Positions 1-64,000 of a stretch of 64,000 bases of DNA are shown here, piece after piece. Made by a program: the position numbers and the translations under genes. The stretch lies in the NCBI RefSeq assembly GCF_988242995.1, contig NZ_OZ547043.1; one strand, written 5' to 3'. The notes beneath the pieces are model-generated. The model saw only the letters and a program-made list of their open reading frames with translations, did not search any database and was not told where the DNA came from. The number at the start of each line of letters is the position of its first letter. Positions within the stretch are counted from its first letter, which is position 1.

Positions 1-60
1 AATCGCCATGAATGCTATAGGATAAATGATAAAAATAATGAATTATTACAAAGGGAACAT

Positions 61-89
61 AAGAGAATCAGGGCGAAAATCGCCCTGAT
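61..89 (-). terminator. Putative rho-independent terminator downstream of ugd
   Basis: Inverted repeat atcagggcg (67-75) / cgccctgat (81-89) with 5-nt loop, 10 bp past the ugd stop; followed on the minus strand by TCTCTT. Confidence 0.45.
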
Positions 90-98
90 AACAAGATG

Positions 99-1274
<1,176 letters not shown>

Positions 1275-1455
1275 TCAGAATTAACTTAACTGTGAATCAT
1301 GATGTTTTTAGCATCCTGATAAGAGTTAAAAGTTTTAACGCTACGTCGATAGCTGGTCAACGCAACGAAAAACAATTCAGATTTTCTTTATAAGAATAGC
1401 TGATATTTATTAAGTTAATATTAAGCAGTGAAATTTAGTCTATAAGATAATTGGC

Positions 1456-1487
1456 AAAAAAAAGCCCGATGCAATATACGCCGGGCT
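1456..1487 (-). terminator. Putative rho-independent terminator downstream of gnd
   Basis: Stem agcccg (1463-1468) / cgggct (1482-1487); the plus-strand A8 run at 1456-1463 is a U-tract on the minus strand after the hairpin, just past the gnd stop. Confidence 0.5.
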
Positions 1488-1513
1488 TCAATTTTATTGT
1501 TGGTTAAATCAGA

Positions 1514-2920
1514 TTAATCCAGCCATTCAGTATGGAACACACCTTCTTTATCAGTACGCTTATAGGTATGCGCACCAAAGTAGTCACGTTGAGCCTGGAT
1601 CAGGTTAGCCGGCAATACGGCTGCACGGTAGCTGTCGTAGTAGGCAACGGCAGCAGAGAAGGTCGGTACCGGGATGCCATTTTGAACCGCGTAAGCAACA
1701 ACATCACGTAACGCCTGCTGATACTCATCAGCGATATTCTTGAAGTACGGATCCAGCAGCAGGTTAGCAATACCCGCATTCTTCGCGTAGGCATCGGTGA
1801 TCTTCTGCAGGAACTGCGCACGAATAATGCAGCCGGCACGGAAAATCTTCGCGATCTCACCGTAATTCAGATCCCAGTGGTACTCGTCAGACGCTGCGCG
1901 CAACTGAGAGAAACCTTGTGCATAGGAAACAATTTTACCGAGATACAGCGCACGGCGTACTTTCTCAATAAACTCAACTTTGTCACCCGCAGGGTGCGCT
2001 TTCGGACCAGTCAGGACCTTAGAGGCAGCAACGCGCTGATCTTTCAGTGAGGAGATGTAACGCGCAAAGACCGATTCAGTAATCAGCGACAGCGGTTCAC
2101 CGAGATCCAAAGAGCTCTGGCTGGTCCACTTACCGGTACCTTTGTTAGCCGCTTCGTCCAGAATGACATCAACAAGGTATTTACCCTCTTCATCTTTTTT
2201 GGTGAAGATGTCTTTTGTGATGTCAATCAGGTAGCTGCTCAACTCACCGTTGTTCCACTCAGTAAAGGTACTGGCCAGCTCTTCATTAGAGAGGTTCAGG
2301 CCGCCTTTCAGCAGAGAATAGGCCTCAGCGATAAGTTGCATGTCACCATATTCAATACCGTTGTGAACCATCTTCACATAGTGGCCTGCACCATCCGCAC
2401 CGATGTAAGTCACGCAAGGCTCGCCATCTTCAGCAACTGCGGCGATCTTAGTCAAAATCGGCGCAACCAGCTCGTAGGCTTCTTTCTGACCGCCCGGCAT
2501 GATAGAAGGCCCTTTCAGCGCCCCCTCTTCACCACCGGAAACGCCGGTGCCAATGAAGTTGAAACCTTCAGCGGAAAGTTCGCGGTTACGACGAATGGTG
2601 TCCTGGAAGAAAGTATTGCCACCATCAATAATGATGTCGCCTTTATCCAGATACGGTTTCAGAGAATCAATGGCTGCATCGGTACCCGCGCCTGCTTTCA
2701 CCATTAACAGGATACGACGAGGCGTTTCGAGGGATTCAACGAACTCTTTCACCGTGTAGTAAGGCACCAGTTTCTTGCCCGGGTTCTCGGCAATCACTTC
2801 TTCGGTCTTTTCACGGGAGCGGTTGAACACGGAGACGGTATAACCACGGCTCTCGATGTTGAGCGCCAGGTTGCGCCCCATCACTGCCATGCCGACGACG
2901 CCGATCTGTTGCTTGGACAT
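1514..2920 (-). CDS. gnd: 6-phosphogluconate dehydrogenase, decarboxylating
   Basis: 468-aa ORF; [30 protein letters not shown] is the conserved Gnd N-terminus; correct length. Confidence 0.95.
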
Positions 2921-3100
2921 TACATACTCCTGTCAGGTGTGGTCACCGCGCGACGTATGCGCGGCTTGAATGTATAGCAAATGTTAACCTATGTCCGTTT
3001 GAAAAAAAACGAAAATCAATTTAACGAATGTCGGAAATAGGTAACCAGTTGCTGTTTCATAACATATGCTGCGCTCCGATAAATACTTATTCTCTGTTAT

Positions 3101-3967
3101 TCACTTTCCAATTAATTGAAATAAATATTGACCATACTGTGTTTTCTCCATAATCCTGGCCTCAGTCAGGACCTGCTCCGCAGTCAGCCATTTATTGCGC
3201 AAAGCTATTTCTTCTAAGCAAGCAACTTTATATCCTTGACGCTTTTCGATAGTATGAACAAATTGAGAAGCTTCAATAAGGCTATCATGTGTTCCCGTAT
3301 CCAACCAAGCGAACCCCCTTCCCAAGAGTTCTACATTAAGCATATCCCGCTCAAGATACATTTTATTTATTGAAGTGATTTCAAGCTCACCACGAGGAGA
3401 TGGTTTAACTTGCTTTGCAAAATCCACCACCTGATTATCATAGAAATAGAGTCCAGTTATGGCCCAATTAGATTTTGGTGTTTGTGGCTTCTCTTCGACA
3501 GAGAGCACCTTAAATGATTCGTCAAATTCTACAATGCCAAATCGTTCAGGATCCATAACCTGATAGCCAAAAACTGTAGCTCCTCTTTTTCTGGAAGCCA
3601 CCTGTTCCAGTTTGCGACCGAAACTTTGACCGAAGAAAATATTATCCCCTAAAACCAGGGCACATTCATCACCAGCGATGAACTCTTCACCAATAATAAA
3701 AGCCTGCGCCAACCCATCAGGACTTGGTTGAATAGCATATTGAAGGTTAATTCCAAACCGGGATCCGTCTCCTAGCAGGCGTTTATACGATGATAAGTCC
3801 TCGGGAGTAGAAATAAGAAGTATATCTTTTATCCCTGCCAGCATTAATACTGAAATAGGGTAATATACCATTGGCTTATCATAAATAGGTAGGAGCTGTT
3901 TTGATACCCCTCGAGTAATCGGATAAAGTCGGGTACCAGAACCTCCCGCTAATATAATTCCTTTCAT
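3101..3967 (-). CDS. rmlA: Glucose-1-phosphate thymidylyltransferase
   Basis: 288 aa; [46 protein letters not shown] is the RmlA/RfbA nucleotidyltransferase signature. Confidence 0.85.
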
Positions 3968-4111
3968 TGCTTACCTTCTCTATATAATCTTCAAATATTA
4001 TCGCATTAACTTTTAAGTAAATTTTAAAAATGCAGTGCAATAAACATTCAGTTTAAATAAGCTTGACATTAGAAATATCTCCAGCTTATTTACTTGTATT
4101 AAATGTCACAT

Positions 4112-4642
4112 TTAATCTAATTTTTTTAGGTATGTCGCTGGAGTGCCGCCTACTAATTCCTTTTCACCGACATCTTTTAGAACTACAGAATTTGCTGCAA
4201 CTATAGCTCCATTGTTAATAACAATAGGTCCCAAAATAACAGATCCAGTGGCCAATATAACATCGTTGCCAATAACAGGACGAAGTTCCTTGTTATATTT
4301 CATATCAAGTGTTTTTGCACCAATAGTGACATTTTGATATATAGTGCAGTTTTCACCTATACGCGCCGCACCGATAACTATGCCAAAGGTATGTGGTATG
4401 AAAAGTCCACCTTTAATCTCACATTCAGTTGCGATCTCAATGTTAAAAATGAGGACGTTTAAAAGTGAACAACATTTTGATATTCTTCTGAATCCTTTTT
4501 CTTTTAAAGAATAGGATGTCCTATATATTACATTGGGAATCAAACGAGGGCTAAAAATTCTAAAATAGTCTTTAAATTTAAAAGCAGATTCATTCCCAAT
4601 CAATTCTTTATATCTTTGAATATCTTGTTGTATATTTTTCAT
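4112..4642 (-). CDS. Hexapeptide-repeat O-acetyltransferase (CysE/LacA/WbbJ-like)
   Basis: 176 aa; left-handed beta-helix hexapeptide repeats (IGAARIGENCTIYQNVTIGAK, IGNDVILATGSVILGPIVINNGAIVAANSVV). Confidence 0.7.
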   Translation of the reverse strand: MKNIQQDIQRYKELIGNESAFKFKDYFRIFSPRLIPNVIYRTSYSLKEKGFRRISKCCSLLNVLIFNIEIATECEIKGGLFIPHTFGIVIGAARIGENCTIYQNVTIGAKTLDMKYNKELRPVIGNDVILATGSVILGPIVINNGAIVAANSVVLKDVGEKELVGGTPATYLKKLD

Positions 4643-5699
4643 TTTTTATTCCTGCGTATCCTGCTAAAAACACCAGATATAGCCAAAACATAGGGAAAAG
4701 GAAGGTTAGTTTAAGGCAGGGGAGCAGGCATAATAACATCAATCTAAGTGAGAATCGTGAATATTTTAGGAACAATACCAGCCATGATACACTAAGGATA
4801 CTGCCTAACCAAAAGCCAAAAACGATGAAATTACTTCCGAATAACGTCATATCAAAAAGAGACTGAAAATAGTCTGGTGCATTGTCATAATACCCAACCA
4901 TACCGTGGCCAATATTAAAAACAAGAGGGCTATCAAAGAATGATTTCATCAACTCAAGTTTATATGATGTGCTACCATCACTACCAGATGAAATATAAGA
5001 CATACGCCACATAATGTTTTGATATATTATCGGAGAAACCAGTACTAACGATATTAACCCGGTTGCGATCCACTTTAGTGTCAATCTACAGGTAAGAATA
5101 AAAAATAACATAACGCAGATAACAGAGAAAGTCGAACCGGATAACACCATACACATTAATGCTATATAACTTAGTAATGAGTTATTATTAGCTACAATAT
5201 ACCTCATCACTAATAATGTGACCATATGTATAGAGAAAATACTCGGTTCGGCAAATACTCCTGTTGCTCTGTAATCGAAACCGTCATAACTGCTACGGTG
5301 TGGAGGACCTAACAAGAACTTCCCATAATCGATATCCACATTAATGATTTTGAAAGCTAAATACTGCAACAGGAAAGTAAAAATGTGAAACTTGATGCAA
5401 AAATCGATCACCTTAAGCCAGTCACAGCTTTTAATTCTTTTTACACAATAGCTATAGATTGATGGTACTGTCAATGCATAAAAGCAGCATACCAAAGTAA
5501 AAATAAATATTTTATCCACTACGCCAAAGAATACATGAAAAATAAGCGATGTGAACGATACCAGAATAAATATCAACCCTTGCGATGAAACCTTACATTT
5601 ACCCTGTATAAACACCAGAAAAAAAACGCAAAACTGAATAATAAAAAAAACCGGACTAAAAATGAAAAGAGTACCAAAAAGAAAATATATATTAGCCAT
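4608..5699 (-). CDS. wzy: O-antigen polymerase
   Basis: 363-aa very hydrophobic, AT-rich, multi-spanning membrane protein with a large internal loop, located in an O-antigen cluster; no close sequence recognised, as is typical for Wzy. Confidence 0.55.
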   Translation of the reverse strand: MANIYFLFGTLFIFSPVFFIIQFCVFFLVFIQGKCKVSSQGLIFILVSFTSLIFHVFFGVVDKIFIFTLVCCFYALTVPSIYSYCVKRIKSCDWLKVIDFCIKFHIFTFLLQYLAFKIINVDIDYGKFLLGPPHRSSYDGFDYRATGVFAEPSIFSIHMVTLLVMRYIVANNNSLLSYIALMCMVLSGSTFSVICVMLFFILTCRLTLKWIATGLISLVLVSPIIYQNIMWRMSYISSGSDGSTSYKLELMKSFFDSPLVFNIGHGMVGYYDNAPDYFQSLFDMTLFGSNFIVFGFWLGSILSVSWLVLFLKYSRFSLRLMLLCLLPCLKLTFLFPMFWLYLVFLAGYAGIKNEKYTTRYSKI

Positions 5700-6669
5700 T
5701 TCTTTCCCTTTTTGAATAACCCTCTATATAATACATAGCCAAGACTAACTTGTAAAATATTGCTCTGATTTTAAATTTATTCCTATTGTCTAACTTATTA
5801 AGAACAACCCTTACAAATTTATTAAGTTTAATACTATTAGCGCAAGACAAAGCTACTCTAAGCACAGTTGACTTCATACTACCTTTCCGCTCAGCCTGGG
5901 GAAATAGCAATTTATCTACAATTTCAGGATGTTTCTTAACCAAAAGCGGTACTGAGTACCTTGCATAAGGAATCATTCTTTCACATGCCCTATCGAGGGT
6001 AGGGGTGTCGTTATCGTAGAGTAAAGCATCGCTACAAAAGAAAAACGGAACAGAGCTTAAACGAAGCCGCGCCCCAAATTCTTCATCCTCACAACCATAA
6101 TGCCGGAATGATTCATCGAACCCTTTCTGTGCTTCAAACTCGGATTTGCTAATCAGGAAAGCATCGCTTGCAAAGTAGCGATACTCAATTTTAACAGTTC
6201 CTTTATATCTATTCCCCAAATATCGGGAGTCAAAGTAGTGTAGGTAATTGCTGTCGCGGGTTAAATCTTGCCGACATCTGACATTAGCCCTTGCTACAAA
6301 AGGCTTCTCGCAGGACAAAATCATTGAATGCAGGCTATCAAGACAACCTTGCTGGAGCAAATTGTCTATGTCGACAAAAAATAACCATTCATTGCTTGCT
6401 GATTTCGCAGCTCTATTTCGAGAAAAGGCGCGACCTTCATTTATTTCATTACGTAAGAACACTAACCGCCATTCGCGCTCATTAAATTTTTCAGAAAAGG
6501 CAATAGTTGTGTCTTCCAAATTCACCTCAGAACCGTCATCGATGATGATAAGTTCAATATTCTTTAGTATATTCTTTTGTCCATGAGTATTAGCGAGCAG
6601 AGCTGAGATGAAAGTTTCTACTTTTGATGAGCTACCGAGAACAGGGCTAATAATGCTAATCATTTGCAC
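5692..6669 (-). CDS. Family 2 glycosyltransferase
   Basis: 325 aa; N-terminal ISIISPVLGSS...ELIIIDDGS matches the GT-A nucleotide-sugar binding and DxD region. Confidence 0.75.
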   Translation of the reverse strand: MQMISIISPVLGSSSKVETFISALLANTHGQKNILKNIELIIIDDGSEVNLEDTTIAFSEKFNEREWRLVFLRNEINEGRAFSRNRAAKSASNEWLFFVDIDNLLQQGCLDSLHSMILSCEKPFVARANVRCRQDLTRDSNYLHYFDSRYLGNRYKGTVKIEYRYFASDAFLISKSEFEAQKGFDESFRHYGCEDEEFGARLRLSSVPFFFCSDALLYDNDTPTLDRACERMIPYARYSVPLLVKKHPEIVDKLLFPQAERKGSMKSTVLRVALSCANSIKLNKFVRVVLNKLDNRNKFKIRAIFYKLVLAMYYIEGYSKRERNG

Positions 6670-7918
6670 GTTCCATTAAATATTTTTTAGTTACAGTTAA
6701 ATACCAATAGATTGAAACTAATATTGAAAAGAAAAGAGAAATATATAATGCAATAAAGATGCTTGGTATCGGCGCAGTAATAGCAGAGACTTTCAATGCG
6801 CTATAGATGCTCAGACATAATAAAAATACAAGACACCATTTAATGGTGTAATAGTAGTAACTCTTTGATGCAAGGTTAGCTGCGTTGATCAAATTATCGA
6901 CAGCAAAAAATGGCAACAAAAAGACCAGAATATTATAATAATTTGCCGATGTGACATAGTCATGGCCGAAAACAAATGTAAAGATATATGGTGTAAATGG
7001 CTTTAACGAAAATGAGAATAACGAAAAAGCAGTAAACATTATTATGGATAAGACAATAAGATTTCTGTTGAAAATTTTCCACTTCTTGTTTTTGTATAAA
7101 AGGATGGGGGCCAAAACCTGTATCAATATTAAGGTTACTGAAGCTGTATTCTCATTAATCTGTGATGCAGCACTATATATACCATAATCAACTGGTGAAA
7201 TGTTACCTTTCAGTAAGAATCTGTCAATTTTCATAAATAATGCATAGGCTACAACCCCTCCCCAGATGAAAAAACTGCGTTTTAACAGGAAGCCTATATC
7301 ATTTAGTCTAACAAGACTTATTCTGGGGAACTTACAAATTGAACAACAGTACATGACTATCGCAACAAAAATGCCCTCCAGTACCCATGGCAATGCAAGG
7401 AACTTGATATCGAAATTTATCACTATAAATAAGTAATATAGTGTTAGTATCCTGATAATGCAGCCAAAGATCTGGATGATACCTGAGAGGTATAATTTCC
7501 CTTCAGATTGCCATTTTGCAAAGCCTACCATCAATGGCTCTCGTGCCAAGAGAGTAACGGACGAAAATAGCAAGTAATACCTTACAATCTCACTTTCAGC
7601 TGTAATTGCGAGGATTACACTGACAGTAGCGACTAATGATGATACAGATAATCTTGCAAAAAAAATTGTATTACAATAAATCAATTTCTTGCGTAATGAA
7701 TAGCGCGATAACTGAGGGACAACTGATTCTGACCCGCACATCCAAGTTAGTGACATTAAAATATTTGAAAAAGTAAATGCATATTGCCAAATGCCAAACT
7801 GCTCAATTGGAAGCGCTTTTGAGATAAGATGGTTAGCATAAATAGCACTAATAATCTGTACAAATCGCTCAAACAACAGGACAAGCAATCCCGCAATAAT
7901 TGATTTATTCACGAACAC
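6656..7918 (-). CDS. wzx: O-antigen flippase
   Basis: 420-aa polytopic membrane protein (about 12 hydrophobic segments) of the polysaccharide-transporter type, located in the O-antigen cluster. Confidence 0.7.
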   Translation of the reverse strand: MFVNKSIIAGLLVLLFERFVQIISAIYANHLISKALPIEQFGIWQYAFTFSNILMSLTWMCGSESVVPQLSRYSLRKKLIYCNTIFFARLSVSSLVATVSVILAITAESEIVRYYLLFSSVTLLAREPLMVGFAKWQSEGKLYLSGIIQIFGCIIRILTLYYLFIVINFDIKFLALPWVLEGIFVAIVMYCCSICKFPRISLVRLNDIGFLLKRSFFIWGGVVAYALFMKIDRFLLKGNISPVDYGIYSAASQINENTASVTLILIQVLAPILLYKNKKWKIFNRNLIVLSIIMFTAFSLFSFSLKPFTPYIFTFVFGHDYVTSANYYNILVFLLPFFAVDNLINAANLASKSYYYYTIKWCLVFLLCLSIYSALKVSAITAPIPSIFIALYISLFFSILVSIYWYLTVTKKYLMERAND

Positions 7919-8903
7919 CTTCCGGTGAGATTATTTTTTTCACCCATTGCTGTAAAGAATATTGTTCTCTATTTTTGTAATTAACATTCGGTGCGTTAAT
8001 AAAATTCTCAGGTACTATGACCTGATGTCTTTTTACTACGCAGATCATATTAGGGTCATAAAAATCGTACTTTTTTATGTCTTCATTCGTGGTAATAATT
8101 TTTTTATTTAACCCGATGCATTCTATTGTTCGCATTGTCAGACCGCGCTGCCTTGGATGATGAATATCGATGATAATTTCAGAGCACTTCATCATTTCAA
8201 CAACTTCAGATTGTGATAATGGTTCAAATTCTACGTCTGTATTTATTTTTTTTCCGCTTAATAAATTCTTCAGTTTAAAAATAATTTCATTCTGAAAATA
8301 AAAGAATGTATAAGCATTAATGTCTTTAATATTTCTTACTTCAGCAGTAATGCAATTGACCAAATCAACGCGATCTGAATGAGCTGTACCGATAAAACAA
8401 AGATCGTATTTTAGCGAATGCTCATGCTTATTGTCAAAACGCGGCGAATAAAACAGCGGAAGAAATGTTACTCCCCATTTTTCAGCATCATCACGTTCAA
8501 AGGTGAAAACCGAATCAAACTGATTTATTATTCTTTTAACTTTGGGTTTGTTATTGACCGAATCCCACAAATACATAATGAATTTACAGTGTTCATTTTT
8601 TACTTTAACGGTTTTTTTTATGGCCTGTAAAATTTCATGATCAATTGCTTCAGGATTTAAAATAAATACATTATCGATTTTTTTGTTGACAATTTGCCGT
8701 AGTAATTTTTTATAATAACTTGAGTTATACTTTTTAATCAAAATACTACAACCTAACCTTAGCAATGATTTATAAATAGCATTATTGCTCGGCCGCTCAT
8801 CCCAATAGATAACGTCATTAGTTAATTCTAATTCTTTGACTATTTCTTTTTCATAATTAAAAAACTTGGGAGAAATAAACAATACTGTATTTTTGTACCC
8901 CAT
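7905..8903 (-). CDS. Hypothetical protein, candidate glycosyltransferase of unrecognised family
   Basis: 332-aa soluble ORF, AT-rich, overlaps wzx start by 14 nt (operonic). No motif I can assign; context suggests the second sugar transferase of the O-unit. Confidence 0.45.
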   Translation of the reverse strand: MGYKNTVLFISPKFFNYEKEIVKELELTNDVIYWDERPSNNAIYKSLLRLGCSILIKKYNSSYYKKLLRQIVNKKIDNVFILNPEAIDHEILQAIKKTVKVKNEHCKFIMYLWDSVNNKPKVKRIINQFDSVFTFERDDAEKWGVTFLPLFYSPRFDNKHEHSLKYDLCFIGTAHSDRVDLVNCITAEVRNIKDINAYTFFYFQNEIIFKLKNLLSGKKINTDVEFEPLSQSEVVEMMKCSEIIIDIHHPRQRGLTMRTIECIGLNKKIITTNEDIKKYDFYDPNMICVVKRHQVIVPENFINAPNVNYKNREQYSLQQWVKKIISPEGVRE

Positions 8904-8904
8904 T

Positions 8905-9720
8905 TTATCTTCCCTGAGATTTTTTGAATTCTTTTATCATATCCACTAAATCATTCAATACATTTTTATAATGATGTGGGACTATTGAGTTAGTTTTTTG
9001 CATCGTGATAACAGGAAATGTTTCGCATGTATCATTCTTGTGCCACTGTATATTACAACCTGTTTCAGATATTAAAATGTCAGCGATGGATTTTGCTGAA
9101 ACATTATATCCAGATGCAATGTTATAAATATCTCCGGGTGAAGTTATAGATTCTGCTAGCTTATACATGACGGCAACCACATCATCTACCGATACATAAT
9201 CCTTCTCGTAGTCAGAGCTAACATACATATCGACATGATTGTTATTGATTGCATTTTTTATTATTTGCGGAAGGAATAACGGGCTATTTAGTGCGAGTCC
9301 ATAAACATTTGATGGTCGGACGACCACAACGTTCTTTTTACTTCTTAGACATAACTCTTCAGCAACCAATTTTGTCAAATTGAAAAGCTTGCGACCATCA
9401 TTGTGACAAATTTTTAGATCTGAATTTTCTGCAGAATCTCTGGAGTTCAAATATACACGAGTGGAAGAAATGTAGACTAATTTCTGGAAATTAGCTTGTG
9501 TAAGTATTACTTTTAGCTTATTGACATTTGCATCCACAACATTATAGGCATCACTTTTGCAATCGCCATAGCCTGCGCAATAAAAGACGGTACCAAGGTC
9601 AATTTCTTTGTTATAAAGATAGTCTCTGTCAGGGCAGAAACATTCTTTATTCATTGATTCTAAAAATGTTACCATATGTGAACCAATGAAACCTGAACTA
9701 CCAACGACTGTATACTTCAT
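8905..9720 (-). CDS. NAD(P)-dependent sugar epimerase/reductase (SDR family), candidate dTDP-4-keto-6-deoxyhexose 4-reductase
   Basis: 271 aa; N-terminal Rossmann motif VVGSSGFIGSHMV; lies between the rmlC-like gene and the orphan ORF; does not resemble canonical RmlD. Confidence 0.55.
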   Translation of the reverse strand: MKYTVVGSSGFIGSHMVTFLESMNKECFCPDRDYLYNKEIDLGTVFYCAGYGDCKSDAYNVVDANVNKLKVILTQANFQKLVYISSTRVYLNSRDSAENSDLKICHNDGRKLFNLTKLVAEELCLRSKKNVVVVRPSNVYGLALNSPLFLPQIIKNAINNNHVDMYVSSDYEKDYVSVDDVVAVMYKLAESITSPGDIYNIASGYNVSAKSIADILISETGCNIQWHKNDTCETFPVITMQKTNSIVPHHYKNVLNDLVDMIKEFKKSQGR

Positions 9721-9782
9721 AATACTATAGCCTTTTGCTCTATGTATTAATAATGACAGGAAGCTAATTTAAACTGTTATGC

Positions 9783-10325
9783 TTATAAGCTAGCTTCTTT
9801 AAATTCTGAAAAACTAATTAACGCGTTGTCTTTAGATGACATAATTGGCATGTCTATCGGCCATTGTATATTCAGTTCTTTGTCATTCCAGATTATCCCC
9901 CCTTCATCGGTAGGATCATAGAAGTCTGTGCATTTGTAATGGAAATCCGCATACTCACTTAATACACAAAAACCATGTGCAAATCCAGGTGGGATATAGA
10001 TTTGATTATTTTTATCCCCAGAAAGTATAACACCTACATGCTTTCCAAAAGACGAAGATCCAGGTCTTAAATCAACAGCCACATCAAAAACTTCTCCACT
10101 GATGACACTTACTAATTTACCTTGAGGATTATTTTTTTGAAAATGTAAACCTCGAAGCACATTTCTTGCTGAGCGTGATCGATTATCTTGTACAAATGCC
10201 TCAGTTATTCCTATGTCGTGATATTTCTTCTGATGCCATGCTTCCAAAAAGAAACCACGAGAGTCACCAAAGACTTTTGGCTCAATGATTACACAACCAG
10301 CAAGTGGAGTCTCAATTACCTTCAT
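9783..10325 (-). CDS. rmlC: dTDP-4-dehydrorhamnose 3,5-epimerase family protein
   Basis: 180 aa; cupin-fold RmlC motifs EPKVFGDSRGFF, NVLRGLHFQ, GFAHGF. Confidence 0.8.
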   Translation of the reverse strand: MKVIETPLAGCVIIEPKVFGDSRGFFLEAWHQKKYHDIGITEAFVQDNRSRSARNVLRGLHFQKNNPQGKLVSVISGEVFDVAVDLRPGSSSFGKHVGVILSGDKNNQIYIPPGFAHGFCVLSEYADFHYKCTDFYDPTDEGGIIWNDKELNIQWPIDMPIMSSKDNALISFSEFKEASL

Positions 10326-10396
10326 AATTATAAACCTTGTATTATATTTTTTAAATTTGCTAATTTTTGATACAATTTAGCTACCTTTATCAGTTA

Positions 10397-11479
10397 CTAA
10401 CGCATCTTGTAGTTCTGCTCAATCCAGGTTTGGTACGCCCCACTTTTGATATTTTCAACCCATGAGGTGTTTGCCAGATACCATTCAACCGTTTTGCGAA
10501 TCCCACTTTCGAACGTCTCTTGCGGTTTCCAACCGAGCTCACGGCTGATTTTATCCGCATCGATCGCGTATCGACGGTCATGGCCTGGACGATCGGCAAC
10601 ATAGGTGATTTGTTCACGGTATGACACTGCTTTAGGTACGATCTCATCCAGCAGGTCGCAGATGGTATGTACAACATCGAGATTTTTCTTCTCGTTATGG
10701 CCACCGATGTTGTAGGTCTCACCAGGGATTCCTTTCGTCACCACGGTATATAACGCACGGGCATGGTCTTCAACATAGAGCCAGTCGCGAATCTGATCGC
10801 CTTTACCATAAATGGGTAACGATTTCCCTTCGAGAGCATTGAGAATAACCAAGGGAATCAACTTTTCAGGGAAATGGTATGGGCCATAGTTATTCGAACA
10901 GTTGGTCACCATTGTTGGAAGACCGTATGTACGCAGCCAGGCACGAACGAGATGGTCGCTGGAGGCTTTTGAAGCCGAATAAGGACTACTCGGCGCATAG
11001 GCGGTTTGTTCCGTGAAGAGAGGAAGAATACTCCCCTGCGCAACCTCATCCGGATGCGGTAAATCCCCATAAACTTCATCAGTAGAGATGTGATGGAAGC
11101 GGAATGTCGCCTTTCGCGCACTATCCAGTGAGGACCAGTATTGACGGGCTGTTTCTAAAAGAACATAAGTACCCACAATATTCGTTTCAATAAATGCAGC
11201 AGGGCCTGTAATTGAACGGTCAACATGGCTTTCAGCAGCCAGGTGCATCACTGCATCCGGCTGATGCTGAGAAAAAATTCGCGCCATTGCAGCAGCATCG
11301 CAAATATCCGCATGTTCAAAAACATAGCGTTCAGAATCAGAAACATCAGCAAGTGATTCCAGGTTTCCGGCGTACGTTAATTTATCGACATTAACAACAC
11401 TATCCTGCGTATTATTTATAATGTGACGAACTACAGCAGAACCAATAAATCCTGCGCCACCAGTAACAAGTATCTTCAC
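10397..11479 (-). CDS. rmlB: dTDP-glucose 4,6-dehydratase
   Basis: 360 aa; [43 protein letters not shown] matches RmlB/RfbB almost residue-for-residue. Confidence 0.92.
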
Positions 11480-11553
11480 TTATTTATTCCATATAACTTC
11501 AGAGCATGCTGTGAAATAAGCGGCTCTTAGGTTGATTAATAGAGGTGTTAATG

Positions 11554-11592
11554 CACGCTACCGCCCCTGGCTTTACAGCTACCAGAGCACTA
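11554..11592 (-). promoter_or_regulatory. JUMPstart element with ops site (RfaH-dependent antitermination) upstream of the O-antigen operon
   Basis: Minus-strand reading is cagtgctctggtagctgtaaagccaggggcGGCGGTAGCGTG; the ops core GGCGGTAGCGTG is the reverse complement of 11554-11565. Confidence 0.8.
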
Positions 11593-11850
11593 CATGCATG
11601 TCTACGATGTGACGAGCGTTACCCACTCGCGCTAAACCCGAAAAATTCAAACGCTAATTGTCTTACCAATCCGCTCTGGAAACAAGGAAAATCCTGGAAA
11701 ACTTTGACTAAAATCCTATTGCTAACTCGTTGTTATTCTGATTGTTTATATAAAACAACGGCAGGAATATTCGCAACAAATTACTTTCGCCACGAATCTT
11801 CACTGTCGTTATAATTTTCTTATCAACCGTTACATCCGGTCAGATTTTCA

Positions 11851-12744
11851 TTATTCGCTTAACAGCTTCTCAATCCCTTTACGGAACTTCGCCCCTTCTT
11901 TGAGGTTGCGTAGTCCATACTTCACAAATGCCTGCATATAACCCATTTTTTTACCGCAGTCGTAACTGTCCCCAGTCATCAGCATGGCATCAACGGACTG
12001 TTTTTTCGCCAGCTCGGCAATAGCATCAGTCAGCTGAATACGTCCCCATGCACCAGGCTGAGTACGTTCCAGTTCCGGCCAAATATCGGCAGAAAGCACA
12101 TAGCGACCAACGGCCATGATGTCTGAGTCCAGCGTCTGCGGCTGATCCGGTTTTTCGATAAATTCGACGATGCGGCTGACTTTACCTTCACGATCCAGTG
12201 GTTCTTTGGTCTGAATGACGGAGTATTCAGAGAGGTCACCCGGCATACGTTTTGCCAGCACCTGGCTGCGGCCCGTTTCATTGAAGCGCGCAATCATGGC
12301 AGCAAGGTTGTAGCGCAGCGGGTCGGCACTGGCGTCGTCGATCACAACGTCCGGCAATACCACAACAAATGGGTTGTCACCAATGGCGGGTCGTGCACAC
12401 AAAATGGAGTGGCCTAAACCTAAAGGTTCGCCCTGACGCACGTTCATAATGGTCACGCCCGGCGGACAGATGGACTGTACTTCCGCCAGCAGCTGACGCT
12501 TCACGCGCAGTTCAAGGAGAGATTCTAATTCATAAGAGGTGTCGAAGTGGTTTTCGACCGCGTTTTTGGACGCGTGAGTTACCAGGAGGATTTCTTTGAT
12601 CCCTGCAGCCACAATCTCGTCAACAATGTACTGAATCATTGGCTTGTCGACGATCGGTAGCATCTCTTTGGGAATCGCCTTAGTAGCAGGCAACATATGC
12701 ATCCCTAGACCCGCTACAGGAATAACTGCTTTTAAATTCGTCAT
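11851..12744 (-). CDS. galF: UTP-glucose-1-phosphate uridylyltransferase-like regulatory subunit
   Basis: ORF track gives 11851-12756; conserved GalF N-terminus [44 protein letters not shown] starts at the internal Met (12744). Confidence 0.9.
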
Positions 12745-12918
12745 TATTTCATCCACCTGTAAAATGGTTGCTGAATTATAGCTTGTTCGATTTTTTTCGC
12801 CAGCATCAATTACCCTGAATTGATTACTGAATTACTTGTGATGTTACGCCGCTTCGTTGTGGATTGCAGTAGCATTGTTCCTAAGTATGGCTCCATTTTT
12901 CCAGGAATGGTCGCAAAT

Positions 12919-14313
12919 CTACTCCCTCCGTTCCGGCAATCTAAAGTTAATCTTTTCCACATTAACAATATGGTGATTTATCCTGTCGATATCGACGGAG
13001 CTTTGCCCTCTTTCATTCACCGCATGAACATTTGCAAGAGATAGCAGTGTTTCTTTTTTCGCCATAAAGACGCCGCGAACGTCTTTGCGCATGTCAAAGT
13101 TCATGCTCAATGCTGGTCCAACAGAGGATTTCTGCATCACCTTGATATTACGCATAAAAAGGTGTTGCGGTTTATTGTGTAGCTCAAGCGAGGCACGCTT
13201 CATCTCAATGTTAGTCAGTGCCACAAAGGAGACAGCATTCCCGGCGGAGATTTGGATGCCGCGCAATTTATAAGCAAGGTGAGTGTTATCCAGTTGAATA
13301 TTATTCACTCGGAAATTTTGCGGTATCGAGAGATATTTGCCTTTAATTACCCCATAGCCAATTAACATCCCGGCGCTATTAATCATTTCAATATTATCAA
13401 TCACGAATTTGTCACAACCGTAAATAGCGACTGTGGCGTTATCAATGCCTGCTTTCTTACTGAAATCCGGCGTGATATTGCGGGCTTTGATATTACGAAT
13501 AACAAAATGTTTACCATTTTCAACATGTATCAACTGCCGACAATCCGATCCCGTGATATTCGCCACGACAAAGTTTTTCACTGCCTGATCTTCCGGGTAA
13601 TTATTATCGTAAGTGCTTCCCGCAAGGCCTATGCCAATGCCCCAGTTGATTTTGCCGTTAGTACAGTTGATGCGCTCGATGACATGGTCGGAGATCAAAA
13701 TATCACTGTCGTTAATTGCCACGTTCCATTCAATGGCGTCGCCCTGTAAGTCGCTGAACTTACAGTTGGTGATGTTGGCACCGATTATCTGGTTATGAAA
13801 TCCCTGGCGTAAGATGGCGTAATTAGCGTGGCTAACGGTCAGGTTATCGATGGTCAGGTTGCGCATGACCCGTTTGTTTTTGCCGCCGATATAAATCTGC
13901 GTTACCGGACCAAAGCCGCTCATCGCCAGCCCTTTGATGGTGCAGTCAGAGCCGCGCACATCCAGGGTGATGTTATGCATACTGCCGCCCTCCTCCCCTG
14001 TCACCTGGCTGCCGTCCTGTAAGATAAATCGCCCTCTGCCGTTGCCGCGCAGGCTTCCAAGGATGTGTAACGTTTTACCTGCAGGAATGAAGATGCCGGT
14101 GTTGATATTGTCGCAAACCAATCCGGCAGGCACGACGACCGTTTGCCCTTCGCTGAAGGCTTGTTTAAATGAGGCGATCCAGTCGTGAGGGTTGTAGTCG
14201 TTAATGTTAACGCTTTGTCGGGCGGGAAGTGCGCGAGCGAAAGGGGTATGGAGGAAGGCAAGGGCCGAGCTTGCCGTCAGGAAGGTGCGTCGGGAGAGTT
14301 TTTTAAATGGCAT
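12919..14313 (-). CDS. wcaM: Colanic acid biosynthesis protein WcaM
   Basis: 464 aa; [28 protein letters not shown] is an RR-type signal peptide; position and length fit WcaM. Confidence 0.9.
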
Positions 14314-14323
14314 ACGTTCTCCT

Positions 14324-15544
14324 CTATAAAGCCTGCAACAAGCTGGCGAGTTCTCGATTAATCACCTGCTGGTTAAAATCGTGTTCGACTTTTTCGCGAG
14401 CACGTTTGATAACCGGAGCCAGTTCGTTGGTGTCCAGTTGGCTAAATGCCGCCAGGCGTTGCGCCAGTGCGCGAGCATCGTTCTCAGGCACCAGCCAGCC
14501 GGATTTATCGGCCTCAACCAGTTCTGGTATTCCGCTATGCAGAGTTGAAACAACCGGAATGCCGACCGCCATTGCTTCCATTAGCGCCACCGGAATACCT
14601 TCCATATCACCATCCGCACCTGTAACCGATGGCAACAGGAAGACATCCGCGTCGTCGAGCATCGCTTTCACTTCATGGCTCGGTTTAAAGCCCGGCATCT
14701 CCACCACATCTTCCAGTTGATATTGTTCGATGAGGGTACGCAGGCGTCGTTCCCACGGGCCAATGCCGAGGATGCGATAGCGAAATGCCATGCCCTGCTC
14801 TTTCAACTGACGGCAGGCTTCGATCGCCACATGCAGGCCTTTTTTTTCAGTTAAGCGTGCGACGGAGATGATTTCCAGCGGCGTTGCGGGCGCTTTCACC
14901 GGACGCGGGCTAAAGCGCGTCATGTCCACGCCCATACGCGATACGGCGATTTTTTCTCTGGGGCAGCCCATTTTTTGCAGCCTTCCGGCCCACAAATCGC
15001 TTATCGGTAACATCAGGTCGCCACGGCGAAACAGTTGCTGATATTCGGGAGTGTAATGGTTGAGCACTTCCCGACTGGAAATATCAATGCCGTGGAAAAT
15101 AGTGGCAATTTTGCCGCGAATGACACCCAGTTCGCGTAGTTTTGCTGCGGTTACCCCCGCCGGGCCAAAATGAGCGATGAACACATCGGCGCGAAACGGT
15201 GTTGCGACCTGGCCGCAAATGGCAGACAAAATCAGGTTCCGCGACTCGGCACCATAGCGTTTGAGGTTGAGCGCCTGCCAGGTATTTTTACGATGAATGC
15301 CGCGCAAGGTCTGACTGGCGCGGTGGCGCAGCTTCGCCACTTTGCCCGTAGGTTCGTCCTGTAACCATCGGGTTCTGGCGGCAAGGTTGTATTTCGTCCA
15401 TGCCGCGTGGGTGTTTTGTGTGTCGCCTTTTTGCAGCGCGACAATCTCCACCTCAAAGCCCATATCAATAAACGCGGTAATTTGGTTGAGGACGAAGGTT
15501 TCCGACGACAGCGGAAATTTCAGTAAAAAGAAGCCAACCTTCAT
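14324..15544 (-). CDS. wcaL: Colanic acid glycosyltransferase WcaL (GT4)
   Basis: 406 aa; [22 protein letters not shown] start; stop overlaps the wcaK start. Confidence 0.9.
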
Positions 15545-16821
15545 TTCGCCTCCCCAATGCGTTCCAGTACGGACTGCACCATCTGCATTCCTGTCTGACG
15601 CTCACGACTGACGGCTTCGCTAAGTCGTGCGTTCAGCGCCGGAAGCTGGCCTAAGGTATCCGCAACCATCGCTTGCAGGCTGCCGTCCAGTAAATGACGG
15701 ATATCAATCGCCATCTCCGGTAGTCCCAACTGCTGCATAATCCCGGCGGATTTATGTTCATAGTTGATGGCAATCGCCGGAGTAGCAAAGTTCATTGAGA
15801 TAATGGCGGAGTGCAGGCGCGTACCGACGGTGAGTTCACAGGCCCCCAGAATTTTGCCCATTTCCAGATCGTTGAGTTCATCCATCACTACGTGATAACG
15901 GGCAGGATCGCTGATGTGCTGGCGTAGGTTGAGCGCCACCATTCGGTCGTCTTTGTTATAGCTGTCGATGCCCGTACAGGTGGATAGCGCAATCACCTGA
16001 TACCCTTCGTCGAGAATGCGATTGACCACCCCGGCAAAGGCTTTTTCATACGCTTGTTGAGTGGTGCCGAGACGTTTGTCGAACGGTGCCAGTTCGCGCA
16101 GGGTAATTGCCACCGTTTTCTGTTGTGCGGCAACGTCCAGCCAGTGTTGGACGGCATAGCTGGCGGTGAAATCTTCTGTGTGGTGATCGACCAGCCACGC
16201 GGTATCGACGCCATCTTCCACTTTTGCAGTGGTGATATTGCTGCGTTTCATCAGTTCGAGACTGACCGATTCGCGCAGGATCAGCGCGTTACAGTGACCA
16301 AAAACGTAGTTCGCCAGTTGGTTAAATTGCTCATCCTGGAAGGGACCGACGCTGTGACCAATCATAAACAGCGGCTTTTTCGCCATAAATGTGCAAAGCG
16401 CATGTTCAAACTGCGGCACGCCGTAGAGATCGACAAAAAACGATCCGCCGACCTGAATAATGGCGTCGTAACCTGACAGCAGGCGCACGAAGTCGGTGAA
16501 TCCCTGGGCGATGGCGATATTACGCAGCTTGCCAGTGTCAGTGACGCGTGAGAGCAATACCTGGTGTTGATAGCGGCGACGGAGGACTTTTTTAACGCGC
16601 CCGACAACGCCCGCCGCGCTGTTGTGTTGTTTCATTTGCAGGAACAGCGGATCGCCCATTACCGGGCGGTTGAGCAGCCAGGAAGAACTGACCGGATAGC
16701 GGCTCATCACGTCCACTTCGGCTTGTGGATTGAGGATGTTGATGGCATCAAGTAAGCCGCGCAAGATGGCGCTGTCGCCACGATTGCCGCAAGTGTGGTT
16801 GCCCAGAATAAGTAATTTCAT
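15541..16821 (-). CDS. wcaK: Colanic acid pyruvyl transferase WcaK
   Basis: 426 aa; MKLLILGNHTCGNRGDSAILRGLLDAI start; polysaccharide pyruvyl-transferase family. Confidence 0.9.
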   Translation of the reverse strand: MKLLILGNHTCGNRGDSAILRGLLDAINILNPQAEVDVMSRYPVSSSWLLNRPVMGDPLFLQMKQHNSAAGVVGRVKKVLRRRYQHQVLLSRVTDTGKLRNIAIAQGFTDFVRLLSGYDAIIQVGGSFFVDLYGVPQFEHALCTFMAKKPLFMIGHSVGPFQDEQFNQLANYVFGHCNALILRESVSLELMKRSNITTAKVEDGVDTAWLVDHHTEDFTASYAVQHWLDVAAQQKTVAITLRELAPFDKRLGTTQQAYEKAFAGVVNRILDEGYQVIALSTCTGIDSYNKDDRMVALNLRQHISDPARYHVVMDELNDLEMGKILGACELTVGTRLHSAIISMNFATPAIAINYEHKSAGIMQQLGLPEMAIDIRHLLDGSLQAMVADTLGQLPALNARLSEAVSRERQTGMQMVQSVLERIGEAK

Positions 16822-16882
16822 TTTTTCCTCATAAATTTGATGCCAGGTGAGGCTGCGTTTGTTTTGTTCGTTGCCGCTTTTT

Positions 16883-17069
16883 GCCTGATGCGACGCTGAC
16901 GCGTCTTATCAGGCCTACAAGACCCGAGCACAGAACCGTAGGCCGGATAAGGCGTTCACGCCGCATCCGGCATTCAGTGCCTGATGCGACGCTGACGCGT
17001 CTTATCAGGCCTACAGGTCCCGAGCACAGAACCGTAGGATGGATAAGGCGTTTTACGCCGCATCCGGCA
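16883..17069. repeat. BIME: four alternating REP palindromes
   Basis: gcctgatgcgacgctgacgcgtcttatcaggcctaca occurs twice, alternating with inverted gtaggccggataaggcgttcacgccgcatccggca-type copies, between wcaK and wzxC. Confidence 0.85.
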
Positions 17070-17096
17070 ACCGTTGTCGGAACCGAAAACAGCAAC

Positions 17097-18575
17097 TCAC
17101 CCCGCCCGTAAAAGCATTTTCATTTTTTCGCTGCGACAAAACTGACGCTTCACTTCCACCACCAGCGGATGGCGCGACAGCACAATCATCACCACAAACG
17201 CCAGCACGCCCGCGGCTATTTGCACCGCCAGCAGCATCCCCAGCGCCAGTTGCCCTTTCAGCACAATGCCCAGCGCATAACTAACCACCAGCGTCGGCAG
17301 CGAGAGGTAAAACGGCAGCCACAAACTCAGGATGTACTGGCGATAACTGGAACCAAGAACCGGTTTAATCATCACGAAGTAACTCAGAATGGTGTTGATA
17401 ATCTGCACCAGCAGGAAACCGAGCGTGACGCCGATTGCGCCCGCCATCTGCCCACCAATAACAATCGCCGGAATAAACAGAAAGGTTTTGAATACGTTGA
17501 ATTTAAAGCTGATGTCGACCCGCGCTTTCGCCATCAGCAGCGAACCAATCGGGTTACCCACGGAGCGCAGCAGACCCACAATACACAGCAATTGCAGCAC
17601 CGGAATAATGCTGTTCCACTTTTCGCCGAATACCAGCGGTACGAAGTTATTCGACACCACCATCAGCCCCAGCAGCGCCGGAAAGTTGATAATCCCCACC
17701 ACCGACAGCAGTTTGTAGAAGTTAATACGCAGCTTTTCGGTGTCGTCCTGAATTTTGGCAAACGCCGGAAACAACACACGGGTGATGATTGGGTTCAGCT
17801 TCATCGGTGGCACAACGGCCACGTTGTACGCCAGGTTGTACCCCCCTGCCACGCTCGCGCCGAGAATACGCGCCAGCACCAGCGTTGAAAGGTTGGTATT
17901 GAGATAGTTGATGATGCTGTCCGCCGTCAGCCAGGCACCAAAGCGTAAGTTCGGTGCCACCGACGCCAGCGAGAAATGCAGACCGGGGCGATAAATTTTG
18001 CGACCAAAGTAGCCAAACAGCAGCGTTCTTACCGCACTATTGACCAGATAACCGAGGATCGCGGTCATCGCCAGCGGCCAGAAATGGGCGCTAACCACCG
18101 TAAAAGTGAAGCCCGCCAGCACCGCGCTGGTTTCGATCATGCCGATTTTGTTGAACTCCAGTTCCTTCTGCATCAACGCGCGGAACTGCTGCCCGTGGGG
18201 GATCACCACAAACGCCAGCGACAATGTTTTAATCAACGGTGCCAGGTCCGGGTTGTTCAGCACGTCGCCGATGAGATCACTCAACAAAAACACCGCCACG
18301 CACACCACAAGCCCCAGCCCGACGTTCAGCCAGTACAACGTGGTGAGTTCAAGGTGGCTGATTTCTTTTCGCTGAATAATCGAGTTAGCGATACCAAAGT
18401 CAGAAAGCGTATCTGCCAGCGCGATGATCACCAGCGACACGGTAAGCAAACCGAACTGGTGGTTGTCGATAATCCGCGCCAGCACGGTCATCTGCACCAG
18501 CCCGAGGCCGATGATGATCACCGTGGCAATCGCCGACCACTTCGCGCCGCTGATGGTTTTTTCACGTAAGCTCAT
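17097..18575 (-). CDS. wzxC: Colanic acid repeat-unit flippase
   Basis: 492-aa polytopic membrane protein starting MSLREKTISGAKWSAIATVIIIGLGL. Confidence 0.9.
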   Translation of the reverse strand: MSLREKTISGAKWSAIATVIIIGLGLVQMTVLARIIDNHQFGLLTVSLVIIALADTLSDFGIANSIIQRKEISHLELTTLYWLNVGLGLVVCVAVFLLSDLIGDVLNNPDLAPLIKTLSLAFVVIPHGQQFRALMQKELEFNKIGMIETSAVLAGFTFTVVSAHFWPLAMTAILGYLVNSAVRTLLFGYFGRKIYRPGLHFSLASVAPNLRFGAWLTADSIINYLNTNLSTLVLARILGASVAGGYNLAYNVAVVPPMKLNPIITRVLFPAFAKIQDDTEKLRINFYKLLSVVGIINFPALLGLMVVSNNFVPLVFGEKWNSIIPVLQLLCIVGLLRSVGNPIGSLLMAKARVDISFKFNVFKTFLFIPAIVIGGQMAGAIGVTLGFLLVQIINTILSYFVMIKPVLGSSYRQYILSLWLPFYLSLPTLVVSYALGIVLKGQLALGMLLAVQIAAGVLAFVVMIVLSRHPLVVEVKRQFCRSEKMKMLLRAG

Positions 18576-18576
18576 A

Positions 18577-19971
18577 TCAATATGCCGCTTTGTTAACGAA
18601 GCCTTTGAATACCGTCAGGAAAACGATTTTGATATCGAACCAGACGCTCCATTCGCGGATGTACTCAAGGTCGAACTCGACGCGTTTTTCCATTTTCTCC
18701 AGCGTGTCGGTTTCGCCGCGCCAGCCATTAATCTGCGCCCAGCCGGTAATGCCCGGTTTCACCTTATGGCGCAGCATGTAGCCTTCAATGAGCTGGCGAT
18801 ACTGTTCGTTATGCGCCACCGCGTGCGGACGTGGACCCACAATCGACATCCCCCCGGTCAGCACATTGATAAACTGCGGCAGTTCATCCAGCGAGGTGCG
18901 GCGCAGAAAGTTCCCCACTTTGGTGACGCGCGGATCGTTCTGCGTCGCCTGAGTCACCACTTTGTCGTTCTCCATCACTTTCATAGAACGGAACTTCCAC
19001 ACTTTGATCGGCTTGCCATCCATGCCGTAGCGAGTCTGGCGGAAAATAACCGGCCCCGGTGAGCTCAGTTTCACCGCCAGCGCAATGCAGCACAGCACCG
19101 GGGAGATCAGCAGCAGGATAAGCGTCGCCAGCACAATGTCTTCTGCACGTTTTATCAGACGGTTAACCCCGGAAAGCGGCGTGTCATACAGCGGCACCAC
19201 CGGTACGCCGTTCATCTCTTCGATACGGGAATGGAGAATGTTGAAGGTAAAGACATCGGGGATCAGCAGCACCGAACAGGTGGTGTCCGCCAGTTGATGG
19301 ACCAGTTTTTTCACTCGCGCGCCGTCGCACATCTGCATCGCGATATAGACGTTATGAATCTTGCCCGCTTTCGCATCCTCGACCAGTTGTTGCAGATTGC
19401 CCGCCCAGTCGTTAGAAACGCCGCCCGGTTTTGGGTCGTGGTATACGCCCACCACTTCAAACCCTAACCACGGCTGATTACGGAAGCTCTCCATCAGCAT
19501 TTGTCCGGCGGCTAAATCCCCCGCCACCGCGACCATCCGCTTGTTATAGCCATGATTACGCAGCCAGCCCGCCCCAATGCGAATACATGAACGGCAAACC
19601 ACCAGTCCGATGCTGGTCAGCCCATACCACGCCAGCCAGATTTTCAGTTGCGTGTCGAAATCATTGTTGAACGCCACCAGTCCGGCGCTGAAAATCACGC
19701 TTAAGGTCCAGTTTTGTAGCAGCAGGGCAAATTCTGTCGCGGCCCGAACACCGCGCCATGAGCGATAAAAATCGGTGATGCCGCCCAGCATCTGGAACAC
19801 CACCAGCGTAATCAGCGCCACCAACAGGTGCATGTAGAGGAATGACAGTCCGCTGACTTCGCAAACCAGCCATAGCCCGGCAAACATGATGGTGATATCT
19901 GAAAAGCGTTGCACCATAGAGATTAACGATGCATTGGTTTTCGCTCGCTCGCGCTTTTTTAGATTTGTCAT
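18577..19971 (-). CDS. wcaJ: UDP-glucose:undecaprenyl-phosphate glucose-1-phosphate transferase
   Basis: 464 aa; N-terminal membrane domain and C-terminal sugar-transferase domain (PGITGWAQINGWRGETD). Confidence 0.9.
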   Translation of the reverse strand: MTNLKKRERAKTNASLISMVQRFSDITIMFAGLWLVCEVSGLSFLYMHLLVALITLVVFQMLGGITDFYRSWRGVRAATEFALLLQNWTLSVIFSAGLVAFNNDFDTQLKIWLAWYGLTSIGLVVCRSCIRIGAGWLRNHGYNKRMVAVAGDLAAGQMLMESFRNQPWLGFEVVGVYHDPKPGGVSNDWAGNLQQLVEDAKAGKIHNVYIAMQMCDGARVKKLVHQLADTTCSVLLIPDVFTFNILHSRIEEMNGVPVVPLYDTPLSGVNRLIKRAEDIVLATLILLLISPVLCCIALAVKLSSPGPVIFRQTRYGMDGKPIKVWKFRSMKVMENDKVVTQATQNDPRVTKVGNFLRRTSLDELPQFINVLTGGMSIVGPRPHAVAHNEQYRQLIEGYMLRHKVKPGITGWAQINGWRGETDTLEKMEKRVEFDLEYIREWSVWFDIKIVFLTVFKGFVNKAAY

Positions 19972-19991
19972 CGTTGTTCCTGTTATATTGT

Positions 19992-20095
19992 CGCCTCGCC
20001 CCTCACCCCGGCCCTCTCCCCAAAGGGGCGAGGGGGAGAAGAAAGTTCCGTGCTCACTTCTCTCCGCAGGCAGTAGAGCGTCAGGGTGAGGGGGA
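19992..20095. repeat. GC-rich imperfect palindromic element
   Basis: tcgcccctcaccccggccctctcccc aaa ggggcgagggggagaag ... cagggtgaggggg; nested complementary C-rich and G-rich blocks between wcaJ and cpsG. Confidence 0.4.
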
Positions 20096-20106
20096 AAGTA
20101 ATGACA

Positions 20107-21477
20107 TTACTCGTTCAGCAACGTCAGCAGAGTTCGCGTTCGCGCTTCCATCAGCGGCACATCACCGCGCGATTCCACATTCAGGCGCACCACCGGTTCG
20201 GTGTTGGAGGAGCGCAGGTTAAAGCGCCAGTCGGCAAAGGTCATGCTGATACCATCGGTGCGATCCACCGCCAGCGCCTCACGACTAAAATGCTGTTCGA
20301 CGCGATTAATCGCCTCAACGGGTTGCGCCAGTTTGCTGTTGATCTCACCGCTTGCCGGAAACGCCGCCATCCGGTCGCGCACCAGTTCGCCCAGCGTTTT
20401 TCCTTTCAGGCACACCAGTTCGGCTACCAGCAGCCACGGGATCATGCCGCTGTCGCAGTAAGCGAAATCACGGAAGTAATGGTGAGCGCTCATTTCGCCA
20501 CCGTAGATGGCGTCTTCCTTGCGCATCCGTTCTTTAATAAAGGCGTGTCCGGTTTTCGACATTACCGGGGTGCCGCCTGCGGCAGTCACCACATCAATAG
20601 TGTTCCAGGAGAGACGCGGATCATGGATGATCTTCGCGCCGGGATTTTTTTCGAGGAACGCTTCTGCCAGCAGGCCGACAATGTAGTAGCCCTCGATAAA
20701 CTGCCCTTTTTCGTCAAACAGAAAACAGCGGTCAAAATCGCCATCAAAGGCAATGCCCATATCCGCGCCGTGTTTGATGACCGCATTGCGGGTGTCGTCG
20801 CGGCATTCCGGCAGTAGCGGGTTAGGAATACCGTTGGGGAAATTGCCGTCCGGCGTGTTGTGCACTTTGATTAATTCCACGGGTGCGCCGAGGGCGTTAA
20901 AGCGGGCTTCGATAGCGTCCACCACCGGACCCGCCGCGCCGTTCCCGGAGTTGATCACCAGCTTGAGCGGCGTGAGGTTTTTGACATTGATATAACCGAA
21001 CAGGTGATCAACGTAAGCATCACGCAGATTGATTTGCTGATAGCGACCGCGTTTGGTTTCATCGACGGGAGGAAAGTCGTTGGCTTCAGCCAGACGCTGG
21101 ACGTCGCGCAGTCCGGTATCTCCGCTGATCGGGCGAGCCCCCTCGCGAACCAGCTTCATGCCGTTATAATCCATCGGATTATGGCTGGCGGTAACTTCAA
21201 TGCCGCCATCCACGCCGAGATGGAACGTGGCGAAATAGATCTCTTCGGTGCCGGACATACCAATATCCAGCACGTCAACGCCCGCATCCTGTAAACCTTT
21301 TGCCAGCGCCAGTTTTAAGGTTTCGCTGGTGAGACGGACATCACCGCCTAACACAATGGTTTTCGGTTTGAGAAATTCGCCATAAGCGCGACCAATGCGC
21401 CAGGCAATATCTTCATTCAATTCTTCGCCTAATTTCCCGCGAATATCATAGGCTTTAAAGCAGGTTAATTTTTTCAT
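20107..21477 (-). CDS. cpsG: Phosphomannomutase
   Basis: Conserved start [35 protein letters not shown] at the internal Met (ORF track begins 16 codons upstream at 21525); TASHNP active-site motif present. Confidence 0.9.
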
Positions 21478-21567
21478 ATCGTTACCCTTTTTCAGGCAAT
21501 AGTTGGTCCTGACCGAAGCGGCCAATTTTATTTTTGTCGTTATTTACACCGCGGTTTCGCATTCATT

Positions 21568-21668
<101 letters not shown>

Positions 21669-21669
21669 T

Positions 21670-23106
21670 TTACACCCGTCCGTAGCGATCCGCGAAGCGC
21701 ACCACATCATCCTCTTCGAGATAAGAGCCGGAGCGCACTTCAATTAAATCGAGCGGAATTTTCCCCGGGTTTTCCAGGCAGTGCGTCGCCCCCAGCGGAA
21801 TATAAATGGACTCGTTTTCACCAAGCAGTTTGATATCACCGTCAATGGTGACTTTTGCCGTTCCCGCAACCACCACCCAGTGTTCCGCGCGGTGATGGTG
21901 CATCTGTACCGACAAGCCCTCGCCCGGTTTCACGGTGATGCGTTTCACCTGGTAGCGGTCGCCCGCGTCGATAGAGTCATATTTGCCCCACGGACGATAC
22001 ACTTCGCGATGCACCCGATGCTCATGGCGACCATCGGCTTTGATCTGCTCGACCACTTTTTTCACATCCTGCACCGCGTTACGGTCGGCAATCAGCACCG
22101 CATCTTTGGTCTGCACCACTACCAGATCTTTCACCCCGACGGTGGTGACCAGGCCAGATTCGGCGTACACATAGCTGTTTTCAGTTTTGTGATTAATCAC
22201 ATCTCCGTGGCAAACGTTGCCCTCGGCGGTGTGGGCGCTAATTTCCCATAATGAGGACCAGGAGCCGACATCGCTCCAGCCCGCATCCATCGGTACCACA
22301 ACGGCATCTGCCGTACGTTCCATGACCGCGTAATCCACCGACTCTTCCGGGCAGGCGAGAAACGCTTCTTCATCCACACGAATAAAATCAAGATCCGGAT
22401 CGACGGAGCTCATCGCTTTTTCACAGGCATCAAGAATATCCGGGCGATATTTTTTCAGTTCTTCGAGATAGCGTCCGGCGCGGAACAGGAACATGCCGCT
22501 GTTCCAGTAATATTCGCCGCTTGCCACATAGGCCTGAGCGGTTTCAAGATTCGGTTTTTCGACAAACTGCGCCACTTCAAAGGCCACCGTATCCTGCTCA
22601 CCCGCAGACACTTCACCGCGACGAATATAGCCATAACCGGTTTCTGGTAGATCCGGCACAATGCCAAAGGTCACCAGCTTGCCCGCTTCGGCATATGGCA
22701 TGGCATTACGCACGGCGGCACGGAACGCGTCTTCATCGGCAATCACATGATCCGCCGCCAATACCAGCATTAACGGGTCGCTCTCCGGGCTATGACGTTT
22801 TGCCGCCAGCGCCGCCAACGCAATGGCAGGTGCAGTGTTACGCCCTGCAGGTTCGAGAATAATGTTCTCGGTGAGTTTGTTCAGTTGACGCAGCTGTTCC
22901 GCGACAATAAAGCGGTGCTGCTCATTGCAAATCACCACCGGGCTTTCGCACTCCACGCCGTTTAGGCGGCAGATGGTGGTTTGCAGCATGGTGAGATCGC
23001 CTTTCAGGCATAAAAACTGCTTGGGATAAAGTACGCGGGAAAGCGGCCATAAGCGGCTACCGGAGCCACCTGCCATCACAACTGGATAGAGTTTCGACTG
23101 CGCCAT
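21670..23106 (-). CDS. cpsB: Mannose-1-phosphate guanylyltransferase
   Basis: 478 aa; [32 protein letters not shown] nucleotidyltransferase N-terminus with C-terminal cupin domain. Confidence 0.92.
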
Positions 23107-23108
23107 AA

Positions 23109-24332
23109 TTATCCCCGAATATCATTTATAAATTGACGTAACACGTTCTCTTTATCGAGCGTGCGTTCGGCATATTCACGTGCCACCGTGTTGTGTTTGG
23201 GCAGCAGGAGCGCCTGACGGATCCCCGCCACCAGCGCCTCGACCGATTCCGGTTCTACGCAAACCGCAATGCCCGGAAAGGTTTCGCAAAGCTGCCCCAG
23301 TTCTGTGTGGGCTTCTGCGGTAATCACCGCGTTACCGCCTACCGCCAGAATATTGGTCAGTTTCGACGGCAATACGGCATCTGCCGCGCCGCGTTTTTGC
23401 ACCACCAGATGGCAATCGCCCATCTTCAGCAGTGCGGGTAAAGCGTCATACGATTGCAGCGGGAAAAATTGCATGTTGCGCAGTCCACGCTGCTGCGCCA
23501 TTTTTTCCAGCCGCGCTTTGCCGCCGCCTTGCCCGACAATGGCAAAAATCAGCGGTTCATCGCGCAGGCGATCGGCAGCTTCAATAACGTTTTCCAGCCC
23601 CTGCTTTTCACCAATATTGCCGGAGTAAAGAATGATTTTTTTGTTATCCGGCAGGCCAAGCTGGTTACGAAGGGCATCAACATCGGCATCTGCAACATGC
23701 TGAAAACGGGCAATTTCCGACCAGTTGGGGAAGAAAATGACGTTTTCCGCCGCCACGCCTTTTTCGATGGCTTTATTCATCATCGAACGCGAAATCGTGG
23801 AGACGTTATCGACGTTATGCAATCCGCTACGTTCGAACGCCGTTGCCAGCTGTGCCACTTTGCCGCCTTTGCCTTTTCCGGCAAGGCCCAGCCCCAGCAT
23901 GGCGTCCACTTCGTAATCCTGAATATGCAGCACGGTACGCGCACCAGAGAGTTTCGCCAGCAGGCGCATTCCCGGCGTGCAAAACAGCGTTGGCACCACG
24001 CCGATAATGCGATCCGGCTTCCAGCGACGTTGCGCCATCAGAGGAAAGAAACTGCTGACGGCAAAACTGCTGAGATGTAACAGGCGTTTCAGGGTGCTCG
24101 GCTGTTTTGGCACGTACAGCGGGCAGCGCCACACCGTGGCGGCCCCCTCTTCTCGTTTGTAGCGCCAGGCGGAATAGTTCTCGCCCACCTGCCACTGCGG
24201 GTAGTAAGGCGGTGCGGTAATAACCCGCACCTCATGACCTTGTGCCGCCAGCCATTCCACCATCTCGCCGGTGTATTTGCCGATACCGGTTAACTCCGGC
24301 GAGTAGTTAATGCCGTAGACCAGTATTTTCAT
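23109..24332 (-). CDS. wcaI: Colanic acid glycosyltransferase WcaI (GT4)
   Basis: 407 aa; [39 protein letters not shown]. Confidence 0.9.
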
Positions 24333-24808
24333 AATCCGGGTACTCCGGCACGCTTCTCAGCGAGAAAATAGGCGCGGCTGTTAGCGTGAACATCGTTACT
24401 GGCGAGCAGCGCGTCCGGCGTCAGCCAGCGGTAATCGTCATGCTGCTCATCCGGCAGTATCAGATCTTCTTCAGCGACTCTGAAGCGAAAACCGAGCACC
24501 ACATAGTGAGTGGTGAAATCCGTGCCGGAGAAGTTATCGTCATAAAAGTGCTGCCAGACACCGTAAAACTGGCCTGCTGTTATCGGCAGACGCAGCCCCA
24601 GTTCCGCCATCGTCAGCCGCTCGAATGCGGCTTCCAGCGTTTCGTCTTTCTGCACGCGCCCTCCCGGCACAAACCAGTAACCCTGCGCCGGGCGGTTGGT
24701 TCTTTTGCCAAGCAGAAACTCGCCGCGACTGTTCTCGACAATAAAGTCGAGAGAGACAAGCGGGGTGGAGCGCACTACCGTGGCAAAGTCTTCCTGACGT
24801 AAAAACAT
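24329..24808 (-). CDS. gmm: GDP-mannose mannosyl hydrolase (Nudix)
   Basis: 159-160 aa; [24 protein letters not shown] start; Nudix box region present; overlaps wcaI stop. Confidence 0.9.
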
Positions 24809-24810
24809 CA

Positions 24811-25776
24811 TTACCCCCGAAAGCGGTCTTGATTCTCAAGGAACCACTGGTAAGTGCTGGCAAGCCCCGCTTCCAGTGAGATTTCGTGATACCAGCCAAG
24901 CTGATGCAGGCGCGTCACATCCAGCAGTTTGCGCGGCGTACCATCCGGTTTGCTGGCATCAAAAACCACCCGACCTTTGTAACCCACCACTTTGGCGATG
25001 GTTTGCGCCAGCTCGCGGATAGTGCAGTCAACGCCCGTGCCGACGTTAATGTGCGACAGCATCGGCTGGGTGTTCTCCAGCCAGACTTCGTGCGCCAGCT
25101 CCATGACATGAATGCTCGCCGCCACCATATCATCGACGTGCAGGAATTCACGCATCGGTGTACCGCTGCCCCATACCACCACGTCCGGTGCATTCTGTGC
25201 CGTCGCCTCGTGGAAGCGACGCAGCAATGCAGGGATCACATGCGAATTACTCGGGTGGAAGTTGTCATGCGGGCCATACAGGTTGGTCGGCATGACTGAG
25301 CGGTAATCGCGTCCGTACTGGCGGTTGTATGATTCGCACAGTTTGATCCCGGCGATTTTGGCAATGGCGTAAGGCTCGTTGGTCGGCTCCAGCGTGCCCT
25401 GCAATAACTCGCTTTCTGCCATCGGCTGTTTTGCCAGTTTCGGGTAGATACAGGACGATCCAAGAAACAGCAGTTTGTTCACGTCGTTCTGATGCGCGGC
25501 GTGAATGATGTTGCTCTCAATCATCATGTTCTGGTAGATGAAATCCGCCGGATAGGTGTTGTTGGCAACAATGCCGCCCACTTTCGCCGCCGCCAGATAG
25601 ACCTGGTCAATGCGTTCGCTGGCAAAGAAATCATGCACCGCGCGGCTGTCCAGCAGGTTCAGCTCGTCGCGGGTGCGTAATACCAGTTCCACATCACCGC
25701 GCTGTTCGAGCTGCCGCCTGATGGCAGAACCGACCATCCCACGATGGCCAGCGATAAAAATGCGTTGTTTACTCAT
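24811..25776 (-). CDS. fcl: GDP-L-fucose synthase
   Basis: 321 aa; [33 protein letters not shown] Rossmann N-terminus. Confidence 0.92.
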
Positions 25777-25778
25777 GC

Positions 25779-26900
25779 TTATGACTCCAGCGCGATCGCC
25801 ACGTCGTAGCCGTGAGATTTCAGCAGAGAGTGTTTTTTCGCCGCTTCGAGGTCATTAGCCACCATTTCAGACACCATCTCTCTGAGGGTGATTTCCGGTT
25901 TCCAGCCCAGTTTTTCGTGCGCTTTGGTCGGGTCGCCGAGCAGCGTTTCAACTTCTGCCGGACGGAAGTAACGCGGGTCAACGGCGATAATCACATCGCC
26001 CGGTTTAACGCCCGGCGCGTCATGCCCGGTGACGGAAACCACAATGCCCTTCTCTTCAACGCCCGTGCCTTCAAAGCGCAGTTTGATGCCCAGCTGTGCT
26101 GCCGCCATTTCCACGAACTGACGCACGGAGTACTGAACGCCGGTCGCGATAACGAAATCTTCCGGCTGTTCCTGTTGCAGCATCATCCACTGCATTTTTA
26201 CGTAGTCTTTGGCATGGCCCCAGTCACGCAGGGAATCCATATTGCCGAGGTACAGGCACGACTCCAGCCCCTGGGCGATATTGGCGATTGCGCGGGTGAT
26301 TTTGCGGGTAACGAAGGTTTCGCCGCGGCGCGGGGATTCATGGTTGAAGAGAATACCGTTACAGGCGTACATGCCGTAGGATTCGCGGTAGTTAACGGTG
26401 ATCCAGTAGGCGTACAGTTTGGCGACAGCATACGGAGAGCGTGGGTAGAACGGCGTGGTTTCTTTCTGCGGAATTTCCTGCACCAGACCATACAGTTCAG
26501 AGGTGGAAGCCTGATAGAAACGGGTTTTCTTTTCCAGACCGAGGAAGCGGATCGCCTCGAGCAGGCGCAGCGTACCCATCGCATCGACGTCTGCGGTATA
26601 TTCCGGTGACTCAAAAGAAACCGCAACGTGGCTCATTGCGCCCAGGTTGTAAACTTCATCCGGCTGCACTTCACGCAAAATGCGTGTCAGGTTGGAGGTA
26701 TCACTCAGGTCGCCATAATGCAGATGGAATTTCGGGTTGCAGGTGTGCGGATCCTGATAAATGTGATCCACGCGCTCGGTGTTGAATGACGATGCACGAC
26801 GCTTAATACCATGCACCTCGTAACCTTTTTCCAGCAGAAACTCTGCCAGGTAAGAACCGTCTTGTCCGGTTACACCGGTGATGAGAGCGACTTTTGACAT
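25779..26900 (-). CDS. gmd: GDP-mannose 4,6-dehydratase
   Basis: 373 aa; [48 protein letters not shown]. Confidence 0.95.
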
Positions 26901-26926
26901 GTCTTATTCCTCTGTATTTTTTGAAT

Positions 26927-27475
26927 TTATTCAGTTTCAACGCGTTCGCGTATCACCACTGCGGGATTCCCCCGGCAAACCACATTTGCCGGAAGCGTTT
27001 TAAAAACACTGCTTCGTGCACCCACGACGGTGCCGTCGCCAATCGTGACGCCAGGGGCAACAAAAACATCGGTTGCCAGCCAGCATTTCTCGCCAATCAC
27101 AATAGGCGTAGCATTAATGGTGAAATGTTGACTTGCATGGTCGTGGCTACCGGTGCATAAATAACTTTTTTGCGATATCACCGAATGTGCGCCAATGGTT
27201 ATTTCACCGAGGGTATATAAATTGACGTCATCGCCGACCCACGCGTAATCACCTAAGGTTAATTTCCACGGATAGGTAATTTTTACTGACGGACGAATAA
27301 CTACGTTTTTTCCTATTTTTGCGCCGAATAAACGTAATAAAAATGCCCGCCAGCGATACAATACTTGTGGCGACCAGGCAAATATTGTTGCCTGTACTGC
27401 CCACCATAATTGCACTTTAATAGCGTTGCCGCCCCGGAACCCTTTCGGCACCGAGAAACCGCTTAAATCTTGCAT
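26927..27475 (-). CDS. wcaF: Colanic acid acetyltransferase WcaF (hexapeptide repeat)
   Basis: 182 aa; MQDLSGFSVPKGFRGGNAIKVQLWW start and hexapeptide repeats. Confidence 0.9.
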   Translation of the reverse strand: MQDLSGFSVPKGFRGGNAIKVQLWWAVQATIFAWSPQVLYRWRAFLLRLFGAKIGKNVVIRPSVKITYPWKLTLGDYAWVGDDVNLYTLGEITIGAHSVISQKSYLCTGSHDHASQHFTINATPIVIGEKCWLATDVFVAPGVTIGDGTVVGARSSVFKTLPANVVCRGNPAVVIRERVETE

Positions 27476-27490
27476 CGTTTTCCCTTATAT

Positions 27491-28237
27491 TCAGCTTTTG
27501 TTATATAAGGCTTTCGTCTTTGAGGTAGTACGTTGGCGTAAATGCCAGGATAATTCTGCCCAGAAGCCAGGCACATGTAATATTTGCCGTTGGACTTTTT
27601 TGGCGTCAGCACACAATTCCATATTATTGGTGGTTGATACCCCACCCATGGAAAATTCAGACACCAGGCCATTGAGTTTTTTAAATGCATAACCGGCTTT
27701 ATACATTTTAGCCGCCAGCGCGTAATCGGAAGATACTTTATATTCCAGGTCATAACGCCATTTTTTCAAGCCGGATACCGGGAAAAATATCGCCTGATGG
27801 CTGGCGGGCAGGCTGTGATAAATATACCAGCCCGGTTTGGCGCTACGTTTAATTTTATGCCCGTCGCCAAAATCCAGCAGCGCATCGCCGGTGATCATCA
27901 TGTTATCTTTTTGCATTTTTAACTTACGGACAAAATTTGCGGCATCCTGATGAAAAATATCGCCCGAATTGAGAAACAACGCGAACTTGCCTTGTGCCAT
28001 CGTAATGCCTTTGTTCATGGCGTCGTAGATACCGTTATCTGGCTCGCTGACAAAGCGTAGGTTATAGATACCATTGAGATTTTCCAGATACTCACGGGTG
28101 CCGTCATTGGAACCGCCATCGACAACAATCCATTCGAAGCTGATATCGTCCGCCTGCGCCAGATGCGCCAGCGAGGCATGTGTTTTGACTATCCCTTCGA
28201 GGTTACGAAACGCGACAGTGATTATGCTAAGCAACAT
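27491..28237 (-). CDS. wcaE: Colanic acid glycosyltransferase WcaE (GT2)
   Basis: 248 aa; [23 protein letters not shown] with the [12 protein letters not shown]2 motif. Confidence 0.9.
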
Positions 28238-28247
28238 GTTCTTATTC

Positions 28248-29465
28248 TTACCTCGTAATATTTAACGCTTTTCGCAAAATAAACGGACAGACGATTAAAA
28301 ATGCATATTCCGGGCTAAATATCGAACCGGTAAAAAACAGCGATACCGGAGTAAAAAGATATAATTGCACGCGAAAATTGCGGTTATCACCAAAAGCGTT
28401 GATCATCATTTTTATCACTTTCCCCATGTACCACAGCGATAAAAACACTGCGAACCAGGAAAAATAAATAATCAGCAGATACAAACCATTGTCTATGGTT
28501 TTTCCGACATCCGCACCGTTAAATATTCCGAATGATGCGACGTATTCATAAAGTGAGCCAAATCTGACTACACCGTCAATATGGGTCAAAGAATAACCGA
28601 CCATCACCAGCGGACCGACAATACGATAATACGATGACGATCCTTCCGTACCTAAATCGCCCAGACGGGTGGAAATATAAGGAAACGCGATTACCACACC
28701 AACCAGGAATACAGCCAGAGAAATCAATGCCAACGGTAACTTTTTCTTAATCGCCTCTTTATTCAGATATTGAAATGCCCACTCCAGCAAATAAAACAGG
28801 ATAAAGGTCATAACCCCTGAAAACGATCCGGATAATATTATCCCTGCGAGAATCATAGCATCGGTTTTAGGCGTTTTGATACCAAACTGTTTGATGCTGA
28901 GCCAAATTGAGATTAATGCCAGAGCGAAAAATGCCGGTTCGAAATAAAGTGCTGTCGTGCGCTTGCCGCCGAATTTAATGAAATTCAGTACATAGCTGTT
29001 GCTGTAAATCAGATATTTCGAAATCGACTCCATAATACTGCTGCCACCGGTGAGGATAATTTGCGCCATCTCCACCGCCGCCAGCGCCACCACCAGCCCG
29101 ACCACCAGATAAAAGAAACGTAATATCTTGCGATGGTTGTGTGGCGAAATCGTTTTAAAGCGAATACTCCACACCATGCCAATAATGATCACAATATAGA
29201 CAAACAGCATGGTTGATGTGACGTATTTACTGGCATCCAACGACTGACCAAACAGATAGTTGAACGCCGTGAGTCCCGCACCAATCCCTAAGGCAATCAT
29301 CAATTTTTTAACGCTGATGCGTTCTAAAAACAGCAGTAACAAGACAGGTAAAAAAGTGACGATAGTGATGGGGAAACTTTCACCAAGCTGGGCGATTTTG
29401 ACGTTAACCAGCAGGTAGATCAGCGGCAGCAGCAGGTAGCTACAGATTCTGATAGAAGTTGACAT
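28248..29465 (-). CDS. wcaD: Colanic acid polymerase
   Basis: Conserved start [31 protein letters not shown] at the internal Met (ORF track extends to 29537); polytopic membrane protein of about 405 aa. Confidence 0.85.
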
Positions 29466-30657
29466 ACTCCTCCAGCATCTGTTGTCCACTGTAGGCGGCG
29501 CGGCTGCGTTGGCTGAACTCAGCCAGCGTGGTACCAAATATCGCCTGCGCGATTTCCGGTTTGCTTAACTGGACCAGTTGCAGCACGTCTTCTTCGCTGA
29601 CAGTTTTACCTCCGGATTTTTGCAGCACTTCCCGCGCCGCATCGCTATGGGTGGCGATCACCGGCACACCAATCGATAGCGCCTCACACAAAATCAGCGG
29701 GTAGTTATCGACACGAGAACTGAACACCAGCGCATCCATCTGATTGAGCGCGCTCATCAACTTGCGCTTGTCAGTTTCAAAGCCGTGATTAACCACGTTG
29801 CCAGCGGTGAACGGCGAGAACTTACCAAAGGTATGCAGTTCGATTTTGTCGCCCAGCGCCATCATCTCACGCACCAGTTGCTGGTTAGTTTTGCCGTCGT
29901 AACGCAGGTCATGCGCCACCACCGCGATTTTCGGCTTGCCCTGGGTTTCGCGCACCGGAGGCAGATCCGCCAGAATCGCTTCGGTTGCCATATCAATGCC
30001 ATTATTGATAATCCGGCAACGCCCTGGACCGTACAGGCTATTGAAAGCATCAGCCACATGCTGGCTGGGGGAAATAAACTGACAGCCCAGCGCCAGCATC
30101 TCACGAAATAACTGGCGTTTGCCCGCCACCAGCTGGTGCGCGCGATCAATCTTCACCGGCGGATAGTTATTTAAGGTCGGGCATTTCTGGCAACCCGTTT
30201 TCCAGCCTTCGCAACCGTCGGTAAAGGCGCAGCGCCCGGTTACACTCCAGTGATCGTGCAGCGTCCAGACCACAGTGACGTCCGGTTTATGGTTTTTCAC
30301 TTTTTCGCAAAAGCGCACCACGCTCTTAAGATTTAGCCAGTAGCTGTGCAGCACATGAAAATGCAGGACCACCGGACCCGGTGTGCGAGTAATGGTGCGA
30401 TATAACTCATTGAAATTGCCAAACAGATCGCGATTAAACAGACGAAACAGTGCAATGTTCGCCATCGCGATCATCCGCGGCGTATGTTTGATTACCTGCG
30501 GATAGTTTTGATGGCTGACGCTCTCTTTGCCGCCTTTGCCGTAACCGTAGACAAAATGTGACGCCAGCCCCTGTTGCAGCGCACGCTGATGGAGATCTAA
30601 CGCCACACCTGCTGCCCCGCCTTCCGCCAGTCGCACATTAAATTGCAAAATATTCAT
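29440..30657 (-). CDS. wcaC: Colanic acid glycosyltransferase WcaC (GT4)
   Basis: 405 aa; MNILQFNVRLAEGGAAGVALDLHQRALQQG. Confidence 0.9.
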   Translation of the reverse strand: MNILQFNVRLAEGGAAGVALDLHQRALQQGLASHFVYGYGKGGKESVSHQNYPQVIKHTPRMIAMANIALFRLFNRDLFGNFNELYRTITRTPGPVVLHFHVLHSYWLNLKSVVRFCEKVKNHKPDVTVVWTLHDHWSVTGRCAFTDGCEGWKTGCQKCPTLNNYPPVKIDRAHQLVAGKRQLFREMLALGCQFISPSQHVADAFNSLYGPGRCRIINNGIDMATEAILADLPPVRETQGKPKIAVVAHDLRYDGKTNQQLVREMMALGDKIELHTFGKFSPFTAGNVVNHGFETDKRKLMSALNQMDALVFSSRVDNYPLILCEALSIGVPVIATHSDAAREVLQKSGGKTVSEEDVLQLVQLSKPEIAQAIFGTTLAEFSQRSRAAYSGQQMLEEYVNFYQNL

Positions 30658-31142
30658 TTAATTACCTTCACTCGCGCTTTTTCTCCCACCACCAGCGCGT
30701 TGTCCGGGACAGAGTCGAGCACCACGCTGCCCGCACCCACGGTGACGTTGTTACCAAGCGTGATATCACCAAGAATAATGACGTTGGCACCGAGTTCGAC
30801 GCCGTTGCCAATGTGTGGACATGCCATGTTATCGGCACCACGATTGCCGATAGTGACGCCGTGGCGAATGGTGAAATCATCCCCCGCCACCACGTTTTTA
30901 TTGATCACTACGGCGTAACCGTGATGGATAGTAAAGCGGCGGCCAATGGTCGCGGCGGCCTGGATTTCATAACCGAAAAAGCATTCGGTGATAATGCGAT
31001 ACAGCACCAGCAGCGGGGCCGCCCACAGATTGTTGAGGACGTTCTTTTTGCGCCACACCGAACAAAAATGAGCGACGCGATAGGCAAGTACCATGCAGCA
31101 CGGGCGTAAACTCCAGCTGTTGGCGCGCAGATCTTCCAGCAT
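30654..31142 (-). CDS. wcaB: Colanic acid acetyltransferase WcaB
   Basis: 162 aa; MLEDLRANSWSLRPCCMVLAYRVAHFCSVW with hexapeptide repeats. Confidence 0.9.
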   Translation of the reverse strand: MLEDLRANSWSLRPCCMVLAYRVAHFCSVWRKKNVLNNLWAAPLLVLYRIITECFFGYEIQAAATIGRRFTIHHGYAVVINKNVVAGDDFTIRHGVTIGNRGADNMACPHIGNGVELGANVIILGDITLGNNVTVGAGSVVLDSVPDNALVVGEKARVKVIK

Positions 31143-31144
31143 CT

Positions 31145-31984
31145 TTAGCGCCCCCGAATACCATCAGCCAGACGTTTGCCGTTACGCACCGACAGCAGCG
31201 TCAACAAGGTGCGCCAGGTCATACGTTTATTGCGGATCTGGTAGAGGGTAAACAGCTGATATTTTTTACTGGCGCGGTCGAATTTGTCTTTGTGCTTGCG
31301 GTAAAAGTGGAAGTACCCGGAGAATTTTTTCGGTGACGAGGTGATCTGCATTTCACCGTGATTGATATGCAGGATCTGCGTCGCCTCTTCCACTTTCCAC
31401 GGTTCGCCATACTCCACCACCATCCGCAGGAAGATGTCGTAATCCTGTGCCGCTTTCAGTTCGGTATCGAACAAACACTCTTTGAAACGCCACGCCCAGG
31501 TAAAGACCTGATTGCCAATGATATTGCGTTTATAGAACAGGCGGCGTGAATACGGCGATTTGGGATACAGCGGCAAACTTGCTGGTTGGGAATAGACTTC
31601 GCCCTGGCAAACGTAGTCGTTAGCGTACAAAAAGGCGTGAGTGACCAGTTGCTGTTTATGGGCGAGGAAGACGCTCAGACGGTTGGGTGTCCATTCATCA
31701 TCATCATCGATCCCGGTGATGTATTCCCCTTGCGCCAGCATAATCGCCTGGTTACGTACCGCGCACGCCCCGCTGTTAATATCGTTGTGAATGTAGGTAA
31801 TACGCGGATCGTTGAGGGCGGTGACGTACTGTTGCAGTTGTTCCCAGGAGGTGGAGCAATCATCCACGATGATCATCTCCCAGTTGCTGTAGTCCTGGCG
31901 CAGGACCGATTTTATCGCCCGAATCGCCAGTTGTTGGCGGTTCCAGGTTGGCATATAGATTGAGATCAGCGGATTATCTTTCAT
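31145..31984 (-). CDS. wcaA: Colanic acid glycosyltransferase WcaA (GT2)
   Basis: 279 aa; MKDNPLISIYMPTWNRQQLAIRAIKSVLRQDYSNWEMIIVDDCS. Confidence 0.9.
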   Translation of the reverse strand: MKDNPLISIYMPTWNRQQLAIRAIKSVLRQDYSNWEMIIVDDCSTSWEQLQQYVTALNDPRITYIHNDINSGACAVRNQAIMLAQGEYITGIDDDDEWTPNRLSVFLAHKQQLVTHAFLYANDYVCQGEVYSQPASLPLYPKSPYSRRLFYKRNIIGNQVFTWAWRFKECLFDTELKAAQDYDIFLRMVVEYGEPWKVEEATQILHINHGEMQITSSPKKFSGYFHFYRKHKDKFDRASKKYQLFTLYQIRNKRMTWRTLLTLLSVRNGKRLADGIRGR

Positions 31985-32046
31985 AGGTTGTTCTCCCGGA
32001 GTGTCGAGATGTTCTGCCGGTTTATAAGCTTGTTTACGGGTTCTGT

Positions 32047-32151
32047 TGCCGGATGCGGCGTGAGCGCCTTATCCGGCCTACGGAGCTGGTTTGCTTGCCG
32101 GATGCGGCGTGAAGGTAGGTCGGATAAGATGCGTCAGCATCGCATCCGACA
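32047..32151. repeat. REP/BIME palindromic repeats
   Basis: tgccggatgcggcgtgagcgccttatccggcctac and gccggatgcggcgtgaaggtaggtcggataagatgcgtcagcatcgcatccgaca between wcaA and wzc. Confidence 0.8.
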
Positions 32152-32161
32152 GCGGATGTCG

Positions 32162-34324
32162 TTATTTCGCATCCGACTTATATTCGTATTCGTAATAGCC
32201 ATAATCCTGATACGCGCTGGCGCGGCGGAAGATGGAGTTCAGAATCACCCCTTTCACCGGAATACCGTTTTGCTCAAAGCGGCTCAGACTGGTTTCCACT
32301 TCTTTCAAGGTGTTGACCGCATAACGCGCCACCATTAACGTGGTTCCGACATGACGACCAACAATTGCCGCATCGGTCACTGCCAGAATCGGCGGCGTAT
32401 CAATCAACACCAGGTCATAGTTTTTACTCGCCCAGTTCACCAGTTCGGCAAAGCGTTCGCTCATCAACAGTTCAGAAGGATTTGGCGGCACCTGACCGCG
32501 CGGGATCAGGTCAAATTTGGCAATAGAGGTCGGTTTAGCAGCGGTAGTAATATCGCCCTGACCAATCAGAATTTCCGACAGGCCATTAACGTTATTAGTG
32601 CCCAGCAGCTCGTGGGTGTAGCCTTTGCGCATATCGCAGTCGATCAACAACACCCGTTTATTGGTCTGGCTGATCACCGCCGCCAGGTTGGCGCAGACAA
32701 AGGTTTTACCGATTGACGGGCTAACCCCGGTCATCATCAACACATTGTTCTGTGCCTGCATCATCGCGAAGTGCAAACTGGTACGCAGACTGCGGATGGC
32801 TTCAATCGCCAGATCGGTTGGATTCCCCATCGCCAGTAGCTGGCTCTGTTTATAGCGTTTAATCCCTTTGATGGTTTTGACGCTATCGCGCGCTTTCTGC
32901 CATTCCGACAGCGGGATGCTGGCATAGACGCTGATACCGTGTTCTTCCAGCACCTGCGGGCTTTCGATGCCGCGATTAAACAACGAGCGCAGCAGCACAC
33001 CCACGATAGAAAGCATCAGGCCAAGGATAATCGCGCCGAGGATAATCAGCCCTTTCTTCGGTTTCAGCACGCCAGGCTGGGTGATTGCCGGGTCAACAAT
33101 GCGCACATCGCCGACGGTGCTGGCTTCGGTGATTTTCAGCTCCTGCTCTTTATTCAGCAGTTGCATATAGACCTGCTGACCAGACTCGACATCGCGGGTC
33201 AGGCGCACAATCTCCTGCTGGGTTTTCGGCATCGCCGTTACGCGACCGTTAAGTTTGGCTTTCTCTTCTTCCAGCGCCTGACGTTTCTCCAGCAGCGTGC
33301 GGTACGCCGGGTGAACTTTGGTGTACAGCTTGGAGATTTCCGCCTCTTTAAAGGTCAGTTCGTTCAACTGCGCGTCGATGTTCACCATCGAATCGAGCAC
33401 CGCTTTCGCTTCCAGCGGCAGATCAACAGAATCTTTATCCTGACGGAAGGCATTCAGTTTGTTTTCGGCAACATCGAGGCGGCTACGTACTTCCGGTAAC
33501 TGTTGCGCGAGGAAAGCGAGGCTTTTCGACGCTTCCGCCGATTTGCGCTCAATATTTTGTTCCTGATAGTTACGGGCGATGCTGTTAAGAATGTCGCGGA
33601 TCTGTTCGCGATCTTCACCGGTATAAGTCAGGCTCAGTACGCCTGCGTCTTTGCCGTTCTCCGTTACCGTCAGGCTGTTTTGCAGTTGGTTGATCATCCC
33701 CAACGTGGAGTATTTGGTGACGGCAAACTCACTGCCCGGGCGGGCGTGAATGGCTTCAACCATCAGCGTGACGCCTTCTTTTTTCAGCATCTGGCCCGCT
33801 TGCCCACGGGCGCTAAAGCCGCCATCACTGCTCAGGGTGTAGTTTTTATTGTCCAGCACATTAAGCGTAAACACCTGGTCCGCCATCTCTTTCGGGCGGT
33901 TAAAGGTGGTCACTTTCACCGTCTCGTTCTGACGTCCCATCAAACGATCCCAGCCCGCACCGAAAATCGGGAACGTGTTTTTGCTCACCGCAATATCGAG
34001 GTCGAGATCGTCCACCGTTTTACCAAGCACCAGGCGCGAACGAATCAACTGGATCTCGGCGTCCGATGCAGGCGGTTTGTTGGCTAATGCCGAACCAATG
34101 TCCTGCACTAACGAATTGCCGCTGTTTTGCTCGATTTGTACCAGTGCGTCGGCACTATAAATCGGCGTGGCGAAGAAGGTGTAAACCACGGCACAGAGGG
34201 CAAATACAGCGGTGATGCCAATCACCCACCAGCGCGCTTCAATGACGGTGCCGACCAGGCGACCAATATCGATTTCATCACTGCCCGTTACCGGAGCGGC
34301 ATGTTGTTTTACTTTTTCTGTCAT
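32162..34324 (-). CDS. wzc: Tyrosine autokinase / polysaccharide co-polymerase
   Basis: Conserved start MTEKVKQHAAPVTGSDEIDIGRLVGTV at the internal Met (ORF track starts 12 codons upstream); Walker A region VSPSIGKT; C-terminal Tyr-rich tail YQDYGYYEYEYKSDAK. Confidence 0.92.
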   Translation of the reverse strand: MTEKVKQHAAPVTGSDEIDIGRLVGTVIEARWWVIGITAVFALCAVVYTFFATPIYSADALVQIEQNSGNSLVQDIGSALANKPPASDAEIQLIRSRLVLGKTVDDLDLDIAVSKNTFPIFGAGWDRLMGRQNETVKVTTFNRPKEMADQVFTLNVLDNKNYTLSSDGGFSARGQAGQMLKKEGVTLMVEAIHARPGSEFAVTKYSTLGMINQLQNSLTVTENGKDAGVLSLTYTGEDREQIRDILNSIARNYQEQNIERKSAEASKSLAFLAQQLPEVRSRLDVAENKLNAFRQDKDSVDLPLEAKAVLDSMVNIDAQLNELTFKEAEISKLYTKVHPAYRTLLEKRQALEEEKAKLNGRVTAMPKTQQEIVRLTRDVESGQQVYMQLLNKEQELKITEASTVGDVRIVDPAITQPGVLKPKKGLIILGAIILGLMLSIVGVLLRSLFNRGIESPQVLEEHGISVYASIPLSEWQKARDSVKTIKGIKRYKQSQLLAMGNPTDLAIEAIRSLRTSLHFAMMQAQNNVLMMTGVSPSIGKTFVCANLAAVISQTNKRVLLIDCDMRKGYTHELLGTNNVNGLSEILIGQGDITTAAKPTSIAKFDLIPRGQVPPNPSELLMSERFAELVNWASKNYDLVLIDTPPILAVTDAAIVGRHVGTTLMVARYAVNTLKEVETSLSRFEQNGIPVKGVILNSIFRRASAYQDYGYYEYEYKSDAK

Positions 34325-34326
34325 TC

Positions 34327-34770
34327 TTATACCTGCTCTGCGTTCAATGCCTGCGCCCACTGGCGGGCAGACCGTTCAAGTAATGTGTACACCGCTGCAA
34401 ACGTTTCCCGGCTTTTGCGATACGGATCGGGGATTTCACATTCGTTATCCCAGTGACCAAACAGCATCACTTTGCCGCGCATCTCAGGTGCCATCTCGCA
34501 TAAGCGTTCGATATGGCGCTTTTCCATGGTCAAAATCAGGTCGTAGTTGCGACACAGACGGCGGCTGATTTGACGGGCACAGTGACCTTCCAGAGACAGT
34601 TGATGTTCTGCGGCGACGCTGATAGCGGTAGGATCAGCGCCCTTACCGACCAGCGCGCCGAGTCCAGCGGACTCCACTTTCAGCTCCGGGTGATAACGTT
34701 GCAGTAAGCGTTCCGCCGTCGGGGAACGGCAAATATTGCCGACACAGACAACTAAGATGTTGTTAAACAT
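34327..34770 (-). CDS. wzb: Low-molecular-weight protein-tyrosine phosphatase
   Basis: 147 aa; MFNNILVVCVGNICRSPTAERLL contains the CX5R P-loop (CVGNICRS). Confidence 0.92.
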   Translation of the reverse strand: MFNNILVVCVGNICRSPTAERLLQRYHPELKVESAGLGALVGKGADPTAISVAAEHQLSLEGHCARQISRRLCRNYDLILTMEKRHIERLCEMAPEMRGKVMLFGHWDNECEIPDPYRKSRETFAAVYTLLERSARQWAQALNAEQV

Positions 34771-34775
34771 GACGA

Positions 34776-35915
34776 TTACCAGTTATGAATGTCGCTGGCT
34801 GTATCCGTCATGTAACGGACACCGCTAATAGTTGGCAGCAACTGATTGATCAGACGGTTCCAGCGGGAAACCGGGGCGGTGGTGACATACACCACGTCAT
34901 AAGGTTGCAGGCGGAATTCTGTCGCCATCACCAGCGACGTGGCATCGGACATATCCAGCTGGTAGATATTGGCAATCTTGCCGTTACGCCCGCCCTCGCC
35001 TTTCAGCGGACGAATGACAAAGATGCCGCTGGCGTTGGAGGTGGTCATGTCGATGCCTTCAGCATTGCCCAGGGCTTCGGTCAGGGTCATGCCGCTAAAG
35101 TCCATTTTCAGGGTGCTCTGTTTCTTCACTTCACCCATCACAAATACTTTCAGATCATCATTACGTGGCACGTAGAGAATATCGCCGGGGTAAAGCAGGC
35201 GATTCTGGTTGAGGTCGCCGTTTTGCATCAGCGCCTGCAAAGAAATGCGTTCTTCACGACCATTGTGTGTTAACACCACGTTGCGCCAGTCAGCGGTGTC
35301 GGTCAGGCCACCTGCGGCGTTGATGGCGTCGAGAATAGTCAGTGGCACGTTGGTGATCGCCTGTTGACCGGATTTATTCACCTGACCGGAGATATAGGCC
35401 TTTTGTGAGCGGAAGGCGGCGATATTAACGTCCACCTGCGGGTCAGCGATGTACGTCGCTAAGCGCCCGGTAATATCACTGCGGATTTCAGCGAGCGTTT
35501 TCCCGACTACGTGAACCTTGCCGATATACGGGTAGAACATAGTGCCGTCAGGCTGTACCCAGTTGCCGGTGTCGCTGGAGCTGCGGTACTGACCAGCTGG
35601 CGTGGTGAGTTCCGGGTGATCCCAGACGGTGACATTAAGAACGTCGCCCGGCCCGACGCGATACTGGTAATTCGCGATCTCACTTTCCAGCGTCATATTG
35701 GGGCGCGCTACATTCGGGCGTGGGCGTAATTGGTCAATCAGGCGCGGGGTCAACGGATAAACATTCACCATTTTGTCGAGATCGAAATCAGCGTCCTGCT
35801 GTTTGATGACGTCTTTGCCCATCGTCGACATATTGCTGCCCGGAAGTACTGTGCAACCGCTTATCAAGGTTACTGACACCAATAATGGCATCAATTTCAT
35901 TTTGGATTTCATCAT
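34776..35915 (-). CDS. wza: Outer-membrane polysaccharide export lipoprotein
   Basis: 379 aa; [21 protein letters not shown] lipoprotein signal with lipobox LISGC. Confidence 0.92.
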
Positions 35916-36093
35916 TGTTTATTTATCACTTTGGCAGAGTAATTATCCTGTGCACTATTAATAGCAATGTCGCCATGCACATTTACCTTGCAGTTAATTG
36001 AATAAAAATTTAACTGGCATCAGTCCTAAAAAAATTGATTTCATCCGCAGGCTATTGACAGAATAATTCAGACTGGTCTTTCAGGCATCCAGA

Positions 36094-36132
36094 CACGCTA
36101 CCGCCCCTGGCTTTTTAGCTACCAATACACTG
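36094..36132 (-). promoter_or_regulatory. JUMPstart element with ops site in the colanic acid operon leader
   Basis: Minus-strand reading is cagtgtattggtagctaaaaagccaggggcGGCGGTAGCGTG; near-identical to the O-antigen JUMPstart at 11554-11592. Confidence 0.8.
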
Positions 36133-36572
36133 ATTTAGCTTAATTTTTCAAACCCTCTCTGCATACAATCGTTGATGAGAAAGGGTTATTGCGGAAATTA
36201 ACTTCCGAATATAAGGTGACATTATGGTAATTGAATATTGGCTCTCCAATAATGCAGGAGGAAGTGTTACAGCTAACGGAATAGCAGGCAAGGTAACAAT
36301 TCGGCAATTGGCTATTTTTAAGAATTATATTAAGTGTCATTCAATATGGTTTTTAGGAGTTTCTTTAGGTTGACAATATTTAATATTGCGTCTCCACATG
36401 CGATATTTCTTAAATATGTTTTATTATTACCACTTTTAATTCAGGGATAATGTGAGGTTATTACCCTCAAATAATATGAGATAAATAGTGCTGCAACATT
36501 GCATTTTTGCCCCGATTTATCCATGATCGAATTGTGACATTTGTCATACAACGAATAGGTTTTGTACTTACT

Positions 36573-38156
36573 ATGGAATGGATTGCCGATCCGTCTATCT
36601 GGGCCGGGTTAATCACGCTGATTGTGATCGAACTGGTCCTCGGCATTGATAACCTGGTCTTTATTGCCATCCTCGCCGAAAAACTACCGCCGAAGCAGCG
36701 CGACCGCGCACGGGTTACCGGGCTGTTGCTGGCGATGTTAATGCGCCTGTTACTGCTGGCGTCAATCTCCTGGCTGGTCACCCTGACGCAACCGCTGTTC
36801 AGCTTCCGCTCGTTTACCTTTAGCGCCCGCGACTTAATCATGCTGTTTGGTGGTTTCTTCCTGTTGTTCAAAGCCACGATGGAGCTGAACGAACGGCTGG
36901 AAGGGAAAGACAGCAATAATCCCACACAACGCAAAGGTGCGAAGTTCTGGGGGGTGGTGACACAAATTGTGGTACTGGACGCCATCTTCTCTCTCGACTC
37001 AGTGATTACCGCCGTCGGGATGGTCGACCATTTACTGGTCATGATGGCCGCCGTGGTTATCGCTATCAGCCTGATGTTGATGGCCAGCAAGCCGTTAACG
37101 CAATTTGTTAACAGTCACCCGACCATCGTTATTCTCTGCTTAAGCTTCCTGTTGATGATTGGCTTTAGCCTGGTGGCAGAAGGTTTCGGCTTCGTCATTC
37201 CGAAAGGCTACCTGTACGCTGCTATTGGTTTCTCGGTGATGATCGAGGCGCTCAATCAGTTGGCTATCTTTAACCGGCGACGTTTTCTTTCCGCTAACCA
37301 GACGCTGCGCCAGCGGACTACCGAAGCGGTAATGCGCCTGCTTAGCGGGCAAAAAGAAGATGCGGAACTGGACGCCGAAACCGCGTCCATGCTGGTGGAT
37401 CATGGTAACCAGCAGATCTTTAATCCGCAGGAACGGCGGATGATTGAGCGGGTACTTAATCTTAACCAGCGTACCGTCAGCAGCATTATGACGTCGCGCC
37501 ACGATATTGAGCATATCGATCTCAACGCGCCGGAAGAAGAAATCCGCCAGTTACTGGAGCGAAACCAGCATACGCGGCTGGTGGTTACCGACGGTGATGA
37601 CGCAGAAGATTTGCTCGGTGTTGTTCACGTTATCGACCTGCTACAACAGTCACTGCGCGGCGAACCGCTCAACCTGCGGGTGTTGATTCGCCAGCCGCTG
37701 GTGTTCCCGGAAACCTTGCCGTTGTTACCTGCCCTGGAGCAGTTCCGTAATGCCCGCACACACTTTGCTTTTGTGGTGGATGAGTTTGGCTCGGTGGAAG
37801 GGATTGTGACATTAAGTGACGTCACTGAAACCATTGCCGGTAACTTACCGAACGAAGTGGAAGAGATCGACGCCCGCCATGATATTCAGAAGAATGCGGA
37901 CGGTTCCTGGACGGCGAATGGTCATATGCCGCTGGAAGATCTGGTGCAATATGTGCCGTTGCCGCTGGATGAAAAACGTGAATATCACACCATTGCCGGG
38001 CTATTGATGGAATATTTGCAACGTATTCCAAAACCTGGCGAAGAAGTTCAGGTGGGGGATTATTTGCTTAAAACGTTGCAGGTGGAAAGCCATCGCGTGC
38101 AGAAGGTGCAGATTATTCCGCTGCGTAAGGATGGCGAGATGGAGTACGAGGTGTGA
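36573..38156 (+). CDS. yegH: TerC-family integral membrane protein with CBS/CorC domains
   Basis: Conserved start [39 protein letters not shown] at the internal Met (ORF track begins at 36507), giving 527 aa. Confidence 0.85.
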
Positions 38157-38162
38157 TGGCAT

Positions 38163-38205
38163 GTAGGCCTGATAAGACGCGTAAAGCGTCGCATCAGGCC
38201 TACAG
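38163..38205. repeat. REP palindrome
   Basis: tgtaggcctgataagacgcgtaaagcgtcgcatcaggcctaca, a perfect inverted repeat between the convergent yegH and asmA. Confidence 0.85.
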
Positions 38206-38223
38206 GACAGGTCACCTGGTAAC

Positions 38224-40077
38224 CTACATCTTCTCCAGCAACTTCTTCACATCTTTGCCATTGCGGGAATCTTTATTCCGCTCGGCCCAGTCGTTAAGAC
38301 GGCGTTTTGCTTCATCCTGTAGATGTTTACGCAGTAACTGATCCACTTGCAGGCTGTAATTAAGTTGCTGCCAGTTGCCATAAACCCGCAGCGGTACTGG
38401 CGTTTCTTTGAGGAAATCAATCAGTTTGCTTTCCCCGTTCCAGCCCCCCACGACCCGAATATCAAACTGGGTGTCACAGGTTTGATCTGCCAGATTCAAC
38501 ATGCCTTCCCCTGTCAGCACCAGCACAGGCGATTGACCTTGCATGTCGTTTAACGTCACGACGCCATCCTTCAACGTCAAATCGGTGGTAAAGCGGTCAA
38601 GACGCGTCACGTTATCGAAGTTTTCAGCGGCCTTCACATCACCACCATTACGTTCTACCGCTTGCTGAATCATCTGCTGGAAGTTCATCCCTTCCATGCG
38701 TGTATCAGTCATTTCGACATGTGCCTGCCCTTGCCAGTTGTGGCGGAATGCGTCGGCATCTATGTCAGCACCGGAGAAATCACCAGCCAGTGACATCTTT
38801 CCGGTCAACGAAATCGGATAGTTAAACGCCTTCAGAATGGTGCCAATCTCAACGTTTTCCAGCCGTGGCTGGAAGTTTATCCGCGGATTTATTGATGTCG
38901 CGTCCAACGTGCCCGGCAGTGAAACCTGTCCACCGTTAAGTTTGCCCTGCAGTTGAGTAATTTCCAGCAAACCCGACTTGTTGGTCATTTGCGTGGCAAC
39001 ATCTGTAAAATTCATTCCGCGCCAGCGCACGTTACTGGCCTGCAACAAAATATCAGCCGTAAAGCCTTGCAGTCCCTGATAGGCCGGTTCATCAATACGC
39101 GAAGAAATGACCGGGCGCGGCAACGTTGATTGGCTCTGCCCTTGCTGCGCGGCACCGTTCTCACCGTTCGCTGTTTCATTAAGGGGGATGAGGTTGTCAA
39201 GATTCAGTTGCGGGAATTGCAGTCTCAGCTGCCATTCCGGTTTCTCTGTCAACGTGACCTGTGCTTGCCCGCTCAGCGTACTGTCATTGGCGGTCAAACT
39301 AATTTGGTTAAATGAAAGGCGTTTATGTGACTCCTGCCACTGGACCTGGAAACTCCCCTGCCCCTGAATACCTTGTTTTGGTAAATCTGCACCCTGCAAC
39401 TGCCAGTTAACTTGTTCAATAGCCGCCGTTAAATCATGCGGATAATCAGAAGCATCTACCGTACCGTTAAGGGATATCGTGAGATCGCGCTGATCGCGAT
39501 TAACCCGCCCGGAGAACTCAAATGAACCACGATGTTGGGGATCTTGTTCCATTTGCAGGCGAATATTGCGGATTGTCACCTGCTCGTCATCTTCATGCTG
39601 GAACACCAGCACGCTGTCCGCCACCTTAAGACTGGATATATCAAACGACCATCCGCGATCGTCTGACAGATCCGGCAAGGTATTGTCGCGTGGTGCAACC
39701 GGGGCATCTTCACTGCGTACCGCTTCCGTCTGCGGCGTCAGTTGGATCACTGCCCCTTTTAGCATCACCTGCTTAACGCTCAGTTGATGACTCAGCAGTG
39801 GTAAAAGCGCCACGTCCAGACGCATGTTGTCTGCGCGAACCAGTGGCTGGCTCGCGCCCTGGGCAGTGAGAGACATTCGCCCGGAGAGGATACTAAGCTG
39901 CGGCCAGACGTGCCAACGCAGTGGCCCGTCGAGCTGCAATTGATAACCGCTACGTGCAGCAACTTGCTTGACCATATAGTCGCGGAAATCATTCGGATTC
40001 ACCAGCAACACTAACGCAGATAACCCGGCCACCAGCACGACCAGGAGTATCATCAGCGTCGTCAGAAATCGTCTCAT
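38224..40077 (-). CDS. asmA: Outer-membrane assembly protein AsmA
   Basis: 617 aa; MRRFLTTLMILLVVLVAGLSALVLLVNPNDFRDYMVKQV N-terminal anchor. Confidence 0.9.
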   Translation of the reverse strand: MRRFLTTLMILLVVLVAGLSALVLLVNPNDFRDYMVKQVAARSGYQLQLDGPLRWHVWPQLSILSGRMSLTAQGASQPLVRADNMRLDVALLPLLSHQLSVKQVMLKGAVIQLTPQTEAVRSEDAPVAPRDNTLPDLSDDRGWSFDISSLKVADSVLVFQHEDDEQVTIRNIRLQMEQDPQHRGSFEFSGRVNRDQRDLTISLNGTVDASDYPHDLTAAIEQVNWQLQGADLPKQGIQGQGSFQVQWQESHKRLSFNQISLTANDSTLSGQAQVTLTEKPEWQLRLQFPQLNLDNLIPLNETANGENGAAQQGQSQSTLPRPVISSRIDEPAYQGLQGFTADILLQASNVRWRGMNFTDVATQMTNKSGLLEITQLQGKLNGGQVSLPGTLDATSINPRINFQPRLENVEIGTILKAFNYPISLTGKMSLAGDFSGADIDADAFRHNWQGQAHVEMTDTRMEGMNFQQMIQQAVERNGGDVKAAENFDNVTRLDRFTTDLTLKDGVVTLNDMQGQSPVLVLTGEGMLNLADQTCDTQFDIRVVGGWNGESKLIDFLKETPVPLRVYGNWQQLNYSLQVDQLLRKHLQDEAKRRLNDWAERNKDSRNGKDVKKLLEKM

Positions 40078-40098
40078 GGTATCCTCAATGGGCCTGAA

Positions 40099-40680
40099 TT
40101 AGTCTTTATCGATTCGGCTGGCTACCGCGCCCTGCTGGTTGCGATATTTCGCATCTTCACGGCGGTTGTAAGGTCGCGCCGCCGGGCCGGAAAGCGGCTC
40201 AAAGCTCAGCGCACCAATTAACATGCCCGGACGCAGCGCCAGCGGCAGCTTACCGGAGTTGTAGAACTCCAGCACAATACAGCCAGACCAGCCCGGATCG
40301 ATACGGTGCGCGGTGACGTGCACCATCAGCCCCAGACGCGCCAGTGAGGAACGACCGTCCAGCCATCCCACCAGATCGGCTGGCAGCGTCACCGACTCCA
40401 GCGTCACCGCCAGCGCCAGCTCTCCTGGGTGAAGATAAAACGCCTCGCTTTCATCGAGTACGATCTCATCGCTCATCACGCGGTCAAGCGCGGCGCTCAC
40501 TTCATCTTTGGGACCGCTCAGATCGATAAACGCTGCCGTGTGACCACGGAAGGTACGAAATTTATTGCCCAGGCGCACATCCACCGTCGCGCCATTAATA
40601 CGCTCCACTGGCGGACGTGGGTTGATCGACAAACGGCCTTCATCAAGCCAGGCTTCAATATCTCGGTCACACAGACGCAT
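40099..40680 (-). CDS. dcd: dCTP deaminase
   Basis: 193 aa; [44 protein letters not shown]. Confidence 0.95.
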
Positions 40681-40771
40681 GGCATTTTCTCCTTTCGTGC
40701 ATCACTCCCTTAACGCCAATTACGTCAAGGGCATACCAGGTTATCACTGAACGGTACACAATTTATCAAGC

Positions 40772-41413
40772 TTATTCAAAGAACTGACTTATTTTCGCTT
40801 TCAATATATCGATGGCGATGCGGTTTTTCCCGCCGCGCGGCACGATAATGTCCGCATATTGTTTAGAAGGCTCAATGAATTGCAGGAACATCGGGCGCAC
40901 GGTTTTTTGATATTGCGCCATCACTGAATCCATTGAACGCCCACGCTCGTTAACGTCACGCTTGATGCGGCGCATCAGGCAGATATCCAGCGGGGTATCA
41001 ACGAAAATGGAGAAGTTAAGTTCGTCACGCAAACGCGCATCTGTCAGCAACAAAATGCCTTCGAGAATGATGACCTTCTTCGGCTCAACCGTCACCGTTT
41101 CTTTCATTCGCGTATGTTCAACATAGCTGTAAACCGGCAGGTCAATTGCCGAGCCGCGTTTCAACGCTTGTAAATGCTCAAGCAACAGGCTGTGATCCAT
41201 CGCGCTGGGATGGTCGTAGTTGGTCTTAACGCGTTCTTCCATCGACAGATGGCTTTGATCTTTGTAATAGCAGTCTTCGGGAATTACGCCGATGTGTTCA
41301 TCACCGACTTGCTCACGTAATTCACGATAAAGGGTACTGGCAATAAGACTCTTGCCGGAAGCCGATGCGCCAGCGATACCGATAATGACGCACTGATGAG
41401 ACTGATCAGTCAT
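40772..41413 (-). CDS. udk: Uridine/cytidine kinase
   Basis: Conserved start [26 protein letters not shown] (Walker A) at the internal Met (ORF track extends to 41476), giving 213 aa. Confidence 0.95.
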
Positions 41414-41730
41414 ATATTTAGCGACCTGATTAACCTGGATGTTAGGAAGGGGGCGACGAAGCGCCAAACGCGGCAATTATAGGGATTTCATCCGCCTGAT
41501 ACCAGTCGAATAGCGTTGCCGCGCGCTCAGAGTTAATTGTTGACGAAGAATTCCCGGTGGCAAATTACGTTGATCAGTTTTATACAAGGTAAAAATTGTT
41601 ATACGCAGTTGCGCAAATTATCCGCCTTTACGTCACTTTATGAGCAATTCGCATATAAAATGTAAAACTTTTGTACTAGCATAAACACAGAAACGAATAC
41701 TGGCGACCTGGTCTTGCGGATAAAGCGGTA

Positions 41731-44700
41731 ATGAGCAAACAATCACAGCATGTATTAATTGCCCTGCCCCACCCGCTGCTTCACCTGGTCAGTTTAGGTT
41801 TAGTCTCGTTTATCTTTACCCTTTTCTCGCTTGAGCTTTCGCAGTTTGGCACCCAACTCGCCCCACTGTGGTTCCCGACGTCCATCATGATGGTGGCGTT
41901 TTATCGCCATGCCGGGCGCATGTGGCCGGGGATTGCGCTGAGCTGCTCGCTGGGAAATATCGCCGCATCCATCCTGCTTTTTTCCACCAGCTCGCTGAAC
42001 ATGACCTGGACGACCATCAATATTGTTGAAGCCGTGGTCGGGGCAGTGCTACTACGTAAATTGCTGCCGTGGTATAACCCATTGCAAAATCTGGCTGACT
42101 GGCTGCGTCTGGCACTCGGCAGCGCCATTGTTCCACCTCTGTTGGGGGGTGTTCTGGTTATCCTGCTGACGCCCGGAGACGATCCTCTCAGGGCATTTTT
42201 GATATGGGTACTGTCAGAATCCATCGGCGCACTGGCACTGGTGCCGCTGGGATTGTTATTTAAACCACACTATCTGCTGCGCCATCGCAACCCACGGTTG
42301 CTTTTTGAGTCGCTGCTCACGTTAGCCATCACACTGACGTTAAGCTGGCTTTCGATGCTGTATCTGCCGTGGCCTTTTACTTTCATTATTGTGCTGTTGA
42401 TGTGGAGCGCCGTGCGCCTGCCACGAATGGAAGCCTTTTTGATCTTCCTTACCACGGTGATGATGGTGTCACTGATGATGGCCGCTGATCCCTCCCTGCT
42501 TGCTACGCCGCGTACATACCTGATGAGCCATATGCCGTGGCTACCGTTTTTGCTGATCCTGCTGCCCGCCAACATCATGACCATGGTGATGTATGCCTTT
42601 CGTGCGGAACGCAAACACATTTCCGAAAGCGAAACCCGTTTTCGTAATGCCATGGAATATTCCGCCATCGGCATGGCATTAGTGGGCACCGAGGGACAAT
42701 GGCTGCAATCCAACAAAGCGCTCTGCCAGTTTCTCGGTTACAGTCAGGAAGAACTGCGCGGACTCACCTTTCAGCAACTGACCTGGCCGGAGGATCTCAA
42801 TAAAGATCTGCAACAGGTTGAAAAGCTGATCAGCGGTGAAATAAACACCTATTCAATGGAAAAACGCTACTACAACCGCAATGGCGATGTTGTCTGGGCG
42901 TTGCTTGCCGTCTCACTGGTGCGCCACACGGATGGCACGCCGCTCTATTTTATCGCTCAGATTGAAGACATTAACGAGCTAAAACGCACCGAACAGGTGA
43001 ACCAGCAACTGATGGAGCGCATCACGCTGGCTAACGAAGCGGGCGGGATTGGCATCTGGGAGTGGGAGCTAAAGCCGAATATTTTTAGCTGGGATAAGCG
43101 GATGTTCGAGCTGTATGAAATTCCTCCGCATATCAAACCGAACTGGCAGGTGTGGTACGAGTGCGTGCTGCCGGAAGATCGCCAGCATGCCGAAAAAGTG
43201 ATTCGTGATTCGTTGCAATCACGCTCGCCCTTTAAGCTGGAATTTCGCATTGCCGTGAAAGATGGCATCCGCCATATCCGCGCCCTCGCCAACCGGGTAC
43301 TGAATAAAGAAGGCGAAGTCGAACGTCTGCTCGGCATTAATATGGATATGACCGAGGTTAAACAGCTTAACGAGGCATTGTTTCAGGAAAAAGAGCGCCT
43401 GCACATTACGCTGGATTCCATCGGCGAAGCCGTGGTTTGTATTGATATGGCAATGAAAATTACCTTTATGAATCCGGTGGCGGAGAAGATGAGCGGCTGG
43501 ACGCAGGAAGAAGCGTTAGGTGTTCCACTCCTGACGGTGTTGCATATTACTTTTGGCGACAACGGACCATTAATGGAGAACATTTACAGTGCCGACACCT
43601 CACGTTCCGCGATTGAACAAGATGTGGTGTTGCACTGCCGAAGCGGCGGCAGCTACGACGTGCATTACAGTATTACGCCGTTAAGTACTCTGGACGGCAG
43701 CAATATTGGTTCGGTTCTGGTGATTCAGGACGTCACCGAATCGCGCAAAATGCTGCGCCAGCTGAGCTACAGCGCCTCCCATGATGCACTGACGCATCTC
43801 GCCAATCGCGCCAGTTTTGAGAAGCAACTGCGTATCCTGCTGCAAACGGTAAATAGTACGCACCAGCGACATGCCCTGGTGTTTATCGATCTTGATCGCT
43901 TTAAAGCGGTGAATGACAGCGCCGGGCACGCCGCTGGCGACGCTTTACTGCGCGAACTGGCGTCATTGATGCTGAGTATGCTGCGCTCCAGCGACGTGCT
44001 GGCGCGACTCGGTGGCGATGAATTTGGTCTGCTGCTGCCAGATTGTAATGTCGAAAGTGCGCGTTTTATCGCTACACGCATTATCAGCGCCGTGAATGAC
44101 TATCACTTTATCTGGGAAGGACGTGTACATCGGGTAGGTGCCAGTGCCGGGATTACCTTGATTGATGACAACAATCATCAGGCGGCTGAAGTGATGTCGC
44201 AGGCTGATATCGCCTGTTATGCCTCCAAAAATGGTGGCCGGGGCCGGGTGACGATTTACGAACCGCAGCAAGCTGCCGCACATAGCGAACGGGCGGCGAT
44301 GTCGCTTGATGAACAGTGGCGGATGATTAAAGAGAATCAGTTGATGATGATCGCCCACGGTGTCGCTTCGCCGCGGATCCCGCAAGCGCGTAATTTGTGG
44401 CTGATTTCACTTAAGCTCTGGAGTTGCGAAGGCGAGATTATTGATGAACAAACATTTCGTCGTAGCTTCAGCGATCCGGCACTTAGCCATGCTCTTGACC
44501 GACGGGTATTCCACGATTTTTTCCAGCAGGCCGCCAAAGCGGTTGCCAGTAAAGGTATAAGCATCGCCCTCCCGCTTTCCGTTGCCGGTTTGAGTAGCGC
44601 CACGCTGGTGAATGAACTAATTGAGCAGCTGGAAAATAGCCCTCTACCACCACGGTTATTACATCTGATTATTCCGGCAGACGCGATTTTAGATCACGCA

Positions 44701-45048
44701 GAAAGCGTGCAAAAACTGCGGCTGGCGGGATGTCGGATCGTATTCAGTCAGGTGGGCCGCGATCTGCAAATCTTCAACTCGCTGAAAGCGAATATGGCAG
44801 ATTACCTGCTACTTGATGGTGAGTTATGCGCCAACGTGCAGGGAAATTTGATGGATGAGATGCTGATTACGATCATTCAGGGGCACGCTCAGCGGCTCGG
44901 GATGAAGACCATCGCCGGGCCAGTAGTTTTACCCCTGGTGATGGATACGCTTTCTGGCATCGGCGTCGATCTGATTTATGGCGATGTGATTGCCGATGCC
45001 CAACCGCTGGATTTGCTGGTGAATAGCAGTTATTTCGCGATTAACTGA
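41731..45048 (+). CDS. dgcE: Diguanylate cyclase DgcE: membrane sensor with PAS domains, GGDEF and a degenerate EAL domain
   Basis: 1105 aa; hydrophobic N-terminal domain, an intact GGDEF motif (ARLGGDEFGLLLPD), and no recognisable EAL motif in the C-terminal domain. Confidence 0.9.
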   Translation: MSKQSQHVLIALPHPLLHLVSLGLVSFIFTLFSLELSQFGTQLAPLWFPTSIMMVAFYRHAGRMWPGIALSCSLGNIAASILLFSTSSLNMTWTTINIVEAVVGAVLLRKLLPWYNPLQNLADWLRLALGSAIVPPLLGGVLVILLTPGDDPLRAFLIWVLSESIGALALVPLGLLFKPHYLLRHRNPRLLFESLLTLAITLTLSWLSMLYLPWPFTFIIVLLMWSAVRLPRMEAFLIFLTTVMMVSLMMAADPSLLATPRTYLMSHMPWLPFLLILLPANIMTMVMYAFRAERKHISESETRFRNAMEYSAIGMALVGTEGQWLQSNKALCQFLGYSQEELRGLTFQQLTWPEDLNKDLQQVEKLISGEINTYSMEKRYYNRNGDVVWALLAVSLVRHTDGTPLYFIAQIEDINELKRTEQVNQQLMERITLANEAGGIGIWEWELKPNIFSWDKRMFELYEIPPHIKPNWQVWYECVLPEDRQHAEKVIRDSLQSRSPFKLEFRIAVKDGIRHIRALANRVLNKEGEVERLLGINMDMTEVKQLNEALFQEKERLHITLDSIGEAVVCIDMAMKITFMNPVAEKMSGWTQEEALGVPLLTVLHITFGDNGPLMENIYSADTSRSAIEQDVVLHCRSGGSYDVHYSITPLSTLDGSNIGSVLVIQDVTESRKMLRQLSYSASHDALTHLANRASFEKQLRILLQTVNSTHQRHALVFIDLDRFKAVNDSAGHAAGDALLRELASLMLSMLRSSDVLARLGGDEFGLLLPDCNVESARFIATRIISAVNDYHFIWEGRVHRVGASAGITLIDDNNHQAAEVMSQADIACYASKNGGRGRVTIYEPQQAAAHSERAAMSLDEQWRMIKENQLMMIAHGVASPRIPQARNLWLISLKLWSCEGEIIDEQTFRRSFSDPALSHALDRRVFHDFFQQAAKAVASKGISIALPLSVAGLSSATLVNELIEQLENSPLPPRLLHLIIPADAILDHAESVQKLRLAGCRIVFSQVGRDLQIFNSLKANMADYLLLDGELCANVQGNLMDEMLITIIQGHAQRLGMKTIAGPVVLPLVMDTLSGIGVDLIYGDVIADAQPLDLLVNSSYFAIN

Positions 45049-45064
45049 GGCGTGCTTCCCCATC

Positions 45065-45090
45065 GCCTGATGCGGCGTATCAGGCCTACA
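45065..45090. repeat. REP palindrome
   Basis: gcctgatgcggcgtatcaggcctaca between dgcE and the alkA stop. Confidence 0.6.
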
Positions 45091-45943
45091 ATTCGTCCGT
45101 TCCGTCTGGTTGCCAGCCTTCCGTATACCAGATATGCAACAGCGCATAAGAACGCCAGGGCTTCCAGCGTTCGGCATAACGGCGGATTTGTGCCGGTGTC
45201 ATTCCCGGAAATCGCTGTTTAATCAGATAATCATCCGGCAGGAAAACATCTTTCGCCTGCCAGCCACGTAAGGCGAAATAATTCGCCGTCCAGCGCCCGA
45301 TACCCGGAAAAGTTTGCAGCGTTTTCATCGCTTGCTCTACGTCGCCCGGAATTGTCATTGGTAAGGTGCCCTCCAGCGCCGCATTTGCCAGATTAATCAG
45401 CGCCTCTGCCCGTTTCAACGGCATACCTAACGCTTTTAATGCCTGCGGGTCGGCTGCAGCCAGCCGCTGAGGCGTGGGGAAGCAGACATAATCCGGAAAA
45501 TCATCCAGCCGTTCGCCATAAAGCTGTGCCACTCTGGCGGTCAATTTTGCCGCCATCGCCACGCTCACCAGTTGGCCTAAAATCGCCCGCACGCCCTGCT
45601 CAAAAGCATCAACACTGCCGGGTAAACGCAATCCGGGCCGCGCCGCGCCTAACTTGCCCAACGCACCGTTAACAATCTGCGGGTTACATTGCAGATCAAA
45701 CAGGCGGCTCATTTTCGCCAGACACTCTGCGGCAACAGGTTCTAAACCTGCACTTAAATTTATGTGCAGAGTATGGCGGGCTATATCCGGAATAGCAGTC
45801 ACCACGCCGCGATATTCGCCCACCGCCAGACTACGGGCATAATAATCGTCAGCGACCGTTTCCACACCGTTCACCGCACGGGCGGCGAGAAATCCCAACA
45901 TCCACGACCAGTCATACGGCGGCTGCCAGTTCAGGGTATACAT
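45086..45943 (-). CDS. alkA: 3-methyladenine DNA glycosylase II
   Basis: 285 aa; MYTLNWQPPYDWSWMLGFLAARAV start. Confidence 0.9.
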   Translation of the reverse strand: MYTLNWQPPYDWSWMLGFLAARAVNGVETVADDYYARSLAVGEYRGVVTAIPDIARHTLHINLSAGLEPVAAECLAKMSRLFDLQCNPQIVNGALGKLGAARPGLRLPGSVDAFEQGVRAILGQLVSVAMAAKLTARVAQLYGERLDDFPDYVCFPTPQRLAAADPQALKALGMPLKRAEALINLANAALEGTLPMTIPGDVEQAMKTLQTFPGIGRWTANYFALRGWQAKDVFLPDDYLIKQRFPGMTPAQIRRYAERWKPWRSYALLHIWYTEGWQPDGTDEL

Positions 45944-45990
45944 CGCATCTCCTTGTTAATCCGCTTTCAGCATAAACGTTATTCAGACGT

Positions 45991-46005
45991 TACGCTTTGC
46001 TTTCA
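45991..46005 (-). promoter_or_regulatory. Candidate Ada box in the alkA promoter
   Basis: Minus-strand tgAAAgcAAAGCGta, about 50 bp upstream of the alkA start, resembles the Ada consensus AAAnnAAAGCGCA. Confidence 0.4.
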
Positions 46006-46076
46006 TATTCCGGTTGTCGCGACGGCAACATTTCGCTAAAGTCACGCCCCTTCTTCACCGGCATGGGGATTATTTC

Positions 46077-47429
46077 GTGTTTATTGGTTTTGATTACGGT
46101 ACAGCAAACTGTTCAGTGGCGGTCATGCGCGACGGTAAGCCGCAATTACTGAAAATGGAAAACGACAGCACGCTGCTGCCTTCAATGCTTTGCGCGCCAA
46201 CGCGTGAAGCGGTAAGCGAATGGCTGTACCGCCATCATGATGTTCCGGCAGACGACGATGAAACGCAGGCGCTGTTGCGTCGGGCGATTCGTTATAACCG
46301 CGAAGAAGATATCGATGTTACGGCGAAAAGCGTGCAGTTCGGTCTTTCCTCACTGGCACAGTACATTGATGATCCAGAAGAAGTGTGGTTTGTGAAATCA
46401 CCAAAATCGTTCCTCGGTGCCAGCGGCTTAAAACCGCAGCAGGTAGCGCTGTTTGAGGATCTGGTCTGCGCAATGATGTTGCACATTCGCCAGCAGGCGC
46501 AGGCACAGCTGCCAGAAGCGATTACTCAGGCGGTGATTGGTCGCCCTATCAACTTCCAGGGGCTTGGCGGCGATGAAGCAAACACCCAGGCGCAGGGGAT
46601 TCTGGAACGCGCGGCGAAGCGTGCCGGGTTTAAGGATGTGGTATTCCAGTACGAGCCGGTCGCGGCTGGGCTGGATTACGAAGCCACCTTGCAGGAAGAA
46701 AAACGGGTGCTGGTGGTGGATATCGGCGGTGGTACGACTGACTGTTCATTGCTGCTGATGGGGCCGCAGTGGCGTTCGCGTCTCGATCGTGAAGCCAGCC
46801 TGCTGGGTCACAGTGGTTGCCGTATTGGCGGTAACGATCTGGATATCGCGCTGGCGTTTAAAAACCTGATGCCGTTACTGGGCATGGGTGGCGAAACCGA
46901 AAAAGGCATCGCCCTGCCTATTCTGCCGTGGTGGAATGCGGTTGCCATCAACGACGTTCCTGCACAGAGTGATTTCTACAGTAGTGCCAACGGTCGTCTG
47001 CTTAACGACCTGGTACGCGATGCCCGCGAACCGGAAAAAGTGGCCCTGTTACAGAAAGTCTGGCGTCAGCGTTTAAGCTATCGCCTGGTACGTAGCGCAG
47101 AAGAGAGCAAAATTGCGCTTTCAAGCGTAGCGGAAACCCGCGCCTCACTGCCGTTTATCAGCGATGAACTGGCTACGCTGATTAGCCAGCAAGGGCTGGA
47201 AAGCGCCCTCAGCCAGCCACTGGCGCGGATTCTGGAACAGGTGCAACTGGCGCTGGATAACGCCCAGGAAAAACCGGATGTTATCTATCTGACCGGCGGT
47301 AGCGCCCGTTCACCGCTGATTAAAAAAGCGCTGACAGAACAGTTGCCGGGCATTCCGATTGCAGGTGGCGATGACTTTGGCTCCGTCACCGCCGGGCTCG
47401 CACGCTGGGCGGAAGTGGTGTTTCGTTAA
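46077..47429 (+). CDS. yegD: Hsp70/actin-fold ATPase YegD
   Basis: Conserved N-terminus FIGFDYGTANCSVAVMRDGKP begins at an in-frame GTG (46077), giving 450 aa; ORF track starts at 46014. Confidence 0.85.
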   Translation: MFIGFDYGTANCSVAVMRDGKPQLLKMENDSTLLPSMLCAPTREAVSEWLYRHHDVPADDDETQALLRRAIRYNREEDIDVTAKSVQFGLSSLAQYIDDPEEVWFVKSPKSFLGASGLKPQQVALFEDLVCAMMLHIRQQAQAQLPEAITQAVIGRPINFQGLGGDEANTQAQGILERAAKRAGFKDVVFQYEPVAAGLDYEATLQEEKRVLVVDIGGGTTDCSLLLMGPQWRSRLDREASLLGHSGCRIGGNDLDIALAFKNLMPLLGMGGETEKGIALPILPWWNAVAINDVPAQSDFYSSANGRLLNDLVRDAREPEKVALLQKVWRQRLSYRLVRSAEESKIALSSVAETRASLPFISDELATLISQQGLESALSQPLARILEQVQLALDNAQEKPDVIYLTGGSARSPLIKKALTEQLPGIPIAGGDDFGSVTAGLARWAEVVFR

Positions 47430-47441
47430 TTGAAAACTGGT

Positions 47442-49391
47442 TCAGCAACGGCTTAAATCAGCCTGCGCCTGAGCCAGTTTTTCTGCCGCCTGACGTAACG
47501 GTTCCATCAACGGCATGGTCCGTGCTGGAGCATGAAGGCGGAATCGCTGCAACTCTGTCGCACCGACAGTCAACGCCGATTCCAGCCGATGTCGTTTGGC
47601 GGCCATTTTTGCCATTACCGCTTGTCTGTCTGCAGGCGTTACCGCTTCGTTCGGCCTGAAAACAAAACGGCGTTCGCAACTCGCTTTCCAGTCGATAACC
47701 GCCTGGGTCAGATGATCACCAAAACCTTTCACTTGCTTAACGCTCCGTCGGGTAACGTCTGCCGCCGTTTCAATACCAAAGGACCGTAACGCAGCTTTAC
47801 GCGCAGGGCCAACGCCGGGAATAGAGGCAACATCAATAAAAAATCCCTCCAGAAACTTCTGCTTCTGCCGTTCCCTTGCGGTGTCCTGAAGTGCTGCCAG
47901 AGCGCGTTTCTCTTCTTCCGGTAACCCGAGCATTTCGTCCTTCATTTTTTCGAGCATCGTCCGTTTGGCGATAAAACCTTCCAGCCCGCCCAACCGTTGG
48001 ATCTGGCTGACTAAATGGTCATAGTCCATTTTCGCGCGATTAAACGCCTCACGGCGTTGCTGGATTTCTGCTTTGTACGCTTTGCTTGTCAGGCTGCCAA
48101 TAATCCAGATAGCCGCCAGCACAGGAACCAAAATAATATAACGCGGTTCTGCCTGAAGGCCGCAAAGCAACAGCGATAACGCTGACAGTGCGATCTCAAT
48201 CAGAATGATGTATTCGCGCCGTAACAGGCCTAAAGGAAGCGGCCTGCCAGTCAGTTGGAAATGATCGGGTAATGGCAGTTGCAATGCTGGCGGTGCTACT
48301 GACGCCATCACCATCGCCCAGACTTTCGCCAGCACAAAATCACCGCTGGTGGTAATGACCTCTTCGCCGAGATCAATAAAATAGATAACGCCTTGATTAT
48401 CCAGCGCACACCACGGGCAGTCAGTCAAATGACCGGGGTAAACATGCATTGCCGAAACGGTACATTTCTTTAACTGTTGGCGTAGTAAATCAAGTGCCGC
48501 AACCCACGCTTTTGCCGTCGGACGCCCGGTTGCCACGCCACTTTCCGTGAATGCCTGCTGAAACATGGTTTCAACATCGCCCGGTAACATCGACAGCGGA
48601 ATAGATCGTGGCGGCGGTTTTAAACCACGTCGCTGATTATCTGACGCGTAGGCATAACGGAAATGGGCAATATCCGTCTCCAGTGCATTACCCGCATCAG
48701 AGACAAGCGGTACACCGGAATAAGGATGCCGCCCACCAAACAAGACGTGAAAAATCAGCAACGCAAGGCCAAAATTATCGTGATTCGCGGTGCGTTCAAA
48801 GCCGACAAATGATGGCAAGGTTTGCAGCTCTGGCGGCGTAAAATGCGACACGCCGACTTCGCATAAATGCAGCGTGCCATTGGCGTTAATCTGAAAGGAG
48901 TCGCTATCAATCAACACCACTTTGCTGTCGCGACCTACCATAAAACTGTTCTGGTTTACGTCACCCACGACGTGCCCGTGCTCGTGAACCGTAGCAAAAG
49001 ATGAAGCAATATTGCGCGCAACATAGAGTAGAAAATCCCACGCACAATGAGGGTAACGTTGACGACGATGTGCCGGGCTATAGATCATATGAATCGGTTC
49101 TTTACCAGAAACTTTTGGCATCATAAAACCGATAACTTTTCCGCCTCGTCCACCGTGAAGCGTTGCCTGCGGCCAGGCGACATAATTCAACAATTGCGCG
49201 TCAGCTGTCGCAGCCATAAAGGCAAGTTTGTCCTGTTTTAAGGCGGGTGGCGGCGTGTGATAAATCTTGGCGACGCTATCGACAAACTCATTGATATCAT
49301 AAACCGCGCCTTCACCGCCTTTGCCCAGTTCACGGCCTGGCGTAACGCACTCACCAGTAGCAGTATATAAAGTGGGTTTCATGGTAACCAC
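47442..49391 (-). CDS. yegI: Eukaryotic-like Ser/Thr protein kinase with C-terminal membrane and coiled-coil regions
   Basis: 649 aa (or 646 from the Met at 49382); kinase-like N-terminal half (GKGGEGAVY glycine loop, HGHVVGDVNQNSF catalytic region), central hydrophobic segments; start overlaps the yegK stop. Confidence 0.85.
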   Translation of the reverse strand: MVTMKPTLYTATGECVTPGRELGKGGEGAVYDINEFVDSVAKIYHTPPPALKQDKLAFMAATADAQLLNYVAWPQATLHGGRGGKVIGFMMPKVSGKEPIHMIYSPAHRRQRYPHCAWDFLLYVARNIASSFATVHEHGHVVGDVNQNSFMVGRDSKVVLIDSDSFQINANGTLHLCEVGVSHFTPPELQTLPSFVGFERTANHDNFGLALLIFHVLFGGRHPYSGVPLVSDAGNALETDIAHFRYAYASDNQRRGLKPPPRSIPLSMLPGDVETMFQQAFTESGVATGRPTAKAWVAALDLLRQQLKKCTVSAMHVYPGHLTDCPWCALDNQGVIYFIDLGEEVITTSGDFVLAKVWAMVMASVAPPALQLPLPDHFQLTGRPLPLGLLRREYIILIEIALSALSLLLCGLQAEPRYIILVPVLAAIWIIGSLTSKAYKAEIQQRREAFNRAKMDYDHLVSQIQRLGGLEGFIAKRTMLEKMKDEMLGLPEEEKRALAALQDTARERQKQKFLEGFFIDVASIPGVGPARKAALRSFGIETAADVTRRSVKQVKGFGDHLTQAVIDWKASCERRFVFRPNEAVTPADRQAVMAKMAAKRHRLESALTVGATELQRFRLHAPARTMPLMEPLRQAAEKLAQAQADLSRC

Positions 49392-50140
49392 AGCGCCAGT
49401 GCCAACGTTTTATCATCATCCGTACGCTCGTTTACCGCCGGGCTGGACAAAAACTGCTTTAACAATTCAGGTAATAAATCGAGTTGTTCCTGCGTTGCTG
49501 ACGCCAGTCCATTGAAAAACGGGGTAAAGAAAGGTACATGAGGAGAATTATCCAGCATATTTAACGCCAGTCGCTGGATACCATCCGTAAATGCTGCAAC
49601 TTTGTGCGCACGCCCAGTGCTGGTGAAAGTTTCCAGTCTGGAAACGGCATCTTCGTCGGTAATGAAGTGCGTCATATTGGCATATTCACCCACCATCGGC
49701 GTGAGAGGCAATTGCAGACCGTGACCCAAATCTACCACCATGCCGCCATCGCCAATCTGCATAATCAAGGTGCCGTCAGGCGATGAAATCAGTCCCAGAA
49801 ATGTACAGGCAAAATCGCGAACCGCTAATTCTTTGGCTTCCGCCTCGGCAAAAAGTCGTTGACGAATGGTCAGCACAATATCCGTGGCGAGGACATCATT
49901 AAGCCCCAATTCCCCGCCCTGCACTTTTTGCGACATATAAGCCATCGCTTCATTGACGGCGAGCATCGCGCCTTCGCCACCCTGCGAGACACTGCCTGCG
50001 CCATCAGCGACAAATACCGACAATAATGGCTGCTGGTCATTTAACCAGGCAACCTGCATCTGGCAGGCATCCTGGCAAGGCAAGTCCGCGCTGATGTGCG
50101 ACGTTCCAACGGTTGATGCATAGACCAGACGCCAGCTCAC
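49379..50140 (-). CDS. pphC: PP2C-family Ser/Thr phosphatase
   Basis: 253 aa; [27 protein letters not shown] and [16 protein letters not shown] match the PP2C fold; also known as yegK. Confidence 0.85.
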
Positions 50141-50796
50141 ACTGACGTCCAGCCTTTTGGCGCTTCCAGCACAACTTCCGTTCCCGGCGTGGAGCGGGAA
50201 ACCGAACGCAGCGAACTGGATAACCAGCTAAACAGTTCACGGAATTGTAATCCCTGCAGTGGCAAAGGCTGACGAACGCTGATTTGTGCCAGCGTCTTCA
50301 TATCCGCCCCCTGTACACCAATGGTAAAGAAGGCAAACTTCTTATCTTCTTCCCCCTGAAACACTTTGTTGGCGGCAGCCTGCCACTCATCGGTTGGAGC
50401 GCCATCGGTGATCAGGAAAATCCACGGGCGATAATAGGAAATACCATTTGCACGATACTCACGTTTCCGCTCCTCTACCATATCCAGGGCTTTGGTAATG
50501 GCAGCGCCCATTGGTGTATCGCCCTGGGCAAACAGGATGGGCGGGAAAAAATTAGCGGCGCTGGTAAAGGGTTGTTCCACATGCACCGGGCCGAACGTCA
50601 CAATGCCGAGTTCCACTCTTTTTAAGGCTAGCGAATCGGCAAGCAGTTCATCGCGAAAGGTAACCAATCCGGCGTTAAGTTCATTAATAGGTCTACCACT
50701 CATCGAACCAGAAACATCCAACAGCAAAATGCAGGGGCAACGTGGTTCCGGGTTACTGGCAAAATCGCTGGTGGCAAACGTGATTTGTTCGCTCAT
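50137..50796 (-). CDS. yegL: von Willebrand factor A domain protein
   Basis: 219 aa; [22 protein letters not shown] contains the vWA MIDAS motif DxSxS; overlaps the yegK start by 4 nt. Confidence 0.85.
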
Positions 50797-50977
50797 AAGA
50801 AATCCTTTCTTAGAGAATTATCGAGGTCCGGTATCATACCGATTGCAATAATGAAATAAGAGCAAACGAAGAAACTTTCAGAATTAGGCCCGGCGGCGCA
50901 GAAAATTTTGCTATTCGCCTCGCAAGAACGGAGAGCCGTCGATTGACACTAAGGGCGGAGTGACATAATTTCAGGAG

Positions 50978-51125
50978 TGAGGGTTAGGGAGAGGTTTCCC
51001 CCTCCCCCTGGTGTTCTTAGTAAGCCTGGAAGCTAATCACTAAGAGTATCACCAGTATGATGACGTGCTTCATCATAACCCTTTCCTTATTAAAAGCCCT
51101 CTTCTCCGGGAGAGGGTTTCCCGTT
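50978..51125 (+). ncRNA. sibA: Sib antitoxin sRNA, unit 1 (SibA-like)
   Basis: Sigma70-like promoter TTGACA (50943-50948), 17-nt spacer, TAATTT (50966-50971); terminator stem ccctct (51097-51102) / agaggg (51111-51116) followed by TTTCCCGTTT; fully antisense to ibsA. Ends are approximate. Confidence 0.6.
51017..51076 (-). CDS. ibsA: Type I toxin Ibs, 19-aa hydrophobic peptide
   Basis: Minus-strand ORF atgatgaagcacgtcatcatactggtgatactcttagtgattagcttccaggcttactaa = MMKHVIILVILLVISFQAY; SD-like aaggaaaggg upstream; not in the ORF track (below 60 aa). Confidence 0.75.
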   Translation of the reverse strand: MMKHVIILVILLVISFQAY

Positions 51126-51312
51126 TCAGCGTCCCGCTGAAATCGTCGGCTTACCTCCTTTCGCCCTGAATGCAGTCTATCGCTAACGCGTGAACAAAAT
51201 AGTTTCCTCTGTGATTATTGCGTAACGACTCGCAAAGAATATTTGCTGGCAGGATCGCAGACTGCAAAGCCTGCGGATTGACAATCTTATCGTGAAGGCA
51301 TAATTTCAGGAG

Positions 51313-51454
51313 TGAGGGTAGAGCGGGGTTTCCCCCGCCCTGGTAGTCTTAGTAAGCGGGGAAGCTTATGACTAAGAGCACCACGATGATGAGTAGCTTC
51401 ATCATGACCCTTTCCTTATTTAAGGCCCCTTCCTCGGGAGGGGCTTTCCCGTTT
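51313..51454 (+). ncRNA. sibB: Sib antitoxin sRNA, unit 2 (SibB-like)
   Basis: TTGACA (51278-51283), 17-nt spacer, TAATTT (51301-51306); terminator stem gcccct (51425-51430) / aggggc (51439-51444) plus T-tract; antisense to ibsB. Ends are approximate. Confidence 0.6.
51349..51405 (-). CDS. ibsB: Type I toxin Ibs, 18-aa hydrophobic peptide
   Basis: Minus-strand ORF atgatgaagctactcatcatcgtggtgctcttagtcataagcttccccgcttactaa = MMKLLIIVVLLVISFPAY. Confidence 0.75.
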   Translation of the reverse strand: MMKLLIIVVLLVISFPAY

Positions 51455-51640
51455 CAGCGTCCCGCTGAAATCGTCGACTTACCTCCTTTCGCCCTGTATG
51501 CAGTCTATCGCTGACTTGCGGATAAAATAGTTTCCAGTGTGATTATTGCGTAACGTCTCGCAAAGAATATTTGCTGGCAGGATCGCAGACTGCAAAGCCT
51601 GCAGATTGACAATCTTATCGTGAAGGCATACTTTCAGGAG

Positions 51641-51782
51641 TGAGGGTAGAGCGGGGTTTCCCCCGCCCTGGTAGTCTTAGTATGCTGGGTAGCTAATCAC
51701 TAAGAGCACCACGATGATGATCCACTTCATCATGACCCTTTCCTTATTTAAGGCCCCTTCCTCGGGAGGGGCTTTCCCGTTT
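51641..51782 (+). ncRNA. Sib-family antitoxin sRNA, unit 3
   Basis: TTGACA (51606-51611), 17-nt spacer, TACTTT (51629-51634); terminator stem gcccct (51753-51758) / aggggc (51767-51772) plus T-tract; antisense to the third ibs ORF. Ends are approximate. Confidence 0.55.
51677..51733 (-). CDS. Ibs-family type I toxin, divergent third copy (18 aa)
   Basis: Minus-strand ORF atgatgaagtggatcatcatcgtggtgctcttagtgattagctacccagcatactaa = MMKWIIIVVLLVISYPAY; same ATGATGAAG start and SD context as units 1 and 2. Confidence 0.65.
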   Translation of the reverse strand: MMKWIIIVVLLVISYPAY

Positions 51783-51940
51783 CAGCGTCCCGCTGAAATC
51801 GTCGGCTTACCTCCTTTCGCCATGCAAGCAGTCTATCGCTAACGCGTAGATAAAATAGTTTCATGTGTTATTACTGGATGCGTGCTCGCAAATGTGCCCG
51901 TCATTCAGACGATTCCCGACAGTGTTTCATAATTCCTCCA

Positions 51941-51958
51941 TTTTTCTCCCTTATTGGC
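51941..51958 (+). promoter_or_regulatory. BaeR box in the mdtA promoter
   Basis: TTTTTCTCCCTTATTGGC matches the BaeR consensus TTTTTCTCCATDATTGGC at 16 of 18 positions, about 55 bp upstream of the mdtA start; preceded by a second TTCTCCA half-site. Confidence 0.6.
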
Positions 51959-52011
51959 TGGCTACACTAGTATCATTCCGCGAAACGTTTCAGGAAGAGA
52001 AACTCTTAACG

Positions 52012-53259
52012 ATGAAAGGCAGTTATAAATCCCGTTGGGTAATCGTAATCGTGGTGGTTATCGCCGCCATCGCCGCATTCTGGTTCTGGCAAGGCCGCAA
52101 TGACTCCCGGAGTGCAGCCCCAGGGGCGACGAAACAAGCGCAGCAATCGCCAGCGGGTGGTCGCCGTGGTATGCGTTCCGGCCCATTAGCCCCGGTTCAG
52201 GCGGCGACCGCCGTAGAACAGGCTGTTCCGCGTTACCTCACCGGGCTTGGCACCATTACCGCCGCTAATACTGTTACGGTGCGCAGCCGCGTGGACGGTC
52301 AACTGATGGCGTTACATTTCCAGGAAGGCCAGCAGGTCAAAGCAGGCGATTTACTGGCAGAAATTGACCCCAGCCAGTTCAAAGTTGCATTAGCACAAGC
52401 CCAGGGCCAACTGGCAAAAGATAAAGCCACGCTTGCCAACGCCCGCCGTGACCTGGCGCGTTATCAGCAACTGGCAAAAACCAATCTCGTATCTCGTCAG
52501 GAACTGGATGCCCAACAAGCGCTGGTCAGTGAAACCGAAGGCACCATTAAGGCTGATGAAGCAAGCGTCGCCAGCGCGCAGCTGCAACTCGACTGGAGCC
52601 GCATCACCGCACCAGTCGATGGTCGCGTTGGTCTCAAGCAGGTTGATGTTGGTAACCAAATCTCCAGTGGTGATACCACCGGGATTGTGGTGATCACCCA
52701 GACGCATCCTATCGATTTGCTCTTTACCCTGCCGGAAAGCGATATCGCTACCGTAGTACAGGCGCAAAAAGCCGGAAAACCGCTGGTTGTTGAAGCCTGG
52801 GATCGCACCAACTCGAAGAAATTAAGTGAAGGCACGCTGTTAAGTCTCGATAACCAAATCGATGCCACTACCGGTACGATTAAAGTGAAAGCACGCTTTA
52901 ATAATCAGGATGATGCGCTGTTTCCCAATCAGTTTGTTAACGCGCGTATGTTAGTCGACACCGAACAAAACGCCGTGGTGATCCCCACCGCCGCTCTGCA
53001 AATGGGCAACGAAGGCCATTTTGTCTGGGTGCTGAATAGCGAAAACAAGGTCAGCAAACATCTGGTGACGCCGGGCATTCAGGACAGTCAGAAAGTGGTG
53101 ATCCGCGCAGGTATTTCTGCGGGCGACCGCGTAGTGACAGACGGCATTGATCGCCTGACCGAAGGGGCGAAAGTGGAAGTAGTGGAAGCCCAGAGCGCCA
53201 CCACTCCGGAAGAGAAAGCCACCAGCCGCGAATACGCGAAAAAAGGAGCACGCTCCTGA
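52012..53259 (+). CDS. mdtA: Multidrug efflux RND membrane fusion protein
   Basis: Conserved start [28 protein letters not shown] at the internal Met (ORF track begins at 51865), giving 415 aa. Confidence 0.92.
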
Positions 53260-56200
53260 TGCAGGTGTTACCCCCGAGCAGCACAGGCGGCCCGTCGCGC
53301 CTGTTTATTATGCGTCCTGTCGCCACCACGCTGCTGATGGTGGCGATCTTACTCGCCGGGATTATCGGTTATCGCGCCCTGCCCGTTTCGGCGCTGCCGG
53401 AAGTGGACTATCCGACCATTCAGGTAGTCACGCTCTACCCAGGTGCGAGCCCGGATGTCATGACCTCTGCCGTTACCGCGCCGCTTGAACGCCAGTTTGG
53501 GCAGATGTCTGGCCTGAAACAGATGTCGTCGCAAAGTTCCGGCGGTGCGTCAGTTATCACCTTACAGTTCCAGCTAACATTACCGCTCGATGTCGCCGAG
53601 CAGGAAGTGCAGGCCGCGATTAACGCTGCGACCAACTTGTTGCCGAGCGATCTGCCTAACCCGCCGGTTTACAGCAAAGTGAACCCGGCAGATCCACCAA
53701 TCATGACGCTCGCCGTCACCTCAACCGCCATGCCAATGACGCAAGTGGAAGATATGGTGGAAACCCGCGTCGCGCAGAAAATCTCGCAGATTTCCGGTGT
53801 CGGCCTGGTGACGCTTTCCGGCGGCCAGCGTCCGGCTGTTCGCGTCAAACTTAACGCTCAGGCGATTGCCGCCCTCGGCCTGACCAGCGAAACCGTACGC
53901 ACCGCTATTACCGGCGCTAACGTTAACTCGGCAAAAGGTAGCCTCGACGGCCCTTCCCGTGCGGTCACACTTTCCGCGAACGACCAGATGCAATCCGCCG
54001 AAGAGTATCGCCAGCTGATCATCGCCTACCAGAACGGCGCGCCGATTCGTCTGGGCGATGTCGCAACCGTAGAGCAAGGTGCAGAAAACAGCTGGCTCGG
54101 CGCATGGGCGAATAAAGAACAGGCCATTGTGATGAATGTTCAGCGCCAGCCCGGTGCTAACATTATCTCCACCGCCGACAGCATCCGGCAGATGCTGCCA
54201 CAGCTCACCGAGAGTCTGCCGAAATCGGTGAAGGTGACGGTACTTTCTGACCGTACCACCAATATCCGCGCATCCGTCGATGATACCCAGTTTGAACTGA
54301 TGATGGCTATCGCGCTGGTAGTCATGATTATCTACCTGTTTTTGCGCAATATTCCGGCGACCATCATTCCTGGCGTCGCAGTGCCGCTGTCGTTAATTGG
54401 CACCTTTGCGGTTATGGTGTTTCTCGATTTTTCAATCAATAACCTGACGCTGATGGCGTTAACTATCGCCACCGGATTCGTGGTCGATGACGCCATCGTG
54501 GTGATCGAGAACATTTCGCGCTATATCGAAAAAGGCGAAAAACCGCTGGCGGCGGCGCTCAAAGGCGCAGGTGAAATCGGCTTTACCATTATCTCGCTGA
54601 CCTTCTCACTGATTGCAGTGTTGATCCCACTGCTATTTATGGGCGATATCGTCGGGCGACTGTTCCGCGAATTTGCAATTACTCTGGCAGTCGCGATTTT
54701 GATCTCAGCCGTGGTGTCGCTGACCCTGACACCGATGATGTGTGCGCGGATGCTCAGCCAGGAGTCGCTGCGTAAACAGAACCGCTTCTCCCGTGCCTCG
54801 GAAAAAATGTTCGACAGGATAATCGCCGCCTATGGTCAGGGACTTGCGAAAGTGCTGAATCATCCGTGGCTGACCTTAAGCGTGGCGCTCAGCACGCTGC
54901 TGCTTAGCGTGCTGTTGTGGGTGTTCATTCCGAAAGGTTTCTTCCCGGTACAGGACAACGGCATTATTCAGGGCACTTTGCAGGCACCGCAATCCAGCTC
55001 CTTTACCAATATGGCCCAGCGGCAACGCCAGGTCGCGGATGTGATTTTGCAAGATCCGGCGGTGCAAAGTCTGACCTCATTTGTTGGCGTTGATGGCACT
55101 AACCCGTCGCTGAACAGTGCGCGTTTGCAGATCAACCTCAAACCGTTGGATGAACGTGATGATCGGGTGCAAAAAGTCATCGCCCGTCTGCAAACGGCGG
55201 TGGATAAAGTGCCGGGCGTCGATCTCTTCCTGCAACCAACGCAGGACCTGACCATCGATACTCAGGTCAGCCGCACCCAGTACCAGTTTACCTTGCAGGC
55301 CACGTCACTGGATGCGCTCAGTACCTGGGTGCCACAGTTGATGGAAAAACTCCAGCAACTGCCACAGCTTTCTGATGTCTCCAGCGACTGGCAGGACAAA
55401 GGGCTGGTGGCGTATGTCAATGTTGATCGCGACAGCGCCAGCCGTCTGGGGATCAGCATGGCGGACGTCGATAACGCCCTGTACAACGCGTTTGGTCAGC
55501 GACTGATTTCCACTATTTATACTCAGGCCAACCAGTATCGCGTGGTGCTGGAGCACAACACCGAAAATACTCCTGGGCTTGCGGCGCTGGATACTATTCG
55601 CCTGACCAGCAGCGACGGCGGCGTGGTGCCGCTAAGCTCAATTGCCAAAATTGAGCAGCGTTTTGCGCCGCTTTCCATCAACCATCTGGATCAGTTCCCG
55701 GTAACGACCATCTCCTTTAACGTGCCGGATAACTATTCGCTGGGCGATGCGGTGCAGGCGATTATGGACACCGAAAAGACGCTGAATCTGCCGGTGGATA
55801 TCACCACGCAGTTCCAGGGCAGCACCCTCGCCTTCCAGTCGGCGTTGGGCAGCACTGTCTGGCTGATTGTCGCGGCGGTGGTGGCGATGTATATCGTGCT
55901 CGGCATTCTGTACGAGAGCTTTATTCACCCGATCACCATTCTCTCGACGCTACCCACCGCAGGGGTCGGCGCACTGCTGGCGTTACTGATTGCCGGTAGC
56001 GAGCTGGATGTGATTGCGATTATCGGCATTATTTTGCTGATCGGTATCGTGAAGAAGAACGCCATCATGATGATCGACTTCGCGCTGGCTGCTGAGCGCG
56101 AGCAAGGCATGTCGCCGCGCGAGGCAATCTACCAGGCTTGTCTGTTACGTTTTCGTCCGATCCTGATGACCACTCTGGCGGCTCTGCTTGGCGCGCTGCC

Positions 56201-56381
56201 GCTGATGTTGAGTACCGGGGTCGGCGCGGAACTGCGTCGTCCGTTAGGTATCGGCATGGTCGGCGGTCTGATTGTCAGCCAGGTGCTGACGCTGTTCACC
56301 ACGCCGGTGATTTATCTGCTGTTCGACCGCCTGGCATTGTGGACCAAAAGTCGCTTTGCTCGCCATGAAGAGGAGGCGTAA
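53259..56381 (+). CDS. mdtB: Multidrug efflux RND permease subunit
   Basis: 1040 aa; [34 protein letters not shown]; AcrB-type 12-TM transporter; start overlaps the mdtA stop. Confidence 0.95.
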
Positions 56382-59300
56382 GTGAAGTTTTTTGCCCTCT
56401 TCATTTACCGCCCGGTGGCGACGATTTTACTGTCGGTCGCCATTACCCTGTGCGGCATACTGGGCTTCCGTATGCTGCCGGTCGCCCCACTGCCGCAGGT
56501 CGATTTTCCGGTGATTATGGTCAGCGCCTCGCTGCCCGGTGCGTCACCAGAAACAATGGCGTCTTCCGTTGCCACGCCGCTGGAACGTTCGCTTGGGCGC
56601 ATTGCCGGGGTTAGTGAAATGACCTCCAGCAGTTCGCTCGGCAGCACGCGCATTATTTTGCAGTTTGATTTTGACCGCGATATCAACGGCGCAGCGCGCG
56701 ATGTGCAAGCGGCGATCAACGCCGCGCAAAGTTTGCTGCCCAGCGGGATGCCAAGCCGTCCGACCTATCGCAAAGCGAACCCGTCGGATGCGCCAATAAT
56801 GATCCTGACGCTGACGTCCGATACTTATTCGCAGGGTGAACTGTACGATTTCGCCTCGACGCAGTTGGCTCCGACGATTTCGCAAATCGACGGTGTCGGT
56901 GATGTCGATGTTGGCGGCAGCTCGCTGCCCGCCGTACGCGTCGGGCTGAATCCGCAGGCGCTGTTTAATCAGGGCGTGTCGCTGGACGATGTGCGCAGCG
57001 CCATCAGCAATGCCAACGTGCGTAAACCGCAGGGGGCGCTGGAAGATAGCACTCACCGCTGGCAGATCCAGACCAACGATGAGCTAAAAACCGCCGCTGA
57101 ATATCAGCCGTTGATTATTCATTACAACAACGGCGGCGCGGTTCGTCTGGGCGATGTGGCGACGGTGACCGACTCGGTGCAGGATGTGCGCAACGCCGGG
57201 ATGACCAACGCCAAACCGGCTATTTTGCTGATGATCCGCAAGCTGCCGGAAGCCAATATTATCCAGACGGTTGACAGCATCCGGGCAAAATTACCGGAGT
57301 TGCAGGAGACCATTCCGGCGGCGATTGATCTGCAAATTGCCCAGGATCGCTCCCCCACTATTCGCGCCTCGCTGGAGGAAGTAGAGCAAACGCTGATTAT
57401 CTCGGTGGCGCTGGTCATTCTGGTGGTCTTTTTATTCCTGCGCTCGGGTCGCGCCACTATTATTCCCGCCGTTGCGGTGCCGGTTTCGCTGATTGGTACG
57501 TTTGCGGCGATGTACCTGTGCGGTTTCAGTCTCAATAACCTGTCGTTAATGGCGCTCACTATTGCTACTGGTTTCGTGGTGGATGACGCCATCGTGGTGC
57601 TGGAAAACATTGCCCGTCACCTGGAAGCGGGGATGAAACCACTACAGGCCGCACTGCAAGGTACTCGCGAAGTCGGTTTTACGGTGCTGTCGATGAGTCT
57701 GTCACTAGTGGCGGTGTTCCTGCCGCTGCTGTTGATGGGCGGATTGCCGGGCCGACTGTTACGCGAATTTGCCGTGACGCTTTCTGTTGCCATTGGGATT
57801 TCGTTGCTGGTTTCCCTGACGCTAACGCCGATGATGTGCGGCTGGATGCTAAAAGCCAGCAAGCCGCGCGAGCAAAAGCGACTGCGTGGTTTTGGTCGCA
57901 TGTTGGTAGCCCTGCAACAAGGCTATGGCAAGTCGCTGAAATGGGTGCTCAATCATACCCGTCTGGTGGGCGTGGTGCTGCTTGGCACCATTGCGCTGAA
58001 TATCTGGCTATATATCTCGATCCCGAAAACCTTCTTCCCGGAGCAGGACACCGGCGTGTTGATGGGCGGGATACAGGCGGATCAGAGTATTTCGTTTCAG
58101 GCGATGCGCGGTAAGTTGCAGGATTTTATGAAAATTATCCGTGACGATCCGGCGGTGGATAATGTCACCGGCTTTACCGGCGGTTCGCGGGTGAACAGTG
58201 GGATGATGTTTATCACCCTCAAGCCACGCGACGAACGCAGCGAAACGGCGCAGCAAATTATCGACCGTCTGCGCGTAAAACTGGCGAAAGAACCGGGGGC
58301 GAATCTGTTCCTGATGGCGGTACAGGATATTCGCGTTGGCGGACGTCAGTCGAACGCCAGTTACCAGTACACGTTGTTATCCGACGACCTGGCGGCACTG
58401 CGCGAATGGGAGCCGAAAATCCGCAAAAAACTGGCAACGTTGCCGGAACTGGCGGACGTGAACTCCGATCAGCAGGATAACGGCGCGGAGATGAATCTGG
58501 TTTACGACCGCGACACCATGGCGCGGCTGGGAATCGACGTGCAGGCCGCCAACAGCCTGTTAAATAACGCCTTCGGTCAGCGGCAAATCTCGACCATTTA
58601 CCAGCCGATGAACCAGTACAAAGTGGTGATGGAAGTGGATCCGCGCTATACCCAGGACATCAGCGCGCTGGAAAAAATGTTCGTTATCAATAACGAAGGA
58701 AAAGCGATCCCGCTGTCGTATTTCGCTAAATGGCAACCGGCGAATGCTCCGCTGTCGGTGAATCATCAGGGATTATCGGCGGCCTCGACCATTTCGTTTA
58801 ACCTGCCGACCGGGAAATCGCTCTCGGACGCCAGTGCGGCGATCGATCGCGCAATGACCCAGCTTGGTGTGCCTTCGACGGTGCGCGGTAGTTTTGCCGG
58901 CACGGCGCAGGTGTTCCAGGAGACGATGAACTCGCAGGTGATCCTGATTATCGCCGCCATCGCCACGGTGTATATCGTGCTGGGTATCCTTTACGAGAGT
59001 TACGTACATCCGCTGACGATTCTCTCCACCCTGCCCTCGGCGGGCGTTGGAGCGCTGTTGGCGCTGGAGCTGTTCAATGCCCCGTTCAGCCTAATCGCCC
59101 TGATAGGGATCATGCTATTAATCGGCATCGTGAAGAAAAACGCCATTATGATGGTCGATTTTGCGCTTGAAGCCCAACGGCACGGTAACCTGACGCCGCA
59201 GGAAGCTATTTTCCAGGCCTGTCTGCTGCGTTTTCGCCCGATTATGATGACTACCCTGGCGGCGCTGTTTGGTGCGCTGCCGCTGGTATTGTCGGGCGGT

Positions 59301-59459
59301 GACGGCTCGGAGTTGCGGCAACCATTGGGGATCACCATTGTCGGCGGTCTGGTCATGAGCCAGCTTCTGACGCTGTATACCACGCCGGTGGTGTATCTCT
59401 TTTTCGACCGTCTGCGGCTGCGTTTTTCGCGTAAACCTAAACAAGCGGTAACCGAGTAA
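56382..59459 (+). CDS. mdtC: Multidrug efflux RND permease subunit
   Basis: 1025 aa; GTG start preceded by gaggagg; [29 protein letters not shown]. Confidence 0.95.
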
Positions 59460-60875
59460 ATGACAGATCTTCCCGACAGCACCCGCTGGCAATTGTGGAT
59501 TGTGGCTTTCGGCTTCTTTATGCAGTCGCTGGACACCACCATCGTTAACACCGCGCTTCCCTCAATGGCGCAAAGCCTCGGGGAAAGTCCGTTGCATATG
59601 CACATGGTCATTGTCTCTTATGTACTGACCGTGGCGGTGATGTTGCCTGCCAGCGGCTGGCTGGCGGACAAAGTCGGCGTACGCAATATTTTCTTTACCG
59701 CCATCGTGCTGTTTACTCTCGGTTCACTGTTTTGCGCGCTTTCCGGCACGCTGAACGAACTGTTGCTGGCACGCGCGTTACAGGGCGTTGGCGGTGCGAT
59801 GATGGTGCCGGTCGGCAGATTGACGGTGATGAAAATCGTACCGCGCGAGCAATATATGGCGGCGATGACCTTTGTCACACTGCCCGGTCAGGTCGGTCCG
59901 CTGCTGGGTCCGGCGCTCGGCGGTCTGCTGGTGGAGTACGCATCGTGGCACTGGATCTTTTTGATCAACATTCCGGTGGGGATTATCGGTGCGATCGCAA
60001 CACTAATGTTGATGCCGAACTACACCATGCAGACGCGGCGCTTCGATCTCTCCGGCTTTTTATTGCTGGCGGTTGGTATGGCGGTATTAACCCTGGCGCT
60101 GGACGGCAGTAAAGGTACAGGTTTATCGCCGCTGGCGATTGCTGGCCTGGTCGCAGTTGGCGTGGTAGCACTGGTGCTTTATTTGCTGCACGCCAGAAAT
60201 AACAACCGCGCCCTGTTCAGTCTGAAACTGTTCCGCACTCGTACCTTTTCGCTGGGCCTGGCGGGGAGTTTTGCCGGACGTATCGGTAGCGGCATGTTGC
60301 CCTTTATGACGCCGGTTTTCCTGCAAATTGGCCTTGGCTTCTCACCGTTTCATGCCGGACTGATGATGATCCCGATGGTGCTTGGCAGCATGGGGATGAA
60401 GCGAATTGTTGTACAGGTGGTGAATCGCTTTGGTTATCGTCGGGTGCTGGTGGCGACCACGCTGGGTCTGTCGCTGGTCACCCTGTTGTTTATGACCACC
60501 GCGCTGCTGGGCTGGTACTACGTTTTACCGTTCGTCCTGTTTTTACAAGGAATGGTCAACTCAACGCGTTTCTCCTCCATGAACACCCTGACGCTGAAAG
60601 ATCTCCCGGACAATCTGGCGAGCAGCGGAAACAGCCTGCTGTCGATGATTATGCAATTGTCGATGAGTATCGGCGTCACCATCGCCGGGCTGTTGCTGGG
60701 GCTTTTTGGTTCGCAGCATGTCAGCGTCGACAGCGGCACCACACAAACCGTCTTTATGTACACCTGGCTTAGCATGGCGTTTATCATCGCCCTTCCGGCG
60801 TTCATCTTTGCCAGAGTGCCGAACGATACGCATCAAAATGTAGCTATTTCGCGGCGAAAAAGGAGCGCGCAATGA
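59460..60875 (+). CDS. mdtD: MFS-family efflux transporter
   Basis: 471 aa; [41 protein letters not shown] (14-TM MFS). Confidence 0.92.
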
Positions 60876-62275
60876 AGTTCTGGCGACCCGGTATTACCGG
60901 CAAACTGTTTCTGGCGATTTTCGCCACCTGCATTGTCTTGCTGATCAGTATGCACTGGGCGGTGCGTATCAGTTTTGAGCGTGGCTTTATTGATTACATC
61001 AAGCATGGTAATGAACAGCGATTACAACTGTTAAGTGATGCGCTTGGCGAGCAGTATGCGCAGCATGGCAACTGGCGCTTCCTGCGCAACAATGATCGCT
61101 TTGTCTTTCAGATCCTGCGTTCATTTGAACACGAAAATTCGGAAGATAAACCCGGCCCGGGTATGCCGCCGCACGGCTGGCGTACCCAGTTCTGGGTGGT
61201 TGATCAAAACAACAAAGTGCTGGTTGGTCCGCGAGCGCCGATTCCACCTGACGGTACACGGCGACCCATTCTGGTCAACGGTGCGGAAGTGGGTGCGGTG
61301 ATTGCCTCCCCTGTTGAGCGACTGACCCGCAATACTGATATCAATTTCGATAAACAACAGCGGCAAACCAGCTGGCTGATTGTCGCCCTGGCTACGTTAC
61401 TCGCGGCACTCGCCACCTTTCTGCTGGCGCGTGGTCTGTTGGCCCCGGTCAAACGGCTGGTGGACGGCACGCACAAACTGGCGGCGGGCGATTTCACTAC
61501 CCGCGTGACACCCACCAGTGAAGATGAACTGGGCAAACTGGCGCAAGACTTCAACCAGCTTGCCAGCACGCTGGAGAAAAACCAGCAAATGCGGCGCGAT
61601 TTTATGGCCGATATTTCTCACGAACTGCGTACGCCATTAGCGGTGCTGCGCGGTGAACTGGAAGCCATTCAGGATGGCGTGCGTAAATTCACGCCGGAGA
61701 CGGTGGCGTCTTTACAGGCGGAGGTCGGTACACTGACCAAACTGGTTGACGATCTCCATCAGTTGTCGATGTCTGATGAAGGCGCTCTCGCCTATCAAAA
61801 AGCACCGGTAGATTTGATCCCACTGCTGGAAGTAGCGGGCGGCGCATTTCGCGAACGATTCGCCAGCCGTGGCCTGAAACTGCAATTTTCCCTGCCAGAC
61901 AGTATTACCGTATTTGGCGATCGCGACCGTTTAATGCAGTTATTCAATAACTTACTGGAAAACAGCCTGCGCTACACTGACAGCGGCGGTAGCCTGAAAA
62001 TCTCTGCCGAGCAGCACGACAAAACGGTGCGACTGACCTTTGCCGACAGCGCGCCGGGCGTCAGTGACGATCAGCTACAAAAATTGTTTGAACGTTTTTA
62101 TCGCACCGAAGGTTCCCGCAACCGAGCCAGCGGCGGTTCCGGGCTGGGGCTGGCGATTTGCCTGAACATTGTTGAAGCACATAATGGTCGCATTATTGCT
62201 GCCCATTCGCCTTTTGGCGGGGTAAGCATTACAGTAGAGTTACCGCTGGAACGGGATTTACAGAGAGAAGTATGA
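60872..62275 (+). CDS. baeS: Envelope-stress sensor histidine kinase
   Basis: 467 aa; two TM segments, HAMP region, H-box ISHELRTPL, ATPase G-box GGSGLGLAI; overlaps the mdtD stop by 4 nt. Confidence 0.92.
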
Positions 62276-62994
62276 CCGAGTTACCAATCGACGAGAACAC
62301 ACCGCGTATTTTGATCGTGGAAGATGAACCAAAGCTGGGGCAGTTGCTCATTGATTATCTGCGTGCTGCGAGCTATGCGCCGACGCTTATCAGCCACGGC
62401 GATCAGGTACTGCCGTATGTGCGCCAGACACCACCGGATCTGATCCTGCTGGATCTGATGCTCCCTGGCACCGATGGCCTGACGCTGTGCCGGGAAATTC
62501 GTCGTTTTTCTGACATTCCGATCGTGATGGTGACAGCAAAAATCGAAGAGATCGACCGCCTGCTGGGGCTGGAAATTGGCGCTGATGACTACATCTGCAA
62601 ACCGTACAGCCCACGGGAAGTGGTAGCGCGCGTCAAAACCATTTTGCGCCGTTGCAAACCGCAGCGTGAGTTGCAGCAACAGGATGCTGAAAGCCCGTTG
62701 ATTATCGACGAAGGTCGTTTTCAGGCTTCCTGGCGCGGAAAAATGCTTGACCTGACGCCTGCGGAATTTCGTCTGTTGAAAACGCTCTCTCATGAACCAG
62801 GAAAAGTGTTCTCCCGCGAGCAATTGCTCAATCATCTTTATGACGACTACCGCGTAGTAACCGACCGCACCATCGACAGCCACATTAAAAACCTGCGTCG
62901 CAAGCTGGAATCTCTCGACGCCGAACAGTCCTTTATCCGTGCCGTTTACGGCGTCGGTTACCGCTGGGAAGCCGACGCCTGCCGCATCGTTTAA
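62272..62994 (+). CDS. baeR: OmpR-family response regulator
   Basis: 240 aa; receiver domain ([14 protein letters not shown]...[14 protein letters not shown]) with winged-helix C-terminus; overlaps the baeS stop by 4 nt. Confidence 0.95.
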
Positions 62995-63004
62995 CATTTT
63001 TACC

Positions 63005-63038
63005 TGCCGGAGAAGGCATTCACGCCGCATCCGGCAAC
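63005..63038. repeat. REP-like palindrome downstream of baeR
   Basis: gccggagaaggcattcacgccgcatccggcaa. Confidence 0.55.
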
Positions 63039-63173
63039 ATTATCCCGCGCATGGTCAGCAAACTGACATTATCTCTCCGCCCTGGCAACCGCCTGAAAAT
63101 CGCTCATACTTTAATCGGTAAACAGTTCTTTTAGATGCTGTTTTCGATACGCAATTTCAATCAAGGAGTCATT

Positions 63174-63506
63174 ATGGCTGGTTGGTTTGAACTCAGTAAG
63201 AGCAGTGATAATCAGTTCCGGTTTGTGCTAAAAGCGGGCAATGGTGAGACTATCCTCACCAGCGAGCTATATACCTCAAAAGCCTCTGCGGAAAAGGGTA
63301 TCGCGTCGGTGCGTAGCAACAGCCCGCAAGAAGAACGCTATGAGAAAAAAACGGCAAGCAACGGCAAATTCTATTTCAATCTGAAAGCCGCCAATCATCA
63401 AATTATCGGCTCCAGCCAGATGTACGCCACCGCGCAATCTCGTGAAACCGGAATTGCCTCCGTTAAAGCCAATGGCACAAGCCAGACGGTGAAAGACAAT
63501 ACGTAA
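63174..63506 (+). CDS. yegP: Small conserved protein with two tandem DUF1508-type repeats
   Basis: Conserved start MAGWFELSKSSDNQFRFVLKAGNGE at the internal Met with SD aaggag (ORF track begins at 63135), giving 110 aa; two ~50-aa halves share F.L.A.N...I..S..Y.....E.GIASV. Confidence 0.85.
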   Translation: MAGWFELSKSSDNQFRFVLKAGNGETILTSELYTSKASAEKGIASVRSNSPQEERYEKKTASNGKFYFNLKAANHQIIGSSQMYATAQSRETGIASVKANGTSQTVKDNT

Positions 63507-63653
63507 TTACGATGCCGGGCGTGGGTTGTTGGCGTCCGGCGCTTTACCAGCTCCCCCCTACAGCGCTACAATGCCCGCCCTTAAAGTGGGGGCACTCCCC
63601 TGGCCGCTTCATCAGGTGAAGCGGATCTGACCTGTCATCAGAACGAGAGAATT

Positions 63654-64000
63654 ATGTTTAAACCGGAACTCCTTTCCCCGGCGGGAACGCTGAAAAATAT
63701 GCGTTACGCTTTCGCTTATGGCGCAGATGCTGTTTATGCGGGCCAGCCGCGTTACTCCCTGCGTGTGCGCAACAACGAATTTAACCACGAAAATCTTCAG
63801 CTCGGCATCAATGAAGCCCACGCGCTGGGGAAAAAGTTTTATGTCGTGGTCAACATTGCACCGCACAACGCCAAGCTGAAAACCTTTATCCGTGACCTGA
63901 AACCGGTGGTGGAAATGGGGCCGGATGCGCTGATTATGTCTGATCCAGGGCTGATTATGCTGGTGCGCGAGCACTTCCCTGAAATGCCGATCCATCTCTC
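63654..64000 (+). CDS. yegQ: U32-family peptidase/tRNA hydroxylation protein, 5' partial (runs off the window)
   Basis: Open frame from ATG 63654 with SD gagag: MFKPELLSPAGTLKNMRYAFAYGADAVYAGQPRYSLRVRNNEF...; no stop before the window end, so absent from the ORF track. Confidence 0.8.
   Translation, partial: MFKPELLSPAGTLKNMRYAFAYGADAVYAGQPRYSLRVRNNEFNHENLQLGINEAHALGKKFYVVVNIAPHNAKLKTFIRDLKPVVEMGPDALIMSDPGLIMLVREHFPEMPIHL

Follow-up and report, generated by a model that had tools for sequence, protein, structure and literature searches.

We conclude with high confidence that three Sib/Ibs type I toxin-antitoxin modules lie in tandem between yegL and mdtA, that the third is an intact module of the SibB/IbsB subtype, and that polymorphism in the size of this array is common. 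A preliminary description, made from the DNA sequence, had proposed three tandem units at this position and had named them as Sib antisense RNAs paired with Ibs toxins. The three units are real, since they are recovered as a repeat array, as three Rfam matches, and as three ORFs, and their Sib/Ibs identity is fully supported by the Rfam matches, the ORFs, and the annotation of K-12 and of O158:H23.

Organization of the yegL-mdtA array

In the window, by which we mean the whole 64-kb stretch of DNA that was analyzed, an intergenic gap of 1216 bp separates the yegL start at 50796 on the minus strand from the mdtA ATG at 52013. On the left, yegL (50137..50796, minus strand) is a 219-aa ORF for a vWA-domain protein that matches the yegL annotated in K-12 and in the nearest genomes. 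On the right, mdtA (52013..53259, plus strand), which encodes an RND efflux adaptor, was taken from the ORF list, and its ATG aligned with the K-12 mdtA start. Tandem Repeats Finder reported an array at 50964-51873 with a period of 328, 2.8 copies, 89% matches, and a score of 1426, and an independent repeat search returned three-copy repeat families within the gap at a spacing of 328-335 bp. The units had been called near-identical, which holds for units 2 and 3 (92% identity over 300 nt in the repeat search) and fails for units 1 and 2 (∼81% identity).

When we searched the window with Rfam, three full-length matches to SIB_RNA (RF00113) were obtained on the plus strand of the gap, at 50943-51091, 51278-51420, and 51606-51748. 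Their scores of 149.5, 143.5, and 139.2 bits for units 1, 2, and 3, against a gathering score of 56, and their E-values of 1e-30 to 1e-32 are far beyond chance; no other Sib copies were found elsewhere within the 64-kb window. Other RNA motifs in the window include two JUMPstart elements (RF01707) of 57 bits each on the minus strand at 11554-11592 and 36094-36132. JUMPstart motifs are ops-containing leaders typical of long polysaccharide operons, and from their position ∼15-40 kb upstream of yegL, these two are presumably part of the O-antigen and colanic-acid clusters. An algC RNA motif (RF02929; 21482-21531, minus strand) was matched at 72.8 bits (gathering score, 33.8), and naRNA4/CssrE, a nucleoid-associated REP-derived RNA (RF02564), was found on the plus strand at 16941-17011 with 79.7 bits.

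Since the Rfam model begins at the -35 hexamer, the ends of the RNAs were taken from the K-12 MG1655 annotation by alignment. The SibA antitoxin RNA of unit 1 spans 50979-51122 (144 nt), with ends transferred from K-12 sibA; the SibB-type RNA of unit 2 spans 51314-51449 (136 nt), with ends from K-12 sibB; and the third, SibB-like RNA of unit 3 spans 51642-51777 (136 nt), again with ends from the K-12 alignment, all on the plus strand. Transcripts of about 145 nt had been proposed for all three units, and by homology to the K-12 annotation this length stands for unit 1 and is too long for the other two. A GC-rich terminator hairpin of 26 nt lies near the 3′ end of each RNA on the plus strand (51094-51119, 51422-51447, and 51750-51775 in units 1, 2, and 3) and is followed by UUUCC. 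The T-tract said to follow the hairpin is in fact interrupted (UUUCCCGUUU). Both MFE and centroid predictions gave a common fold for the three Sib RNAs, with a closing stem (P1), three internal hairpins, a single-stranded target-recognition domain 2 (TRD2), and the terminator. SibA folds at -58.5 kcal/mol with a z-score of -4.9, and the z-scores for the unit 2 and unit 3 RNAs are -4.4 and -4.7; none of 200 shuffles folded as well as the Sib RNAs.

Each unit carries a predicted plus-strand promoter with a TTGACA -35 element and a 17-bp spacer. In unit 1 (50943..50971), the -35 at 50943-50948 is paired with a TAATTT -10 at 50966-50971; in unit 2 (51278..51306), the -35 at 51278-51283 is paired with TAATTT at 51301-51306; and in unit 3 (51606..51634), the -35 at 51606-51611 is paired with TACTTT at 51629-51634, the hexamer also found in K-12 sibB. 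In each unit, the Sib 5′ end mapped from the K-12 annotation lies 7 nt downstream of the -10. A generic promoter and terminator consensus scan of 50700-52100 called none of the Sib promoters or terminators, because their -10 hexamers match the consensus at three of six positions and the T-tract is interrupted. These signals therefore rest on homology to the annotated K-12 transcript ends, and the promoter elements of the window units align position by position with those K-12 units that have annotated RNA ends. The same scan flagged only two features: the unit 1 terminator hairpin, read in reverse, and a promoter-like site upstream of mdtA, TTCAGA-18-CATAAT, at 51904-51933. Between unit 3 and mdtA, TTTTTCTCCCTTATTGGC at 51941-51958 (plus strand) closely resembles what we take to be the consensus of the BaeR box upstream of mdtA. 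By alignment, the extra Sib unit moves yegL further off and leaves the mdtA control region unchanged relative to K-12.

An explicit small-ORF scan recovered the three minus-strand peptides exactly as they had been quoted before. The gene ibsA (51017-51076, minus strand) has 19 codons, encodes MMKHVIILVILLVISFQAY, a peptide identical to K-12 IbsA, and lies wholly inside SibA. The gene ibsB (51349-51405, minus strand) has 18 codons and encodes MMKLLIIVVLLVISFPAY, identical to K-12 IbsB. The third ibs gene (51677-51733, minus strand), also of 18 codons, encodes MMKWIIIVVLLVISYPAY, which matches IbsB at 15 of 18 residues and differs from it by L4W, L5I, and F15Y. All three ORFs are hydrophobic and fall wholly within the Sib RNA of the opposite strand, and in each case the ATG is preceded by a Shine-Dalgarno sequence, AAGGAAAGGG, plus 2 nt. 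The plus strand also contains mechanical ORFs of 27-48 codons that run within and past the Sib RNAs (51057-51140, 51368-51514, and 51714-51842). In the P6 palindrome, the ATGATG half mirrors the ibs start; the first and third of these ORFs start there, and the second starts ∼20 nt upstream and reads in frame through ATGATG.

Proposed repression of the ibs genes

The K-12 sibA/ibsA and sibB/ibsB pairs occupy the same locus in the same orientation, and their promoters, RNA ends, and terminators are homologous to those predicted for the window units, with peptides 1 and 2 identical. Relative to K-12, the window has one extra SibB-type unit, located between the sibB-like unit and mdtA, and the -10 of its unit 2 is TAATTT, whereas that of K-12 sibB is TACTTT. 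The mechanistically characterized K-12 pairs sibC/ibsC and sibD/ibsD have the same RNA architecture, and the positions of their TRD1 and TRD2 and of their overlapping 19-codon ORF align with those of the window units, but these pairs sit at other loci (fau-serA and yqiK-hldE) and have different TRD sequences. In K-12, overexpressed Ibs homologues are toxic, and the cognate Sib RNA represses them (Han et al. 2010, PMC2943612). That work showed that Sib has two target-recognition domains (TRDs), which act independently in repressing the ∼160-nt, fully complementary ibs mRNAs: TRD1, the P5 loop, pairs inside the ORF, and TRD2, the single-stranded J1/7 segment, pairs with the translation initiation region. 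Pairing of Sib with ibs leads to a translational block and mRNA decay, and discrimination among paralogues depends on sequence variation in both TRDs (PMC2943612). When mapped onto the window, TRD1 falls at 51023-51045, 51355-51377, and 51683-51705 and TRD2 at 51076-51095, 51405-51424, and 51733-51752 in units 1, 2, and 3, respectively.

Based on these correspondences, we propose that every 328-bp unit has a strong sigma-70 promoter (TTGACA, 17 bp, TAATTT or TACTTT) from which a structured plus-strand Sib RNA of 136-144 nt would be produced and that a weaker, putative minus-strand promoter would produce an ibs mRNA of ∼160 nt fully complementary to Sib. The ibs mRNA would be translated into a hydrophobic inner-membrane peptide of 18-19 residues. 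Sib TRD1 would target a site inside the ibs ORF, TRD2 would cover the Shine-Dalgarno sequence and the start codon, and the resulting pairing would block translation, promote mRNA decay, and keep the toxin off. This mechanism of repression is established for the K-12 homologues, and we infer it for the units described here by homology. As for the ibs promoters, alignment of the window units to the literature-mapped ibsC promoter gave no confident site: the ibsC -10 (TACGAT) falls on no convincing hexamer in these units, and a GACGAT lies 7 nt nearer the gene.

Array size across E. coli strains

The complete genome nearest to the window is that of O158:H23 CFIAFB20140388, which is 99.9% identical over 1601 bp and has the same three units with identical, RefSeq-annotated peptides. 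Peptide 3 occurs there with the same sequence at the same position as WP_100249716.1, annotated as 'type I toxin-antitoxin system Ibs family toxin'. O157:H7 also has three units between yegL and mdtA, all annotated in RefSeq, and carries other alleles, its unit 2 encoding MMKWIIIVVLLVISFPAY and its unit 3 encoding MMKILIIVVLLVISYPAY. Peptide 3 of the window combines the W4/I5 N-terminus of the former with the Y15 of the latter. With all three ibs genes annotated in both of these genomes, the units are not hidden, contrary to the preliminary description. The covariance model found two, three, three, and four Sib genes in K-12, O158:H23, O157:H7, and B20159, respectively.

To place the array among strains, we drew two even-step samples from a ranking of 5,419 matching complete E. 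coli genomes, which together yielded 98 informative rows. In the first sample (39 informative rows), no genome had one unit, 17 had two, 19 had three, and 3 had four or more; in the second (59 informative rows), the corresponding counts were 1, 24, ∼24-25, and 9. Over the 98 rows, ∼44% of genomes have three units, ∼42% have two, ∼12% carry arrays of four or five, and a single unit is present in one genome. These frequencies are estimates from ∼98 rows, sampled systematically from a genome collection that is itself biased. The range is illustrated by N1420 with one unit, O157:H7 with three, B20159 with four, and CUVET19-1704 with five. In CUVET19-1704, two adjacent ibs genes (2351-2407 and 2679-2735 of the retrieved locus) have one and the same protein product, WP_100792650.1, and this identity suggests that they arose by duplication very recently. 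The allele set of the window is less common, as six genomes match the 1601-bp region at ≥99%.

These counts bear on the proposal that three units represent a notable expansion. The premise behind it, that K-12 carries two units here (sibA/ibsA and sibB/ibsB), is correct according to the MG1655 annotation. That the expansion is notable is not supported; three units are one of the two commonest states of an array of one to five units. The alternative that K-12 and most strains already carry three comes close for strains in general, at least three units being the state of a slight majority, and does not hold for K-12. Searching the literature for Ibs/Sib copy number in different strains gave no hits. 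Fozo et al. 2010 (PMC2887945) reported six to seven Ibs genes in O157:H7 strains versus five in K-12 and discussed the tandem duplication of ibs-sib loci. The array belongs to a well-characterized family, and its configuration is common and already annotated.

Divergence of units 2 and 3 and integrity of unit 3

Sib-2 and Sib-3 differ at 9 of 136 positions, with five of the differences in TRD1 and four in the P6 hairpin loop, where they correspond to ibs codons 3-5. TRD2 is identical in both and is part of a longer stretch of identity that takes in the terminator. The core of the SibB-type TRD2 is the same in the four strains that we compared, and K-12 sibB and B20159 unit 3 are each one base off in the TTTAAGG that flanks it; for instance, just after TRD2, K-12 sibB reads TTTATGG whereas window units 2 and 3 read TTTAAGG. 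The K-12 Sib pairs, on the other hand, all differ in both TRDs.

Since repression needs only one of the two TRDs (Han et al. 2010, PMC2943612) and TRD2 is shared, neighboring SibB-type units are predicted to cross-repress; units 2 and 3 may well do so. Whether they would behave as one cross-regulated pair, with either Sib repressing both ibs mRNAs through the shared TRD2, is a refinement of the main reading that we regard as only slightly less likely to be right than wrong. The confinement of all nine differences to TRD1 or the P6 loop is consistent with such a pair, as is the observation that SibC given the TRD2 of SibD repressed ibsD (Han et al. 2010, PMC2943612). In K-12, however, where every Sib pair differs in both TRDs, cross-reaction was seen only for ibsA, and the function of TRD2 needs structural context and contact with the P6 loop (PMC2943612), which differs between units 2 and 3. 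The broader form of this proposal is more tentative still: the extra unit may be non-orthogonal, part of a cross-repressing SibB-type set with a shared TRD2 and a gene-converted TRD1 and P6 loop, in which one Sib would silence several ibs mRNAs. The shared-TRD2 pattern of differences between units 2 and 3 is the only mildly new point of the locus.

Strains differ in how the TRD1 and P6-loop variants are combined, and this shuffling has the look of gene conversion among the repeats, not of one simple unequal crossover. As the origin of unit 3, one unequal crossover between the third and fourth units of a four-unit array does not fit. Unit 3 is closest to the unit-4 TRD1 region (three differences) yet has a P6 loop of the unit-3 type and a spacer of the terminal type, and these mixed features imply a gene-conversion patch or several events instead of one crossover. 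For the array as a whole, the variation in size would most likely stem from two processes acting between the 328-bp repeats, namely, unequal recombination and gene conversion.

We also considered whether unit 3 is a decaying, non-functional duplicate, a pseudo-module no longer transcribed or toxic. Its -10 reads TACTTT rather than TAATTT, and its peptide carries three substitutions relative to IbsB. The expressed K-12 sibB uses the same TACTTT, however, and L4W, L5I, and F15Y are conservative hydrophobic or aromatic changes that are also present in ibs genes of other strains. Furthermore, the -35 of unit 3 is a perfect TTGACA, and its ORF, Shine-Dalgarno sequence, and stop codon are intact. 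The covariance model gives it 139 bits, a score that lies within 10 bits of those of units 1 and 2, its fold and z-score are comparable to theirs, and its 91-nt core is found at ≥99% identity in 124 genomes. A pseudo-module is therefore unlikely, and we give this reading very little weight next to that of an intact SibB/IbsB-type unit. Lastly, short-read assemblers tend to miscount sequences such as tandem 328-bp repeats, but a collapsed or expanded repeat is excluded as the source of the third copy. The units can be told apart, with an 8% difference between units 2 and 3 and with TRD1 and P6-loop alleles particular to unit 3, and the identical three-unit array is present in a complete genome (99.9% over 1601 bp). 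Three units occur in ∼40-50% of complete genomes.

Ibs copy-number variation between strains has been documented since 2010 and is a routine part of RefSeq annotation, and the third unit has little significance beyond its correct annotation. The survey provides a useful figure in the range of one to five units and indicates that the two-unit state of K-12 represents only ∼40% of strains. If the SibB-type units do cross-repress as a set, this set would be a natural intermediate as duplicated antisense toxin-antitoxin pairs diverge towards specificity.

Follow-up and report, generated by a model that had tools for sequence, protein, structure and literature searches.

The 18-nt motif TTTTTCTCCCTTATTGGC, read directly from the plus strand at positions 51941-51958 of the 64,000-nt stretch of DNA analyzed here (the window), is very probably the BaeR operator already established for the sigma-70 promoter that drives the E. 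coli mdtABCD-baeSR operon. We recognize the known BaeR-activated, autoregulated promoter of this operon by its sequence identity with K-12, by the BaeR ChIP-exo peak over it and by its BaeR-dependent induction in K-12. Previous work has described the mdtA BaeR box, the autoregulated operon and the location of the SibA/SibB repeats, between yegL and mdtA. The mdtA (yegM) promoter of K-12 with its BaeR box was reportedly described by Baranova and Nikaido (2002) and Nagakubo (2002).

The gene order is yegL on the minus strand, three Sib/Ibs units and then mdtA. The following features frame the box:

from 50796 (start of the coding region), minus strand: yegL, upstream of the three Sib/Ibs units
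51941-51958, plus strand: BaeR box TTTTTCTCCCTTATTGGC, 17 of 18 positions as in the Nishino consensus in its quoted form
52012-53259, plus strand: mdtA (NCBIfam)
53259-56381, plus strand: mdtB (NCBIfam)
56382-59459, plus strand: mdtC (NCBIfam)
59460-60875, plus strand: mdtD (NCBIfam)
60872-62275, plus strand: baeS (NCBIfam)
62272-62994, plus strand: baeR (NCBIfam)

The operon is complete. All six genes (52012-62994) exceeded the cut-offs of curated NCBIfam models, BaeS and BaeR as equivalogs, and by NCBIfam score the nearest paralogues of BaeR were CreB and PhoB. The mdtA start codon (ATG at 52012) was taken from the RefSeq annotation of a 100%-identical strain. The sequence-only reading had placed the box approximately 55 bp upstream of mdtA and approximately 160 bp downstream of the third Sib terminator, and both distances were borne out: 53 nt separate the end of the box from the ATG, and 159 nt lie between the end of the terminator tail (51782) and the box.

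The box belongs to the promoter region of a BaeR regulon member, mdtA, with which the mdtABCD-baeSR operon begins. Compared to the 18-nt BaeR consensus TTTTTCTCCATDATTGGC (Nishino 2005, as quoted in PMC3799227 and PMC3915751), TTTTTCTCCCTTATTGGC has a single mismatch, and it was the sole site in the 64-kb window with at most three mismatches to the consensus so quoted, while the expectation for such sites in the shuffled window was 0.14. For the motif being a functionless chance match, nothing speaks beyond the recurrence of short motifs in general. None of 100 dinucleotide shuffles of the window contained a match with at most one mismatch to the quoted consensus, TTTTTCTCCCTTATTGGC sits exactly upstream of the cognate operon, and in K-12, BaeR occupies the identical sequence. 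These three observations refute chance as the origin of the box and leave it a negligible probability.

All functional data on binding and induction come from K-12. Downstream of the last Sib unit, the window coordinate equals the NC_000913.3 coordinate minus 2,102,004, as checked base by base. Between 51749 and 52014, the window differs from K-12 MG1655 at three of 266 bp (51751, 51863 and 51917), none of which is located within the BaeR box, the -10 region or the 5' UTR. The K-12 mdtA promoter is the same in its box, -10 block, 5' UTR, distance to the ATG and operon content; the difference is that K-12 has two Sib/Ibs units and the window strain three. The window is E. coli DNA: the region 50800-52100 is 100% identical to E. 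coli O158:H23 CFIAFB20140388 and is present in 5,419 of 5,426 complete E. coli genomes.

BaeR ChIP-exo in MG1655 yielded two peaks upstream of mdtA (PMC7657598 Data Set S2), which correspond to the following positions:

51927-51963, unstranded: equivalent of BaeR ChIP-exo peak_5 (MG1655 2153931-2153967; PMC7657598 Data Set S2), identical in sequence, covering the box
51968-51994: equivalent of BaeR ChIP-exo peak_6 (MG1655 2153972-2153998; PMC7657598), covering the core promoter

BaeR binding of the box is thus taken by proxy from an MG1655 peak over identical sequence. Deletion of baeR in K-12 lowered the mdtA level 16-fold (log2 -4.0) in the presence of ethanol, and mdtA, mdtB, mdtC, iceT (mdtD) and baeS fell by log2 -3.4 to -4.6 (PMC7657598). 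In unstimulated K-12, the mdtA level was unchanged by the deletion (log2FC +0.07), showing that its basal level is BaeR independent (PMC7657598). The claim that the mdtABCD-baeSR promoter, marked by a BaeR box, directly follows the Sib/Ibs array is therefore upheld by a K-12-identical sequence under a ChIP-exo peak.

BaeR is a response regulator of the OmpR/PhoB family and is encoded at the end of the mdtABCD-baeSR operon. Within its control region, two elements stand out:

51933-51952, plus strand: tandem 10-bp direct repeat TTCCTCCATT (51933-51942) and TTTCTCCCTT (51943-51952), identical at 8 of 10 positions
51962-51977, plus strand: -10 block CTACACTAGTATCATT, nearly invariant (conservation 0.98), with the -10 candidates inside

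The tandem repeats at 51933-51952 show the periodicity of approximately 10 to 11 bp that characterizes an OmpR/PhoB-type class II site, and we infer that the two copies are putative BaeR half-sites. Of these copies, the 18-mer of the sequence-only reading includes just the promoter-proximal one. Deep conservation is seen for the upstream copy; its CTCCA core (51936-51940) lies inside ChIP-exo peak_5 and is shared with published BaeR sites, which have the element CTNCA in common as they are quoted in PMC3799227.

As the -10 element we favor TATCAT (51971-51976). This choice would place the -35 position at 51948-51953, inside the box, and predicts a transcription start site (TSS) near 51983. The TSS table of Kim 2012 lists no TSS for the mdtA promoter; what it assigns to mdtA, by an automated procedure, is a 5' end internal to SibA. 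Cappable-seq supplements have no entry at the mdtA promoter coordinates. A search of 51783-52011 for the CpxR box GTAAA-N5-GTAAA returned no match with two or fewer mismatches.

The following mechanism is proposed. Upon envelope stress, BaeS would phosphorylate BaeR, and BaeR~P would bind, most likely as a head-to-tail dimer, to the two 10-bp repeats at 51933-51952, extending to ATTGGC. Sitting over a poor -35 region, it would recruit RNA polymerase to the conserved -10 element TATCAT, transcription would start near 51983, and the operon including baeSR would be induced, resulting in positive autoregulation. The adjacent Sib/Ibs unit would be a separate module, the antitoxin RNA of which would end at its own hairpin approximately 160 bp upstream of the box, while its toxin promoter would fire in the direction opposite to mdtA.

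Operators of the OmpR/PhoB family include pho boxes, OmpR F sites and the CreB "cre tag" TTCAC-N6-TTCAC. Like them, the mdtA site has head-to-tail repeats of approximately 10 to 11 bp beside or over a predicted weak -35 region; unlike them, its half-site is TTYCTCC. The MG1655 boxes of spy (TTTTTCTCCATAATTGGC) and acrD (TTTTTCTCCACGATTGGC) are nearly identical to the mdtA box and differ from it at 2 to 3 positions. All three boxes are located upstream of BaeR regulon genes and share TTTTTCTCC-N3-ATTGGC, but the distance from the end of the box to the start codon differs (53 nt in mdtA, 70 in acrD and 139 in spy). At spy, furthermore, the 18-mer is not under a published BaeR ChIP-exo peak; one peak falls on a distal TCTNCANAA pair and the other on the core promoter (PMC7657598). 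In the spy upstream region (L083 10767-10850), the distal pair covered by a peak reads TCTTCATAA-TC-TCTGCAAAA, and the perfect 18-nt box TTTTTCTCCATAATTGGC lies between the two peaks and is covered by neither.

Two further observations concern the mdtA leader. A perfect 10-bp palindrome, GAAACGTTTC, is located at 51982-51991, on the predicted mdtA start and within the second ChIP-exo peak; it is kept in Escherichia, Citrobacter and Klebsiella and partly elsewhere. The spacing between the end of the conserved Shine-Dalgarno-like GGAAGAG and the mdtA ATG is unusually long at 12 nt (51993-52011); even so, TTTCAGGAnGAGA in the 5' UTR is conserved across the family.

Conservation was measured in an alignment of the 140-bp mdtA upstream regions of 80 enterobacterial species, each represented by one genome. 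The -10 block, CTA(A/C)ACTAGTATCATT (51962-51977), showed a conservation of 0.98 across the 80 species, both with and without a Sib unit. Further upstream, the mean column conservation of 51902-51946 was 0.85-0.90 in both species groups. The first six bases of the 18-mer are well conserved (0.92-0.95; TTTTTC, 0.95 in species without Sib), whereas its last twelve bases (51947-51958) reached only 0.63-0.71 and were recognizable only in Escherichia and, more weakly, in Citrobacter. Relative to the consensus in its quoted form, the box had 1 to 2 mismatches in 7 of 7 Escherichia loci and mostly 3 to 6 mismatches, at the same position, in Citrobacter; in the remaining genera, TTTTTC is all of the box that is kept. 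Since 51947-51958 is poorly conserved outside these two genera, the 18-mer as such appears not to be the ancestral operator.

The conserved sequence upstream of the box is the following:

51902-51932, plus strand: deeply conserved block ATTCAGACGATTCCCGACAGTGTTTCATAAT, which includes the promoter-like TTCAGA-18-CATAAT (51904-51933)

It is conceivable, if somewhat short of an even chance, that the functional, ancestral operator is not the 18-mer but 51902-51946 (ATTCAGAC-ATTCCnGAC ... TTTCATAWTTCCTCCATTTTT), to which additional BaeR protomers or a second regulator would bind, and that the 3' part of the 18-mer, CTCCCTTATTGGC, represents lineage-specific affinity tuning in Escherichia and Citrobacter. 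Such an operator would extend the main explanation rather than exclude it. The difference in column conservation just described points to it, as do the CTCCA core (51936-51940), which fits the CTNCA element as quoted better than the CTCCC of the 18-mer does, the start of ChIP-exo peak_5 at 51927, 14 bp upstream of the 18-mer, and TTC/TTG motifs recurring approximately every 10 bp (51904, 51913, 51933, 51944 and 51954). The upstream BaeR peak of spy, located on the distal TCTNCANAA pair and not on the 18-mer, is also consistent with it. However, peak_5 does not reach 51902-51926, and TTTTTCTCC and ATTGGC are almost exact in the mdtA, spy and acrD boxes, arguing that in E. coli the 18-mer is read as a unit. 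Moreover, the block 51902-51932 could instead act as a weak second promoter (TTCAGA-18-CATAAT) or resemble an UP element in function.

Tentatively, then, the 18-nt BaeR box could be the lineage-specific, promoter-proximal part of a control region of approximately 60 bp with 51902-51946 as its ancestral element (ATTCAGAC/ATTCCnGAC, TTCCTCCATTTTT). Equally tentatively, this element might be read across the Enterobacteriaceae by extra BaeR protomers or by an unrecognized second regulator. Judged from the alignment, what would be modestly new is that the 18-nt consensus appears to be the Escherichia/Citrobacter version, while the longer upstream block appears to be family-wide. The family-wide block was not stated in the literature found by a search that did not extend to the primary footprinting work. 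A scan with the 18-nt E. coli consensus would miss the mdtA promoter in most other genera, because conservation of the 3' part of the 18-mer, unlike that of the upstream block, does not extend past Escherichia and Citrobacter. The comparative result could be of use for BaeR regulon prediction outside E. coli.

The block 51902-51932, with the family consensus ATTCAGACnATTCCAGACAGT..TTTCATAW, is conserved across the 80 species, whether or not they have a Sib unit. Most of the block falls outside the K-12 BaeR ChIP-exo peak, and it contains a near-direct repeat, ATTCAGAC/ATTCC(A)GAC. We also considered TTCAGA-18-CATAAT (51904-51933) as the relic of a fourth Sib promoter. This was rejected, since homology to the repeat unit ends near 51890 and the block is conserved also in genera without Sib.

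The Sib/Ibs units reportedly belong to the QUAD repeats, the SibA/SibB-IbsA/IbsB type I toxin-antitoxin pairs said to have been described by Fozo in 2008 and Han in 2010. Those of K-12 occupy the same place between yegL and mdtA and likewise have antisense ibs ORFs of 18-19 aa; the window differs by its copy number of three. The three plus-strand hits to Rfam SIB_RNA (RF00113) scored 149.5, 143.5 and 139.2 bits, compared to a gathering score of 56. The array comprises the following features:

50943-51454, plus strand: Sib units 1 and 2 together
50943-51091 (Rfam hit), plus strand: Sib unit 1, TSS 50979; ibsA at 51017-51076 on the minus strand
51278-51420 (Rfam hit), plus strand: Sib unit 2, TSS 51314; IbsB-identical ORF at 51349-51405 on the minus strand
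51606-51782, plus strand: third Sib unit (Rfam hit 51606-51748, 139 bits)
51606-51611 and 51629-51634, plus strand: third Sib promoter, -35 TTGACA and -10 TACTTT
51642, plus strand: third Sib TSS, by homology to the mapped SibB TSS (Kim 2012)
51677-51733, minus strand: third-unit ibs toxin ORF (MMKWIIIVVLLVISYPAY)
51823 and 51830-51835, minus strand: third-unit ibs promoter, TSS 51823 and -10 TAGACT, directed away from mdtA, 118 bp from the box

In all three units, the ibs ORFs encode hydrophobic peptides of 18-19 aa and are fully antisense to the Sib RNA. Unit 1 corresponds to SibA (97% identity) and unit 2 to SibB (99%), while unit 3 is a SibB-like paralogue (93%). The third-unit ibs promoter (51823-51835) is the same as the K-12 ibsB region except for one SNP, and the ibsB TSS was mapped at 2151851 in NC_000913.2 (Kim 2012). 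The number of Sib units at the locus varies: one in E. albertii and E. whittamii, two in K-12, three in the window and up to four in some E. coli. Arrays of three are common: in an evenly spaced sample of 30 out of 5,422 E. coli records, three units in one piece occurred in 12 and two units in another 12, with single cases of one or four units.

The third Sib unit is followed by the sequence that separates it from the mdtA promoter:

51750-51775, plus strand: third Sib terminal hairpin, 11-bp stem, dG -19.3 kcal/mol
up to 51782, plus strand: third Sib tail UUUCCCGUUU, a broken U-tract
51779-51799, plus strand: another perfect hairpin, UUUCAGCG UCC CGCUGAAA, immediately following the Sib terminator
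51893, plus strand: equivalent of an orphan RNA 3' end (MG1655 2153897; PMC7815308), 48 bp upstream of the box

The 3' end of the third Sib unit has the G+C-rich hairpin of a canonical intrinsic terminator but not its U-tract (at least 5 U among the 8 nt directly after the stem), the tail being UUUCCCGUUU, and a terminator scan found no plus-strand terminator in 50800-52100. Nevertheless, Sib RNAs have defined 3' ends in K-12 (Term-seq, PMC7815308; RefSeq sibB coordinates). The second hairpin is part of the repeat unit and is also present, on the other strand, in the ibs 5' UTR.

In every Escherichia, Citrobacter and Pseudocitrobacter locus examined, the junction had a fixed length, with the Sib unit ending 230 to 233 bp before the mdtA ATG; in Kluyvera, the distance was 206 bp in two species and 334 bp in a third. 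No Sib unit was detectable at the mdtA locus in 47 of the 80 species, including Enterobacter, Klebsiella, Raoultella, Lelliottia, Atlantibacter, Cedecea and Buttiauxella, and in these 47 species, the mdtA -10 block and the upstream block were equally conserved. Because they keep the promoter blocks, we conclude that the mdtA promoter is independent of the Sib unit and that the junction is old and stable. K-12 SibB occupies exactly the place of the "third" unit and has the same downstream sequence. The mdtA-proximal junction matches that of K-12 and its conservation spans genera, so the extra Sib unit creates no new regulatory situation. The useful outcome is thus a negative one: the additional unit changes nothing at the mdtA junction, and there is little new in it for E. 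coli biology.

The sequence-only reading had also thought it conceivable that transcription from the third Sib unit reads through into mdtA or interferes with it. Put more fully, a strong constitutive promoter of the proximal Sib unit would leak past its terminator and either feed mdtABCD-baeSR or interfere with the BaeR promoter. We consider this unlikely. It is true that Sib and mdtA are codirectional and only approximately 160 bp apart, and that the strong Sib hairpin is followed by a broken U-tract (UUUCCCGUUU) and was missed by the scan. Furthermore, K-12 Term-seq detected a weak "orphan" plus-strand 3' end at 2153897 (PMC7815308 supplementary file 1), which lies 111 nt past the Sib terminator tail and has no TSS of its own upstream in the table of Kim 2012. 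However, with 789 and 1,217 reads compared to 487,446 and 491,701 for SibB, this end amounts to 0.16-0.25% of the SibB signal (PMC7815308), and it stops 48 bp before the box. A second perfect hairpin also follows the terminator. Most simply, the orphan 3' end belongs to a rare read-through transcript that stops short of the promoter. As an intrinsic terminator, position 51893 was rejected: no terminator-like fold precedes it, and the fold of 51783-51900 was no better than those of shuffled sequences (z = -0.23).

The basal, BaeR-independent mdtA expression in unstimulated cells (log2FC 0.07) could also be taken in favor of leakage, as could the effect of Rho inhibition. A Rho region was assigned to 2154517 (window 52513), approximately 500 nt into mdtA, with a Rho score of 7.3, and bicyclomycin raised the reads in the mdtA body 7.3-fold (PMC7815308). 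However, the upstream counting window of this score includes SibB itself, so the score says little about where the reads originate. In uninduced K-12, Rho seems to end transcription prematurely after it has entered mdtA.

Against leakage speaks also that the promoter blocks are equally conserved where there is no Sib unit, and a junction distance fixed since before the Escherichia-Citrobacter split argues against harmful interference. In addition, sibB and ibsB, like sibA and ibsA, are absent from the BaeR-dependent genes listed in the BaeR data sets, in which small RNAs may not have been scored. Neither the K-12 Term-seq data nor the TSS table of Kim 2012 contains a TSS or 3' end linking Sib to mdtA, and the TERMITe supplements have no entry for sibA, sibB or mdtA. 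Given the poor U-tract, the BaeR-independent basal level and the effect of Rho inhibition, a trace contribution is possible. Sib read-through of this kind, stopped approximately 50 bp before the box, might account for the BaeR-independent basal expression and so prime the autoregulatory loop, a reading we regard as less likely than that of the control region of approximately 60 bp. What stands of the sequence-only reading is thus the motif as a BaeR box and promoter. A special role of the third unit is not supported, and a meaningful read-through or interference is largely unsupported, as the same junction is present in K-12 and gives rise to a trace 3' end only.

Three minor observations concern the Sib units. 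In K-12 Term-seq, the dominant 3' ends of SibB and SibA are at 2153749 and 2153420 (window 51745 and 51088), where ...CCUU closes the long stem, upstream of the terminal hairpin and not at the annotated 2153781 and 2153454. This suggests that the abundant species is a processed RNA of approximately 105-110 nt. The spacers between the Sib units (51222-51236 and 51550-51564) contain GTAACGNCTCGCAAA, two mismatches from the CpxR motif GTAAA-N5-GTAAA, and the motif is degenerate (GCGTGCTCGCAAA) in the last spacer, which precedes mdtA. These CpxR-like sites are probably due to chance, since 78 were found in the window and 53 were expected. Finally, the mdtA-proximal unit (51642-51777) differs from MG1655 sibB at 10 of 136 positions, which cluster at approximately 51683-51698 and 51721-51725, and its Ibs peptide is MMKWIIIVVLLVISYPAY compared to MMKLLIIVVLLVISFPAY. 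On the sequence comparison, these differences would fit a diverged cognate Sib/Ibs pair.

Follow-up and report, generated by a model that had tools for sequence, protein, structure and literature searches.

YegP of Escherichia coli is built from two copies of one module of about 50 residues. Its gene lies at positions 63174 to 63506 of the 64,000-nucleotide stretch of DNA that was analysed (the window). Two DUF1508 modules of about 51 residues, each folded as beta-beta-beta-alpha, are joined head to tail. Taken jointly, this anatomy, the ancient origin of the pair and an own transcription unit for the gene are proposed with high confidence. RefSeq, Pfam, the PDB (entry 2K8E, released in 2008) and recent papers already record that YegP has two modules, where it starts and that it counts as a protein of 'function unknown'. 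Reading YegP as a duplication is thus correct but not new, because a solved structure, a curated family and published work already state the tandem DUF1508 organization.

The coding sequence is that of the ordinary E. coli gene yegP, and its features around the start are as follows.

63174..63506, + strand: yegP CDS, 333 nt including the stop, 110 aa; YegP/UPF0339 family protein with two DUF1508 domains
63163..63168, + strand: Shine-Dalgarno sequence AAGGAG, read directly from the sequence, 5 nt before the ATG at 63174
63135..63137, + strand: upstream in-frame ATG, not the start; it opens the program-listed 123-aa ORF, which overextends

RefSeq gives the identical CDS range for yegP, 'YegP family protein' (WP_000929408.1), in a genome that is 100% identical over the query. 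The right end of the window corresponds to the E. coli mdtABCD-baeSR-yegP-yegQ(trhP) region, with baeR upstream and yegQ downstream of yegP. A 666-nt query around the gene (62995-63660, comprising the baeR-yegP spacer, yegP and the spacer up to yegQ) was matched in 5423 of 5426 complete E. coli genomes. Over this segment, identity reached at least 99% in only 6 of the 5425 matching E. coli records, the top match being an O158:H23 strain. Since the majority of records are only 95-99% identical, the window represents a less common E. coli lineage. The encoded protein is the same as K-12 YegP (UniProt P76402; PDB 2K8E; UPF0339 / PF07411 DUF1508), which also has 110 aa and matching genomic neighbours. 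It is identical to the 2K8E chain at 109 of 110 residues, the sole substitution being at codon 37 (63282-63284), which encodes Ala here and Thr in K-12 and 2K8E and falls in a column that is variable among homologs. T37 of K-12 YegP is a reported phosphosite (PMC8055822). The protein has no signal sequence.

The initial annotation held that the program-listed frame starts too far upstream and that the true start is the Met at 63174, preceded by a good Shine-Dalgarno sequence. RefSeq, homologs, Enterobacter and a published mass all agree with this assignment: AAGGAG ends 5 nt upstream of that ATG, and inspection of the sequence upstream of the ATG at 63135 found nothing resembling such a site. 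The stretch TCAAGGAGT at the yegP ribosome-binding site is identical in Enterobacter, where both the Shine-Dalgarno sequence and ATG 63174 are conserved and the position of 63135 reads CTG. All 30 aligned homologs share the start Met (M-A/S/T-G-W/K...) at the position of ATG 63174. Top-down mass spectrometry gave an intact mass of 11,885.99 Da for K-12 YegP (PMC11705214), to be compared with a computed monoisotopic mass of 11,885.93 Da for the des-Met form (Ala2 to Thr110, 109 aa). The 123-aa form, for which 13,405-13,537 Da was computed, was rejected on the basis of the measured mass. The real start of yegP is thus ATG 63174 and not 63135.

That the two halves of YegP align directly as a module of about 50 aa present twice was also an early claim, and it is borne out by self-alignment, profile-profile comparison and Pfam. 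The two copies are located as follows.

63186..63332, + strand: module 1, N-type DUF1508 copy, residues 5-53; ungapped self-alignment; beta-beta-beta-alpha
63339..63485, + strand: module 2, C-type DUF1508 copy, residues 56-104; self-alignment at offset 51; beta-beta-beta-alpha

Residues 5-53 align with residues 56-104 without gaps at an offset of 51, with 19 of 49 positions identical (39%) and 31 of 49 positive. The BLOSUM62 local score between the halves is 91, while 2000 composition-preserving shuffles of one half gave a mean of 23.3 (sd 4.7, maximum 46); none reached the observed score, which corresponds to z = 14.5, so that the self-similarity is significant. Comparison of the N-half and C-half profiles with hhalign (profiles built from 30 homologs) returned a probability of 99.65 and E = 5.1e-25 over 50 columns. 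The domain search that had been proposed for DUF1508 matched PF07411 twice: the family scores 153.1 bits against YegP (gathering cut-off 22; E = 1.7e-45), in two stretches. YegP is rich in S, A, K and N, but a chance or low-complexity effect behind its self-similarity can be dismissed, given that no shuffle exceeded 46 against an observed 91, that the profile-profile E is 5e-25, that two independent Pfam domain matches were obtained and that the structure itself repeats.

The modules share more than their overall alignment. Among the 30 homologs, 14 column pairs are conserved at 80% or more in both modules, and 13 of these 14 hold the same residue in each; the single fixed difference is L28 in the N module versus G79 in the C module. 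The motif common to both modules in these homologs is F-x-L-K-A-x-N-x(3)-I-x(2)-S-x(2)-Y-x(8)-G-I-x-S-V-x(2)-N. Conserved positions include K20/K71, N23/N74, Y33/Y84 and N49/N100. The calculated pI is 5.3 for the N module, 9.9 for the C module and 9.43 for whole YegP (median 8.96 across the 30 homologs). These charges and the fixed L28/G79 difference suggest that the two copies later specialised.

The repeat is equally visible in three dimensions. A single-sequence AlphaFold model had a pLDDT of 49 and was discarded; we used instead an AF2 model computed from the 30-sequence alignment, with a pLDDT of 92.9. In this model the element order beta-beta-beta-alpha occurs twice, as E4-9, E15-20, E26-29 and H36-49 in module 1 and as E56-60, E66-71, E77-80 and H87-100 in module 2. 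The model superimposes on 2K8E, the structure of E. coli YegP, with a TM of 0.95, and whole-chain superposition on 2K8E and on 2K49, the Shewanella oneidensis tandem homolog SO_3888, covers 108-109 residues. SO_3888 is a tandem protein like YegP and 65% identical to it, but its gene lies in a different genomic neighbourhood. Both YegP modules share the beta-beta-beta-alpha fold of solved DUF1508 family members. Among these, the single-domain UPF0339 proteins of Haloferax (HVO_2922, 6Q2Z), Neisseria (NMB1088, 3BID) and Agrobacterium (Atu0232, 2K7I) consist of the same module, 29-44% identical to one YegP module, and each of their structures matches one module. Against the NCBIfam equivalog NF041908 (HVO_2922), YegP scores 56.5 bits for a cut-off of 90, and is thus related but not a member. 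Single-domain DUF1508 proteins have been described as homodimers and tandem ones as symmetric pseudo-dimers (bioRxiv 10.1101/2024.11.21.623966). Whereas the single-domain proteins carry one module per chain, the YegP pseudo-dimer mimics their reported homodimers within one chain; YegP, with its 110 or so residues, belongs to the tandem two-module subtype, with pseudo-dimer packing as described in that work.

The initial annotation called the function of YegP unclear, and the literature concurs: YegP is referred to as 'uncharacterized' (PMC13373217), and no paper in the searchable literature assigns it a function. Profile searches of Pfam, NCBIfam and PADLOC revealed no catalytic family matching YegP, and no defence-protein family of PADLOC-DB 2.0 was matched at E <= 0.01. 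Elsewhere, DUF1508 is fused to HEPN_RiboL-PSP, HTH_3, the NuiA nuclease inhibitor, OmpA and the proprotein-convertase P domain. The tandem form constitutes the N-terminal putative sensor of Menshen NsnA and has been likened to the sPC4/Whirly binders of single-stranded DNA (PMC12065111). DUF1508 is also fused to Bub ubiquitin-like proteins (bioRxiv 10.1101/2024.11.21.623966), and in 57 loci the CapK/CapS regulators, which ssDNA activates, have a yegP homolog downstream (PMC13373217).

We tentatively propose a non-catalytic, binding role for the DUF1508 pair, the paired sheets of which would bind a macromolecular ligand, possibly single-stranded nucleic acid or RNA as the likeliest kind. The basic character of YegP and its lack of a catalytic family match are consistent with this proposal, as are the HEPN_RiboL-PSP, HTH_3 and NuiA fusions, the published links to Menshen NsnA, Bub and the CapK/CapS loci, and a segment of a tryptophanyl-tRNA synthetase profile. 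The intrinsic dimer of DUF1508 has been proposed to be similar in topology to the sPC4/Whirly fold (PMC12065111), and YegP is basic; no structural similarity of YegP to PC4 or Whirly proteins was seen among the matches listed. On the other side, the searchable literature contains no experiment that identifies what any DUF1508 protein binds, the N module is acidic, YegP has no PADLOC model match, and the synthetase link consists of sub-threshold partial profile matches. Moreover, the OmpA, proprotein-convertase P, ubiquitin-like and contractile-injection baseplate partners would fit a protein-protein or scaffold role equally well.

As a separate observation, YegP and P0201, a fusion protein described below, match the C-terminal part (about positions 353-405) of the 431-position NCBIfam profile NF008923 (PRK12284 tryptophan--tRNA ligase) with E values of 2.9e-6 and 3.3e-5. 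These are partial, sub-threshold matches to a profile, and they suggest that some TrpRS enzymes may carry a C-terminal DUF1508 module.

A role of the pair in protein-protein interaction or scaffolding is possible, though again we would put it no higher than a tentative reading: YegP might bind, protect or regulate a stationary-phase partner, maybe under the control of phosphorylation. Such a role would suit the very long arrays of DUF1508 pairs, which reach 1561 aa, the T37 phosphosite reported in K-12 (PMC8055822), and the overlap of a gene for an HTH-YegP fusion with the end of a HipA-family kinase gene. Against it, no partner is known, and the HEPN, HTH, NuiA and TrpRS associations point to nucleic acid. 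Phosphorylation at T37 cannot be essential, because residue 37 is Ala in the strain of the window and the column is variable.

As part of the same tentative proposal, the pair would be used in two ways: in E. coli, YegP would work alone as a stress protein, and in other settings, joined to effectors, the same unit would be the sensor or adaptor domain. The effector-fused tandem DUF1508 proteins (Menshen NsnA, Bub DUF1508-Ubl1 and the HEPN, HTH and NuiA fusions) contain the same two-module unit as YegP. In contrast to them, YegP stands alone, without an effector domain, and in E. coli it has no recognisable defence operon.

The age of the pair can be read from its DNA. Nucleotide identity between the modules is 50% overall and 37% at third codon positions; since the latter are near random, the duplication is ancient. 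A DNA-level repeat search found no trace of it, as expected for modules that are only 50% identical at the nucleotide level. The tandem form is retained in the Shewanella ortholog at 65% identity, and the yegP duplication long predates Enterobacterales. In 1.84 billion representatives, searched exhaustively with phmmer, 3802 hits were obtained at E <= 0.001; many of them are proteins 200-1561 aa long in which two to nine stretches of YegP length match. Every module was labelled N- or C-type with HMMs built from the two halves of YegP. Among the 113 proteins with three or more modules, 438 label transitions are alternating and 140 join modules of the same type, and the linkers of multi-module proteins have a median of 5 aa from N to C and of about 48 aa from C to N. 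Because the labels mostly alternate and the linker lengths differ, the unit that was later multiplied is the differentiated N+C pair and not a single module.

Some of these proteins are giants of 500-1561 aa in which YegP-like N+C pairs, repeated many times over, make up almost the whole chain; each has 4-9 matches of YegP length, linkers of about 48 aa and no signal peptide. One example (P0121, L011:5001-9431) has 13 labelled modules, and another (P0144) ends in an OmpA domain.

YegP is best read as the product of an ancient duplication or fusion, because relatives with a single module exist and reportedly form homodimers. This event would have turned a DUF1508 homodimer into one covalently linked pseudo-dimer, a step that is shown in part and probable for the rest. 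The initial annotation spoke of an internal tandem duplication. The two modules and their common ancestry stand, and the event is ancient; the in-gene route, on the other hand, is not distinguishable from the fusion of paralogous single-domain genes. We consider it unlikely that YegP goes back to two single-domain paralogs that had already diverged before they were fused. That route would accommodate the wide distribution of single-domain DUF1508 proteins, which dimerise, the distinctness of N- and C-type modules across distant taxa and in arrays, and the fact that all solved single-domain relatives align best to the N module. However, the same present-day sequence is expected from either route, and a 5-aa N-to-C linker together with identical module length is what a simple in-frame duplication would leave.

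As for expression, yegP probably forms a transcription unit of its own, with a CTGGCA-17-CATACT promoter, the AAGGAG ribosome-binding site and a hairpin that would separate it from baeR. The elements flanking the gene are the following.

63005..63045, + strand: REP-like hairpin directly after the baeR stop, between baeR and the yegP promoter; weak Rfam naRNA4 match
63082..63110, + strand: yegP promoter, -35 CTGGCA at 63082-63087, 17-nt spacer, -10 CATACT at 63105-63110; read from the sequence
63514..63540, + strand: GC-rich hairpin, putative weak terminator, 8 nt after the yegP stop and followed by GCTTTACC

The promoter was read by eye, a consensus scan with a threshold of 9/12 having missed it at 8/12 matches. 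Genomic SELEX with RpoD holoenzyme lists the same hexamers for the baeR>yegP spacer (PMC3946193). In Enterobacter the -10 CATACT is identical and the -35 is CTGGAA, with one base different. C(-8)/T(-6) in the -10 region are typical of sigma-S promoters. The yegP -10 region, CATACTT, has C(-8)/T(-6) and lacks C(-13), and the same site is bound in vitro by RpoD holoenzyme (PMC3946193). The gene is listed as RpoS-dependent (PMC2907692), and multiple stresses as well as zinc induce it together with dps, osmY, elaB, otsB and yeaG (PMC9501238, PMC10734530). From these published data, yegP would be expressed in the RpoS general stress response and not via BaeR. We concluded that yegP stands as a separate unit, with expression through both RpoS and RpoD.

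Upstream, the naRNA4 (REP-derived) match at 63005-63045 has E 0.018, below the gathering score, and was the only Rfam match from the scan; the hairpin folds with -20.3 kcal/mol (z -2.3). Compared with Enterobacter, where a canonical GC-stem/T-run terminator stands at this position, the hairpin amounts to an insertion of 44 nt. Downstream, a terminator scan found nothing convincing after yegP and did not call the hairpin at 63514-63540; the fold of 63500-63560, which includes it, totals -20 kcal/mol, with z 0.0 relative to shuffles. In the spacer leading to yegQ/trhP, the consensus scan also picked up a promoter-like site at 63543-63572 (TTTACC-18-TACAAT, 9/12 matches), and a 9-bp hairpin occurs at 63604-63624, just before the yegQ start region.

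The possible relevance of the bae neighbourhood to yegP, raised by the initial annotation, is not supported by this analysis. That yegP is a functional part of the adjoining BaeSR envelope-stress module, co-transcribed with it or induced by BaeR, appears very improbable. The gene does lie on the same strand, 179 nt downstream of baeR, and the order mdtCD-baeSR-yegP-yegQ is kept in Enterobacter. Zinc is an inducer of BaeSR. Prolonged exposure to zinc raises both the protein and the mRNA of yegP, but the zinc-induced set (dps, osmY, elaB, otsB) is the RpoS set (PMC10734530), and the RpoS dependence of yegP is published (PMC2907692). Furthermore, baeR is followed by the REP-like hairpin in E. coli or the canonical terminator in Enterobacter, yegP has its own conserved promoter, and the Shewanella ortholog sits among integrase, AAA, DUF2787 and SieB genes. 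We also scanned the window with TTTTTCTCCATDATTGGC, which we take to be the BaeR box. Within 3 mismatches, this presumed pattern occurs only once in the 64 kb, as the one-mismatch match TTTTTCTCCCTTATTGGC at 51941-51958, upstream of mdtA and about 50-70 nt before the expected mdtA start; there is none near yegP. The searchable literature contains no yegP-BaeR link beyond gene-order listings and no report of induction by BaeR. The position of yegP beside baeSR looks incidental, a lineage-specific accident of gene order.

The neighbourhoods of yegP-like genes in other genomes are diverse. In Shewanella, the ortholog with the SO_3888 sequence (L010:1-8333) is surrounded by genes for a phage integrase, a large AAA ATPase, DUF2787 and SieB, with neither baeSR nor yegQ; these surroundings look like a mobile or defence-type island. 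YegP-like ORFs are found in only 9 of 50,697 phage records, so yegP is not typical of phages. For four diverged representatives (P0155, P0169, P0205 and P0241), the contigs are at most 2 kb long and offer no useful neighbours. In E. coli, the gene after yegP is yegQ/trhP, which serves tRNA U34 hydroxylation (63174-64000 of the window), and a gene for a DUF1508x2-HEPN fusion (P0253, L003:6001-7968) is directly followed by one for a Dus tRNA-dihydrouridine synthase; the occurrence of two tRNA-modification neighbours could be due to chance.

A further arrangement involves P0201, a fusion of an HTH_3 (HipB-like) domain with tandem DUF1508. The start of its gene is overlapped by 4 nt by a gene for a HipA_C-family kinase (YjjJ-like, E 5.6e-11), at L012:3655-5687 and L013:1483-3515. 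Kinase and fusion make up a toxin-antitoxin-like pair, with the YegP module attached to the HTH partner. We found no description of this pair in the literature. It was also considered as a case of CapK/CapS, which was rejected, as CapK is anti-sigma-factor-kinase-like and CapS is STAS-like, and neither corresponds to HipA/HTH.

Stress, toxin-antitoxin-like and anti-phage systems repeatedly contain DUF1508 pairs as accessory domains. A broader reading, which we regard as doubtful, is that the YegP-type pair generally serves to sense or bind single-stranded nucleic acid or tRNA, standing alone in the RpoS stress response and plugged into kinase-controlled and defence systems (CapK/CapS-yegP, the HipA-family kinase with HTH-YegP, HEPN, Menshen and Bub). 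If this were true, E. coli YegP would provide an experimentally tractable entry to the ligand of the module. The worthwhile question left by YegP is indeed what the DUF1508 pair binds, and the E. coli protein is a convenient model for it: because it is abundant, soluble, RpoS-induced and structurally solved, it is the easiest place to learn the ligand of DUF1508.
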